A stretch of 64,000 bases of DNA, from assembly GCF_963921235.1 (NCBI RefSeq), contig NC_086108.1, positions 58,840,001 to 58,904,000 on the forward strand. Reading direction: 5' to 3'. The notes under the pieces are model-generated. The model saw only the letters and a program-made list of their open reading frames with translations. It was not told where the DNA came from and ran no database searches. How positions within the stretch are numbered: the first letter of the stretch is position 1; each line of letters begins with the position of its first letter. The translations under genes and the position numbers were made by a program. The DNA comes from Mobula hypostoma. Lineage: Eukaryota. Positions 1 to 64,000 of this stretch are shown here, piece after piece.

Positions 1-830
1 ACTGAGTATCAGCTTTCTCTTCCAGGCTGTGAGACGAATGAATACCCTGCCGCTACAGAGGTCTCTTTACTAGGACAGTGAGCCGCTCACTGTTTGCTAT
101 TTACCTGTGCTGTGCACTTCACATGCATTTTTAATTATATTTTATTAACTTATTTGTGGTAATATTTTGTTTTATGTGCTGTGTGAGATATACGTATTGT
201 GGACGAACAGTAGTCTGGAGGAGCATTTTGATTGGTTGTCTATATATATATATATATATGTTGTTCGTCCATCATTGACGTCGATGAGGACCTCGACACC
301 ATTATGGTGGTGTCGAGACTAGCGAGTGATTTGGATTTAAGTGAGCGAGAGTTGCGCAGCGTCAGCCTCACTCTCTCTTTCCAATTCCCATCTGGATCCA
401 GTGGCAAGACAGAGTCCAGACGGCTGGAGATGGGACTAGGCGCAGTGGATGACCAGGACGTCTTCTGTGTCTTGTCCTGCTCTACACGTTCCATGACGCT
501 TGCAGAGACCGCCTTCTTGACCGTTGGACCTTCCATAGGACTCGTCCACTCAATCTGCGGGAGTCTGTCTTCACATGCTGGGATAGGCAACTCCCTATCT
601 CACCGAGGGTTTGAGACCCGTCGGCTACCCTCACCTGGTTTAGCCGGCTTGTTGAAGCCGTTGCCCGGGGTGTGGCCACTGTCGCATGCAAACAGCTACG
701 GGGAGCCACAGGTGAGAGCTGAGTGCCAGGTGGGGACCAAGCATGTCGCGTCCTTTTCAGGGCGGTTAGTCCACCTTATATATATAGTCAGATGACAATA
801 AACTTGAACTTCAGCTTCAGCCTGAACCTG
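1..830 (+). mobile_element. 3' end of Rex1/Babar-type LINE, interrupted at its (TA)n tract by an RTE-derived element
   Basis: Opens with the SF(L)FQAVR..N C-terminal motif seen in other Rex copies here; AT-rich UTR; AATAAA and (ttgaac/ttcagc) tail at ~797-830; (TA)n on both sides of the insert. Confidence 0.65.
260..775 (-). mobile_element. Non-autonomous RTE-derived element (structured 5' UTR joined to 3' tail)
   Basis: GC-rich 516-bp block inside a (TA)n tract; caacaa-type tail at the left end; perfect 10-bp stem 292-301/308-317 near the 3' end; resembles RTE-type SINEs from memory. Confidence 0.65.
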
Positions 831-1696
831 TTTACTTTCATTCTGGTGGAGCTGGATAACTACTAGGAAATAATGTATTGTTTTCTCTATCATGTTACAG
901 GTAAAAATATGACTGGAGTCTTAGTTAAACTTTCTGCAGGCTTCTGCTACCCTCAGAATAACTTTATAAAGAGTCAAATGACTTTAAGCTAAACTTTGAT
1001 CTAGTGTATAATGTGGTCATTACTAAATTCGTAGTTCTGTTTGAGATACTACTTAGTGCCACCTCAGACACAAACTTATTCATTGTTGTGCTTTGTCATT
1101 GTCTCCTACCTTAACTGTATGAACACTTATTTAATTAGTTCTGATGTGAAAGTCACAGAATAGTGTTTTATTTCTGTTAATTCTGCTCTCAAACTAATTG
1201 CTAAAGTAACAAGAGCAGAGTAGACCAGGATTTCAAGAGGCAACAGATGGCATGATAGAAATAGAAATAGATGATCAATGTGGCAGACAGTATGTTGAAT
1301 TGGGATCTCAAATTCAATTTAGGCTTTAGAATGAATAAGTTTCGTGTGCTTCAATCTAGTTCCTCATGTGCACAGAGAAGAATAGGAAACTGGCATGAAG
1401 AGTTCAGAATTTGTGGTAGTGACTAAGAAAAATAGCCTTAGTTGGAGAAAATTGTGACTCACTATAATTGGACATCTGAACAAACTTCTGCCCAGTACTT
1501 GTCAATTGCATTGCCCTAATTTATTGTTCATAATGGGGATATGACATAGAGTTGCTGCTTTGATGTAGTCAGCATTTTCTATGTAAATTGAAAATAGCAC
1601 CATCTTTTCAAATTGACTTAATAGTTCAAATCCCAGCTTAAACTCATTTGCATAAATTCAAATATAAAATTGGCCAGGAAACAATACAATGAAGTG

Positions 1697-2515
1697 CAGC
1701 ACATGCACAGTGCTGGAAGAACTCAGCAGGTCAGGTAGGAATAAACAGTTGACGTTTCGGGTAGTGACCTTTCTTCAGGACTGGAAGGGAAGGGGGAAGA
1801 TGCCGGAATAAAAAAGGTGGGGGAGTGGAAGGATGACTAACTAGAAGGTGATAGATGAAGCCATGGGTGGGAAAGATGAGGGGCTGAAGAAGAAGGAATC
1901 TGATAGGACAGGAGAATGTGGTTGTTACTACATAGGAGAATGAGAAGAAGGAGGGGCACTGGGGGAGGTGATAGGCAGGTGAGGAGAAGCGCTAAGTGGC
2001 CAGAGTGGGGAATAGAAGAAGAGGGAAGGGGGAGGAAAAAATTACCAGAAGGAGAAATAGATGTTCATGCCTTCAGGTTGGAGGTTACCGAGATGTAATA
2101 TGAGCTGTTGCTTCTCCACCAAGAATGCCCTCATCATGGCAGTAGAGGAAGCCATGGACTAACATGTTGGAACAGGAATGGATATAGGAATTAAAATGGT
2201 GGACAAATGGGAAATTCCACTTTCTGTATATGGAACAGAAGTGCTTGACAAAGCAGTCCTTCAATTTACATCAGGTCTCGCTAATGTAGAGGAGGATGCA
2301 TCAGGAACACCGGATACAACAGACGATTCCAACAGGTTCACAGGTGAAGTGTTGGCTCATGTGGAAGGAATGTTTAGGGGTCTGAATGGAGGCAATGGAG
2401 GAGGTGAATGGGTGGATGCAGCATTTTAGTCACCTGCAGAGATATGTGCCAGGTGGGAGATGAATAGGGAGCGATGAACGGACAAGGGAATCACAGAGGG
2501 AGCAATCCCTGTAGA
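1697..2515 (-). mobile_element. Penelope-like element, 3' fragment (GIY-YIG endonuclease region and terminal repeat)
   Basis: Minus strand reads decayed PGTY.C..KCC..PFTSS...SFH..QHFTCE..G.VCCIRCS.C..LYI.ET; purine-rich tract; hammerhead core at 1745-1784. Confidence 0.8.
1745..1784 (-). ncRNA. Minimal type I hammerhead ribozyme motif (Penelope-associated)
   Basis: Minus strand: ccagtc-CTGAAGA-aaggtcactaccc-GAAA-CGTC-aactgt; conserved core intact, one mismatch closing stem I. Confidence 0.6.
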
Positions 2516-2524
2516 AAGCAGCAA

Positions 2525-2990
2525 GTGTAGTTGCTGTAATTCCTGTCCACTGTCTCCTCATTTTTCCATTTGAGTCAAAGATCATCAAGCTGCAGCTCCT
2601 GTTCCTTAATATGTTCGCTCAGGAGTTGCAGTTTGGTGCACCTGGCGCAGATGTACAGAGGTCTCCCAGACTTCCCACATCCCACTCAAAGTGCAAAAGA
2701 CTGCCCCTAGAGCCATTCTCACTAAACTACTATGCCGTAACAGAGGAGGAATGAGCCAATAAGAACAGAGAGAGAGAGTAACCTACAAGTTACTTTACCT
2801 CACCCAAGCCTGAAGAGCTAAAGCCACTCTGAAGACTGATACACTCAAACGAATGGCTGCTCTGGTTGCACTTGAGCTATTTTTTATTGGCCCTTTCTAA
2901 CGAATTTCTCTTCCTGATTGGTCGCTCCTCAACTCAGAGAATCTGCATGTAACTCTGCCTTTAAAATCTCGGTTGCCATCCTGATTAAAA
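2525..2990 (-). mobile_element. CR1 LINE 5' fragment (5' UTR and ORF1 zinc-finger region)
   Basis: Minus strand reads C..MWEVWETSV..ICARCTKLQLLSEHIKEQELQLDDL, typical of the CR1 ORF1 N-terminus. Confidence 0.65.
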
Positions 2991-3879
2991 GGTGGCTCTT
3001 TTCATGCAGTCCTGACGTTGATTGTCCAGCCGTTTTTAACTCTGTCTATCAAAAGGAATTGTGGACAATCCTTTTCCAATTTGCCTTCACTCCATTTTAC
3101 ATCAGCTGTATAATGGTATGCGAGCTGTGATTTTAGTAAGTACACAACTGATCTAATGGAAGTTAGGTCAAGTAAGGCTATAGGATTTTTCCACATCTTT
3201 CTCAATCTTTTTTGCTGCAATATTGCCCCTCGTTTCAAACCAGCTTCCTACGGGAATGGAACTAATTTACAGGTCAAATGGGAGACTCTAGAACTTATGG
3301 CACCTCTACACCAGAACCAAGGTGATTCTGACTTCAGATATTGAACTCCTTATAAGTGCACATTGACGGCCAAGCTCCACATCTTTGACATCTCATTGAC
3401 TGAGGGAAATGAATGAATATCTTAAAATTTGAAGTTAAATTGATAAAATCAATATTGAAGGGTGCAGCATGTCTAAATCAGGGAGACTAAATGCAGAGAA
3501 GGTGACTGCTTTGTAGAGTCCCTGCGTTCAGTTGGCAAGGGTGATGCTGAGCTTCCCATCACCTGTCACCTTAATTCTTCATTTTGTTCATCCCACTCTG
3601 ACCTGTCTCCCTGCACCTCCTACACTGTTCCAAAAAAGGCAGACGTAAACTTGAGGAAAAACACTTCACCAGCCATCCAGCTATGTTGTACATCAGAATA
3701 GATAAAGAGTATCTGGGGTGGCACTGAGAACCTTTGTCAGCAGCATGCAGAAGCTCACTACAAATGGTGGAAGGAGCAAGCATATCACAAACTACCTAGG
3801 GGCTACCCCATCCAGCATTTCCTGCCCCTACTTTGCCAAGTCTGCTGGTCCCACGTGAAGGAAACCAGAGGGCCTTGTC

Positions 3880-4141
3880 AAAGGATCAGAGGTAGAGAGA
3901 GCCAGCAATTTAAAATTCCTTAGGGTTATCATTTCTGAGGACCTCCTGGGCACAGCACGTAAGTACCTTCCATGAGGAAGAAGGTACAGGATTCTTAGGA
4001 CTCACAAACAGTTATTTACCCCTGAACCATCACAATCTTGAACTAAAGTAGATAATTTCACTCAACTAACTTGCCCCATCATTGAAATGTTCCCACAACC
4101 TATGGACTCAGTTTCAGGGTCTCTTCATATCACATTCTCAA

Positions 4142-4173
<32 letters not shown>

Positions 4174-4362
4174 GTGTTTGCACAGTTTGTTGTCTTTTGC
4201 ACACTGGTTGAACACCCAGCTTGGCACTGTCTTTCATTGATTCTGATATGGTTGTTATTCTATGGATTTATTGAGTATTCCTGCAAGAAAATGAATCTCA
4301 GGGTTGGATATGGTGACGTATATGTACTTTGATTATAAATTTACTTTGAACTTTGAACTTTG
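3880..4362 (+). mobile_element. Rex1/Babar-type LINE 3' fragment, internally deleted
   Basis: GSEVERASNLKFLG..ISEDL motif; UTR closely similar to 46750-47066; (ctttgaa)n tail. Confidence 0.75.
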
Positions 4363-4429
4363 TGGTCACCAAATCTGAGGGACTATCTAGGAAGAAGGAC
4401 CAGAGATAAAGCCTTAGTATAAAATGGCC

Positions 4430-5800
4430 CATGTATTTCAACAGTTACCTTATCTAAACTTCAGGCTGTCTCCTTTCATGTGGAGACTCCATTCCATTCT
4501 CCCAATTTCTCGGTCTTTCTCACAGTTCATACCTGTCCTGAGGTTGACAATATTAGCAATAAATAGCAATATTTCTGATGTCTTCATACTTCTGGGTATA
4601 CTCCTCCACTAGTAATACCCTTTCCATATCCTACATTACTGCTCTCATCTCTCCCCTTTCTCTTAAAACCAACAATAGGCTTCCCTTGTCTTCACTTTCT
4701 ACCCAAACCATTTCACCAGTCTGCATATTTAACATATAATGCTCCAGCATTTGTGGTTCTTCCAGCATGATGCTTCAGCAAATGTGTTTTCTCCTCCCCT
4801 CCCCATCCAGCATTCTAAAGGATCATTACTTGCACAAATTTTTATTGCAATATTCAGTCACTTCCAAAATTTCCTCCTTTTCTTGGCACATACAACTAAT
4901 AGGAGAAGATGCAACACCTGCCCCTTCACCTCTCATTTCTGTCTCAAGGTATCCACCACTTTTCAAAAGTGATATACATACCTATGCAATCTCCTCCAAA
5001 CTGCAGAGAGCAAATTTAAGTTGCTGAAAAGCTCTGTTCAGCCTCTAAAACATTACATTGAGTGAGTGAGGGCCTCTGTTGGTTAGAGTTGACCATGGAT
5101 ATTGTGTCCTAGCTGTCTGGATATGCAAGCCAGGGCAGTATGATGTGGAGAACAAGCTGTTGCCCATGTAGCAAGGTCCCCCTCTCCATGCAACTGATGA
5201 ACACAAAGGAATGGCACAGGCTGATACAGTTTGGTACCAGCAGCATTGCATTGAACTCAACGTAGGACTGCCTTAGGGACTCCAACTCCAGATTTTTCCC
5301 TCAGAGCTTACTCCCAAAACCTTCCCCGTGAGTGAGTATAGCCATAAGGCAGCGGATGTTTGAGATCAGAGTTTTCCTTCTCCTAGTTGAGCTGCCAACC
5401 ACGACTGACCATTCCCATCTGCCCAAAGTGACTGGTTTTAAGGTGCCAGTAACCCACCTTTGCCCCTTTGTCAGTGGAAACCGTTCCGCCGGCCTTAGTA
5501 GCTAAGCCGCACGTGAAGGCTAGGAGCTTGACTTGGTTGTCAGAGGCTATTTGAGCCGCATGCCATTGGGGGCATTTAATAGGTAGTGAGAGCTTGTCCC
5601 CATTACCACCCCTGGCTATAACAATCTTAAAGCACGTTAAGCTCTCGGTTACTTAATACTTTAATGTCCTACTTTAATCCCATAATAAACTCTTTAACTT
5701 CAGGCTTCTTTGTCTCAAATGCTTGGATAATGGCCTGTATTTTGACTCGATACATTACAGACTTATGGACTCAGCATTGAATTCAGTAATTTCAAGTAAG
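4430..5800 (+). mobile_element. Old Penelope-like remnant interrupted by the RTE-type element at 5060-5630
   Basis: Decayed SI..SQF, LVFTF.P, L.HD...F.PP and RRRCNTCPFTS motifs, matching the region present at 2100-2500. Confidence 0.55.
5060..5630 (-). mobile_element. Non-autonomous RTE-clade (AviRTE-like) element
   Basis: Reverse complement of 23247-23672; contains gatcagagttttccttctcctag, recalled from RTE 5' UTRs; gagt-repeat tail at the left end. Confidence 0.7.
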
Positions 5801-6449
5801 ATTTTGCTACACTTACTTACATCCCCTTAAAACATTTTTTATTTCTTTGTCTGATCACTACTGATAGTCAATGTTAATTTCAAGCTCTGTTGCAATCCAT
5901 TCTTTAACAAATCTCAAGCCGTTTATTCTTTCCTTCCCTCCCCCAACCTTTTCCAATTTGATAAAAGATCATTATCTTGAATAAATATCTGCAGTATTTT
6001 GCTTTTACTGTACTTACTGAGCGTCCCCAAAAGAGTAGCAACTTCAGCAAGCTAATTCATTTCCTCTGACAATCTGATGATTTTGCCAGCTTTTTGCACT
6101 CAATATGTGTTTTGTATTTCATTGCGATTTTTTTTCTTCAGTTTAGTGGAGTTTGAGTTTAATTACTCAATGTTTTACTGATGTTGGGCAAATTAGGCAG
6201 TATTAGCTAGAAATCTGCAAATCTTGTAAAGAGGTAATTTATATTTTATATTTCATGATTTAGTTTTTTGAAGCCACAGGTCATCACTGCGGAATTTGCT
6301 TGGTGTACGTTATAGGCCCAAACATCTATAAACATTTTAGTTTCCTTTGTTTCATCATTCCACATGGGATGTTTGCTAATAATTACACTGGATTCAGATC
6401 TCTTAACAACTTCTCAGATAATAAAGTAATCTATGTCGGTTTACAGTGA

Positions 6450-6950
6450 GGCCGGTACAACAATAGGGTAACAGGTGTTATGTAACATTCACACCACACA
6501 ATTGGCAGGTAATGAGCATTCTCAACAAGAAAGCTCCTCCCTTTCTCTCATTTAGCCCCGAGGATGTTACTATCACTAAATTTCAATCATTGACAGAAAA
6601 TATTGAAAACAATCAGCAAGTTGGGCAGTATCTGTGGGGGGAGAAAACAGACATATTAGCTTCTTTGCTTTTCTGAACTAAGCATCTCAACATTTCCTGT
6701 TTTTATTTCATATTTTTGGTATTTGACCTTTTGGCTTTCACCCCCTACAATTTAATATCCTGGACCAGAAACTTATCAGGTACTGTATATAAATAAAGTG
6801 GCTACAAGAACAGATAAGAGGTGGAGACTGGCTTAACTTCTTACACCCAAAAACCTTTCCACTATATATAAGGCTCATGTTGGGTGTGTGACAGAATGAT
6901 CTCCATTTACTTGATGAGAGCAATGGCTCAGACGGGCTCATTTAAATGTC
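6450..6950 (+). mobile_element. Ancient CR1/L2-group LINE remnant
   Basis: Highly decayed RT C-terminal-like sequence (tcctggaccagaaactt; tataaggctcatgttggg..), interrupted by a Penelope-type piece near 6600-6730. Confidence 0.35.
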
Positions 6951-7149
6951 TCTGAATACTTGCTCTATATGAATGGCTTGCACCATCGATAGCACACACA
7001 TGAATAAACATGTCTCCCACCCCTCTAACAAATCCCAGAAAAGGTATACATATGAGCCTTTGGATTCTCTTACAGGTCTCCAACTTCATTTTGGTCATAT
7101 ATATGAAGAATATAAAGGGAAAATGACAGACTTCTTACAACCTCCAGTA

Positions 7150-7257
7150 AGTCCTTCGTTTTCACTCCTGCAACCACCATAGAGGAGGCCTCAGAAACTA
7201 AGATTGTTTTCACAGCCACAAGTCTCACCTGCCAAGTAGATTGTGAGGAAAGATGTT
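7150..7257 (+). mobile_element. Isolated copy of Gypsy pol 3' end
   Basis: Aligns with 10845-10947 (ctgcaacc.ccat.gaggagg...ttgttttcac.gc..aagtctcacctgccaag...ggaaagatgt). Confidence 0.6.
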
Positions 7258-8353
7258 TTAAATGAACTGGAGGTGGCTACCTATCTGCTGAACTCACGGA
7301 CTTCTTCATCAAGTTATGGTATTGTTACACTGTTTGTAACTATATGTTATAATTATGTGGTTTTGTCAGTTTTTTCAGTCTTGATTTGTCCTGTGTTTTG
7401 TGATATCACAGCGGAGGAAATAATGTATCATTTCTTAATGCATGCATTACTAAATGACAATAAAAGAGGACTACGTGTCTTCATAATCATCATAAATTAG
7501 CCCAATCCTTGCCTGTGGTCCCAACACTCAGGCTTTCCAGACTATCTGTACCGCCATTTAAATTGTCCAAGTACCGGGTGGTGCCTTGCTCTAGAACTTG
7601 GACCCAGCATAGCGATACACTAGGGCCATCCAGCTTAAAGCCATTCTCAATCTCACCCAATCAGTTTAGAGCTTGGAGCAATCCAACCTCACACCCAGGT
7701 TAGGTGGATGGACATTGAAACTCTTCCGCTTCGACTCCTCTCCAAATCATTCATACCAACTGTGACAGTGATACCAACTCTGTCTGTGACTCCGTCTTGA
7801 ACACATTGCACTTCAGCTTTGCGATGCACCCACATGGCCCATCCTTCCAATCAGCTTCGCCTCCGCTTGTTTCATCAGTGTTTGCAGTGATAGTTTACCA
7901 CAATTTACTTCAACAAAAGTGTTATTGGTAATGTTTTCAGTTGAATTCCTTCCCTTTTGAACTACTAGTGAGCTGTCACACATGTTCAGTTGCGCCATCT
8001 TAAATTGGAAGATTTAATGCATTTTCAGTTTGGTAATTGGCTTAATGATGCACTGAGAGATTGCTTAGTTTGTAGAATCTTACAAAAACACTCAAAAAAG
8101 GCTCCTAGCTGAAGCACAACCTACATTTAAAAGAACCATTGAAACAGCTGTATCAATGGAAACCGCAGACAGAGATGCAATTGAGTTGTAGTCAGGAATG
8201 AAAATCTATATGAGCAAAATTGCAACGTCTAAACAACCTGGCGTGGCCGAACAAATTGTGTTACCATTGTGGCATGGGCTCACGTACACCAGATCAATGC
8301 AGATTTAAAGGTGAAGCTTACAGAAGATGCAACAAAGTAGGACACATACAAAG

Positions 8354-9582
8354 TGTCATGGCCCGGTCCGTGAAATCCGCATTCCGATTCACGGTCCGGT
8401 CCATGTTCCTTATTCCAGGTTTTCCAGTTTTCCCCAGTTTCTGTTGAGGCAGCTGATTCTCATTTGTGCTGGCCTCATAAATAGCTTCAGGATTCAGCCT
8501 CTGGCTGCTGGATTGTTCCTGTTCAAACCCCCTGTCTGAATCCCTTCTCTGCCCCTGCCTCCTGAAGCCTCGCCTGTAACCCTCACCTGCATTGCTGTCA
8601 AGTTCCATTGCTGGAGCAAGATAAGGACTGTCTATTGTTGCTTTGAACTGTCTCTGTATCTATGCCTTTACTAGATGGGTCTGGCCGCTTGCCGCTACCT
8701 AGTGTTTGGATCTGTCTCTGTGTCCACACCTTTGATAGGTAGGTCTGGCTATTTGCTGCTACCTTGTGTTGAGAACTGTCTCTCTGTGTTCTGTGTATGA
8801 GTCCCGACCCCATGTCCTGCTCCCTAGGAGGGGTCCTGACTCTGTGTAGAGCCCTGGCCCCAAGTCCTGTTCCCAAGGAGTGGTCCCTGTCTCCCCCTCG
8901 ACCAAGGCTCTGCATCCCTGTCTCTGCCTCGACCAAGGCTCTGCGTCCCTGTCTCCCCCTCAACTAAGTCAAGGCTTCGGGGTCTTGTCCAGTCCTAGCC
9001 ACGTCCAAAAACCTTGTCCTGTCCAAGCCATGGCTTTGTGTTCCTGTCTTGTCCATGTGTCTCGCCCAGCCCAGGAATACTTTGCCCAGCCCGGTGCTGG
9101 GGTTCCCTTGTCCTGTCCAGGAGTTTCACATCCAGTCCTGTTGCCTCTCCTCGTCCTGTAGCCACGTCTTGTCCTTGCCTAGTTCTGGAGTCCGAGTCCG
9201 AGTCAAGCTCCTGGTTCTGGGTCTTTGCCCAGTCTCTGGCTCGGAGTCTATACCCAAGCCTCGAGGAATCCAAGCCCCGTCATGTCCTCACCTCGAGGAA
9301 CCCAAGCCCCATCATGCCCTCACCTAGATCCAGGGTCTGAGCCTGAGTCAAGACCCAGGTTTCGGGTCCTTGTCCAGTCTCTGACTCGGAGTCCTTGTCC
9401 AGGTTCTAAGTTCCTAGTTCCTCGTCTAGGTCCCGCTTTCCTAGTCAAGTCTTTGCCCAAATCTGTGTTCTTGTCCCAGCTCCTAGTCTGCATCCAGTCC
9501 CGTCCCTAACTCAAGTCCAGTTCCCAGTACTTCAGTGTCTGTGTCTTGCATTTGGGTCCGCTCCCAGCACCCCCTTATGACA
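8354..9582 (+). mobile_element. Solo LTR (Gypsy-type) inserted in gag
   Basis: TGTCAT...ATGACA termini; perfect 5-bp TSD caaag (8349-8353, 9583-9587); TATA-like cataaatag near 8476; gcatttgggtcc U5-like end; internal degenerate tandem repeats. Confidence 0.9.
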
Positions 9583-10245
9583 CAAAGAGCATGTTGAGCA
9601 GCCAGAGATAAATGGACTAAAATAAATGGACTGAATGAATGAAAATAAAATGACTAAAAGTAAATGGACTGCACAGAGAAGAGAAAAACATAAAAAGTCA
9701 TTTTGTGGTTTCAAAAAGAGCATGAATCTGCATGCTGTTGGTGAAAAATCTGATAATGATGAGAGTGATACTGGACTGCCTTGAGAATTACCGTGTGAAA
9801 ATTAATAATAGACCAGCAACATGGCTTACACCAGAAGTAAATGGCAAATTAATTAAAATGGAATTGGACACTGTCTTGGCTGTTTCAATCATTCCACCAA
9901 ATTAGTTTGAAAGGCATTTCAAAAGTACTGAACTGTACCCTACAGATATCAGCTGAGAACTTGTACTGGAGAGAAGATAACTCCTGTGGGAATGATGTTT
10001 ATAACAGTGAGATAAAGCAATCAACAAGACACATTGAGCTTTTATATTGTAAAAACAGGAGGATCAGCATTGTGGGGACATTAGTGGCTGAGATAGCTAT
10101 AACTTGGTTGAAGATTCATTCACCATCTGCATGCTATATCCCTGCAACACAGTCAAATAAAAGTGAACTAAGAAAGTTACTGGATGGTGCCATATCTGTC
10201 TCTATGCTGTACTCCATGCACTGTTGGCCAACAAAGGGCAAAAGG

Positions 10246-10802
10246 GTGTTGGTGCCAACCTCTATGCCTCTGGTTGGAAAGCATATTGGACCAAGGAAGG
10301 ACATGCTGCTCAGAGGAATCATGAGAGTGATGTAAGCTGTGGTCCAACCACAACAGTTTTTGTATGCAGCATGTCTGAGAAAGCTTCTGATATGTTAATG
10401 AGGCAGATACTTGTGAAACGTGGCTTGGTTTTAAGATGGAAGGGAGTTCAAGGAGCTTCAAGAGGGTTGCAAGTCTTTGGCTTTTGTGAGTAAAAAGAAC
10501 CAAACCTACTCTGTGTGCATTAAGGTTATCTCATGAACTTCAAGTGGGAGACAAAGAGTGCTTGTAAAAATAGATGCAAAGACCAAAGCCCAGCTGGATG
10601 AATGGAAAACTAAGAAGAAAGGAGTCAATGGAGATATGAAAATAGAGGATTTGTCAGATGACGTTATAGGTGAGGAAACCAAGAGGAGAGATGAGAACTT
10701 AAAGGGAGTAACAGAAGGATTAATAAGAGAACGCTCCACTGAACTAAATGGACCTATCCAAGATGCACAAACTAGAAGAAGAAAAATGAAGGAGAAGAAG
10801 GG
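10246..10802 (+). pseudogene. RBM25: Processed (intronless) partial pseudogene of RNA-binding motif protein 25, RRM region
   Basis: Across frameshifts reads VLVPTSMPLVGKHIGPRKD / CGPTTTVFVCSMSEKASDMLMRQILVKRGLVLRWKGVQGAS.GLQVFGFCE*KEP / LVKIDAKTKAQLDEWKTKKK..EETKRRDE..KG..EGLIRE.S.ELN, matching the vertebrate RBM25 N-terminal RRM as recalled; contiguous with no introns; stop at 10491-10493. Confidence 0.92.
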
Positions 10803-11114
10803 TGTCCAGAGCGGTCAGAACCAGTTCCTGCAGTCTCAGTGTCAACTTCTGCAACCGCCATGGAGGAGGTTCCAGAACCCAATATTGTTTTCACTGCAAG
10901 AAGTCTCACCTGCCAAGCGGAGTGACCTCCCTCCTCAGGAAAGATGTAATCCTATCATTGGCTACTGTTATGTTTTGTTACTACAAAACCTAACAACTAT
11001 CACCACACAAACATGACTTTGTTGCTCAATATAACAATACCTCAGAAAGAACTTTGCTAAATTTCTTGGTTCAATGGTATTGATTTTGTTATTGCCACAT
11101 GTACCTAGATACAG

Positions 11115-11480
11115 TGAAAAGCCGGTTGATTGCATCACAGCCTGGTATGGAAACACCAATGCCCACTGTGGATATGGCCCCGCCTGTCACAAGAAAAGCC
11201 CTCTCCACCATTGAGCATATTTACAAGCAGTGCTGTCACATGAATGCAGCAATCATTATCCAGGATCTCCACCATCCAGGCTATTCTCCCTTCTCACTGA
11301 TGTCATTAGGATCGAGGTACAGGAGCCTTGGGTCCCTCACCAGCAGGTTCAGGAACAGTTATTACTCTTCACCCATCAGACTCCTGAACCTGAACACTGA
11401 AATGATTCCATAACCTATGGACTTAATTGCAAGGACTCTACAGCTCATGTTCTCAGTACTATCTATCTACTTACTTACTT
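11115..11480 (+). mobile_element. Rex1/Babar-type LINE 3' fragment
   Basis: CITAWYGN; HHPGYSPFSL..GSRYRSL..TSRFRNSYY..IRLLN. Confidence 0.75.
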
Positions 11481-11484
11481 AATC

Positions 11485-11985
11485 CGAATCAAAGGTTTAA
11501 GATCACTGGCATGTCGTGAAATTTGCTGTTTTGTGCCAGCAGGACATTGCAACACATAATAATAAAAAAAATAAACAACACTATAAATTATAATAACTTC
11601 GGTATATACATATAAAATAGGTAGTGCAAAAAGAGAAAAAAGTGAGTGTTCACGGGTTCATTATCTATAAGTTACAATAAGAAATACATTTTAAAATTTT
11701 TTATTAAATAAGTAGTACAAAACAGAACAAAAAAAAGGAAAAAAATATTGAGGTGCTGTGCACGTGCTCAATATCTATTCAGAAATTTGATGGCAGAGAG
11801 GAAGAAGGTGTTACTAAAACATTGAGTGTGGGTCTTCAGGCTCCTGTATCACCTCCTGATGGTAGCAAGGAGAAGAGGAGATGTCCTGGTGATGGGGGTC
11901 CTTAATGATGGATGCTGCCTTTTTGAGGCATCACCTTTAGAAGATGTCCTCGATGCTGGGGAGGATAGTGCTTGTGATGGAGAGC
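11485..11985 (-). mobile_element. Rex1/Babar-type LINE 3' fragment
   Basis: Minus strand reads LLPSG..YRSLKTHTQ.F..; (gattc) tail and AT-rich UTR. Confidence 0.7.
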
Positions 11986-12344
11986 ACACTCCTTACATGC
12001 GTCCATTTACACACACACAAATATTGCCTTTTCATTCTGCTGCTGTTGCGCTGAGTGTACATGCCTTCCCTGGTATCTTCTCATAATGGGTTCTAAACTG
12101 AGCTAATACGCTCAAGTTGGCTTTGTGGTGCCTTTTGTGCCATACACTGTGGAATATTTCATTTCCTTGGTAGTGTGAATGTGTAAATGGCTATGTGTCA
12201 TTTGTATACTGTATTTAAGATAGATACTTTTGTTTATTTTATAATATGATTGTAACCACATTGCAGGATGCATCATATTCTAATGCTTGTGTAGTCTTAC
12301 GTTAACTTCATGTGTAATTAAAGACATGCTAATTTTTTTTTTGA

Positions 12345-12995
12345 GCTTTCAGTGGAGTTAGAGGTGTTGGTGAGCTTTCTTGGCCTTGATATCCATGTGG
12401 TTGGACCAGGATAGACTATAGGTGATGTTCATACTGAGGAACTTGAAGCTCTCAAACCTGTCAATCTCAACACTGTTGATGTAGACAGAAGTATGTGCAC
12501 CACTCTCCGCTCCTTCCAGAAGTCAATGATCAGCTCTTATGTTGACATTGAGGGAAAGGTTGTTGTCATGACACCATGTTGCTGAACTCTCTATCTGCTT
12601 CCTCTACTTCAACTCACCGTTATTTGTCTTGCAGCCCACTACATTTGCAAACTCGTAGATGGAGATAGAGCAGAATCTGGCCACGGTCATGAGAATACAG
12701 GGAGTAATGTAAAAGGCTGAGGACACCCTATCATAGAGCTCCAGTGTTTAAATAGTCATGGTGAAGGTGCTGCTGCCGGTCTTTATGAATTGCGGTCTAA
12801 GATTCAAGGATCCAGTAGCAGAGTGCAACATTGACTCTTAGGGACTGGAGTTTGGTGATGCGTTTGCTTGGAATAATAGTATTGTAGCCAGATTGCAGTC
12901 AATAAACAATAGTCTGACATGGGTATCTGTACTGTCTAGATGATCCAGAAATGAGTGTAAGGCCAGGGAGATGGCATCTGCTATAGACTGGTTTC
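12345..12995 (-). mobile_element. Rex1/Babar-type LINE RT fragment
   Basis: NQSIADAISLALHSFLDHLD..DTHVRLLFID in ORF 12838..13119(-); further LSLNV..ELIIDF and FKFLS motifs. Confidence 0.8.
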
Positions 12996-14425
12996 GGGAT
13001 AGGCAAATTGCTTTGGTCCTAGATGAGCTGATCAAAATTAGAAGTGAGGGTCTGTACTTATTAGTACTCGATGACTGTTGGGCAAGAGGACAGTCAACAT
13101 ATTCGTCCCTCAGTATCAATCAACAAGCTTCAAAACCTGGGTCTCTGAACCTCCCACTGCAACTGAACCCTCAACTTCCTTATCGTGAGACCATAATCAA
13201 CACACCTGAAGGATGCATGCTTAGCCCACTGTTCTACTCTCTCTATACTCATGACTATGTGGATAAGTACAGCGCAAACACCACCTATAAATTTTCCGAT
13301 GACACCGCTGTTGTTAACAGAATAATAAGCAACTGCTTTGAGAGGCTGGTCAGGGATTACATCTGCAGCTTGCTACCACCCGAACTGGATCCCTTACAAT
13401 TCGCCCTCTGACACAACCGATCGACAGATGATGCAATAGCCACTGCTCTACATACCGTCCTTATACATCTAGAGAAGAAGGATGCTTATGTGAGAATGCT
13501 GTTCTTGGACTACAGTTCACCATTCAACACCATAATTTCATCCAGGTAGCTCAGAGACCTCGGTCTTGACCCTGCCTTGTGCAGCTGGATCCCGGACTTC
13601 CCGTCAGATCGCCGGCAGGTGGTAAGAGTGGGCTCCCTCATCTCCAACCCTCTGCCCCTCAGGGCTGTGTACTAAGTCCCCTCCTTTATTCCCTGTATAC
13701 CCATGACTGTGTTGCCACCCACAGCTCTAATTTGCTAATTAAATTTGCTGACACTACTATATTGATTGGCCTAATCTCAAACAATAATGAGGTGGCCTAC
13801 AGGGAAGAAGTCATCTCTCTGACACAGTGGTGTCAAGAAAACAACCTCTCCCTCAATGTTGCAAAAACAAAGGAGCTGGTTGTGGATTACAGGAAGAATG
13901 GAGATGGGCATTCCTATTGACATCAATGGATCTGTGGTAAATACCTTTAAGTTCCTCCGCATCCACATCACTGAGGGCCTCACATGGCCTGTACACACAA
14001 GCTGTGCGGTGAAAAAGGCACAACAGCACCTTTTTCACCTCAGACGGTTGAGGAAGTTTGGTATGGGCCACCAAATCCTAAGAACTTCCTACAGGGGCAC
14101 AACTCTGAGCATCCTGACTGGCTGCATCACTGCCTGGTATGGGAACTGTACCTCCCTTAATCGCAGGACTCTGCAGAGAGTGGTGTGGACAGCCCAGTGC
14201 ATCTGTAGTTGTGAACTTCCCATGATTCAGGACATTTACAAGGACAGGTGTGTAAAAAGGGCCCGAAGGATCACTGGGGACCCGAGTCACCCCAATCACA
14301 ATTTATTCCAGCTGCTACCATCTGGGAAATGGTACCGCAGCACCAAAGTCAGAACTGACAGGCTCTGGGACAGCTTCTTCCACCAGGCTATTAGTCTGAT
14401 TAACTCACCATGATCTGAGTTTATT

Positions 14426-16948
14426 TGTCACAACCACGGATTTGGCAGCATAGTAGATATGACAATTGCGCTTGTGAATATGCATGTGTCAGCTAATTAT
14501 TATTTAATTGTGATAGTATTTAGCTGTATTCATTTCATCGTAGTATTTGTCAAGACATGGACATAGCTATGCTTTGCTTTCTGCATTCTGCCTTGCCTGA
14601 GAAATTGGACTGTTGAGTCAACTGACTGAAGACTAGCAGTATTTGTTTTATTCTTAGTTGTTCTTTTCAGCTGCAGTGAAGGCCATTCACCATTTGAGAG
14701 TTTTAGCTAACGGCCCTGTTTGGCCTAGTGTTTATTGTTTTCTTCTCCCAGTAACACTGTTCGCATTAAAGTCTGTAAAATATCAACCCACTTCAGTATC
14801 TCTCACTCCGCACTTGGGCCATATCCAAAACTGGTGACAGCAAGTCTCGACCACGCAAAAGTGGACCCAACGGAGAGGGAGCATCTGACCTTGGCTATGA
14901 GATTCATTGTCAGTGATTCGTCGAAGCAACAATGTTCCATTGGAATTCCTATGTATGAACTTTTGTTTCTGTTTCCAGCGTGACAGAAGGATCTTGCTAA
15001 GTAATGGACCCAGCAAAGTTTGAACAGTGACGTTTTGACATTTGCGGCTTGAGGAGAGGCTGCCTTTATTCTCAGTGCATGTCCTGAGTCTACATTCCAA
15101 GCTTCTCTAGTCCGCATTGAGTTTCTCCGGTATCCATTCCAAGCTTTCCAAGTCACAAGGATCCAGGTTCCCAGCTTCGTGGTCCTGTGACTCAGGTCTG
15201 GATAACAAATGAGCACTTCAAGCAAGCTTATCAATTGATTCAACAAATCATCATTCCAGTCAATAATGTAAATTCTGGAAGAGCCCAACTCCAAAAGCTG
15301 ATCCCTGGTTGGTATGTGTGAATGCGCATGTAAAGTAACCCTGTCAAGAGTATTTTTAACCTCTTGATGAAAGTCGTGGTACAGTCTGGGAAGATTGAAC
15401 TTTCTTGTAGCAAATTAAACAGATCTACAGAGAACCAGCCAGCTTTGCAATGAAAGAAACCTGTCTATGCTGTCTTGATCTGTACAATTGAGAGTATATC
15501 CTAATTGCCTCTGGAAAGATTGTGAAAGATAAAACATTGAGTAAGATTTGAAAAGGTTCCTTCTCTAGGTTTCAGGTTTCATGCTTTCAAGGTTTCCCAA
15601 GGACTTTTCTCTATCTTACTAATGTTTTTATTTTTCCGATTATTTCCAAGGCTGATTCAATGTGTTTAGGGTTTTTCAATGTCCTCCCCCATCTAGAGGA
15701 CTCCCAAGCCTCCCTCTCAGGCCTGCCTGAGGTTTCTTGATTTCACTCGAGGTTCCCTGGTTTCTGAGTCTGTTGGAGTTCCCAGGTCTCTCAGTCTCTC
15801 GGGATTCCCTGGTCTCTGAGTCTGTTGGGGTTCCCAGGTCTCTCAGTCTCTCGGGATTCCCTGGTCTCTGAGTCTGTTGGGGTTCCCAGGGTCTCTCAGT
15901 CTCTATGGATCCCCAAGTCTCCCTGCCTCTCAAGTTCCCCATGTCTCCCTCTCAAGTTCCCCAGGTCTCTTGAGTCTTTCCTGAATCTTGAGCTTTCAGG
16001 TCTCCCAGGGCCATCAGGTGCCAGCTATAGGGAGGGGAATCCTGTTGTGACTTCTTCAGGCCTGTACAGGGCATCAGAGAACATTGGGCTGAGGTTTTTA
16101 GAGCACCTGAGTTTGTTAATTGTTGCTTAGCAACAGTTATTAATAGTTTAAGAATTCCTTGTGTTTTTCTTGAGCGGCTCGCTCTTCGTAGTGTGGTTTC
16201 TTGATGCTTTCTGTTTAAGTTTATTTTGATAGGCTCAAGAATTCTATGTTAGTGTTATTGTTGAAGCAGATGCCCAATTAGCTCCAATCGGAGAGTTCTC
16301 ATTTTGAGAATTATTTGTCTCACGGTGTCACTTGGTCGAGCTACCTCTGTATAAGCTCTTGTCTCCGTCTCTACATGGAAGTCTTGGGCTCAGATACTGG
16401 CAGTGCAGACCATGGCACTTATCTACCAGCATCACTGAAGGACATCTTGGACAAGTCCCTCATTCGGGACTTCCAGAGGACACAGGTCTGTGGTGCCTCG
16501 GGGGCTGGGCTTAGAGAGGGGTCCCTGTCACAACCACGAATTTGGCAGTGCAGTAGATACGACAATTACACTCATGATTATGCATGCATCGGCTAATTGT
16601 TATTTAATTGTGATAGTATTTAACTCCATTCATTGTGTCGTAGTATTTGTCGAGACTTGGACATGGATGTAGCTACGCTTCGCTTTCTGCATTCTGCCTT
16701 GCCTGAGAAATTGGACTGTCGAGTCAACTGACTCTGAAGATTAGTGGTATTCGTTTGATTCTTTGTTTTCTTTTCAGCGGCAGTGAAGGCTTTGTTCACC
16801 ATTTGAGAGTTTTAGCTAATGGCCCTGTTTGGCCTAGTGTTTATTGTTTTCTTTTCCATGTAACACTGTTCGCATTAAAGTCTGTGAAATATTGACCCGC
16901 CTCAGTGTCTCTCACTCCGCACTTGGGCCATATGTGAACCTGGTGACA
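14426..16948 (+). mobile_element. Non-autonomous Tf1/sushi-type (chromovirus) LTR retrotransposon with both LTRs
   Basis: LTRs 14426-14839 and 16526-16948 (TGTCAC..GTGACA); flanks ttatt/gtatt (5-bp TSD, 1 mismatch); PPT agagagggg before the 3' LTR; MDPA gag start near 15004; chromodomain tail DILDKSLIRDFQR near 16440; no RT. Confidence 0.9.
15753..15905 (+). repeat. 52-bp tandem repeat (two related ~26-bp subunits), about 3 copies
   Basis: ttccctggtctctgagtctgttggggttcccaggtctctcagtctctcggga repeated. Confidence 0.85.
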
Positions 16949-18099
16949 GTATTTCTGTTACATTGACTGTTCTATTTATTATAAATTATTATAAATTACT
17001 GTGATTGCACATTTAGACGGAGACGTAACATAAAGATTTTTACTCCTCGTGTATGTGAAGGATGTAAGTAATAAAGTCAATTCAAATTAAAATATCAGGT
17101 GGTGACAAGGAGATGTACAGGAGTGAGATAGATTGCCTGTTGAGTATAATGACAAGCTCACACTCAGTGTCAGCAAGAAGAGGGAATTAATTCTGGACAT
17201 CAGGAAGGAGAAGTCAGGAGAATACACACCAGTCATCATTGAGGATTCAGTGGTGGAAAAGGTAGAGCAGTTTCAAGTTCCTGGGAAAGGATCTATCCTG
17301 ATCCAACACATTGATGGACTCATGAAGCAGGACAGCCGCTCTACTTCATTAGGACTTTCAGAGATTTCGCATATCATCAAAGGCATTTGCAAGTTTATAT
17401 TAATGTATGGGGGAGAGCATTCTGACTGGTATGGAGCCTCTAGTGCACAGGATCACAAGAGGCTGCAGAGTTTTGCAGACTCCCCCACCTCCATTACGAG
17501 CATAACCTTCTTTGCCATAATGGACGTCTTCAAGAGGTGGTGCCTCACGAAGGTGGCATTGATCATTAATACCCTTCTGGGACACGCAGTCTTCTCATTA
17601 CTACTATCAGAGAGGAGATACTGGAGCCTGAAGACCCACACTCAACGATTTAGGAACAGCCTGTTCCCCTCTGCCATCAGATTTCTGATCTGTCCATAAA
17701 CCCATGAACACCATCTCATTTTTCGGTTTTTTTGCTCTTCATTTTGTAATTTATAGTAATTTTGTAATATATAGGTTTATTTAGTAATTTAGTAATTTAT
17801 AGTAATTTCATGACTTTGCACTCTATTGTCATTCTGATTTGCATATTTCTGGCACTCAGTGCCAGCACTATTTAAAACTCATTGAAGATTTCTTTATTTC
17901 TTGGCTTGAAGTTAGCTCTTTGAAAGTTGTTTTCTTTTCTTTGATTTAGTTTGTAACATTCCTACCAATTGCATCCTATCATATGAATTCCTTGGGGGAG
18001 AAAAAAAGAATCATGAGAAACAATTTTCACTAAGTTCAACTCCAATGTAAAATACCATATCTCCAATTCCTCAGAATTACTGCTGCATTAAACACATTA

Positions 18100-19955
18100 A
18101 AATCTTGGCATGAGAAAGAAGAACAGGCATAAGCAGGTAAGAACAAATGAGGTGCTTATGGAGTATAAGTAATGCAAGAGAACCCTTAAGAAAGGTATCA
18201 AGAGAACAAAAAGAAGGCATGAGTTTGCTCTAGCAGACAAGGTAAAGTAGAATCCTGAGGGATTCTACAGATATGTGAAGAGCATAAGGATTGTAAGGGA
18301 CAGAATTGCTCCTCTGGAAGATTGGAATGGTAATCCATGTGAGGAGCCAAGCGATGGGGAAGATCTTAATAACTTTTTTGCATCTGTGTTTACTCAGCAG
18401 ACAGAGTCTATAGAAGTGAGGCAAAGTGGCATCCATTTCATGGACCCTATACAGATTATCTAGGAAGATGTGTTTGCTGTCCTGAGGCAAATCAGGGTGG
18501 ATAAATCCCCAGGGCCTGACAAGGTGTTCCCCCAGACCCTATAGGAGGCAAGTGCAGAAATTGCTAAGGCCCTAGCAGAGATACTTAAATAATCCTTGGT
18601 GACAGGAGAGATACCAGAGGATTGGAGGATAGCCAATGTTGTTCTGCTTTATAAGAAAGGCTGTAAACATAAACCAGGAAATTATAGGCCAGTGGGTCTG
18701 ACATCAGTAGTGAGAGTTATTGGAAGGTATTCTAAGGGACCGGATTTTATAAGTATTTGGATAGACATGGATGGATTAAGGATAGTCAGCATAGCTTTGT
18801 GCATGGTTGGTCATGAATAACCAAATTTATAGAGTTTTTTGAGGAAGTTACCAGGAAAATGGATGAAGAAAAGGCAGTAGATGTTGTCTACATGAACTTT
18901 CACAAGTCGCTTGGCAAGGACCCACATGGGAGGTTGGTCAAGAAGGTTCAGTTGTTTGACATTAAATTGGATTAGACATTGACCTGTGGGAGAAGCCAGA
19001 GCATGGTTGCCTCTCTGACTGGAGGCCTGCGACAGAGATTAGAGCTGGGTCCTTTGTTGTTTGTTATCTGTCTCAATGACCTGGATGATAATATGGTTAA
19101 CTGAATCAGCAAATTTGAAGATGACACCAAGATTTGAGGTGTCATGGACAGCGAGGAAGACTATCAGAGCTTGTAGTAGTATCTGGACCAGCTGGAAAAA
19201 TGGGCTGAAAAATGCCAGATGGAATTTAATGCAGACAAGTGCGAGCTGTTGCACTTTGGTAGGACCAACCAGGGTAGGTCTCACACAGTTAATGGTAGGG
19301 CACTGAGGAGTATAGTAGAAGAAAGGGATCTGGGAACATAGGTCCGTAATTCATTGAAAATGGTGTCACAGGTAGATAGGGTTGTAAAGAAAGTTTTTCG
19401 CACATTGGGCTTCGTAAATCAAAGTATTGAGTACAGGAGATGGGATGTTATGTTGAAGTTATACAAGTGTTGACGAGGCCTAATTTAAAGTATTGTGTAC
19501 TGTTTTGCTCACCTACTTACAAGGAAGATGTAAATAAGGTTGAAGGTACAGAGAAAATTGAGAAGGATGTTGCTGGGTCTGGAGGACCTGAGTTATAAGG
19601 AAAGATTGAATAGGTTAGAGTTTTATTCGTTAGAACATAGGAGATTGACAGTAGATTTGATAGAGGTTTCCACTGAGGTTAGGTGGGACTACAACCAGAG
19701 GTCATGGGTTAAGAGTGAAAGGTGAGAAGTTTAGGGGGAAAATGAGGGGAAACTTGTTCAGAGGTTCATAAATGTGGAACAAGCTACTAGTACAGGTGGT
19801 GCATGCAAGCTTGATTTCAACAGTTAAGCAAAGTTTGGATAGGTACGTGGATGGTAGGGGTGTGGATGTCTATGGTCCCTGTGCAGGTTGATGGGAGTAG
19901 GCAATTTAAATGGTTTTCACACGGACTAGATGAGCTGTACTTTTCTATGGCTCTA
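18100..19955 (+). mobile_element. CR1 LINE, 5'-truncated, decayed ORF2
   Basis: KSPGPD; IPEDWRIANVV.LYKKG.K.KPGNYRPVGLTSVV; KFEDDTK; (ctatg) tail. Confidence 0.9.
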
Positions 19956-20559
19956 TGTTCATTGAATTTGGAAAGCATATTTTTGCCTTGACATTGCCGC
20001 AGTATAATAGCAGGAAGAAAGTGTTTCCTTCACTCACTGCACTTCTTTTGCAATGATAGATGGAGATGAAGAATTTGTCTAGATGACTGCCCACAACCAG
20101 AAATACCTTAGTTCTGCTTTTTTCACATTGAAATAAAGTAGCCACACTTGCAGCAGCAGAATGTGAAACAAGGAACTTCAAATCTGCAGTTTTTTATGAT
20201 ATCGCTTGTCAGACTCACTTCTGAAAAAACATGATATTTGTAAATAATAACCTGAAAAGAGGGACAAGCTGCTTAGTGCAAGACATTAATGTTGCCATTG
20301 ACTTGACATAATATAATAGATTATTTGTGAGTAATTTAAAAGCTTGGATTTCCAATGTGGAGCACAAGAGGAAAGGTTTAAATGTGCTCCAAGTTTAAGG
20401 AACTGTAAAGGAAAAGAATAAGCAGCAGATGGTGCAATAAGTTTGGGTTTTGATACAGGAGAGCAAAGTGCATTTACATGGAGCAATTTCTTTTCTACTT
20501 CACCAAGATAATTTCACTCTTGTAGCATTTCATATTTGTACCAATATATCTATTATAGC

Positions 20560-20965
20560 ATATCCATTTCTTAGAATGATACATAGACTCCAGTGATTAA
20601 ATTAGGAATGGAGATTATGAATTCTAGTGCTAAGGAGTGAGTGATTTGATTATTTTAAGTCATTATAAAGGACCAATAAGGTAGATCAAAAATATTATTT
20701 CTGTAATTTGGGGAGGCCAGCTCTAGCCTATATATGCAATTAATTTGAGTCAGGCCTTTCCTAAATTAAGAAACACAAAGAGTGGTAAAAATGTGGAACT
20801 CTGTCATAAATATCAATTCATGCTTGGTTCATTGTTAATTTTAAATCTAAAACTGGTAGACTTTTACTAAAGATGCAGGAACATGTTGGGTATAGTGAGT
20901 CAGATCACATAAGTCATATTATTAATTGGCAGAATGACCTTGAAGGGCTACATGGCTTATCATGC
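20560..20965 (+). mobile_element. Ancient CR1-type 3' end
   Basis: Decayed ..gagtggtaaaaatgtggaactc..; gaagggctacatggcttatcatgct tail stem. Confidence 0.45.
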
Positions 20966-21477
20966 TTTTGATTTTATGTTATGGTTTCTTCTACATATTT
21001 TGGCTGTAAAACTGAGCTGCTTCCCCTATGATCTACCTCTTGTTCTAATAAAGCCCAATGAACATTTGAGGAGCAGTACCGCATCTTCCACTGGGCATGC
21101 TGCAGCCTTTGGGACTCGATCACATACAGTAACTCATTTTTCCTGCTTGTATCAGAACTGAATAGCTTTGCTGTAGGTTTATGCATTAATTAATGTAATA
21201 TTTCTGTTTTCCACAGACACTGTCTGGTTATTGGGTATTTCCTTTATTCCTCATTTCAGCAACAGCTTTGACTTGCATTTTTACAGTTTATATGGCTCAT
21301 TTATCTATTTTCTCTCTGTCTACTCTCGTTCATTAATTGGATACTGGATGAACCACCTTGGCCTCACCCTATCCAAAATATCCCTTTAATCTATACACAC
21401 CTCTCTTGTGCTGCTCGCAACATAAAGCATGTTTTCTCATTTATCCAGTACAGGTGAAGAGACTCTGATGTGAACTT

Positions 21478-23755
21478 AGAACATTGAACAGCACAGCACA
21501 ATACAGGCCCTTTTGTTCATGATGTTGTGCCGACCCATACACCTACTGAAAGATCAATCTAATCTTTCCCTCCTAAATAGCCCTCCATTTTTCTTTCAGC
21601 CATGTGCCTACTTAAGAGTCTCTTAAATGTCCCTATTGTATCTGCCTCAACCACTAAGCCTGGCAGTGTGTTCCAGGCATCTACAATTCTCTATATTAAA
21701 AACCTACCTTTGACACCGGCCTCTATATATTCTTCCAAATACCTTAAAAGTTATACCCCCTTGTATTAGCCAGTTCCACCTCAGAGAAAGTCTCTGGCTG
21801 TCCACTCCATCTATGCCTCTTCTCATCTTGTACTCCTCTATCAAGTTATCTCTCATCCTCCTTCACTCTGCTGGGAAAAGCCATAGCTTGCTCAACCTGT
21901 CCTCATAAGACATGCTCTCTATTCCAAGCAACATCCTGGTAAATTTCCTCTGCACCTTCTATAACGTTTCTGCATCCTTCCTATAATGCGGTGACCAGAA
22001 CTCAACACCAAACTCTAAGTATGGTCTAACCAGAGATTTACAGAGCTGCAGTATTCCCTCCGTTTCCCCACACTATTAAGAACCCTGGCATTAGCTTAGT
22101 ATTCTGCCTTCAAGTTTGACCTCCCAACGTGAATAATTTCACACTTTTCCAGATTGAACTCCATCTGCCTATTCTCAGCCCAACTCTGTTATATCAATGT
22201 CCTGTTATAACCCACAACTTTGTACATTATCCATGATCCCACCACCCTTTGTGTGATGTGCAAGCTTACTTACCACCCCTCCACTTCCTTATCCACGTCA
22301 TTTGTAAAAGTCATAAAGAGCAGGGGTCCCTGGACAGATCCCTGTGAACACAAACCTCCAGGCAGAATACAGTACATCAGCTACCACTCTCTGTCTTCTG
22401 TGGGTGAGCCAATTCCAAACCAAAGCAGCCAAGTTTCCCTGATTCCATGTGCCCTGACTTTCTGTATGAAATTACCTTGATAAACTTTGTCAAATGCCTT
22501 CCTAAAATCCATATACACAATATCTCCTGTCGTGCCGTCATCAAAATGTTATGTCACATCCTCAAAGAATTTGATCAGGCTTATGAGGCACAACTGCCCT
22601 TCACAAAGCCATGTTGACTATCCCTAATCAGATTATATTCCTTCAAATGCTCGTAAATCCTGTCTCTAAGAGTCCTCTCCAATAGTTTGCCAACCACTGA
22701 TGTAAAACTCAGTGGTGTATAATTCCCAGGGTTATCTCTACTACCCTTCTTCAACAAAGGGATAACATATGACATACTCCAATCCTTTAGCACAACTCCT
22801 GTGGCCAGTGAGGAGACAAAGGTCATCACCAAAGGCACAACAATCTCTTCCCTCACTTTCTGTAGTAACCTGGTGTTTATCCTGTCAGTCTTATCCATCA
22901 ATGATTTACAAAAGTTCCAGCATATCTTCTTTCTTAATGTTGAATATTAGCTCATTCTATGCTGGCCTCATGTTCATCGAGTCCCCTTTCACTGTAAATA
23001 CTGAAGCAAAGTATTCATTAAGGATCTCCCCTACCTCCTCTGCCTCCAGCCTGATGTTTCTCTTTTATCACTGATCTGTTCTACCATACTAGTCATCTTC
23101 CCATTCTTCATAAGAATGCCTTGGGGTTTTCTTTAATCCCAATCACCAAGACTACTCATGTCTACTTCTAGCTCTCCTAAGACTCTTCTTAAGCTTCTTC
23201 CTAACTCTCCAGAGCCCCGTTTGATACTTACTTCCTAAACCTTAATACTGACAGGAGAAGGGGCAAAGGTGGGTTATTGGCACCTTAAAACTAGTTGCTT
23301 CGGGCAGATGGGGCTTGTCAGTCGTGACTGGCAGTTCATCTGTGAGAAGGAAAATTCTGATCTCAAACCTCCACTGCTTTGCAGCTATACACACGCATGG
23401 GGTAGGTTTTGGTAGTAAACATTGAGGGGAAATTATCCAGACTTGGAGACCCTAAGGTAGTCCTGACTGGCAACTTCTATTATGCTGCTGGTGCCAAACT
23501 GTATCAGTTTCTGCCGTTCCTTTGAGTTCATCAGTTGCACCGAGAGGGAGAGCTTACAACATGGGTAACGGTTTGCTCTCCATATTGTACTGCCTTGACT
23601 TGCATATCTAGACAGTAGGCCGTGTCATCCAAGGTTGACCCTGACCGATCTAGGCCTTGACTCAACTTGACTTGAAACCGTAAATATGCTGCTTTCTTCT
23701 TCTTGACTAGATGGTCCACGTCTCTTGTCATCCAGGGTTCTGGACAGGTTTCTTC
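21478..23755 (-). mobile_element. CR1 LINE, 5'-truncated, with an RTE-type insertion
   Basis: ORF 22581..22901(-) KDWSMSYVIPLLKKGSRDNPGNYTPLSFTSVVGKLLE..SQHGFVKG; agaacat tail at 21478. Confidence 0.9.
23247..23672 (+). mobile_element. 5'-truncated copy of the AviRTE-like non-autonomous element
   Basis: Homologous to 5060-5475; (acttg)n tail; degenerate flanking duplication aaaccttaata/aaaccgtaaata. Confidence 0.7.
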
Positions 23756-24104
23756 CACGAGGCAGGGAAAGGAACCCCGTGCAAGTGAAATTTAATGTTT
23801 CTCTTCTGCAAGTGCTTTCAAACTCGCAGCATTTTTTGTTTTCATTTCAGTTTTTGATTTTCAAGCACTAGAGAAGATGATATCTGAAACATATTGCATC
23901 TTGCCACATACCATTCCATGATATTCACACTCCCTCAGAGGCAGCCCCTCTTTGCCCCTTGTAGAAAGGGCAAAGCACTGGTTATTCCCTCTTCCAGGGA
24001 GCAGCAGGTGGAGCGTGGTGTGTGGTTTGAAAGGAGTATAGTCTCCTCCCATGATGAAATCTGTCTCTTCATTCAAGCACTAGGGCATCTGTAGCTCCCT
24101 CTGT

Positions 24105-24740
24105 AACTGGATCCTTGACTTCCTTATTGGGAGACCACAGTCAGTGCAGATCAGTGATTACTTCTCTTCCTCATTGACTATCAACACAAGTGTACCTGAA
24201 GGATGTGTGGTTCGCTCACTGCACTGTTCTCTCCATATTCATGACTCTGTGGCTAAGCACAGCTCAAATGCCATTTGCAAATTCTACTGTTGGTAGAATC
24301 CTAGATGACCATGAGGAAGCTTACAGGAGTGAGACAGATAGGCTAGTTGAGTGTTGCTGCAACAACCTCAATGTCAGCAAGCCCAGAGAATTGTGGACTT
24401 CAGGAAGGGGTAGTCTGAAGAACATACATCACTCCTCAAGACATACACCACATCTTCAAGAGGTGTCCTAAGAATATGCCATCCATCATTAAGGATCCTC
24501 ACCATCCAAGAAAAAGCCTATTCTTGTTACTAACAGCAGCGAGTAGGTACAAGAGCCTGAAGATCCACACTCAGTGAGCTTCCAATCCTCCGCTGTCAGA
24601 TTTCTGAACAGTCTATGAACGCATGAATACTATTTCATTATTCCTTTATATGCATTATTTATCTATGTTTTGTAATTTATAGATTTTTATGTCTTTGTAC
24701 TGCACTGCTACCTCAAAACAATAAATGTAATTCTATTGCT
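24105..24740 (+). mobile_element. Rex1/Babar-type LINE fragment with internal deletion
   Basis: [46 protein letters not shown]-rich tail. Confidence 0.75.
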
Positions 24741-25156
24741 GCCTGTGCCTTGTGAAGGAGCTTTGCTATGAATTTTGGGGTGAGTGGCAAGATTTGCAGC
24801 AGGCTGCAGCATTTACGCAATGTTGCTATCAGGAAGACCCATTCATTGTCACCAGCTACCCAGCATACAGCTTTGAAAGGAGGCAAGGTAGAAGTACAAA
24901 GAATATCAGGGAGGAATTGAAAGAAAAGATCACAATCCTTTTATCAGCATATACTAGCAATGAAGACAGCCCTCATCGCCCATTCAGAGGTATTTTATAC
25001 TTGTCTGCCATCTGCTAATGACAATCAGAGTCTGTCATAGACAGAGACATTCACCCTCTCGTCATAGAGTATTACAGAATAGTAAAAGCCCCTTCAGTCT
25101 AGCATCTCTGTGCCAACAATCTGTAACTCATCCCATTTACTAGCTTTTACAACTTT

Positions 25157-27045
25157 AAACCATGAGACATAGGAGCAGAATTAGGCCATTTGGCCTATCG
25201 AGTCTTCTCTGCCATTCAATCATGGCTGATCCTTTTTTCCCCTCCTCAACCCCACTCCTCGGCCTTCTACACATAGCCTTTGATGCTATGTCCAAACAAG
25301 AACCTATCAAGCTCTGCCTTAAATACACCCAATGACCTGGCCTCCACAGCTGCCTGTGCAAATAAATTCCACAAATGCACGACCCTCTGGCTAAAGAAAT
25401 TTCTCTGCATCTCTGTTTTAAATGGACACCCCTCGATCCTGAAGCCAAGCCCTCTTGTTCTAGACTCCCCCACCATGGGAAACATCCTTTCCACATCTAC
25501 TCTGTCTAGGTCTTTCAACATTCAAAATGATTCAATGCGATCACCCCCCCCCCGCCCCATCCAGTGAGCACAGACCCAGAGTTATCAAACATTCCTCATA
25601 TGATAACCCTTTTATTCCCGGAATCATTTTTGTGAACCTCCTCTGGACCCTCTCCAATGCCAGCACATCTTTTCTTAGATAAGGAGCCCAAAACTGTTCA
25701 CAATATTCAAGGTGAGGCCTCACCAGTGTTATAAAGCCTCAGCATCACACCGCTGCTCTTGTATTCTAGACCTCTTGAAATAAATGCTAAAATTGCATTC
25801 ACCTTCCTCACCACCAACTCTACCTGCAAGTTAACCTTTAGGTTGTTCTGCACAAGGACTCCCAAACCCCGTTGCATCTCAGATTTTTGGATTTCATTCC
25901 AGTCTAGAAAATAGTCTGCAGGTTTATCTCTACTACCAAAGTGCATGACCTTGTATTTCCTTTGCCACTCTCTTGCCCATTATCCTAATCTGTCTAAGTC
26001 CTTCTGCAGCCTACCTGTTTTCTCAGCACTGCCTGCCCCTCCACCAATCTTCATATCATCTGTAAACTTGGCAAAAAAAGCCATCTATCTATCATCTAAA
26101 TCATTAAAAAGAAGCAGTCCGAACAGCAAACCCTGTGGAACATCACTAATCACTGGCAGCCAACCAGAAAAAGATCCTTTTATATCCACTCCTACCAATC
26201 AACCAATGCTTTAACCATGCCAGTAACTTTCCTGTAATACCATGGGCTCTTAACTTGGTAAGCAGCCTCATGTATAGCACCTTGTCAAAGACCTTCTGAA
26301 AGTCCAAATATACAACATTCATTGCATCCCCTTTATCCATCCTACATGTAATCTCCTCAAAGAATGTTAACAGGTTTGTCAGACAAGATTTTCCCTTAAG
26401 GAAACCATGCTGACTTTGTCCTATCTTGTCCTGTGTCACCAAGTGCTCCATAACCTTATCCTTAACAAATGACTCCATCATCTACTAAACCATTGAGGTC
26501 AGGCTAATTGGTCTATAATTTCCTCTCTGCTGTCTTCCTCTTTTCTTAAAGAGTGGGGTGATATGTGCAATTTTTCCGTCCTCCGGCACCATGCCAAAGC
26601 CCAATGATCTAATACCTTCACAATCTCTACCACTACCTCTTTCAGAACCCTGGGGTGCAGGTCATCTTGTCTGGGTGACTTATGTATCCTTAGGTCTTTC
26701 AGCTTTTTGAGCAACTTCTCTCTTGTAATAGTAGCTGCACTTACTTCTCTTCCCTCACACCCTTCAACATCTGGCACACTGCAAGTGTCTTCCAGAGTGA
26801 AAACGGAAGCAAAATGCTCATTTAGTTCATCTGTCATCTCCTTGTCCCCTGTTATTATTTCTCTGGCTTCATTTTCTAGTGGTGTTATATCCACACTCAT
26901 CTGTTTTATTTTTTACATACTTGAAAAAGGTTTTACTGTCCATTTTGCAATTGTTTGCTAGCTTGCTTTCATATTACATCTTTCCCCTCCTAATGCTTCT
27001 TTTAGTTGCTCTCTGTAGGGCTTTAAAAGCTTCCCAATCCTCTGG
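25157..27045 (-). mobile_element. CR1 LINE, 5'-truncated, inserted in an older CR1 3' remnant (~25060-25150 and ~27050-27540)
   Basis: QSQHGFLKGKSCLTNLLTFFEE..VVYLDFQKVFDKV; RPHLEYCEQFWAPYLRKD; RNFFSQRVV.LWN; aaaccat tail. Confidence 0.9.
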
Positions 27046-27984
27046 CTTCAAGTTTTTGGTCTATTATATCTTGATAAGTGTCCAGATTTTGTTTGAGTGT
27101 TCTGATAGTACCTGCCTCCCCTGTTCCCTCAGGCAATGTATCCACATTCTAACCACCATCTGGGTGAAAGAATTCTCTTTCAGTCAACCTTCAGACCTCT
27201 TCCTCCTCATCTTCTATCTATGCCACGGGGAAACAGATTCTCACTAATATGGTGTCTGTGCTCCTTTATATTTTTGTCTTCAACACTTCTATCAGGACTC
27301 CCCCTTGGTATCCACTGCTCCAAGGAAAACAAACCCAGTTTATCTCATCTGCTCAAAATGAAAATGTTATTTCCCAGTCAGATTTCAGGTGAATTTCTTC
27401 TGCCCTCTTTCCCTTTATTTGCCCTTCCTACAGTGTTAGAGACCAGAACCGCATACTACATTCAAGCTGTGGCCTAATCAATATTTTATGAAATTGTACC
27501 AAGTATCCCCGGCGCTAATATTTTATGCCCTGATTAAGTGGTAAGCATTGCCATTTGTGCTTGATAGGGAGCGTTCTGGGAGTTATGCCTATATAGCAGA
27601 TAGACTGTTAAGTACCTCAACAGTAACAGCCATCATCATGCCTCCCAACGTAGAGTGGTTCTTTCTACATTGACTCCTTCTACCTTAGGCCACAAACTTA
27701 TCAATCACCCCTCGTATTTTCACCTTGTCAAATTTTATAGAAGTCCTTTTATCTCTCCTATAGATTTGACAAAGGTTCATTCCTTATGTGCTATGTCTTT
27801 CAAAGGTACAGTGTTGAAAAGCTATTGATGGTCAAAGAATGAGACTGAAGATGACTTTGCAGAGTGATCCTAGGTAGAATCGGTGAGATTCCACTGCACC
27901 AATAAAATGTCTAGAATATATTAATGTGGTTGTTCAGCTGTGCGCATCTTTGGAAGAAAGAATATTGAGGGGAGATTGAATTGA

Positions 27985-30900
27985 GTTCGAAGTTCAAAGC
28001 AATAACAATAATAAATAAACAAACAAACAAACAAACAAACAATAAATTTGAGAACATGAGATGAAGAATCCTTGAAAGTGAGTCCATAGGTTGTGGAAAC
28101 AGTTCAGTGGTGGGGCAAGTTAAGTTGAATGAAGATATCCCAATTTAGTTCAAGGGTCTGATGGTTGAGGGGTAATAACTGTTCCCAAACCTGGTGGTGT
28201 AGATCCTGAGGTTCCTGTACCTTCCTCCTGATGGCAGCAGTGAGAAGAGAGCATGGTCGTCATGGTGAGGTTCCTTGATGGTGGACGTTGCTTTCCTATG
28301 ACAGGGCTCTGTGTAGATGTGCTCAATTGTGGGGAGGGCTTTATCTGTGATGCACTGGGTCGTATCCATTACTTTTTGTAGACTTTTCCATTCAAAGGCA
28401 TTGGTTTTTGCATACCAGGCCGTGATGCAACCAGTCAATATATCCTCCAATACACATCCATAGAAGTTATTTAAAGTTTTAGATGGCACGCTGAAACTTT
28501 GAAAACTTCTGGGAAAGTAAGGGGTGCTGCTGTGCTTTCTTTGTAATGAACCTAGGACAGAATCTGTGAAATGATAACACTGATGAATTTAAAGTTGCTG
28601 ACCTTCTCCATCTGTGATTTCTCTATGAGAGTTGGCTCTGGTTTCCTCCTCCTGAAGTTAATAATCAGTTCCTTGGTCTTGCTGACATTGAACAAGAAGT
28701 CGTTGTTGTGACACCACTCAGCCAGATTTTCATTCTCCTTCCAACTTCACGCAGTATGTGAGCTGTACAACCAGAGGGGAGAGGACTCTGGATCTGATGT
28801 ACGCCAACATTAAGGATGCATACAGCTTCTCTCCCCTCCCCCCCCCCCCCCCCCCCCCCCCGGGAAGGTCAGATCACAACCTGGTGCATCTAAAACCCTG
28901 CTACATGCCTCTGGTGAAGAGTAAACCTGCAACCTCGAGGACAGTGAGAAAATGGTTGGAGGAGGCTTATGAGGTGCTCCAGGGTTGTTTTGAGGTGACA
29001 GACTGGCAGGCACTCTGTGAGCCACATGGAGAGGATATTGATGGGCTCACAGAGTGCATCACTGATTACATCAATTTCTGTGTGGACTGCAATGTTCCGA
29101 CAAGAACTGTCTTTTGTTATTCAAATAACAAGCCATGGGTGACTAAGGACATTAAGGACATCCTGAACGCTAAAAAGAGGGCGTTTAGAGATGGAAATAG
29201 GGAGGAGCTGAGGGCAATACAGAGTGACCTGAAAGCCAGGATCAGGGAGGCTAAAGACAGGTACAGGAGGAAGCTTGAGTGGAAACTCCAGCAGATCAAC
29301 ATGAGAGAGGTCTGGAGGGGGATGAGGACCATCACTGGGTTCAGGCAAACTAGCAATAGAGGAGCTGAAGGCAGTGTGGACAGGGCCAATGAACTTAACC
29401 TGTTCTTTAACAGATTTGACAGTGTGGCCCCTGCCCATCCCACACATGAGCCATCTGTTGTCGGCCCCCAACCAACACATTCCACTCTCCCCTCCTACCC
29501 CTGCTCACAGTCCCCCACCCTGCTCTGATGACTATACCACTTCCCCACACGAAACCACCATGGTGGGCTTCACAGCTCTACAAGTGAGAAGACAACTGAA
29601 ACGTCTTAACCCAAGCAAGGCTGCAGGACCGGATGGTGTCAGTACCAGGGTGCTCAAAGCCTGTGCCCCTCAGCTATGTGGACTACTTCGCCATGTACTC
29701 AACCTGAGCCTGAGGCTCCGGAGGGTTCCTGTATTGCGGAAGACGTCCTGCCTCGTCCCTGTGCCGAAGACGCCGCGCCCCAGCGGCCTCAATGACTACA
29801 GACCGGTGGCATTGACCTCCCACATCATGAAGACCTTGGAGAGACTTGTTCTGGAGCTGCTCCGGCCTATGGTCAGGCCACACTTAGATCCCCTCCATTT
29901 CGCCCACCAGCCCCGACTAGGAGTTGAGGACGCCATCGTCTTCCTGCTGAACCGTGTCTACGCCCACCTGGACAAGCCAGTGAGCACTGTGAGGGTCATG
30001 TTTTTTGACTTCTCCAGTGCGTTCAACACCATCCGCCCTGCTCTGCTGGGGGAGAAGCTGACAGCGATGCAGGTGGATACTTCCCTGGTATCATGGATTC
30101 TTGATTACCTGACTGGCAGACCACAGTACGTGTGCTTGTAACACTGTGTGTCCGACAGAGTGATCAGCAGCACTGGGGCTCCAAAGGGGACCGTCTTTTC
30201 TCCCTTTCTCTTCACCATTTACACCTCAGACTTCAACTACTGCACAGAGTCTTGTCATCTTCAGAAGTTTTTGGATGACTCTGCCATAGTTGGATGCATC
30301 AGCAGGGGAGATGAGACTGAGAACAGGGCTACGGTAGGAAACTTTGTCACATGGTGTGAGCAGAATTATCTGCAGCTTAATGTGAAAAAGACTAAGGAGC
30401 TGGTGATGGACCTGAGGAGAGCTAAGGTACCAGTGACCCCTGTTTCCATCCAGAGGGTCAGTGTGGACATGGTGGAGGATTACAAATACCTGGGGATATG
30501 AATTGACAATAAACTGAACTGGTCAAAGAACACTGAGGCTGTCTACAAGAAGGGCCAGAGCCGTCTCTATCTCCTGAGGAGACTGAGGTCCTTTAACATC
30601 TGTCGGATGATGCTGAGGATGTTCTACGAGTCTGTGGTGGCCAGTGTGATCATGTTTGCTGTTGTGTGCTGGGGCAGCAGGCTGAGGGTGGCAGACACCA
30701 ACAGAATCAACAAACTCATTTGTAAGGCCAGTGATGATGTGGGGATGGAACTGGACTCTCTCACGGTGGTGTCTGAAAAGAGGATGCTGTCTAAGTTGCA
30801 TGCCATCTTGGTCAATGTCTCCCATCCACTACACAATGTACTGGGTGGGCACAGGAGTACATTCAGCCAGAGACTCATTCCACCGAGATGCAGCACTGAG

Positions 30901-31230
30901 CGTCATAGGAAGTCATTCCTGCCTGTGGCCATCAAACTTTACAACTCTTCCCTTGGAGGGTCAGACATCCTGAGCCAATAGGCTGGTCCTGGACTTATTT
31001 CATAATTTACTAGCATAATTTACATATTACTATGTAACTATTTATGGTTCTATTACTATTTGTTATTTATGGAGCAACTGTAACAAAAACCAATTCCCCC
31101 CGGGATTAATAAAGTATGACTATGACTATGACTATATGCTGATTCATCACCAACTTTGGTTCTGCCAACAATAGTGTCACCAGCAAATTTAAATATGGGA
31201 TTGGAGTTGTTTGGAGGTGAGGAGGCTGAG
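27985..31230 (-). mobile_element. Rex1/Babar-type LINE 3' portion, split by the insertion at 28741-31135
   Basis: ORF 28145..28489(-) LTGCITAWY..LQKVMDT..LLPSGGRYRNL; RT part (FKFAGDTIV) resumes at 31136-31230. Confidence 0.8.
28741..31135 (+). mobile_element. Young 5'-truncated Rex1/Babar LINE (end of APE, RT, 3' UTR)
   Basis: TRGERTLDL, GRSDH, KAAGPDG, DYRPVALTSHIMKTLERL, FFDFSSAFNTI, GAPKG, QKFLDD, YKYLG; one frameshift near 29500, stops at 30139 and 30499; (tatgac)n tail. Confidence 0.95.
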
Positions 31231-31282
31231 AGGGAAATGGGAGAGGTTTTGTCCTCCCTGGAGAACTGGCACCTTGGCCTGG

Positions 31283-31990
31283 CAGTGGTTCACCTATGAC
31301 TTTCCATGTATAAATCCTTGCCCAGAAATTCCAAATGTGACCAGCACCACCATGTCAATTATGAAATTGCCTTCCAAGTGAATGATGCACTAACTGTAAC
31401 ACATTACTGATGTCAATTTTGGAAAATTGTACACGAATATCTGGATGGTGTGAATGTGCACCTACTACTGTATAGCATTATGGTAATTCTTGCACTACCA
31501 TCTTATCAGTATGAACTTGGAAATCTTGTAAATCTTGTCATGTTTGACTTGCAAATCTTGTACATCTTATTTTTAAAGTAACTTTTATTTTATTCATTCT
31601 TCCTTCTCTTCTAATATTTGTATATCTGTGCACGTAAGCTACTATGACACTGTAATTTCCTTTGTGATCAATCCATATGGACAGGAAACACTGGAAAAGG
31701 ATTTTGTTGGAGTGTGAAATCCTGGTGGAAAGTCATTTGCAGGGCCCATTCATGCTTGGCGTAAGGTCTTTGAGCAGCACTGATTTCCATTAATCTGTAT
31801 ATTTCCAGCAGTATCCATTTGTAGTTAACCGCTCTGACTAGGGCCGTTGTCTACCTGGGCACACGTGCCCACTGCCAAAACCAACAGCAGTGCATGGTGG
31901 GTGGCTTCAAATTGCCTACTCATTGCTGCTTATGGAGAAGCATGCTTCAAAGTGGGATGACTAGTTGAAGTGGCAGTTTAAGAACCACTG
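31283..31990. mobile_element. Possible old hAT-type non-autonomous element containing a Rex tail fragment
   Basis: 9-bp inverted termini cagtggttc / gaaccactg; no matching 8-bp TSD. Confidence 0.3.
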
Positions 31991-32127
31991 CTTTAAAATG
32001 ACTTGCAGGAGATTGACAGCAAAGTTCATTGTTCACATTTTAACTCATCCTAAGTGGCATTGAGCCTCCTTCTTGAACTGCTTCAGTCTGTTCAAAGGTG
32101 CTCCCACTTAGCTATATATTATATACC

Positions 32128-32445
32128 GGTAGGAAGCCATTCAGCCCATTGGTCCCTGCTGCCTCACAACACAGAAATCCTATCAGTCCTATTCCTCCTC
32201 CTTCCCCTGTAGCCCTGCAATTTATTTTTCTCACATTCCCATTGACTTCCCTTTGATTTTTTTAACCACTTACCTCCACTAAGTGATAACTTAAGTAGCT
32301 AATCAACCTTGCTGCACAGCTTCAGAGTATGGGAGGAAACCAGTGAACCCATCAGAATTTGTATGGTCACAGGGATAATGTACAAACTCCATGGACGACA
32401 GTCAAAGTCTAGATTGAACCCAGGACCCTGAAGCCATGACACATA
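32128..32445 (-). mobile_element. tRNA-derived SINE (V-SINE/HE1-like) with CR1-type tail
   Basis: B-box-like gggttcaat (plus: attgaaccc); V-domain-like ggagtttgtacattatccctgtgacc..ggtttcctccca; gccattcagccc tail. Confidence 0.7.
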
Positions 32446-33429
32446 TGGTAGTGGGTAGAGAATTCTGGGATTTACACCCAGCGACGGTAAGGAATGGCAA
32501 TGTATTTCCAAATCAGGATGATGTATGACCTGATGAGGAATTTGCTACTCGCTACCATATGCCTGAAGACTTTGTCTTTATTAATGGTAGAGGTCAATGG
32601 TTAACAAGTATTTTAAGTGGAGTAGAAACCCAACATCTGGAATTCAAGATTCCACTGCTAAAGCTCTTCTTTTCCCCTTGACCAAGCTGACTGGGCCATC
32701 CCATGAAGTACATTTTTATTGCACATTTACAGACACAAAAGAATTTCTGACTTGTAAGCTAACACTTACAGTATGAAGATATCAAATCTAGGCTAATGAA
32801 TAGGAATTGTAGACTACATAATGATGCAACTTCATTGTCTCTCTTTTCCTGTTCTACTACTGATGCCTGATACCTTTTAGATAATTCAAATGAGAAGACA
32901 CAATGCTAGGCTTGTAATGAAGGGGAAGGAAAGTATAAGGTGCAAGAGTACTTTCTTGTTTATAAATTTAAAGAGTATGTGAGGTAAGGGTGTAGAAGGA
33001 CAACTTTGTATGAGTGTTCCATTATATTCTATGATCTCAGTGTTGCTGCTCACCACAATTTCCATAGAGATGGACTTAATGACTTTGAACATCATCTTCG
33101 CCAGGGAAGTAAAATGAAGCTGCCCTATCTGCCCACACAGATCAGTTATTGGTTCGTTTTGGTACACACAATAAGATCCCACAATCAGCAATGAGATAAT
33201 TGACATGTAAATTTTTTTACATCTGTGTATTGTGCAATATGATTGGTTGGGAGGACTGCAAGTATTGAACCATTAAAAGTGTTTGTAAGCTGCAAGATGT
33301 CGTTAGGTAAGTTGTAACTGGGTAAAGGGTATGTGCAGCTCGGTCGGGAATGTGAATATTATATATGAGTCTGGAAAGATTGTTGGTAGATCTGTAATGA
33401 TGAAATAGTGCACCTAGAAGTGTCTGCAG

Positions 33430-33765
33430 CTATTTTAGAGTCATCAGCAGTTCAGAAAAAGGCCATTCGGTTCATTCATTCCATGTCAAACATACATTTT
33501 CACAAATCCTACATTAATCCTATTCTTTTAATTCTCCCCATCCACATTCCTGTCAACTTTCTCTTAATTCTTCCACTCATCTGTGCACTAGAGACACAGT
33601 GTCCAATTAATCTCTAAATCCAGATGTCTTTGGGATATACTGTAGGAGGGATACCACATAGTCACAGGTAGAACATGAGACACAAGCAGCACTAGAGATC
33701 AGAATTAAACCCAGGTTGTTGAAACACTTAAGCAGTTGTGCTACAATCTACATGACTGTGCACCA
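33430..33765 (-). mobile_element. tRNA-derived SINE, decayed (same class as 32128-32445)
   Basis: aggccattcgg tail; gtcacagg.agaac; aattaaaccc B-box remnant; ctgtgcacc 5' end. Confidence 0.55.
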
Positions 33766-34477
33766 AACATTATTGTTGGGTTATAAAAGTGGGCCTGCTT
33801 TTGAGATGCTGAGTTTTATTTATAGCTGGCTGCACATATTACCTTCATGGTGTTGAACAGATAAGGGTTAATTCTGCATTGGGATCCCACTCTGATTTAA
33901 TGGTGATATTTTAACTTAGTTCTCTTTGTGTTTATTCCTCGGATCTTTCTAGTTATTCGGTTAAGGTGTTGATTGCTACTATAACACAACTGTGTATAGT
34001 AACTGCTTGTATGGTCTCAGATGGCTTTGCTTAGGGACTGCATGGATATTTCCATATTCAATTAAAACTAATAAACAGGCATTGCAATAGGTTCCATCCA
34101 CGCTGTTTATAGGATAAACATGTTTATGCTTCAACAAGCACAAGGGAAGGATTTACAGAATGAGCTTCTGGAATTATAGTTGATCATTTACAATACATTT
34201 TAGAATAGTTACAGTTGTAAAAATCTAGTGATAAATTATGCAGAATACTATGGGGACTTATTCAATTCTTCTATTCAGAAATAACTTTAGAAATTCTTTA
34301 TTGTGTAAATGATCAAGAATTTACATTAAGTAACAAGGTATCTGGAGTTAGCGTCAATCTGCTGGGTTACATAATATTCAGTATCTGTGAATGGTTTTCT
34401 ATTAAATCTATTATGGAAGGCTATTTTAAGTGCGAAAACCAATTCTGATTGAAGTTAGAGGCAAATTGGACGCGTGC

Positions 34478-35252
34478 AAGACGAGGAGGCCTAGAGGACT
34501 GAGATAGGTCAGCTGCTTGAGTGGTTTTGAAACAGCAGCCTTGCACTCAATATCACGAGGAAGGAATTGATTGTGGATTTCAGTCCTCATCAAGGAATCA
34601 GCAGTGGAGAGGGTGAGCAGTTTCAAGATCTTGGTTGTCAACATTTCTGAAGACCTGTTCTGGTCCCAGTGTATTGATGTAATTGATGGGGTTTAAGGAG
34701 ACTTTGGATGTCACTAAAATGCCACCCTCACAAATTTCTACAGATGTGTACCACGGAGAGCATTTTATCTGGCTGCATCGCTGTCTGGTATGGAGGGGCC
34801 ACTGCACAAGATCGGAAAAAAGGTGCAGAAAGTTGCAAGCTTAGCCAGCTCCATCATAGTCACTAGCCTCCCCAGCAGCGAGAAAATCTTCCAAAGCTGA
34901 TGTCTCAAAAAGGTGGCATCCATCTTTAAGAACACCCATCACCCAGGACATGCCCTCTTCTCATTGCTACCATCAAGGTGGAGGTACAGGAGCCTGAAGA
35001 CACACACTCAATATTTTAGGAACAGTTTCTTCCCCACTGTCATTAGATTGCTGAATGGACAATGAACCAATGCATTCTACCTCACTATTTTTTGGTTCAC
35101 ATTTGCTCGACTTATTTAATTTAAATTTCATATATATTTCTTATCGTAATTTACATATAATTTTATTATGTATTGCAATGTACTCCTGCCGCAAAACAAC
35201 ATATTTCGCGACATATGCCGGTGACATTAAACCTGATTCTGATTCTGATTCT
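34478..35252 (+). mobile_element. Rex1/Babar-type LINE 3' fragment
   Basis: KESAVERVSSFKIL; HHPGHALFSLLPS..RYRSLKTHTQ; (gattct)n tail. Confidence 0.85.
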
Positions 35253-37974
35253 AAGTGTTGTAAAGGCAAATATACTTTCCACAAAAAAAAGTGTGCCAGA
35301 TTTATTCCGGGCTTAGTAATGCAAAATCAAATTTTTGAGCTTGGCTGTTCGCAAAACTCAATTTGTTAGCATATCTTCATCTTGGTTCAGTGGTGCTATT
35401 GTTTTTGTTTAAGTAGGCAAAATAGCAACTGACTTGTATCTGATGAATTTCTACAAAGAAGAGATAAATGATAATTGTTTTTTTTCAGACAATTCAGCAT
35501 GGCAGTTCATAGCTTTCTTTTGGCAGCACAAATATGAGCTTTACCCATTGCAAGAAGGGCAAAAATAATAATGTCATTAAAGCAGCATCATTAGTATCTT
35601 GTCATTTTCATTTGATATGAAAGTTGTGTGGAACTTGTACACATTTCTCAGTGAATCCCAGGTCTTCCTGCACTTGATGCAGACCCTAAAACTGGAAATC
35701 TACAAATGAAGTCTATCTAGCAGGTAGAATTGAATATATGCTGAGCTAACTTACATGGGCAATGCAAATCATGTGGTGGCTCCATTGAAGGATGGGAGAA
35801 GATGGTTATATTTATTGTTAGAAAGTATTATTCCCCACATGTATATCAAAATTACACATGCAGTATGAAAATATCTCAGGATTGACTGATGCATTCTATA
35901 TGCTTGATTAATAAATACCTCAATATTTGGAGCTCAAGTCACTGTTGGCAGTAGTCTGATCATTTATCATTGAAGCTACAAATGAAGTTAAGGGCTTTAT
36001 AAAGTTTCCTTGTAGTCACTGGTAGACAATTTTCAATTGATAGCTCCTGCATTATTCATTGACCACAGTTCTCATTAGTAGCCCAATGCTGTGAATGTTT
36101 AGCGCCATGTACAACATGCCTCTGCATTGAGGACTGAAACTACAAACTCTACAATAACCTACAAGTAGTTTTCTAACGAGAAACAAGGGGTACGCTACTT
36201 TCATTTACTAGAACATAAAGAATGATCCATGAAAGAGATTTCTTGCTGGGAGTTCAGATACAAGGAATGTGGAGCTAAAATCTCCCTGCCTTCACATTAT
36301 AAGAAGGTAAATGGTTTGTCACTGACTTTGTTCTTACCTCTCCACATTCATAGTTGGAATCCAAGGAAACCACACCTGCTCTTTTACCTGAGTTCAGGAA
36401 TGAGATTGTACGTTCACCTATGTCTCTTCACCCTATCAAGGTTCGTGCTATATCTCACTCTCCGTAGGTACCTTAAATTTCTTCTTCCCTGATTTTTACA
36501 TCAGTTTAATCTCAGATTTAACTTTTATTAATAATATTTCATTTTGAGAAGATTTCATCCACTGTCTTCTTATGTATTTGCTCGTCACGTGAATTTAATT
36601 ATTACCACCAGCAAAAAGGGAAATGAATGAAACCTTAACAATAAACTTTATATCCACATTTACATTTATATAGTATCCTTTATAGCTAGTTTAAAAATAG
36701 AGAAATTCTCTAGGTGGCACTCCTGTTCTAACATCTGTCAGGAGTTAGATAGATATTAAAGGCTCTGCATATCTAGTTCTGCAGGGGAAAACAATGAAAT
36801 GCTGAAGAAAACTACAGTTAATTTCCCACAGCTTTAATTTATTTGCATGCTGTGATACTCTCAATTCACAACCTTTTTGTGATTTTGCATTTACAGAAGT
36901 TCAGATATATATTTTGAGATTTTTTTGATCTGTGTGGACAATTCTAATTCTATTCTTGTGGCCTAATCTATAATATTTCCTTTTCCTCACATTTCTCGTT
37001 AATGGTCACAATGCTCAAGCAACATGGTAGGTAATGTTAACTGATGGAGACATTTTGTTACAACCAATTTAATCTTCTGTCATGATTGTTTTGCTTTTTT
37101 ATATCTGATCCCAGTACGGTTCTGTTCAGGATTATCCATTTATATTATAATCTTCTGATTAATTCGAGGGGTTTAAACTGTGATTTGTTAACAACTCTTC
37201 ATTCTTTGTAGGAGGTCAACACTTGAGTTGTGATATGGTGCATTGTACAGTCTACAGTAATAATATGCATGTTACTGCTAAATGTCAGATTCAGCTTTTT
37301 AAAAACAGCTTTCCAGTTTAATACTTAGTTGCTATGGAGATATTTTAACAGGTCTGTTTACAGCACAATATTTCTGATCTGGTATTCATGTAGAACGTCA
37401 CAGAGTTCATATTAAGATGTTGCATTAGGTATAAAACAAAGAATAAAATATTTCCAGCATATAAAACGTAAGATGAATTATCCTACAAACAGAAGCAAGT
37501 AAGTGCTCGTGTGTGTATATACACACACACACCTTACAATGGGAGATTATTATATTCTTACATTCTGCATTGCCAATTAAAAGCAAGAGACTTTTAAGAT
37601 ACCAAGATAACATGCAGTTTGAAAGTTAATAATAAAATCAAGTACTTCATGACACAAAATAAATGATATTTTCCCCTCAAATTCCAACCACCCTTCCTTA
37701 ATGTTTGCTGATTTATATTTCAACTCCTCTGGTAACTTACTCAAGTTACTTCATTTTCAGCACACACTGATTGCTCTTGCTCAGTAGTTTCAGGATCTGA
37801 ACTTTGATTAGCTTTGCTGCCCATGTAATCATTCATGGAAATTTCCATCCAACATGGCAGATGTACTTTGGTGAAGCACTTAAATGAAGACAGCTACCGG
37901 CCTCAGATGTCCAAATTTTTGCTCCTTGTCAGATGATTGAGATGGACCTGGAAACCAGAGTGATCTCTTTAAGC

Positions 37975-39595
37975 GATGTCCTTTGTTGGGCTGTGCAAGG
38001 GGTTGGGACCAAACTGACAAAGGTCAGATGTTGCTTCTTTTGCTGTTGCACGTGATTATCTATTTATTTATTTATTTATTTATTTTTGACATACAGTGCA
38101 GCCAGGTGTTTGTTGACTTTCCTCTCAATGCCTTTTACAGTGGTCATGGGAACTCGTACACTGTGAAAAGCCAGAGCAGCCTTGGTAGAAGACCATGTTG
38201 GTACAGCCATGTCTTAAATTTAGTAGGGAGTCCGGTTTTGTTGATCTTCTTCAGCCACTCTTCAGTCTGCTTTACAGTGTCAGTGACATTGGCACTCTCT
38301 GTCATTGCTGTACTAAGCCACTTTCCAAGACACTTTACTATGGATGGAATGCCCTCTATGGATGGAATGACTTCTCCATGTACCTGAAGACTGAACTTGC
38401 TAGTAACCTTGCCCTTTTTGATCACCATGCATCTGAACTTCCTGGCCTTGAAAGTCATCCGAGCCCAGCTAGCTTTGCTGTCCAGGGTTTCCAATACCCA
38501 TCTTGCTTGAACATGGGTTACAGTGGTTACTGTGGTGTCATCCATTATCCCCCATATTGCAGGTTGTCAGATGCCGGGCTCCAACACAGGACCTTGGGTT
38601 ACATCTGCTGCTACTGATATGAAGAGGTTCATACCCATGACAAACAAGATAGGGGAGATGGTACAGCCGGTTGGAATCCATTTTTGGAGGTCTTGTCACC
38701 TGGTTGTAAAGTGGGCTGAGGTGAAGTGTAGCTTGAATCCTTCTAGGTAGCTAGTGATCATGTCTCGTGTTGCTGGCGGGATATGGTAGTGGTCCAAACC
38801 AACCTGGATGAGGATGTGTGGAATTGATCCGTAGCCATTGGCTAGGTCTAACCAGATGACTATAGGTTGCCTTTCTTCTGCCTGGTCTCGTGGATTCGTT
38901 GGCTGATTACTGAGGTGTGTTCAAGGCATCTTTCTGGATGGATGTGTTGATATAGTGGTTCTCCATTAAGAGATCAGCCTTCTTCTAAGCACTGAGCAGA
39001 AAATCTTGCACTCCACGCTAAGGAAGGAGATTGTTCTAAACTGTGTGATTAAAGGGGAATTTTCTTCCTTGGGAACAAAGCATTCCAGCCATTTTCCAGC
39101 TTGGTGGGATAGAACCTTTGGCCCAAATCTTCCGTATTATCTTCTACAACCTCCAGGGGAGTTTTGGGCATTTCCTATATACCTTGTAGGGTATACCACT
39201 TGATCCTGGGGCAGCCGATGACTTTGCTCTCTTGATGTTATCCTGACCTCCTGCCACATGGGCTCTGCCATGTTCAGCTCAGTTGTTATGATTCCTGGTT
39301 GGGGGACTTTTGAATTCTAGTCCCTAATTCTTACAGGGATCGCTGTGTGATTCCCACAGAAATTCCCTGGCTGAGAAGAGCCCTAGTGAACCTGAATTGC
39401 TTTTTAACAAACTGAGCTCTCCTTCTCTCTTTCTCCTTTCTTCGATTTTGCAGCTGCTCCACCCTCCTGAGCTTGCTCAGCTGTTTCCACAGCTTGCTGG
39501 TTCGGTCTTTGGCACCTACTTTACTGTCAGGTGAACTGTTTTTGAATTGTTTGCTCAGGGTCTTTATCTTGCTTCTCAGGTGACGAATCTTCATG
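37975..39595 (-). mobile_element. R2-group (Hero-like) non-LTR retrotransposon RT fragment
   Basis: MDD catalytic motif then QARWVL..WARMTFK..K.RCMVIKKGKV..IPSI..VKCLGKW..LP.KFK.W.YQHGLLPRLLW; WLDLAN.YGSIPH near 38850; GIPTGCTISPILF near 38670; basic N-terminal ERRRAQFVK..FRFTR.LL. Confidence 0.8.
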
Positions 39596-39599
39596 TTTG

Positions 39600-39710
39600 A
39601 TTTCTAGCTTTTCCCAGTGCTGATGAAAAGTCGTTGATTTGAAACGTTAATAACGTTACTTACTCTGCAGATACTGCCTGACTGCTGAGTATTTGTCATT
39701 TTTTGAATAT
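39600..39710 (+). mobile_element. Penelope-derived terminal fragment with decayed hammerhead
   Basis: ccagtgCTGATGAaaagtcgttgatttGAAACGTT followed by gatactgcctgactgctgagt, as at 48320-48465. Confidence 0.5.
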
Positions 39711-40983
39711 TTCCGTCTGCAATTGACACGTCTTCATTATTCTGACTCAGCCAGTTTCTCTCTTCATGTAAACACCTGACCTGCTGAGTAATTCTGGCAC
39801 TTTCTGTGATATTTTGTTTGGGAGTCTGTGTCTGCTGAAGTGCATTTAGCAACTGATATATTGCATATGTAATGCAGTGAACCACTGGGGTATTGTAGGA
39901 TAGGGATGGAATTTTTAATTGTGCTACATGCGCAATTTGGGATTCTGGAAGTTTATTTTATTGGTTACATCTCGTCTAATCTCTGTGAATGCATCATAAT
40001 TTTGTGTTTTCTCATATCTTACCCCTTCCCATATGTGGCAAAGGAAAATAATTAGAGCTAGTCATTATTTGCATCTTGTTAAGTTTGTGTGACTCAGTTA
40101 ATTCCATACTGTTAATTGGTTTTGACAAGGGAATAATGACATCTTGCTTTTTATTGATAAAAGAAAGCAGATTTTCATGTTGAGGCCAATGAAAATCTCA
40201 CAAAGTAAAAATACTTATGATTGAAGCTTTTAGAAGCGAGGAAATGTCTGATGTTATTATCGTCAACATCAAAAGCAGACGTCAAAATTCCATTTGACTA
40301 GTAAGGAATTCCACAATGTCCATAAGCTCAGAAATGATCATGCAGCTTGCATTCCACTCCCTGACAAAGTTACGGAGATATTATTCAATCCTGATAGTAT
40401 CAAAGTAGCACCGAGGGGAATTTCACGCAAACTTTACAGTAGTACCCTACCAAATGTCTTTGACTTTAGGATATGGACCAATAATTATATTTACTTTAAA
40501 TTATAAGGATCCACTGTTAAGTCAGCAGGTTTGAATTGGAAATGGGAGGACATTGTGCTGATGACACAATGCTATTTTTGCATTAGTGACCAAAAAAGAC
40601 TTTCTTTATCAGTTTATGCATTTCTCACTCCATTTATATTTTCAAGTACCGAATCTGTTCATAGCAGGAATACTGTGGCTGAAATTTGAAATATCAGAGT
40701 TCTTATTGGTACTAAAGACTTGTGTTTCATCTGTTCACACAACAGCTTCCTCACACTTTTATCTTCCTGCTTTAATAAAGTCATTGGCATTTTCAAAAAG
40801 TAATTGGATGTAAGGGCTGAATTCAAGCTGAACAATGCAAATTTACCTTCAGCATGTTATTGAAAGAAATGTAATTAATTTATAAATTTTGATATATTTC
40901 TGTCTTATATTTTCTTCTTTATACCTTTTTTTCACACTATTTATCATTTTTTTAATCTCCTAACTCCCTTTTTGCAAACTATC

Positions 40984-41150
40984 TCAGCAGGTCAGGCAGC
41001 AACTACAGAGTCAGAGGGGTAGGCAACATTGTAAGTTGAGATGTAATGCTGACTATCCCTTTGTCTCCAAAGTGTTGCCTGACCCACTGATTTCCTCCAG
41101 CAGCTTGTTACTTTTTTGTGCTCCAGCCCCAGTAACTGCAATTTCTTGCA
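40984..41150. repeat. Fold-back (palindromic) element made of Penelope terminal sequence
   Basis: tcagcaggtcaggcagca (40984) is inverted to tgttgcctgacccactga (41073-41090); inner arms also complementary. Confidence 0.55.
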
Positions 41151-43300
41151 TCTCCATTTCCTTTTCGTTCCTTTCCCTTTCATTACATTCTTTTCATCAT
41201 TCTTGTTCCTCAAAACCATTAATTCAATACAGAACTTTGAACTTCCATCAAGCTTTTCTTTATTGCCGATAGAACTAGCACAGTTAAAAAGAGCCAGAAA
41301 ACCAAATTAAAGATTACTGATAACTTTCATAATATAACAGCCTGAAGTTTCTTCCTGCATCTCTCAATTATAAAATGATGTTAACAGTGCAACATGGATG
41401 TAATTATGTTAGCACTGTTCTATTTTATTCCTGACATGGTACTTTGTGACAGATAATAGTTCAGATTTAAATGCAAATAAAGATTTGCTATCATTGCAAC
41501 ATTTGCAACCTCATCGTTGCACATTTTCAAGTGCAGCTTTCAGATGAAGTAAGGGTAGGGACCCAGTACCAGGGCTGTGTTTAATTCATTCCCTTTTTCA
41601 AAGTAACACATTGTTCCATTTTTATATTGTAATTTGGGTTTCACATTAAATTGCATGATTTAGAGTGATAGTGAAAACAGAGAAATAGTGCTTGGAGCTT
41701 TCCTTTTGCCCAGGCTGAGTTGCTGGGTGCTGCAAACTTGTGGCAAAACATGTGTATTGGGAGTAATTATCAGGTGATAAGATTATACAGGCGGTTTTCA
41801 TGTTAAGGTGAGTGAAGAAATTTATGATGAGTGAAAAAAACAAAATGCATAGTTATCAGGTGGAAAGAATTTGGGGTTTTGGGATAATTCCTCCCGTGGG
41901 TACTAACTCTGCTGATGTTGATGTTTGCACAGGAGAAATAGCTATTTCTGCACAGATTGAAAATTGACAAAGTATTCTATTGTGTATTGCTGAGTTTCCA
42001 ACTTGACAAGGGGAGCTCCAATTGAAAACCTTTCTCTCTATCGAAAAATCTTCCAATGATAAACAAGAATTAAACCACATATTTCCCTGGAAAAATTGAC
42101 ATTTATGAATGGGGGTTCCTCAAAATATATCTTGGTTGCTTTTACAGTTTGATTTTAGTTCATGACGTGCACACTTGAATCAAATAACCACAGACCTCCC
42201 ACCTCTAAATTCAAGCTTCTTTATATTCTCTACATTTTATGGCTTGCAGCAAACATTTGTCCTTTCACACAGGAGAATTACTTTATGAGTGGCAGCAGGC
42301 CTTGACAAATGGTTTATATATGGTAAAGCAGATTGCAGCTCCCTGGGTAAAACAACAGCTTTCCTGGCATGTTTGTGAATGTGGGACTAATTACTTTAAA
42401 ACGTGCAGCTTTATTCCTTCACAATTTTGCTTGACATATTGTTGATCGTGAATGTTTAAAATGCAGGCTTCACCAGTCATCCCATGTTGTTTTATAGAAG
42501 GTCCTCTGTACCATCTAAAAGTGATATAAAAATTAGCTCACTTCACCTCTCTCTGTCATTACTTGTGCTCCCCAGCTCCTTCCCACCCCGTGAACTGCCT
42601 GCTCCATGCAAAGTGCTAGCCTACAATGAATATAATATTCCAGTACTGTTCCCAATATATCATTTTTTGTCTTAGTAGTGAATTTTAATAGGTATTCAAG
42701 AATAAAGGGGCATCACTGTTGAATCAGATCCATCCTGACTCAGTCTGCATCATTGAAACCTTTTCCACTTACAGCAATAATCAGGAAGCTGAATTAAGTG
42801 AGATAGGACATTTCGTTGAACAATACTGAAACAATCTCCTGCTTAATGTCAACAAAACGAGAGAGCTGATTGTTGACGTCAGGAAGGGGAAGGAGGGTGG
42901 AAATGCACCAGTCTATTTTTGCGGGATTGGCAGGGGAGAGAGTCAGCAGCTTTAAATTCCTGGTCATTAACATATCAGGTGACTTGTCCTGGGCCCAGTA
43001 CATAGATGCAATCATAAGGTGTGTCAGAATCTTTATTTTCTTAGGAGGTTAAGGAAATTCAGCTTGTCACCAAACATGAACAAACTTCTGCGGATGTACT
43101 GTTGAATGTGTCCTGACTTGTTGCATCATGGTCTGGTACCACAATTCAAATGCAGAGGAATGTAAGAAGCTGCAGAGAGTACACATCAATACCTCATGGG
43201 CACATCCCTCCGCATCACTGGTAATATCTATAGGAGGCAACATTTATCATCAAAGATCTCCACTCTCTGGGCTATGCGATCTTTTTGCAGCTACCATTGG

Positions 43301-44018
43301 CAGACATTCCACCTCTCCTGGAAGTTCTGGGAGTCTCCCTGATGCTCGCAAATTATATACAATATCCCACAAATCAATTTTTTTGAGAGTGAGCAAGCGA
43401 GCGAGAGAGCGCGAGAGCGACTGAGAGAGAGAGAGAAAGAGAGCGACCACGAGACAGTGAGAGAGAGAGAAAGAGCGAGCGTGCAAGAGAGAGAGAGAGA
43501 AAGAGAGTGACCACGAGAGAGAGAGAGAGAGAGTGAGAGAGAGAGAGAGAGAGAGTGAGAGAGAGAGAGAGAGAGAAAGAGCGAGCGTGCGAGAGAGAGA
43601 GAGAGTGAGAGAGAGAGTGAGAGAGAGAGAGAGAGAGAGTGAGAGAGAGAGAGAGCGCGCGCGCCATGGCAGAGTGTTCCAAAAAAAAGAAAATATAAAA
43701 TGTACGTCACCCCAGACTACACTAAAGTGTACCCCTGCCTAATAGGGGTCAAAATAATGACAGTGTTGCTCGCTGCACTGTTTGCAACAGTGACTTTTCT
43801 ATTGCCCATGGTGGGTTAAGATTGTAAAAGACGTGTTGAGGTGAGTTTAACAGGTGTCATTCGTTCATTAGCATAGCTAACGTTATTTAAACTAGTTGGC
43901 TAGTGACTAAGGAGCTAATCTATTGCAGACATCCCACCTCTCCCGGAAGTTCAGGGAATCTCTGGCAAATTGATGGTGCTACCTCCTTGAAATGAGTTTT
44001 TGCAGGGTGGGATGTCTG
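43301..44018. mobile_element. Non-autonomous DNA transposon (MITE, hAT/Tip100-like) containing a (GA)n tract
   Basis: TIRs cagacattccacc / ggtgggatgtctg; flanks cattgg/tactgg (degenerate TSD); interrupts the Rex reading frame. Confidence 0.7.
43385..43662. repeat. Compound (GA)n microsatellite
   Basis: Directly visible. Confidence 0.95.
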
Positions 44019-46119
44019 TACTGGCAGGAGCTACAGAAGCCCAAAATCCCACACCACTCGGTTCAAGAACAGCAACTTTCCTTCAACCGTTTGGTTCTTG
44101 AACAAACCACCAACACCCTAATCACTATGGTTTAGTAACACTATGATCACTTAGATCACTCTGCACTAAAATGACTTCTTTTTTCTAATTTTTTCTTTTC
44201 TTGTAAAAATTGTGCTTAATTTATAATTTTCTTATGAATGCAATTTATTTGATGCTATGTTCCTGTGATGTTGCTGCAAGTAAATCTTTCATTGCATTTG
44301 TGCCAACACTTGCGTGTATACAAATAATAAACTTGACTATGACTGTCACTATGGCATTCACCTGCCCTGCTGTATTGAAAAATACCTTAGAATCTGTTGG
44401 TTGGCTGAGATGAGCTAATTCAGCACAGGGTATCAAATCTGCGACTGTATCTACATTGAATAGTATACTTCACAATTGATGCATTGGGTTCAAGCAATAA
44501 ATAACATTATCACAGAATCATGAAAAATAATATATATGGAAAGATCTGTATATTAATTGAATCTTGTTTATACTTCCGGACAGTCAATATGTTGCAAATC
44601 GATAAAATAGTATTTGGTGCTGATTTTCTTTGGGTATGAAGTGAATAGAAGAGTGATTATTCATACCTTAGCTGTGGAACTAGGTAATCTGAGTGGAAGA
44701 TTTCCCGTTCTACCTTCTCTCCAGAGATTTGTGAGAGGTTTCATTATTCAGGTAGGGCATAAAAACTGAGACATATTCTGCCATCTGTGGAGCAATGAAA
44801 GGGTGTTCTCGGTACTCTGATGAGGATTAGGCAGACATTGGGCTGACACAGAATTATACATGACTCTGGTGCTCATAACGCTGAATTGAGCTCTAACATT
44901 TACTTTCAACACTTTCATATAAAGAAAGACTACTCATTGGGAAACTAGAGAGAGCCATAGGCAAGAGATTAAAAAAATGTAAGCTGAGGTAAGCAATTGG
45001 TATGCAAATCCTCCAAATGCTAATAATACTCTGTTAACCCCACAAGGTTATAATTTCAGAAGATTAGTAAGCAAGTGGCTAATTTTAGAGGAATGAATTG
45101 AACAGGTTTTTTCTCTTTTAATTCCTGATGAAAAGAACATACCAGATATGCCATCTCTAGTTATGAGAACGGACTATCAGGTATATGTATGTTGTATCTT
45201 GTCACTTCCAGGCTGGTGTTGCTATCTAACGCTGTAGTAGGTGATAAATCCAATTCTTTGATGATGAGACAATTACGAAGTTCTGAATTTAGGGTGTAGA
45301 AGCCTACAAGTCTTACAACAGTCACATGCCTGTCCTTCACTAACATCTATTGGACACTGAAATAGAATGTGGTATATTATTCATTGGGAGAGGAAGGATA
45401 TCAAGCTTAATTTGAACAAATATCATCTTTAAACTGCGCCATGCGGAATTGCTGTATTGCAACATTTCCGCAAGGTACATACCCATTGTATCAGATTCGC
45501 AGGATGTACAATCAGCACAAGGTGATGTGAAGAAATAAAATGTGTTAGAGTTGCCATGAGCAGCTACTGGATTGTTCTTTATCTGAACTTGTAAAATAAA
45601 GGATGTTTTCAGCTTGATGCGGTCAGAATCAAGGCTGCAACATTAAAATCATGTGCACCTCATTGATTAGATAATGCGATGGTAATTATCTTTCTTTAGT
45701 GTAGCACTGATTTATAATGTATTTTTGGTTTAATTATTGTTCTGTGCTCTGTGTCAGTATGGCTCTAGAGGTTCTTATAATAAAGTATTTCAAAGGCATA
45801 ATTGGGACGCATGTTTGATTGGTATTGATTTAAAAGCTTCTCTAATGGCTGAGTGGGTAATTATATTACTCAAGGTTTAGAGAGGCATGAATGACCAAGG
45901 TAGCTTTAGATTCTCTCTAGAGCTCACATTAAACCACAGCACAGCAGTATCAGGATGCAAAATATGGCCTTTATATCCTGCTCTAGAGAGAAGGAGAAAA
46001 AACATCCATTAATATCTTCTTGACTCCCATCCAAAGACCATTGCTAGAAAGTACTTTACTGGATATTGAGCAAGGCGAGGAATGGACTTGATGTTCTTCT
46101 CGAGTGGGTTGCTGGCTTA

Positions 46120-47066
46120 ACATTAACATATAGAAGGAGATTGAAAATCTGGCTGAGTGGTGCCACAATACAACTTCTCACTCAATGTCAGCAAGACCAA
46201 CGAGCTGATTATTGACTTCAGAAGAAGGAAACCAGAGGTCCATGAGCCAGTCCTCATCAGGGGATCAGAGGTGGAGAGGGCCAGCAACTTTAAGTTCCTT
46301 GTGTTATCACTTCAGAGGATTGTCCTGTGCCCCACACATAAGTACAATTATGAAGAAAGCATGGCCGCACCTCTACTTCATTAGAAATTTGTGCAGATTT
46401 GGCATGACAGCTAAAACTTTGACAAATTTCTATAGGTATGTGGTAGAAAGTATATTCATTGGTTGCATAGTGGCCTGGAATGGAAACACCAATACCTTTG
46501 AATGGAAAATCTTACAAAAAGTAGTGGATGCAGCCCAGTCCATCACAGGTAAAGACCACCCCACCATTGAGCACGTCTACATGGAGTGCTATCACAGGAA
46601 AGCAGCATCTATCATGAAGAAACCCCACCACATAGGCCATGCTCTCTTGTCACTGCTGCCATCAGGAAGAAGGTGAAGGTGCCTCAGGACTCATACCACC
46701 AGGTTCAGGAATAGTTGTTACCCCTCAACCATCAGGATCTTGAATCAGAAGGGATAACTTCACTCAACTTCACTTGCCTGATCATTGAACTTCTCCCACA
46801 ACCTATGGACTCACTTTCAAGGACTCTTCATTGCATATTCTCAATATTGCTTATTCATTCATTATTTTCTTTTTTACTTTTGTATTTGCACAGTTTGTTT
46901 TCTCTTGCACATTGGTTATTTGTCTATCCTGTTGCGTGTGGTCTTTCAATGATTCTATTGAGTTGCTTAGATTTACTTTGATGCTCATAAGAAAGCAAAT
47001 CTCATGGTTGTATATGGTAACATACAGTATATGCACTTTGATAATAAATTTTCTTTGTACTTTGTA
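46120..47066 (+). mobile_element. Rex1/Babar-type LINE 3' fragment
   Basis: LNVSKTNELIIDFRR; LYFIRNLCRFGM; LLPSGRR; (ctttgta) tail. Confidence 0.88.
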
Positions 47067-47139
47067 CATTGTGAGATTATAGTACATTCACTCACATTGT
47101 GCTGATGGATTTTCTTCTTTGAGCTAATTAGATACAATT

Positions 47140-47420
47140 TTGGCAAGCTCATGAACACAAGGAAATAGGAGCAGTAGACCATCAAGTCCTTCAAGTCTGT
47201 CCCATCATTTATTACGATTGTGGCTGATTTAACTAGGCTTAACTCCTCTTCTGTGCTATTCCTTCATTCTCATCTATTCCTCAGTCTTTCAAATATGCAA
47301 CCACCTCCACTTCAAATACTTCCAAAGGTCCAGCCTCCACCACCACTAGTTAGAGAATTCCAGAGATTCATCATCATTTGTGAGAAGAAACATCTACAGA
47401 AGCAGAATGATTTGGAAGAA
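47140..47420 (-). mobile_element. CR1 3' end fragment
   Basis: gaaataggagcagtagaccatcaagtccttcaagtctg tail stem; gagaattccagagattca..gagaagaaa. Confidence 0.65.
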
Positions 47421-47429
47421 AGAGAGGTG

Positions 47430-48305
47430 CAGTGTCAGATTTAGATTCAGTTATTTATCATGTGTACATCGAAATATACAGTGAAATGTACCATTTGCAT
47501 TAACGACCAACACACCAATGATGTGCTGGGGACAACCTGCAAGAGTTGCTACCGAGTCTGGAACCAACACAGCATGCCCACAATGTTCAACAAAACAATG
47601 CATATAGCAACAATGACAATAACAGCAGAACAAAACAAGACAACAACAGCACAAGAAGACCCTTTTCCAAACTCCCACCTACCCATTTCATCACACACAA
47701 AGGCAGGCTTCCAATCCCAGCACAGGCTGCCTCCAGCCCTACAATCCTTGGCCATGGGCTCTCAGTGTCACAGTTATCAGATATGCAACCTCTAGTCCCT
47801 GGTCTCAACTTGCAGACTCAACCTTTGGGCTTCTAGCTCCGGACACACCAAGTTCTTGACTTCAGGCATTGACGTTGCCCTCAGGACTTCGCTGACCTCT
47901 GGGAACTGACTCCAGAATTCATCAATCACGGATTTGACCTTTGGGCCCTGACCAACCCAACCTTTGGGAACACTAACTTTGGACCTTGATTTCCAGATTC
48001 ACACAGTCCTCTGATCCTGGTGGCCTGAGGGATCACTGCCCAAATGGATCTCCAAATTAAGGTTCACCAACCTGGAACTCACTGGTCTCCACAGCACTTG
48101 TCGACCTGATCTCTGGGATGTGGGATCACTGATCTTTGACTGCAGAACGTTCTAACCTGGTCTCTGAATAGAGGCTCCTGCCCTGACTTCATTTTCTCTC
48201 ATCCCTGTCCCTCAGCCCAAACCTTGTCTCCTCTCCCTACACTGTCCCCAAAACCATCCCTAGAAACCTGAAGAAAATAACTAAGTCTAACCCAGGACAA
48301 ACATC
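47430..48305 (-). mobile_element. Non-autonomous element with Rex-type tail and degenerate internal tandem repeats
   Basis: cagattta/gattca tail plus tttattta; internal ~45-50 bp motifs (gacttc..ggaact..ccagaattc..tttgacc). Confidence 0.5.
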
Positions 48306-48319
48306 ATACCTCGAACACT

Positions 48320-48465
48320 GGCTCCTTTCCAGTCTTGATGAAGGGTCCTGGCCCAAAACGTCGACTGTCTATTCCCCTCCATGGATGCTGCCTGTCTTGC
48401 TGATTTCCTCCAGTATTTTGTGTGTGTTGCTCAAGATCTCCAGCATCTGCAGAACCTCTTGTGTT
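48320..48465 (+). mobile_element. Penelope-derived terminal repeat with mutated hammerhead (48329-48367)
   Basis: ccagtc-tTGATGA-agggtcctggccc-aAAA-CGTC-gactg; core has C>T and G>A changes. Confidence 0.7.
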
Positions 48466-49267
48466 TAAAGTCTCTGATTCAGTTTTGCCTGTCTTCTTTG
48501 GCCCTTCTTGTAGACGATTGGACAGATCAATTATTACAACAGTGCAGTGAGGTGGTACGAGGTAAAACAATAACAGAGTGCAGAATGTAGAAAGTACTAC
48601 TGTCCATTCAGGTATTTCCCAAATGCTTCTTGCATCATAACATAGCTCCCAACCTCCAAATATATGATTTTGAGCGTTCATTTTTATTACCTGTTTTATC
48701 TATGGTACTGTTTTTCTTGCATGAATTTTGGATTCTGACTCACATTAGTCTCACATTCTATGGCTTGAGCTGTTTCATCATTCCATCAATGAGAATAGTG
48801 CACTAATTGTAGCAACGATGAATGATTTGAGAGGGTTATGGAGCTGTCATTTACCGATATAGAACATTGTGTTTATTCCAGGTCTTCTTTGCAGCATAGA
48901 AAGAAAAGTTACCTGTATGGATGCAGCATATTATTCTCCCATCTAGGATGTAACATCACTGAAAATTGTTGTTACTCATTTGCATACCCTCAATAACCCC
49001 TAGTTAATGTCAGGCTAGAAGGTGATAAAGGACATACTGTAATACAGCACTGAGATGTTTTGTGATTATAATATCAATTAATATTGTTATATCTTTCTTC
49101 CTTAATGTAGTTACTCACATTGTGGACCAAGTACCAGCGGCTCTAATATCACCTAAAGTGCACTTTCTTCATATATATGTCTCAACCTTGTGAGATGGCA
49201 AACTATTTTCCTAGGATATTCTGTGTACCTGATTCAGCACTTAATCAGGTACACAGGATCGGGTACT

Positions 49268-49440
49268 TGGAGGGTCAGACACCCTGAGCCAATAGGCTGG
49301 TCCTGGACTTATTTCCTGGCATAATTTACATATTACTATTTAATTATTTATAGTTTTATTACTATTTAACTATTTATGGTGCAACTGTAATGAAAACCAA
49401 TTTCCCCAGGGATCAATAAAGTATGACTATGACTATGACT
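49268..49440 (+). mobile_element. Short 3' copy of the young Rex family at 28741-31135
   Basis: Near-identical to 30953-31135; (tatgac)n tail. Confidence 0.92.
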
Positions 49441-49829
49441 TAACCAATTCCTATAACATATACAGTGTCTATAAAATGTATTCACCCCCATCCCCTTGGA
49501 GGTTTTCACGTTTTATTGTTTTACAACATTTAATCACAATGGATTTAATTCAGCTTTTTTTGACATTGATCACCAGTAAAAAAAACTCTTTCATGTCAAA
49601 GTGAAAACAGATGTCTACTAAGTGATCTAATTTAATTATAAATATAAAACACAAAATAATTGATTGCGTAAGTATTCAACTGCTTTATTATGACACTCCC
49701 AATCATCACTGGTGCAGTCAATTGGTTTTAGAAGTCACATAATTAGTTAAATGGAGATCACCATATGCAGTCAAGGCGTTTCAATTGATTGCAATAAAAA
49801 TACACCTGAATCTGGAAGGTCCAACTGTT

Positions 49830-52800
49830 GTGTGAGGGTTGAGACTGGGCTCAAGGAGCGGCGGTTGGTGGTGCTGGCCGTGAATGGTGTGGGGATGTTG
49901 GGAAATAGTGTAGGTTTGGGTAGGGGGGAGGATCTGGAAAAGGAACTGCAAATGGAGGGTTCAGGTGAGGGTGGATTGGTGGGAGGAGGTTGGAATGAAG
50001 TTGAATTCAGATCTGGAAAACAGAAAAAGAAACATAAGATTGGAACGATTTCAAGTGAAGGAGAGGAAGGGATGGATATTTTAAAAAAAGGAAAGAAGAC
50101 TTCAAGGTATTGTTTAAATTTGACCCAAAACTGTCACCCTCTATCAATCCCATTAAAATAACTACAGAGCTAAAGGCAGCCATAGGGAATATAGATTGTA
50201 CTTGTACTTTTAAAGGAGGGAAGGTGTTAATGTGTGTAAGGATAAAAGGCAGTGTGAGAAGGCATTACAACTGAAATGAACTGGGCAAAAAGATAGTATC
50301 TATTTTGTCTAATGACAATAGAGCTGTTAGGGGTGTTATAAGAGGTGTTCTGGTGGAGATTTTGATAGAAGAGGTTACATCTCATTTATTTGGAGGCAAA
50401 GTTAAGGAGGTTAAGAGATTGCAAGTAGTCAGAAATGGGGAAATGATGGATAGTTTATTTATATTGGTATGTTTTGATGAAGTGAAGCTCCCTGATAAAG
50501 TTAGTTTGGAGTGTGTTAGTTATAATGTTCGACCTTGTATTCCAGCCCCGCTTAGATGTTACAAATGTCAGAGGTTTGGGCATGTTGCGGCAGTATGTCA
50601 TGGGAAACTAAGATGTAGTAAGTTTGCTGAGGAATATAAATATAAAGATTGTGAAGGCGTAAAGTTTAATTGTAATTGTGGAGGAGAACATAGTGCAGCT
50701 TATAGTGGAAGTGCTTTAGAAGGCAGCTGAAGCTTAAAAGGTCAAAGTACAATTGGGTGTGTATTGTGCAGAGGCTGTGCAAGAAGTTAAACCAAACATT
50801 GATAAAATATCACCAGTCAGAGAAGAGACAGTGAAGTCAGAGGCTATATGTCAGCATCATATCATACTTCCCTTACTAAAGATACTTCGGTAGTTGATAA
50901 AATGAGGTTTGTGATGTTCATAACGGATGTGGTGAATTGTACTGCTCAAACATCTAGTCATACTGAGAAAATTAAAATTATTGTGAAAGCTGCTGAAAGG
51001 TATCTGGGTGTAACAGGTGTTATGTGGAAAGTTGTAAATGAAGCTCTGATGGGTGGGGTATCTGTATTTCAGTCTCCTTGTGAAGGTACATAATGAGCAT
51101 AAGAATATTGCAGTGGAATGCGAGAAGCCTAATTTCTAATGGTCAAGACTTTAAGAAGTTTGTTTCTAATTTATCAAATCCACCTGATGTTACAGATATT
51201 CAGGAAACCTGGTTGTTACCATATTGAAGTTTTTCTTTGCAAGATTATATTGTAATTAGGCATGGTAGAGGGGGGTGGTGTTGCAAGTTTTATAAGGAAA
51301 GGGATAGAACATAAATGTGGATGTAAATGAAGTATGTGAGGCATTTGTAATGGGAATATTTGATTCAACAACAGGTAGGGGTATTAAAGTGGTAAATTTT
51401 TATAATCCTTGTGGAAAGCTCTCAATTGATTTGCTGGAAAGCATGAAGCTCTAGCTCACTACGGATTGTATGGTGTGGGGATTTTAATACACATAGTTCA
51501 CTGTGGGGCTGTTCGCAGAATGATGGTAATGGTTTGAATGTAGAAAAATTCTTAGATATTTCACATCTTGCGTGTCTTAAGGATGGGAGGGACACGAGAT
51601 TCATTATTCATAATAGTTCTGGAACTGCTATCGATTTAACTTTAGTTTTGAACATTCTAGTGAGTGGGATGTCATGAGAGATGAAACATTGGGAAGTGAT
51701 CATTTTCCTATATTTATAATCTTGGGTTTGGATTTATATAGAGGACTGGAGGCCACTTGTAGGGGGTGAAATTTTGGTAAAGCAAATTGGAAGAAGTTTA
51801 AGACTTTATGTAATGAATACCTGGGCTGAATGTTGAGGATGATGTGGATTTCTGCAGTGAAAGGTTATGTCACGTTATTCATCAAACTGCGGTGGAAGTG
51901 ATTCCTATTAAAAAGGGCATTAATAGGAGAAAGGCTGTACATGATGGACTGAGGAGTGTGCAGAGGCAATTAGGGAGAGAAATAAGGTGTTCAGGAAAGT
52001 TAAGAAGTATCACTCTCCGAATGACCTTATTAAGTATAAAAGGGCACGGGCCATGGTGAGGAAGGTAGTGAAGGTTGCGGAAAAGGTTTACTGGAGGTCA
52101 TTTTGTGATAGTATTGGAAGGAATATTAAACTTGGAGATGTTTGGGGAATGATTTAAAAAAAAGGGGGGGTTAATTCATAGGCTAATAACATTTCAGTAT
52201 TAATTAAAGAAGGTAATATGATCCTTACTGAAACAGAGAAGGCTGAGTTTCTGGCTCGGTCATTTGCTGCAATTCATAATCAAGAAAATTTAAGTGAAGA
52301 GGCTAAACTTTGTAGGGATAAGGTTCTACATGAATACCCTGACATGTTGGAAGCTAGCTGTAGCAATGATAGTATTAGTGATGTAGAGTTTTCCATGTGT
52401 GAATTTATGAAAGCTATTAATAGTACAGGTCAGACAGCTCCAGGAAAGGATGATGTATGTTATTGTATGTTTAAACATACGGCTGACAACTCTCTTAAGA
52501 TAATAAAATTTCTGAATCATTTTTGGAACTTAGGCCATCTTCCCTCCTCATGGAAAATGGCAGTAGCAGTGCCTATTCTAAAACCCGGAAAAACCCCATT
52601 GGATCCTTATAGTTATAGACCAATGTCATTAACGTCCCATTTGTGTAAACTTATGGAACGTATGGTAATAGAACGGATTAATTATATTTTGGAAAAAAGA
52701 GGTGATATAGTGTTTTATAGGAGGGGATTTCAGAAGGGTAGAATGACAATGGATTCCGTTTCGTGTTTGGAAGCTGATATTAGGAAAGCACAGATAAATA

Positions 52801-54810
52801 AAGAAGTTGTAATAGCTGTATTTTTTGATGTAGAAAAAGCATATGATATGTTATGGAGGGAGGGTCTTTTGATTAAACTATGGAAATTAGGAATGAGAGG
52901 AAGGTTATATAATTCTTTTGAGTTTCTTATTTGGACAGTCTATGCAGGTAAGGGTAGGAAAGGTATATTCGGGCTTCTATGAGATAGAGAATGGGACCCC
53001 ACAAGGCAGTATTTGCAGCCCTTTATTGTTTGATATTATTTTTAATGATATTTTCTCTGAGATAGGCACTGGGGTGGGTGAATCACATTTTGTAGATGAT
53101 TGAGCTTTATGGATCAGAGGAAAAAACTCAATTTTCCTGTATATAAGATGCAATTAGCAATTAATAAGGTTGAACAGTGGGCAAATAGATGGAGTTTTAA
53201 GCTTTCAGTAGGCAAAACACAAATCATATGTTTTACAAAGAGGATCAATAGCCCTGCACTCAATTTGAAATTGTATAGTCAAACTCTTAAAGAAGTGTCA
53301 ATGGTAAGATTTCTTAGCATGTGGCTGGATAACAAGTCGACATGGAAGCACTTATCAGTCGGATGATTGACAAATGTAAAGGGGCATTAAATATCCTCGG
53401 GTGTCTATGTGGGTATTTTTGGGGTGCTACATGAAAATCTCTGTTGACTTTATAAATTTGATTAATTAGATTGGTACCTGATTATGGTTGTGTGGCTTAT
53501 GGATCAGCTTCATCTTCAAATTTAAAATGTTTGGATGTGATACAAGCTCAAGCTATAAGACTGTTGTGGTGCAGTAAGGTCATTTTCTGTTTCAGTTTTA
53601 CTGGTTGAAATGGGACAATTACCCTTACAGTTGCAGAGGATGAAGTTGTTAACATACTAGGTTAATTTGAGGGGGTAGAAGACTGATTACCCTATTAAAA
53701 GTGTGTTGGAAGACTGTTGAGTAAATCATAAGAAGAGTGTTTTTAGTTTTGAGTGGCTGGATTCTCATCATGCTAGGAATATGGGTTTGCTGGATTATGT
53801 CATTTGTCCCACTGTAGCTTTTTGATAACCTCACCATGGTTTTTTCCAATGGCTTTAGTTGATTTTAGGTTGTATGATTTAATAAAATCCAAGGATTCTG
53901 ATATGTTGGTTCATCAGTATGTTGAGGAGAATTATTGTGATATGTTAACCATTTTTACCGATGGATCAAAAGATAATTTAATGGGAAATGTCAGTGCAGT
54001 TTTTTTTTGTGCCTGAATTTTCAGGTAACAACAAAGAAATGTCTTACTAACTATTTATCAGAGTATACTGCAGAACCGGTTGGCTTCATTTTGGGCTTAC
54101 AGTAGGTGGAGGAAATCTGTTCTTGCAAAGTTATAATTTGTTCAGATTCTTTTTCGGTTTTGACTAGTCTTAAAATGGGTCATTCTAGCAGTAGGTCTGA
54201 TTTACTGCTGGAAGCTCTTCAAACTTTATTTCATAGTCCAAGTATTGGTTTACGTGTCCTCTTCTTATGGGTTCCTGCACATAGAGGTGTCGAGGGGAAT
54301 GAGTGGGTTGATTGTTTAGCCAAAAAAGCTGTTAAAAGTTCATCTGTGGATATAGACCTTCCACTTAGCAAATCAGAAGCTAAGGCGTTAGTGGGGCTAA
54401 GAATTGGGGGATTATGGCTAGACCTGTGGGATGATGGGCACAAGAAGATACACCTTTACAGAATACATAAAATTGCTGGATTGATGGGAGAAGGGGGTAA
54501 GATAAGAAGGAAAGGAATTATATTGACTAGACTTAGAATTGTGCATACTATGCTTAATTATTCCTTGTATCTTACTGGATAACATCACTCTGGGGTGTGT
54601 AGGTGTTGTCATCATTATGAAACAGTTGAACACACTCTTTTACAATGTGAAGCATACAAGGTTGAAAGAAAGCAAATGCAGGCTGCACCACTAGCTTTGG
54701 GGTTTGACAGTTTTCATTTAAAAACATTACTAAGTTGTAATTTAATTCACAATATTGTCTTTCATTGTTTAAAATCTATAGGGCTTTTTGGGGTAATTTA
54801 GTTTTAATTT
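49830..54810 (+). mobile_element. I-group (Nimb-like) LINE, near-complete coding region, decayed
   Basis: ORF1 with PAPLRCYKCQRFGHVAAVC..C.NCGGEHSAAY knuckles; ORF2 ILQWNARS, IQETW, GDFN.H, SDHFPI, APGKD, YRPMSLTS, FFDVEKAYD, GTPQGS, FVDD; RNase H TDGSK, ICSDS, WVPAH.GVEGNE.VD.LAK; C-terminal CxxC..ETVEH.LLQC. Confidence 0.92.
51093..54801 (+). pseudogene. LINE ORF2 (APE-RT-RNase H-CCHC) with multiple stops and frameshifts
   Basis: ATG at 51093 overlaps the ORF1 stop; collinear domain motifs in ORF fragments 52218, 52918, 53804, 54106, 54595. Confidence 0.88.
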
Positions 54811-55715
54811 GAGGATTAGCGAGGGAGGCCAGCAAGACACCTATGACAACTCTGGAGAAGTTGCAAGCTTCAGTGGCTGAGCTTGAAGAGACTGCATATT
54901 CAGCTGTTGCCCGGGTGCTTCACCAGTCACAGTTTTATGGGAGAGTGGCAAAGGGAAAGTCACTGTTGAAGAAAAAATTCCCATGAAATTTTGGCTTGTG
55001 GGAGATTGAAGGTTCTATGGTCTGATGAAACCAAAATTCAGCTTTTTGGCCATCAGACTAAATGCTATGTTCGGTGTAAGCCCAGCACCACAAATCATCA
55101 AAAAACGCAATCCCTACTGTGAAGCATGGTGGTGGTTGTATCATGCTTGAGCAGTTTTGTAAAGAGGAATGGGAAGAACTGCAGTGTCCAGATGTGCAAA
55201 GCTGATAGAGACCTATCCACACTGACTCAAGGTTGTAATTACTGCAAAAGGTGCATCTACTAAGTACTGACTTGGAGGGGGTGAGTAATTATGCAACCAA
55301 TTATTTTGTGTTTAATAATTGTAATACATTTAAACCAATTTGTAGAAATTTGTTTTCAGTTTGACATGAAAAAGTCTTTTCTGTTGATCAGTGTTAAAAA
55401 GGTCAAATTCAAACCACTGTGATTCACTGTTATAAAACAATAACACATGAAAACTTCCGTTGGGGAGGGGTGATTTTTTTATAGGCACTGTTAAATGGGG
55501 TTTTCCATCCCCTAGTACAAAGCAATTAAGTCAGCTCTAGAACTATAACCTGTACCTCAGAGACATTTCTTGGGGTCTTTTGACATTGGTATTGCAAGTG
55601 GACATTTTAAAACACAGCACTTTTGCCAACCTTTCTTATCATTGAAAAAATCAAATCGGTAGATATTTTATGTTACACATAAAATGACATTATTTGATAA
55701 CAATGACAAAAGAAG

Positions 55716-55721
55716 TTTAAT
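55716..55721 (-). terminator. Candidate poly(A) signal ATTAAA of a minus-strand transcript
   Basis: On the minus strand: several TGTA motifs just upstream, T/GT-rich tract downstream; sits at the edge of a TE-poor block. Confidence 0.35.
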
Positions 55722-56360
55722 GTACATGATTGGTACAAATACAGCAGAACCAAGGATATCACAGATTTCAATTACCATTAGAAACCGTTGAAGACAGGAA
55801 CATAATTGGCAATTTTCGCGAACAAAAACCGCTGAAGTTTTTTTCTTAAACATAAAATATACAAAATCTTTTCACCAACATAATGTACAGAGTACAGCTT
55901 TCAAAGAGTACATTTCACAAAGAATGCACGGCACCAGTCATCTGAAGAGTTTTGACCATACAAAAATATTCAATCGGAGCATGAAAAAAATGAATATTAC
56001 ACAGTGCAATAGTGCTGTAACCTCATATGCACGAGGCCACTCGATTTCTACACTATGACATGCTTTTAATGTCGTGCACAATCAAATGTAATACACTGTT
56101 GTAAGATTCTAAAGCACTCTCAGCTCATTCCTGTTTATGACCAGATTCACACTGGTGTCCCATTTTATTCAATGACAATGGCATATTACTCTGCACACAT
56201 TCTATAAACTGCAATCTCAGAAACATTTAACTGTAATTCTAAAATTCACTATACAACAAGAATTGCTGCAGTAACATAGCAAAACAGTGCAACCCTACAC
56301 TTGTCAAAATTGATTCAAACTGTACATCAATAGGGCATTTTACATTTATCAACATCACCT

Positions 56361-56731
56361 TACATTAAAGCAATAATGAAAGTATGTATTAATGAGATCT
56401 AAGGCAGAGCAGAATATAATGTATTTGTGTTGGTGTACTGGTATTCATAAGACAGCTGATCACGTTTGTTCTTTACCTGGTGATTTAGCAGATCTGCTGG
56501 TCCATTTGCCTTTGGACTTTGTTTACAGCCTCCCCTGATATTATATTAAAGCAATAATGAACTCCAAAAGTACGTACTAGTGGGTTCTAAGGCAGAGCAG
56601 AATATAATGTATTTGTGTTGGTGTACTGGTATTCATAAGACAGCGGATCCCATTTGCTCTTTACCTGTGGTTTTTAGCAGATCTGCTGCTCCATTTGCCT
56701 TTGGGCCTTTGTTTACTGCCTGCCCTGATAT
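56361..56731. repeat. Tandem duplication, 2 units (~181 and ~190 bp)
   Basis: Units 56361-56541 and 56542-56731 share an identical core tctaaggcagagcagaatataatgtatttgtgttggtgtactggtattcataagacagc. Confidence 0.92.
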
Positions 56732-59298
56732 GAAATGCTGATTAATCTAGGATCAATGCTGCTCCCTCTTTTACTCATGTACTCCAGCTGAAGAAGGTAA
56801 GTATCCATTTTAAGGGGGCAATGCTATCTCAGGTTTCATACAGCAAGCATCCTATTGAATTGGACCTATTAAATGAAATTGTATTAATCTTGCTTTCCTC
56901 CTGTGAATAAATTCCTGGCTGCTGTTGGGTATTGCCCAATGAAATATGATTTTAATCAGAAACCCACCATGTAAGGAATTGAGGGTAGATATTTGTAAAC
57001 CTTCATGGTGAATGGCAGGCAAGATATAGTTGAATTTGAGGCCCTCACCTAGATAGTAACACAGCGCTAGAGCTATTGTGTTAATTGAACTCAGACTTAC
57101 ACCTGAGGCTTAAAGTAAACTTAATTCCTATAAAACACAACTGTTGAGCACTGTAAGTAGTAAACTGCACAATACACCTCAAAGCAAACTTTTTTTTATC
57201 ATGACATCAAGATTTTTGTCTTGCCAACGATTACATGCCCTGAAGAAGGATCCTCAATGTAACTATTGAGCATTCTGCTTTCAAAAATTATAATTGTTCT
57301 CACTGAAATTTCAACCAGTAGAATAATCAGCTAAATCATAAAATTATGCTGTTAAAGTTTCAAAATCACAGTTTTGACCATAGTGTTTTCAGGCGGTGTA
57401 TTTTTTACCCCTCTGCTTTAACATGGTGAAACTAAAAGTTGTCCAACCATACAGTATAGTTGGCTTCTTATGTCGAAAATTAATCACCTTAAATTGCTTT
57501 CATCAATAAAACAGCTAATCTACTGATCTGTTATCATCAGTTCTTTTCAATTTTATGTCACACATCTTGAGGTTTTCTTTCCATGTTTGAAGGAACAAAA
57601 AGCAATAATTCAACTATATAATATTTTTCAGACTTTTAAAGACAACATCCTCATTACTGAGCCCTTTTGAAGTATTGGTAATAAAATAAATTCCAATTAC
57701 CATTTATTTTGTATAATATTCCATGATTTTATACTGTGGTTATCTAATTTGTTGATTTTGTTAATCACAATGAAATAATAATCTTGTTCTGCAAATCAAT
57801 GAGATATCAAACTGATCACTTACTGCAATACTAAAGAGCACAAGATGCAATGCATTAACCTATTACACTGCGGGTGCATACCCTGCAATGCTGCATTAAT
57901 GAAATCCTCTATTTTATCTTTGCTTACCACTGTTGTGCTGCACCAGTGAGTCAAAGCTTTGCACTGTGTGATCTTATTCATCTCAAGATCACACATTTTT
58001 TTTTGCTATTATTCTATTACTTGATTTCCCAAGTGCACTGTAGTTATAATCTCATTTTGAGATGTAAAGCCAGAGACTCACTCCATGTAATGAAGGCACA
58101 AAGCGATTCTCATGCAGAATTGTACAAAGTGGTGAGCGGTGATATATGCCACATACTTAGAGGAAACATTAAATGACAATTTATAGTTCTACAATTTTCC
58201 ACATTTCCAGTATCCTACTTGAGGCATGAGCTGTCCTGAAAGCTAACTCATAATGTCATTCAGTTTCCAATGCTCGGATACCAGCACTGGGTTCAAATAA
58301 AATTCTTCACCCACCAGTGTACAGTGGTAGACTGACTATTACACATGCTGTACATTCACATGTATGCACCTTACCAGCAGGGTCTGTAGATGGAAATTAA
58401 GAATGGGAACTTTGGCCACTTTTACTGAATTTATCAATGGACAATTGTATATCTGAAGTGCTACATTCTGAGGCCAACTAATGTAGAGCCAACTCAAAGG
58501 TAGGTTTGGTCTACAGATCTCTCTAACAAGTCACATGTATACTTTTTTAGTAAAGCAACTGTGGAACTGCATTTATGCTGAATACTTGAAAAAGATGTCA
58601 GTCAATTAAAATACGAAACACCCTGAGATTAGCTACCCCAGATACCAGGCTTACGACATGTCAGTGCCAATATGTTTTATATTTGAATGAATAAGTATGT
58701 ACATATTTTACAAACGTTGCTATTAATTGGAATAAATTATAGTGACAGTATCTTTCAAAGAAACTAAGGGTTATCTTCCATTCTTGTACTTCTTTCTGAT
58801 GCTGTCCTTGACCATTACCTTTGTCATTGGTGAAATGCTTTACATATACAGTCTCATTACCAACGTAATGTGGTTCACCGGTGCTCTCATACACACTCCA
58901 CTTATCATTGCTTGCCATATCAAGATGCTGAAATTGTACTGTACTTTCGTTCATTCGGAAAGCTTTATAAAAAAAATCAACCTAGATTACATCTGGCACA
59001 ATTTTCCTAGCTGCATATCCAGCTTCTGTACATCTTCATATCTGACTCATCGAATACATGCTTGGTACATTGGTCATTCCACAAGTAGTAATTCAGAAGC
59101 AAGATGAGCTAATGTATTTGAGCAATAGATTTTCATACCATTGCATATGGCATCTAAATCTTGATTACATTGGCATATGAACTTATGATTAGTTATTATT
59201 GTTGCCAATCTTTATCAAACAAGGAATTACTGCTAGTGTAGAGTTTGAGGAGAGAAGTAGTAATGGAAATATGGTGTATATTTTTGGGGGTGATGGGA

Positions 59299-59648
59299 AT
59301 AGAGTCATAGAGCAGTACAACACAGAAGCAGGCCCTTCAGCCCATCTGGTCCATGCCAGCCTAGTGCTGCCTAGACCCATCTAGCTGTACATGGACCATA
59401 GTCTTCCATATCTCTCTCATCCATGTACCAATTCAAGCTTCTCTGAAATTTTACGTTTGAACTTCCACCTATCACTTACACTGGTAGCTCATTCCACATT
59501 CACACCACTTAAGTGAGCAAGCTCCCCATCAGATTCTCTGTAAATATGTCACCTTTCACCCTAAACCTAAACCTATGATCTCTAGTTTTAGTTTTTCCTG
59601 AGAGAAAAAAGGCTGCAAGCATTCACCCTATCTATACATCTCATAACA
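59299..59648 (-). mobile_element. CR1 3' end fragment
   Basis: atagagtcatagag tail; caggcccttcagccc stem; ctttcaccctaaacct motif. Confidence 0.8.
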
Positions 59649-59869
59649 CTAGATATTTAACAGTCTTCATCATTCCTAATTGTTAATCTTCATTGTTGGT
59701 GAGCAGTAATTCACACCATTCACTAAGAGGGAGAAGTGCATATATTTCCAGGTGTAATCTAATTTAAACTATTTTGAGCTGAAATATGCCCAGTGTAAAG
59801 GAAGATATTGTGGTCAATCAGTCAAACCTGTGATTTCATTTTGGGAGCTCTCAGGGCTTGCTCTTAAAG

Positions 59870-60330
59870 CATTCTTCAGCTGCATCATCAATGACCTTCC
59901 CAATATAAAGACAATAAAAGTCAGAAGAGCAGTTAATTATCCAGTACCTAAACAATACCCTGGGTGGTCCCCATTCACTTAACTGAAAAAGCTATACAAA
60001 GGTTATGGCCAATAGAGCAGGTGAAAGGTAGGTATTCTGAAATGAGTCATTCATCTCCTGACTCCTCAAAACCTTTCCACCAACCACAAATGAAGAATAT
60101 GATGAAGTACTCACTCCTAGATGAGAGTAGTTTCAGTAACACCCAAGACGCGTTAATTCTAATCAGGACGAAGCAGCTCATCTGGTGAACACACTATGAT
60201 TTACAAGCCTATTGGTGAATCTTCACAACAGAGTGCAGAGGATCAAAGAGGCAACATTCCACCACCTTCTGAAAGGCCAGCTGATGGACAGGCATTACAT
60301 GTTGGTCTGGCTAGTGATACCCACATCACA
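59870..60330 (+). mobile_element. Ancient CR1/L2-group remnant
   Basis: ttcagctgcatcatcaatgacct (F.C.INDL-like); similarity in style to 6450-6950. Confidence 0.3.
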
Positions 60331-63300
60331 TAAATTAATTTAAAGTAAGATTTTGCCGCAGCTCTGGGAAAATTAGAGTGCAGAAACTATGGTAGTTGTC
60401 GTCATGAACTAAATTAATTTCAATCTGCAAGACTCCAGGAGCAGCAGTTGAACAGTACAATGAGCAGATATTGAGGATTATTCTCTGGCATTTCTTTTTA
60501 AAGCACTTGATAACACCAATCCAGCCTAACACAATCTTGCTCAGTTGTGTTCTAGCCGTGCTCTGAGCAGGAGGGAAAAGAAGTACAGATACTTTCTTTG
60601 GGAAAGACCTCTAAACCATTTCCCTAAAGGCACACAGTATAGTCTCACATTCCTGGGTTTGGCCTTCATGAACCAGACATCAATATTATCAAGGCAGATG
60701 GGAGCACAGCTCTAGCATGGAGTCCCAGCCGAACTTGTTTAGGATGGTTCATTAATGAGAAATAAAAACACTTACCGTGCGTTGCATGTCACTGCACTCT
60801 CCCTTCATTGCCTCCCCACTATTAAAGCAACACTCCAAAACACTCATATGTTAAACTTGGATTAGTGATGCCTGCAACTTCACTAACACTTTTCCATTCT
60901 TAAAAGCACGCGAATCCAACATTTTGTTCTACACTTCCCTGAGGCAGTTGACACACAGTGCATATAGCCACAGACACATACACGCACAGCCTTTAACAGA
61001 AAGTCATACTCATGTTCCACCATCTTAACTTGCAATTAAATGTTTTCTTTGGAAAATTCTGGCCACTCATTATTTAAGTTCCTCATGGCGATGGTGAAAT
61101 GGACTTTATGGAAATATAGTCTCCCTACACTAATTCTATTATTGCTACATGCACACTAATATGTTAATAAGGCAAATTCACTATCCTTTAGAAAGTTGTG
61201 CCTGTATTCCTTTGTAACATGGGATTCTTCAGTACAGTGAAAGTGGGCATTTATCACTTAACATTTCATTGATGCTGAACTTGTGGTTTCCTGGATCTCA
61301 CTCATGCAAGAATGTCTATTCCTGTCACTTTAATTGCCTTTAGTACATAGCTTTGATAGGGGAGTTTTTTGAGATGAAGTTGGCAGAAATGTCCAGTGTT
61401 ACCTTAGAGAAGGGCAGGATTTGCAGAGGATAGCCGAAGCCCAAGTGCAATTGCACCGTGAGGTTCACAGAGGAGCGACAGAGTCTGCAAACAAGTTGAT
61501 GAGGGCCATTGCTAGTGAGCTGCACTTGATCACATTGTATGATTCACCTGACCTGATCACTCTGTTCCAAAAGTTCTTCTTCCTTCAGGATGCCATAGTA
61601 CTATATAGCAAAGCCAAAGCGAGCATAAATAATCCAAATATGGATTTAGGAAAAATCAGTATGTTAAAAAGTGTTTTTCTTGAGAGTAGAATGTGCCAAT
61701 ATAATGAGGAGTAGGTGTCAGGGGTTAAGCTGTATTTTCTGTATTAATGCAGACCCAGTTTCTTTAAACTAGCCTGATGATTAAGACTTTGATCTTCTCT
61801 ATGTCTTTACCTTTTTTTTCTGCTTGTTTGCCTTAACATGCTTCCTAACGTAAGCCACTCACAACTACCCTTGGCTTAACCCATGACTTGTATGGAGCTA
61901 TTATTATTTTGGCCACACTTGGAACAACAGCAGTAATGATACAAATAGACCATTAAACTCAGTCTATGTCAAATATTGTTGGTTCATTAAGATCTTGACA
62001 GGATAAAATTTCAAAGCAATCCTTTATGCATATTTTAATGATATTACTCATTAAAATATTTAGTATTTAAAGCATTGTAAATAATTGAATATTGGTGATG
62101 TAAATCCTTTAAACCATATTTTGTATATAAATTCACTCTCATTAACAGTGAATTGTTAATTTATGGAAAGAAAAGTCTGACCAAGTTTATTCAATGAAAA
62201 GCTAATGAAAAGCTTGGTACTTTTTTTTAATGCAATTCAACTTCTGTATGGATTGAATTTCTTTTCTAACCAGTGCTTGCATATGGCCCTATTTACAGGA
62301 GGAGAGTCGGAGAGTGGGAATGGCGCAAGGCTTTCCACAAATTCACCCTGAAATCCCCACGGATAAGGTAATTTTCATAAAACTACCTGAAACTTTGGGT
62401 CTAATTTGGTGCATTTGCAGATATGAATATCTTCAAAATAAGTGTTTGACCCTGTGTTTAGGAGTGTCAGATGGGACCTATAAATAAACAATTATCACCA
62501 AAATGTTTTCAAAGAAAGGCAGTAATAGGACAGCACTTCTTTCTTTGCATTCAATTAGCAGAATGTAGTGGACAATTATGTTGCAACGTCTCACCAGCAC
62601 AGTTCTAATTTTAAATTCTGAGTGGGTAGAAAAGAGATTTGGAAACAAATACACTGCTCAAACACTGGAAATGATCAATTAGTTTTATGATATGGCTTCA
62701 TTTAAATCCTGTTGCAATGAATTTCTATTAGGTACAAGGGTTGGTGAGGAGGAGAAGGGAAAAAGTAACTACATATCCCAGAAACCACCGACATTATCTT
62801 GTGTTGACTTCTGGGACGGCCCTGGAGTTGGGAAAGAACTGATAATATCTGTTCCAAGGAAAGCTTAGTTTTATTTATTCAGCCTGTATTAATACATTGG
62901 CAGCAAGCGAATGCAAAAGCCAAATAGCTATTAATTAAAATGGCTGTCTACACTGGTGGTCTAATAGTTTCATGCATGCATTCATAAAGAAGCATGCCAG
63001 GTGTTTCCAAGGTGCATGCCAGATGTCCTTGCTATCTGTTTAGTGCAGCAGGACAAAATTCAAAACACTCAGCTACTGGTAGTGTTTTGGTAAGTAAGTG
63101 ACATGGCCAAGGTTATTTGTCCACATACTTATGTGCGTTAAAATAAATTCAACCTAATCTTAAATCTAGGATTGTCCAACACACTTATTCAATGGTATTT
63201 GCAAATTACAGCAAAACACCATGTTAAATATGAGAAATATAACCATGCTGGAGGTTGAAAACACAAGATAACTTATGCCACGCTACCAATGACTGAACTA

Positions 63301-63839
63301 CAACCACTTTTATTTTGCTCCTTGGGGAGAAGTCACACAGCCACAATATACCTTAGTGTTGGAATCCCACCGAACTGATGCCAAGATTGCTGTTGAAACT
63401 GATCAGTTTAGTTCACCATTGAACAGACAATATGGATAGCTCTTTGCAGAATCTCCATGCACAATTACCAGGACGAGGTGTACTGGAAATCTTAGTGAAA
63501 GAAATATATGAAATATAGATCTGGCAGAACAAAAATACTGAAATGGAATGAGTAATCCTGACAGGAATGAGCTATGAAGTTTCATCATCTTTCTCAGTCC
63601 AAAAACCTTGAGTCCTATTTTCATTTTCCAAATTCACCTTACCTTGGTTTCTAAGTTGGAATCATTTTTACTTCACACAAAATTATAGATCATCTGCTGT
63701 TCATACAGGCATTACGATAATGTTACAATAAATGAAGAAATACATAATGATGAAATAACCACTTTGGGTAGATATCGCTCAGATGATTGCATTGAAAATT
63801 GGCATCTCAGAAGGTGATGAAATGATTCTAGCCGAGGTA

Positions 63840-64000
63840 ATTACCTGAAGTGGGCTGCTGGAGTAGTGGTGGAAGCAGATACTAAAGTGGCCTTCAGAAA
63901 GAGGAAGTTGGGAGTGCACGCACCAGTCCATCCACTTTGAGGTACCAGTGCTGAAAAGAGTGAGTAGTTTTAAATTTCTAGGGTGTCAATGTCTCTGAAG
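63840..64000 (+). mobile_element. Rex1/Babar-type LINE fragment running off the window
   Basis: FRKRKLGVHAPV...KRVSSFKFLG..VSE. Confidence 0.65.

Follow-up and report, generated by a model that had tools for sequence, protein, structure and literature searches.

Organization of the locus

The window, i.e., the whole 64,000-nucleotide stretch analyzed here (C50:58,840,001-58,904,000 of the 3.48-Gb genome searched, that of a cartilaginous fish, probably a ray), contains on its forward strand a decayed Gypsy retrotransposon in which an intronless piece of RBM25 lies between the protease region and the C-terminal tail of pol. Its parts are the following (exon numbers are our own labels; exon identities are to the parent gene):

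7164..7257, + strand: separate short piece of the same pol tail, 81% identical to 10845-10924
8019..8353, + strand: C-terminal half of gag (tblastn to P0093 aa 98-211, 58-65%)
8354..9582 (1,229 nt), no strand assigned: later insert of another family, TGTCA...TGACA, splitting gag
9656..10187, + strand: frameshifted segment with the end of gag, a linker, the aspartic protease, and the linker between protease and RT (P0093 aa 222-372)
10188..10194, + strand: 5' switch point with 7-nt microhomology, TGCCATA in this copy
10188-10197, + strand: last 10 nt of RBM25 exon 3, 8/10 identical
10198-10245, + strand: RBM25 exon E3b (48 nt), 40/48 identical
10246-10415, + strand: RBM25 exon 4, 153/170 identical
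10416-10473, + strand: RBM25 exon 5, 50/58 identical
10474-10632, + strand: RBM25 exon 6, 138/159 identical
10633-10764, + strand: part of RBM25 exon 7, 108/132 identical
10765..10791, + strand: seam where nested internal deletions have joined exon 7 to the start of exon 9 and then to exon 10
10792..10800, + strand: 3' switch point with the 9-nt microhomology GAGAAGAAA, whose last base differs in this copy
10801..10954, + strand: pol C-terminal tail, 74-80% identical to pol-bearing and chimeric copies

The first-pass annotation had placed gag and protease upstream of the RBM25 piece and a pol tail directly after it, and both placements hold: 8019-8353 and 9656-10187 match the fish protein P0093, and the tail occupies 10801-10954. 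The 9656..10187 segment is 74-81% identical to pol-bearing copies of the family; the homologous stretch of copy L169 matches the Pfam RVP domain. The 1,229-nt insert is flanked by the 5-bp duplication CAAAG (8349-8353 and 9583-9587), resembles three other loci (L172, L174, and L005) at 70-79%, and is absent from other family copies, in which the joints run from 8353 directly to 9656. The isolated piece at 7164..7257 is 79-91% identical to other copies.

Homology to the family ends at 8019 and 10954, and both LTRs are gone from the window copy. The element 5' end with the 5' LTR is missing, other copies reaching about 600 nt further 5', and the 3' UTR, purine tract, and 3' LTR have been lost, others running about 425 nt further. 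A family devoid of LTRs and ending at 8019 and 10954 was rejected because the other copies are longer. The window copy is a secondary insertion that was later cut at both ends and interrupted.

The RBM25 cargo and its parent gene

At the protein level, positions 10302-10490 gave one match, to an opossum RBM25-like protein (E 2.8e-13), and the C-terminal part of the opossum protein located the parent gene on the minus strand of C1 at approximately 99.79-99.84 Mb. A Pfam PWI search found exons that do not belong to RBM25 and that we take, from their sequence, to be SRRM1- and PRPF3-like. The captured piece (10188-10800) is intronless, and 497 of its 577 aligned bases (86%) agree with the spliced parent exons. 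Five parent introns of 1.7-5.8 kb are precisely absent from the window copy, each with GT-AG borders in the parent, whose GT-AG introns span 1.1-6.1 kb; an intron-bearing parent had been anticipated, and every spanned junction bears this out. The 10246-10802 interval previously given for the fragment was right in describing an intronless piece but began too late, as the homology starts at 10188 and 10246 is the start of exon 4. Exon E3b, which lies in between, is absent from the opossum protein (P0001) and present in a shark protein (P0002).

The stretch from exon 4 to the retained part of exon 7 (10246..10764) comprises the whole RRM, with three 1-nt gaps and one stop. The window pieces alone gave no significant match against Pfam or PDB; the cargo of another copy (L037) matches Pfam RRM_1 (E 1.5e-8). 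Exons 4-7 are joined in 20/20 extended copies, 16 of which also have E3b, and the longest copies (L159 and L126) span parent positions 41-1112, i.e., 1,072 nt from which eight introns have been lost. As first annotated, neither poly(A) nor a target duplication flanks the mRNA piece in the window copy. Similarly, poly(A), 3' UTR, and PWI exons were found in none of 63 aligned copies.

Junctions and deletion series

At the 5' junction, the heptamer TGCCACA is common to pol-bearing copies and RBM25 exon 3, and the chimera crosses from one to the other there, at a single 5' junction common to the chimeric copies. The codon frame is identical in pol and RBM25 at this point and is in frame with gag-pro. 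At the 3' junction, the 9-nt GAGAAGAAA is common to RBM25 exon 10 and the pol tail, whose reading frames differ; a microhomology in this purine-rich stretch had been suspected. The microhomologies are exact matches of 7 nt and 9 nt, and the 9-nt one sits in a purine-rich stretch, a setting in which sequences often match by chance.

The 3' side of the cargo is more complex than the initial reading allowed. An internal mRNA fragment was correctly recognized, but its 3' end is not a simple cut in exon 7, since 10765-10800 joins exon 7, the start of exon 9, and exon 10. Exons 8-10 are kept in longer copies (L159/L171, L126, L113, and L103). The cargo first captured was thus the larger one, of 1,072 nt with eight introns lost, and it was later shortened by nested deletions located in purine-rich RE/RD repeats. 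Among 30 loci picked by the junction motif, nine were without the tail; the 21 with the tail in view comprise 13 of the short type seen in the window (about 610 nt), five of a middle type (about 600-750 nt) keeping part of exon 9, and three other forms. The chimera is an amplified family whose ancestor held more of RBM25, a fact that escaped the first annotation and that makes the window locus a secondary insertion, not the capture event. A fusion of gag-pro to the RRM had been proposed from an ORF at 9907-10335. This ORF is no proof, as it lies mostly off the protease frame; the in-frame fusion itself is shown by the junction comparison and by open stretches in which the protease reads into RBM25 in five copies (L046, L037, L044, L045, and L049).

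Pol-bearing relatives and classification

The pol-bearing copies carry about 2.5 kb encoding RT, RNaseH, and integrase in the slot where the chimera has RBM25, as expected if, as originally proposed, host mRNA had replaced these domains. They are colinear with P0093, a fish "K02A2.6" single-frame Gypsy polyprotein whose region aa ~400-1133 matches pol-bearing copies only and not the chimeric ones. Pfam matches to RVP, RT_RNaseH, Integrase_H2C2, and rve follow the protease-RT-RNaseH-integrase order of Ty3/Gypsy elements; RVT_1 found no match in two short fragments. Three pol-bearing loci (L167, L170, and L163) carry both gag-pro and the pol tail, confirming that tail and upstream part come from one family. 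In a gag-pro tree of 57 sequences, the full-cargo copy branches inside the main pol-bearing clade (support 0.96) and the middle deletion type forms a clade (0.96), the remainder being star-like, with support for few other groupings. None of the helpers found is intact, every pol-bearing copy examined being decayed, so that mobilization in trans cannot be watched.

Mag-lineage Gypsy elements are described, in the available text of one report, as having short LTRs, a tRNA-Ser or -Leu primer site, and a 5-bp target duplication (PMC3286476). Judged from the P0093 match, LTR length, primer site, and 5-bp duplication, the family is probably K02A2.6/Mag-like. It shares with such elements short LTRs, a tRNA-Ser primer site, the 5-bp duplication, and a single gag-pol frame, whereas in the chimera RT-RNaseH-integrase is replaced by host exons.

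Size and mobility of the family

An exact 18-mer over the chimeric 5' junction occurs 247 times in the genome; the pol-type counterpart occurs 618 times and the reversed controls 0 times, giving a chimeric share of exact junction matches of 247/865 (about 29%). At each of 30 motif loci retrieved, the sequence runs on into RBM25. Among 55 copies picked by similarity, seven have the chimeric motif intact, and extrapolation from this fraction gives approximately 1,900 copies (95% range 1,000-4,700), an estimate that leans low because these 55 are the least decayed. In addition, a query covering 10200-10960 matched 40 places (41 rows) over most of its length at 79-84%, 40 of its 3,535 candidates having been scored, and an independent cargo-only query gave 2,873 candidates, 40 of them scored. 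RBM25 is present at 12/29 loci picked by protease alone and at 7/29 picked by the pol tail (9/29 counting L103 and L111).

Other copies have paired TG...CA LTRs of about 245 nt and a purine tract, and at 4/4 loci checked their primer site is complementary to the 3' end of tRNA-Ser(GCT). Both outer ends were called in 12 copies, and in nine of these the 5-bp flanks agree at four or five of five bases (four exact, five at 4/5, two at 3/5, and one none), as read by eye with a 1-base shift of the LTR start allowed. The chimera therefore moved as a non-autonomous element, with its own LTRs, tRNA-Ser primer site, and 5-bp duplications. Uninterrupted chimeric copies measure 2.8-3.0 kb, the full-cargo form about 3.3 kb, and pol-bearing copies about 4.7-4.8 kb. 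The features of a non-autonomous LTR element are found in the dispersed copies, not in the window copy, which has lost both ends. Contigs at about 80% identity, from four runs that we guessed to be RNA, cover the family, a few of them bridging junctions of other copies, and were not counted as evidence of expression. The predicted protein P0085 is a mixed gene model containing such RBM25-element sequence.

Age, spread, and selection

The 63 distinct copies differ by 12.5% from the parent and by 16.4% from each other, and seven LTR pairs have diverged by 13-28%. The exact window locus is present in organism B at 1-2% divergence, with contigs bridging position 8019 and the 5' junction. In organism D the 3' truncation is bridged at 6.6%, organism C has pieces at 5-7%, and organism I yielded no long near-identical piece. 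A Hypanus sabinus protein starts with the identical protease-RBM25 junction; because its transposase part finds nothing above 46% among 107 scored places in the source genome, a second species carries this junction.

The present copies decay neutrally, and no selection on the RRM is seen. Indeed, cargo allele frequencies in the 63 copies are similar for synonymous, replacement, and stop changes, both for transitions (0.048, 0.052, and 0.050) and for transversions (0.016, 0.017, and 0.014). An intact frame under purifying selection, as in a functional retrogene, is not what the cargo presents, given its three gaps and a stop in the window copy and its neutral allele pattern; about 90 of more than 1,000 copies were examined for these properties. 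No intact gag-pro-RRM protein was present among 91 + 1 hits or among the best 150 of 3,099. Pairwise pN/pS values of 0.60-0.74 are no proof of selection, since 0.74 is also the value for the cargo, which is decaying neutrally.

Common variants per 100 nt number 8.8 (gag N), 6.1, and 3.9 (protease) along the element and 0.5 in the cargo, and 50/89 element variants are polymorphic among chimeric as well as pol-bearing copies. This pattern suggests that a cassette of single origin recombined with helpers of several backgrounds, although decayed CpG sites may contribute to it.

Origin and amplification of the chimera

Our results indicate that the element is very probably a Gypsy retrotransposon that acquired spliced RBM25 in place of RT, RNaseH, and integrase through template jumps onto the mRNA and then spread in trans. 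RBM25 mRNA would have been packaged together with element RNA. Minus-strand synthesis would then have crossed from the element to the mRNA at the 3' microhomology, proceeded along about 1.07 kb of it, and returned to the element at the 5' microhomology. The double template switch proposed at the outset is in this way supported by intron loss and both microhomologies while still being a reconstruction. The product would retain LTRs, primer site, purine tract, and gag-protease, with RT and integrase presumably supplied by pol-bearing relatives, and its cargo would shrink during the spread. The shortness of the chimera (2.8-3.3 kb vs about 4.7-4.8 kb), with packaging signals and gag-protease kept, may have conferred a replication advantage, and gag-pro may have been exchanged with helper RNAs. 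The RRM itself is most likely a passenger.

A LINE-made RBM25 retrocopy that landed in a Gypsy element and later lost both of its ends, along with pol, by deletion seems highly improbable. LINE-like repeats, judged by their motifs, are abundant in the window, but this route requires two extra deletions, each ending on an mRNA-pol microhomology. Moreover, the longest copies stop at one identical exon 10 point, and the 63 aligned copies are devoid of the 3' parts of the mRNA mentioned above. An independent LINE insertion had been doubted from the beginning, in agreement with the other chimeric copies, which have their own LTRs and 5-bp duplications and no LINE hallmarks. It is also improbable, though less so, that the captured RRM was useful to the element, e.g., in RNA binding within the particle or in splicing or export of its RNA. 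All deletion classes retain the RRM in full and have lost RE/RD repeats, but such repeats are easily deleted. Cargo alleles at a frequency of at least 50% comprise 21 synonymous and 6 replacement differences from the parent, a ratio that a host gene evolving under constraint would by itself be expected to produce. Of the six replacements, two are at CpG sites, two are on the seam, one equals the shark P0002 residue, and one is a subfamily variant. Shared cargo variants (8 synonymous to 17 nonsynonymous, odds ratio 0.98) and the lack of a junction-spanning protein both among the 150 best representatives (of 3,099) and in a search with a single hit also argue against a useful RRM.

A further possibility, toward which we remain reserved, is that a translated product drove the amplification, the whole gag-protease in frame with the cargo forming its own particles in cis and taking RT and integrase from helpers. 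This would refine the template-jump origin proposed above, with which it shares the same beginning, and would not replace it. The in-frame 5' junction and the five copies in which the protease stays open into RBM25 are consistent with it, and the mouse IAP 1-delta-1 element offers a precedent in the available text of its report (PMC6466679). The seam length of the short type is a multiple of three in 26/35 cases, but the seam lies within AGA repeats, which slip by threes. Common gag variants of the chimeric copies (30 synonymous to 41 nonsynonymous, odds ratio 1.85, p 0.017) also point in this direction; however, 50/71 also occur in pol-bearing copies, so that recombination with helpers may have introduced them, the chimera-only variants (8 to 13) give p 0.29, and the protease region has no synonymous enrichment.

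In addition, SUDS3 is carried by a different Gypsy family, fused in the same protease-RT linker. The SUDS3 search gave 119 matches among 150 scored; K02A2.6-like gag-pro lies upstream at 20/20 loci, and at 17/20 the protease homology and the Sds3 match are read in one frame. That this element belongs to the RBM25-bearing family was rejected, as DNA matches among 20 loci were 0 to L170 and one, element-internal, to L167. Two independent amplified captures at one spot and in frame are the main support, hinting rather than conclusive as two cases are few, for a recurring class; that both should be in frame has a 1-in-9 chance. We tentatively propose that rays harbor a recurring helper-dependent Gypsy class that retains all of Gag and protease and has a spliced host mRNA, in frame at the protease-RT linker, in place of what follows, and that the hundred- to thousand-fold amplification of such elements stems from the translated Gag-protease-cargo polyprotein working in cis. 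If true, animals would have an LTR-based analogue of the Pack elements that carry genes, and its architecture would be a selected one.

Comparison with known systems

The mechanism is already known from LTR-mediated retrocopies (Tan et al., 2016) and from Bs1; the scale is unreported in the literature found. No account of an RBM25-Gypsy family was found there, with subscription papers and repeat libraries, in which it may sit unrecognized, lying outside the search. A vertebrate retrocopy survey leaves RBM25 unnamed in its main text and filtered repeat-masked candidates (PMC13320880, available text). In rays, such copies will add spurious entries to RBM25-like gene calls and raise the number of retrocopies counted, and they could putatively be a source of small RNAs against RBM25, an essential splicing gene. 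Specialists would not expect such a scale, so complete a record, or the recurrence of the in-frame architecture, and the factors that decide chimera amplification (length, frame, and Gag in cis) become testable.

LTR-mediated retrocopies are described, in the available text, as partial mRNAs within a discontinuous LTR element, with microsimilarity, no poly(A), and secondary retroposition, and as single or few-copy cases (5 of 7 in zebrafish, 8 in mouse, and 3 in human; Tan et al., 2016, PMC5131818). The RBM25 chimera agrees in its precisely lost introns, one LTR family on both sides, microsimilarity, and lack of poly(A) or duplication, but, compared with the retrocopies described there, one capture gave rise to an estimated 1,000-4,700 copies with their own deletion subfamilies. 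Gene capture in plants has been reviewed (PMC13317346), and maize Bs1 is, according to the available text, a non-autonomous LTR element with exons captured from three donor genes, 1-5 copies, and a reported translated product (PMC5131818, PMC13317346). Both are non-autonomous LTR elements with captured exons, and in each the switch points are common to all copies. In contrast to Bs1 as so described, the RBM25 family has one donor, orders of magnitude more copies, and neutral decay. A captured host mRNA can thus reach thousands of copies, far above the 1-5 of Bs1.

The gag-pol fusion of mouse IAP 1-delta-1 acts in cis, as established by experiment (PMC6466679, available text). Like the RBM25 chimera, IAP 1-delta-1 is internally deleted and non-autonomous with an in-frame fusion ORF, and it rivals its helper. 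It holds no host mRNA, whereas the RBM25 family does and has a putative cis role.

Acutely transforming retroviruses depend on helpers and have host sequence, already spliced, joined in frame to the gag side of their genome. The RBM25 chimera is built likewise, but it differs from them in having no visible env and no sign of selection on its cargo. It represents a complete fossil record of retrovirus-style capture in a vertebrate germ line, with donor, helper, both switch points, full-length founder form, and deletion descendants.

Variation among the RBM25-Gypsy copies

The C-terminal end of Gypsy pol (the pol tail) carries a 1-base insertion, corresponding to window 10882-10891, in 20 of the 30 scored chimeric copies of the short type (cargo of ~610 nt), and this insertion restores the frame of the RBM25 cargo to that of the pol tail. 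In two other loci, L104 and L118, inspection by eye indicates that the integrase zinc-finger region is apparently fused directly to the pol tail (oriented positions ~1450-1510); they appear to represent a further, cargo-free internal-deletion type of this Gypsy family. The chimeric copies L018/L022 and L144/L145 form pairs whose members are more than 97% alike and lie on the same contigs, and both pairs are likely segmental duplicates.

Insertions and repeats around the window copy

The gag region of the window copy is split at 8354-9582 by a 1,229-nt TGTCA...TGACA element, which is flanked by a 5-bp duplication and contains short tandem repeats. This insert is likely a solo LTR or a small non-autonomous element of a family other than the RBM25-carrying Gypsy, and it is also found within three other copies of the latter (L172, L174, and L005). 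A second, isolated piece of the same pol tail lies at 7164-7257, upstream of the truncated element by 760 nt. The ~200-nt repeat at 7293-7490, with copies in many of the fetched loci (identity up to 97%), looks young, and a ~620-nt repeat at 30513-31135 shows 94% identity to an insert within L163.

Related fusions and the parent gene

A second Gypsy family (L217-L236) carries SUDS3 as an in-frame fusion located in the protease-RT linker, with Sds3 matches numbering 119 of 150 scored, out of 331 candidates. In a Hypanus sabinus gene model (P0085), the protease-RBM25 junction is joined to a GTF2IRD2-like transposase; the M. hypostoma genome holds more than 100 long open frames of transposases related to this part (8,251 candidates).

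The parent RBM25 locus (L061) includes a 48-nt exon, E3b (G000:C1:99832586-99832633), which is present in ray RBM25 and in that of the shark Heptranchias (P0002) and missing from the opossum (P0001) and Polyodon (P0050) proteins. Ray RBM25 also lacks ~17 residues that the opossum protein has after exon 7.
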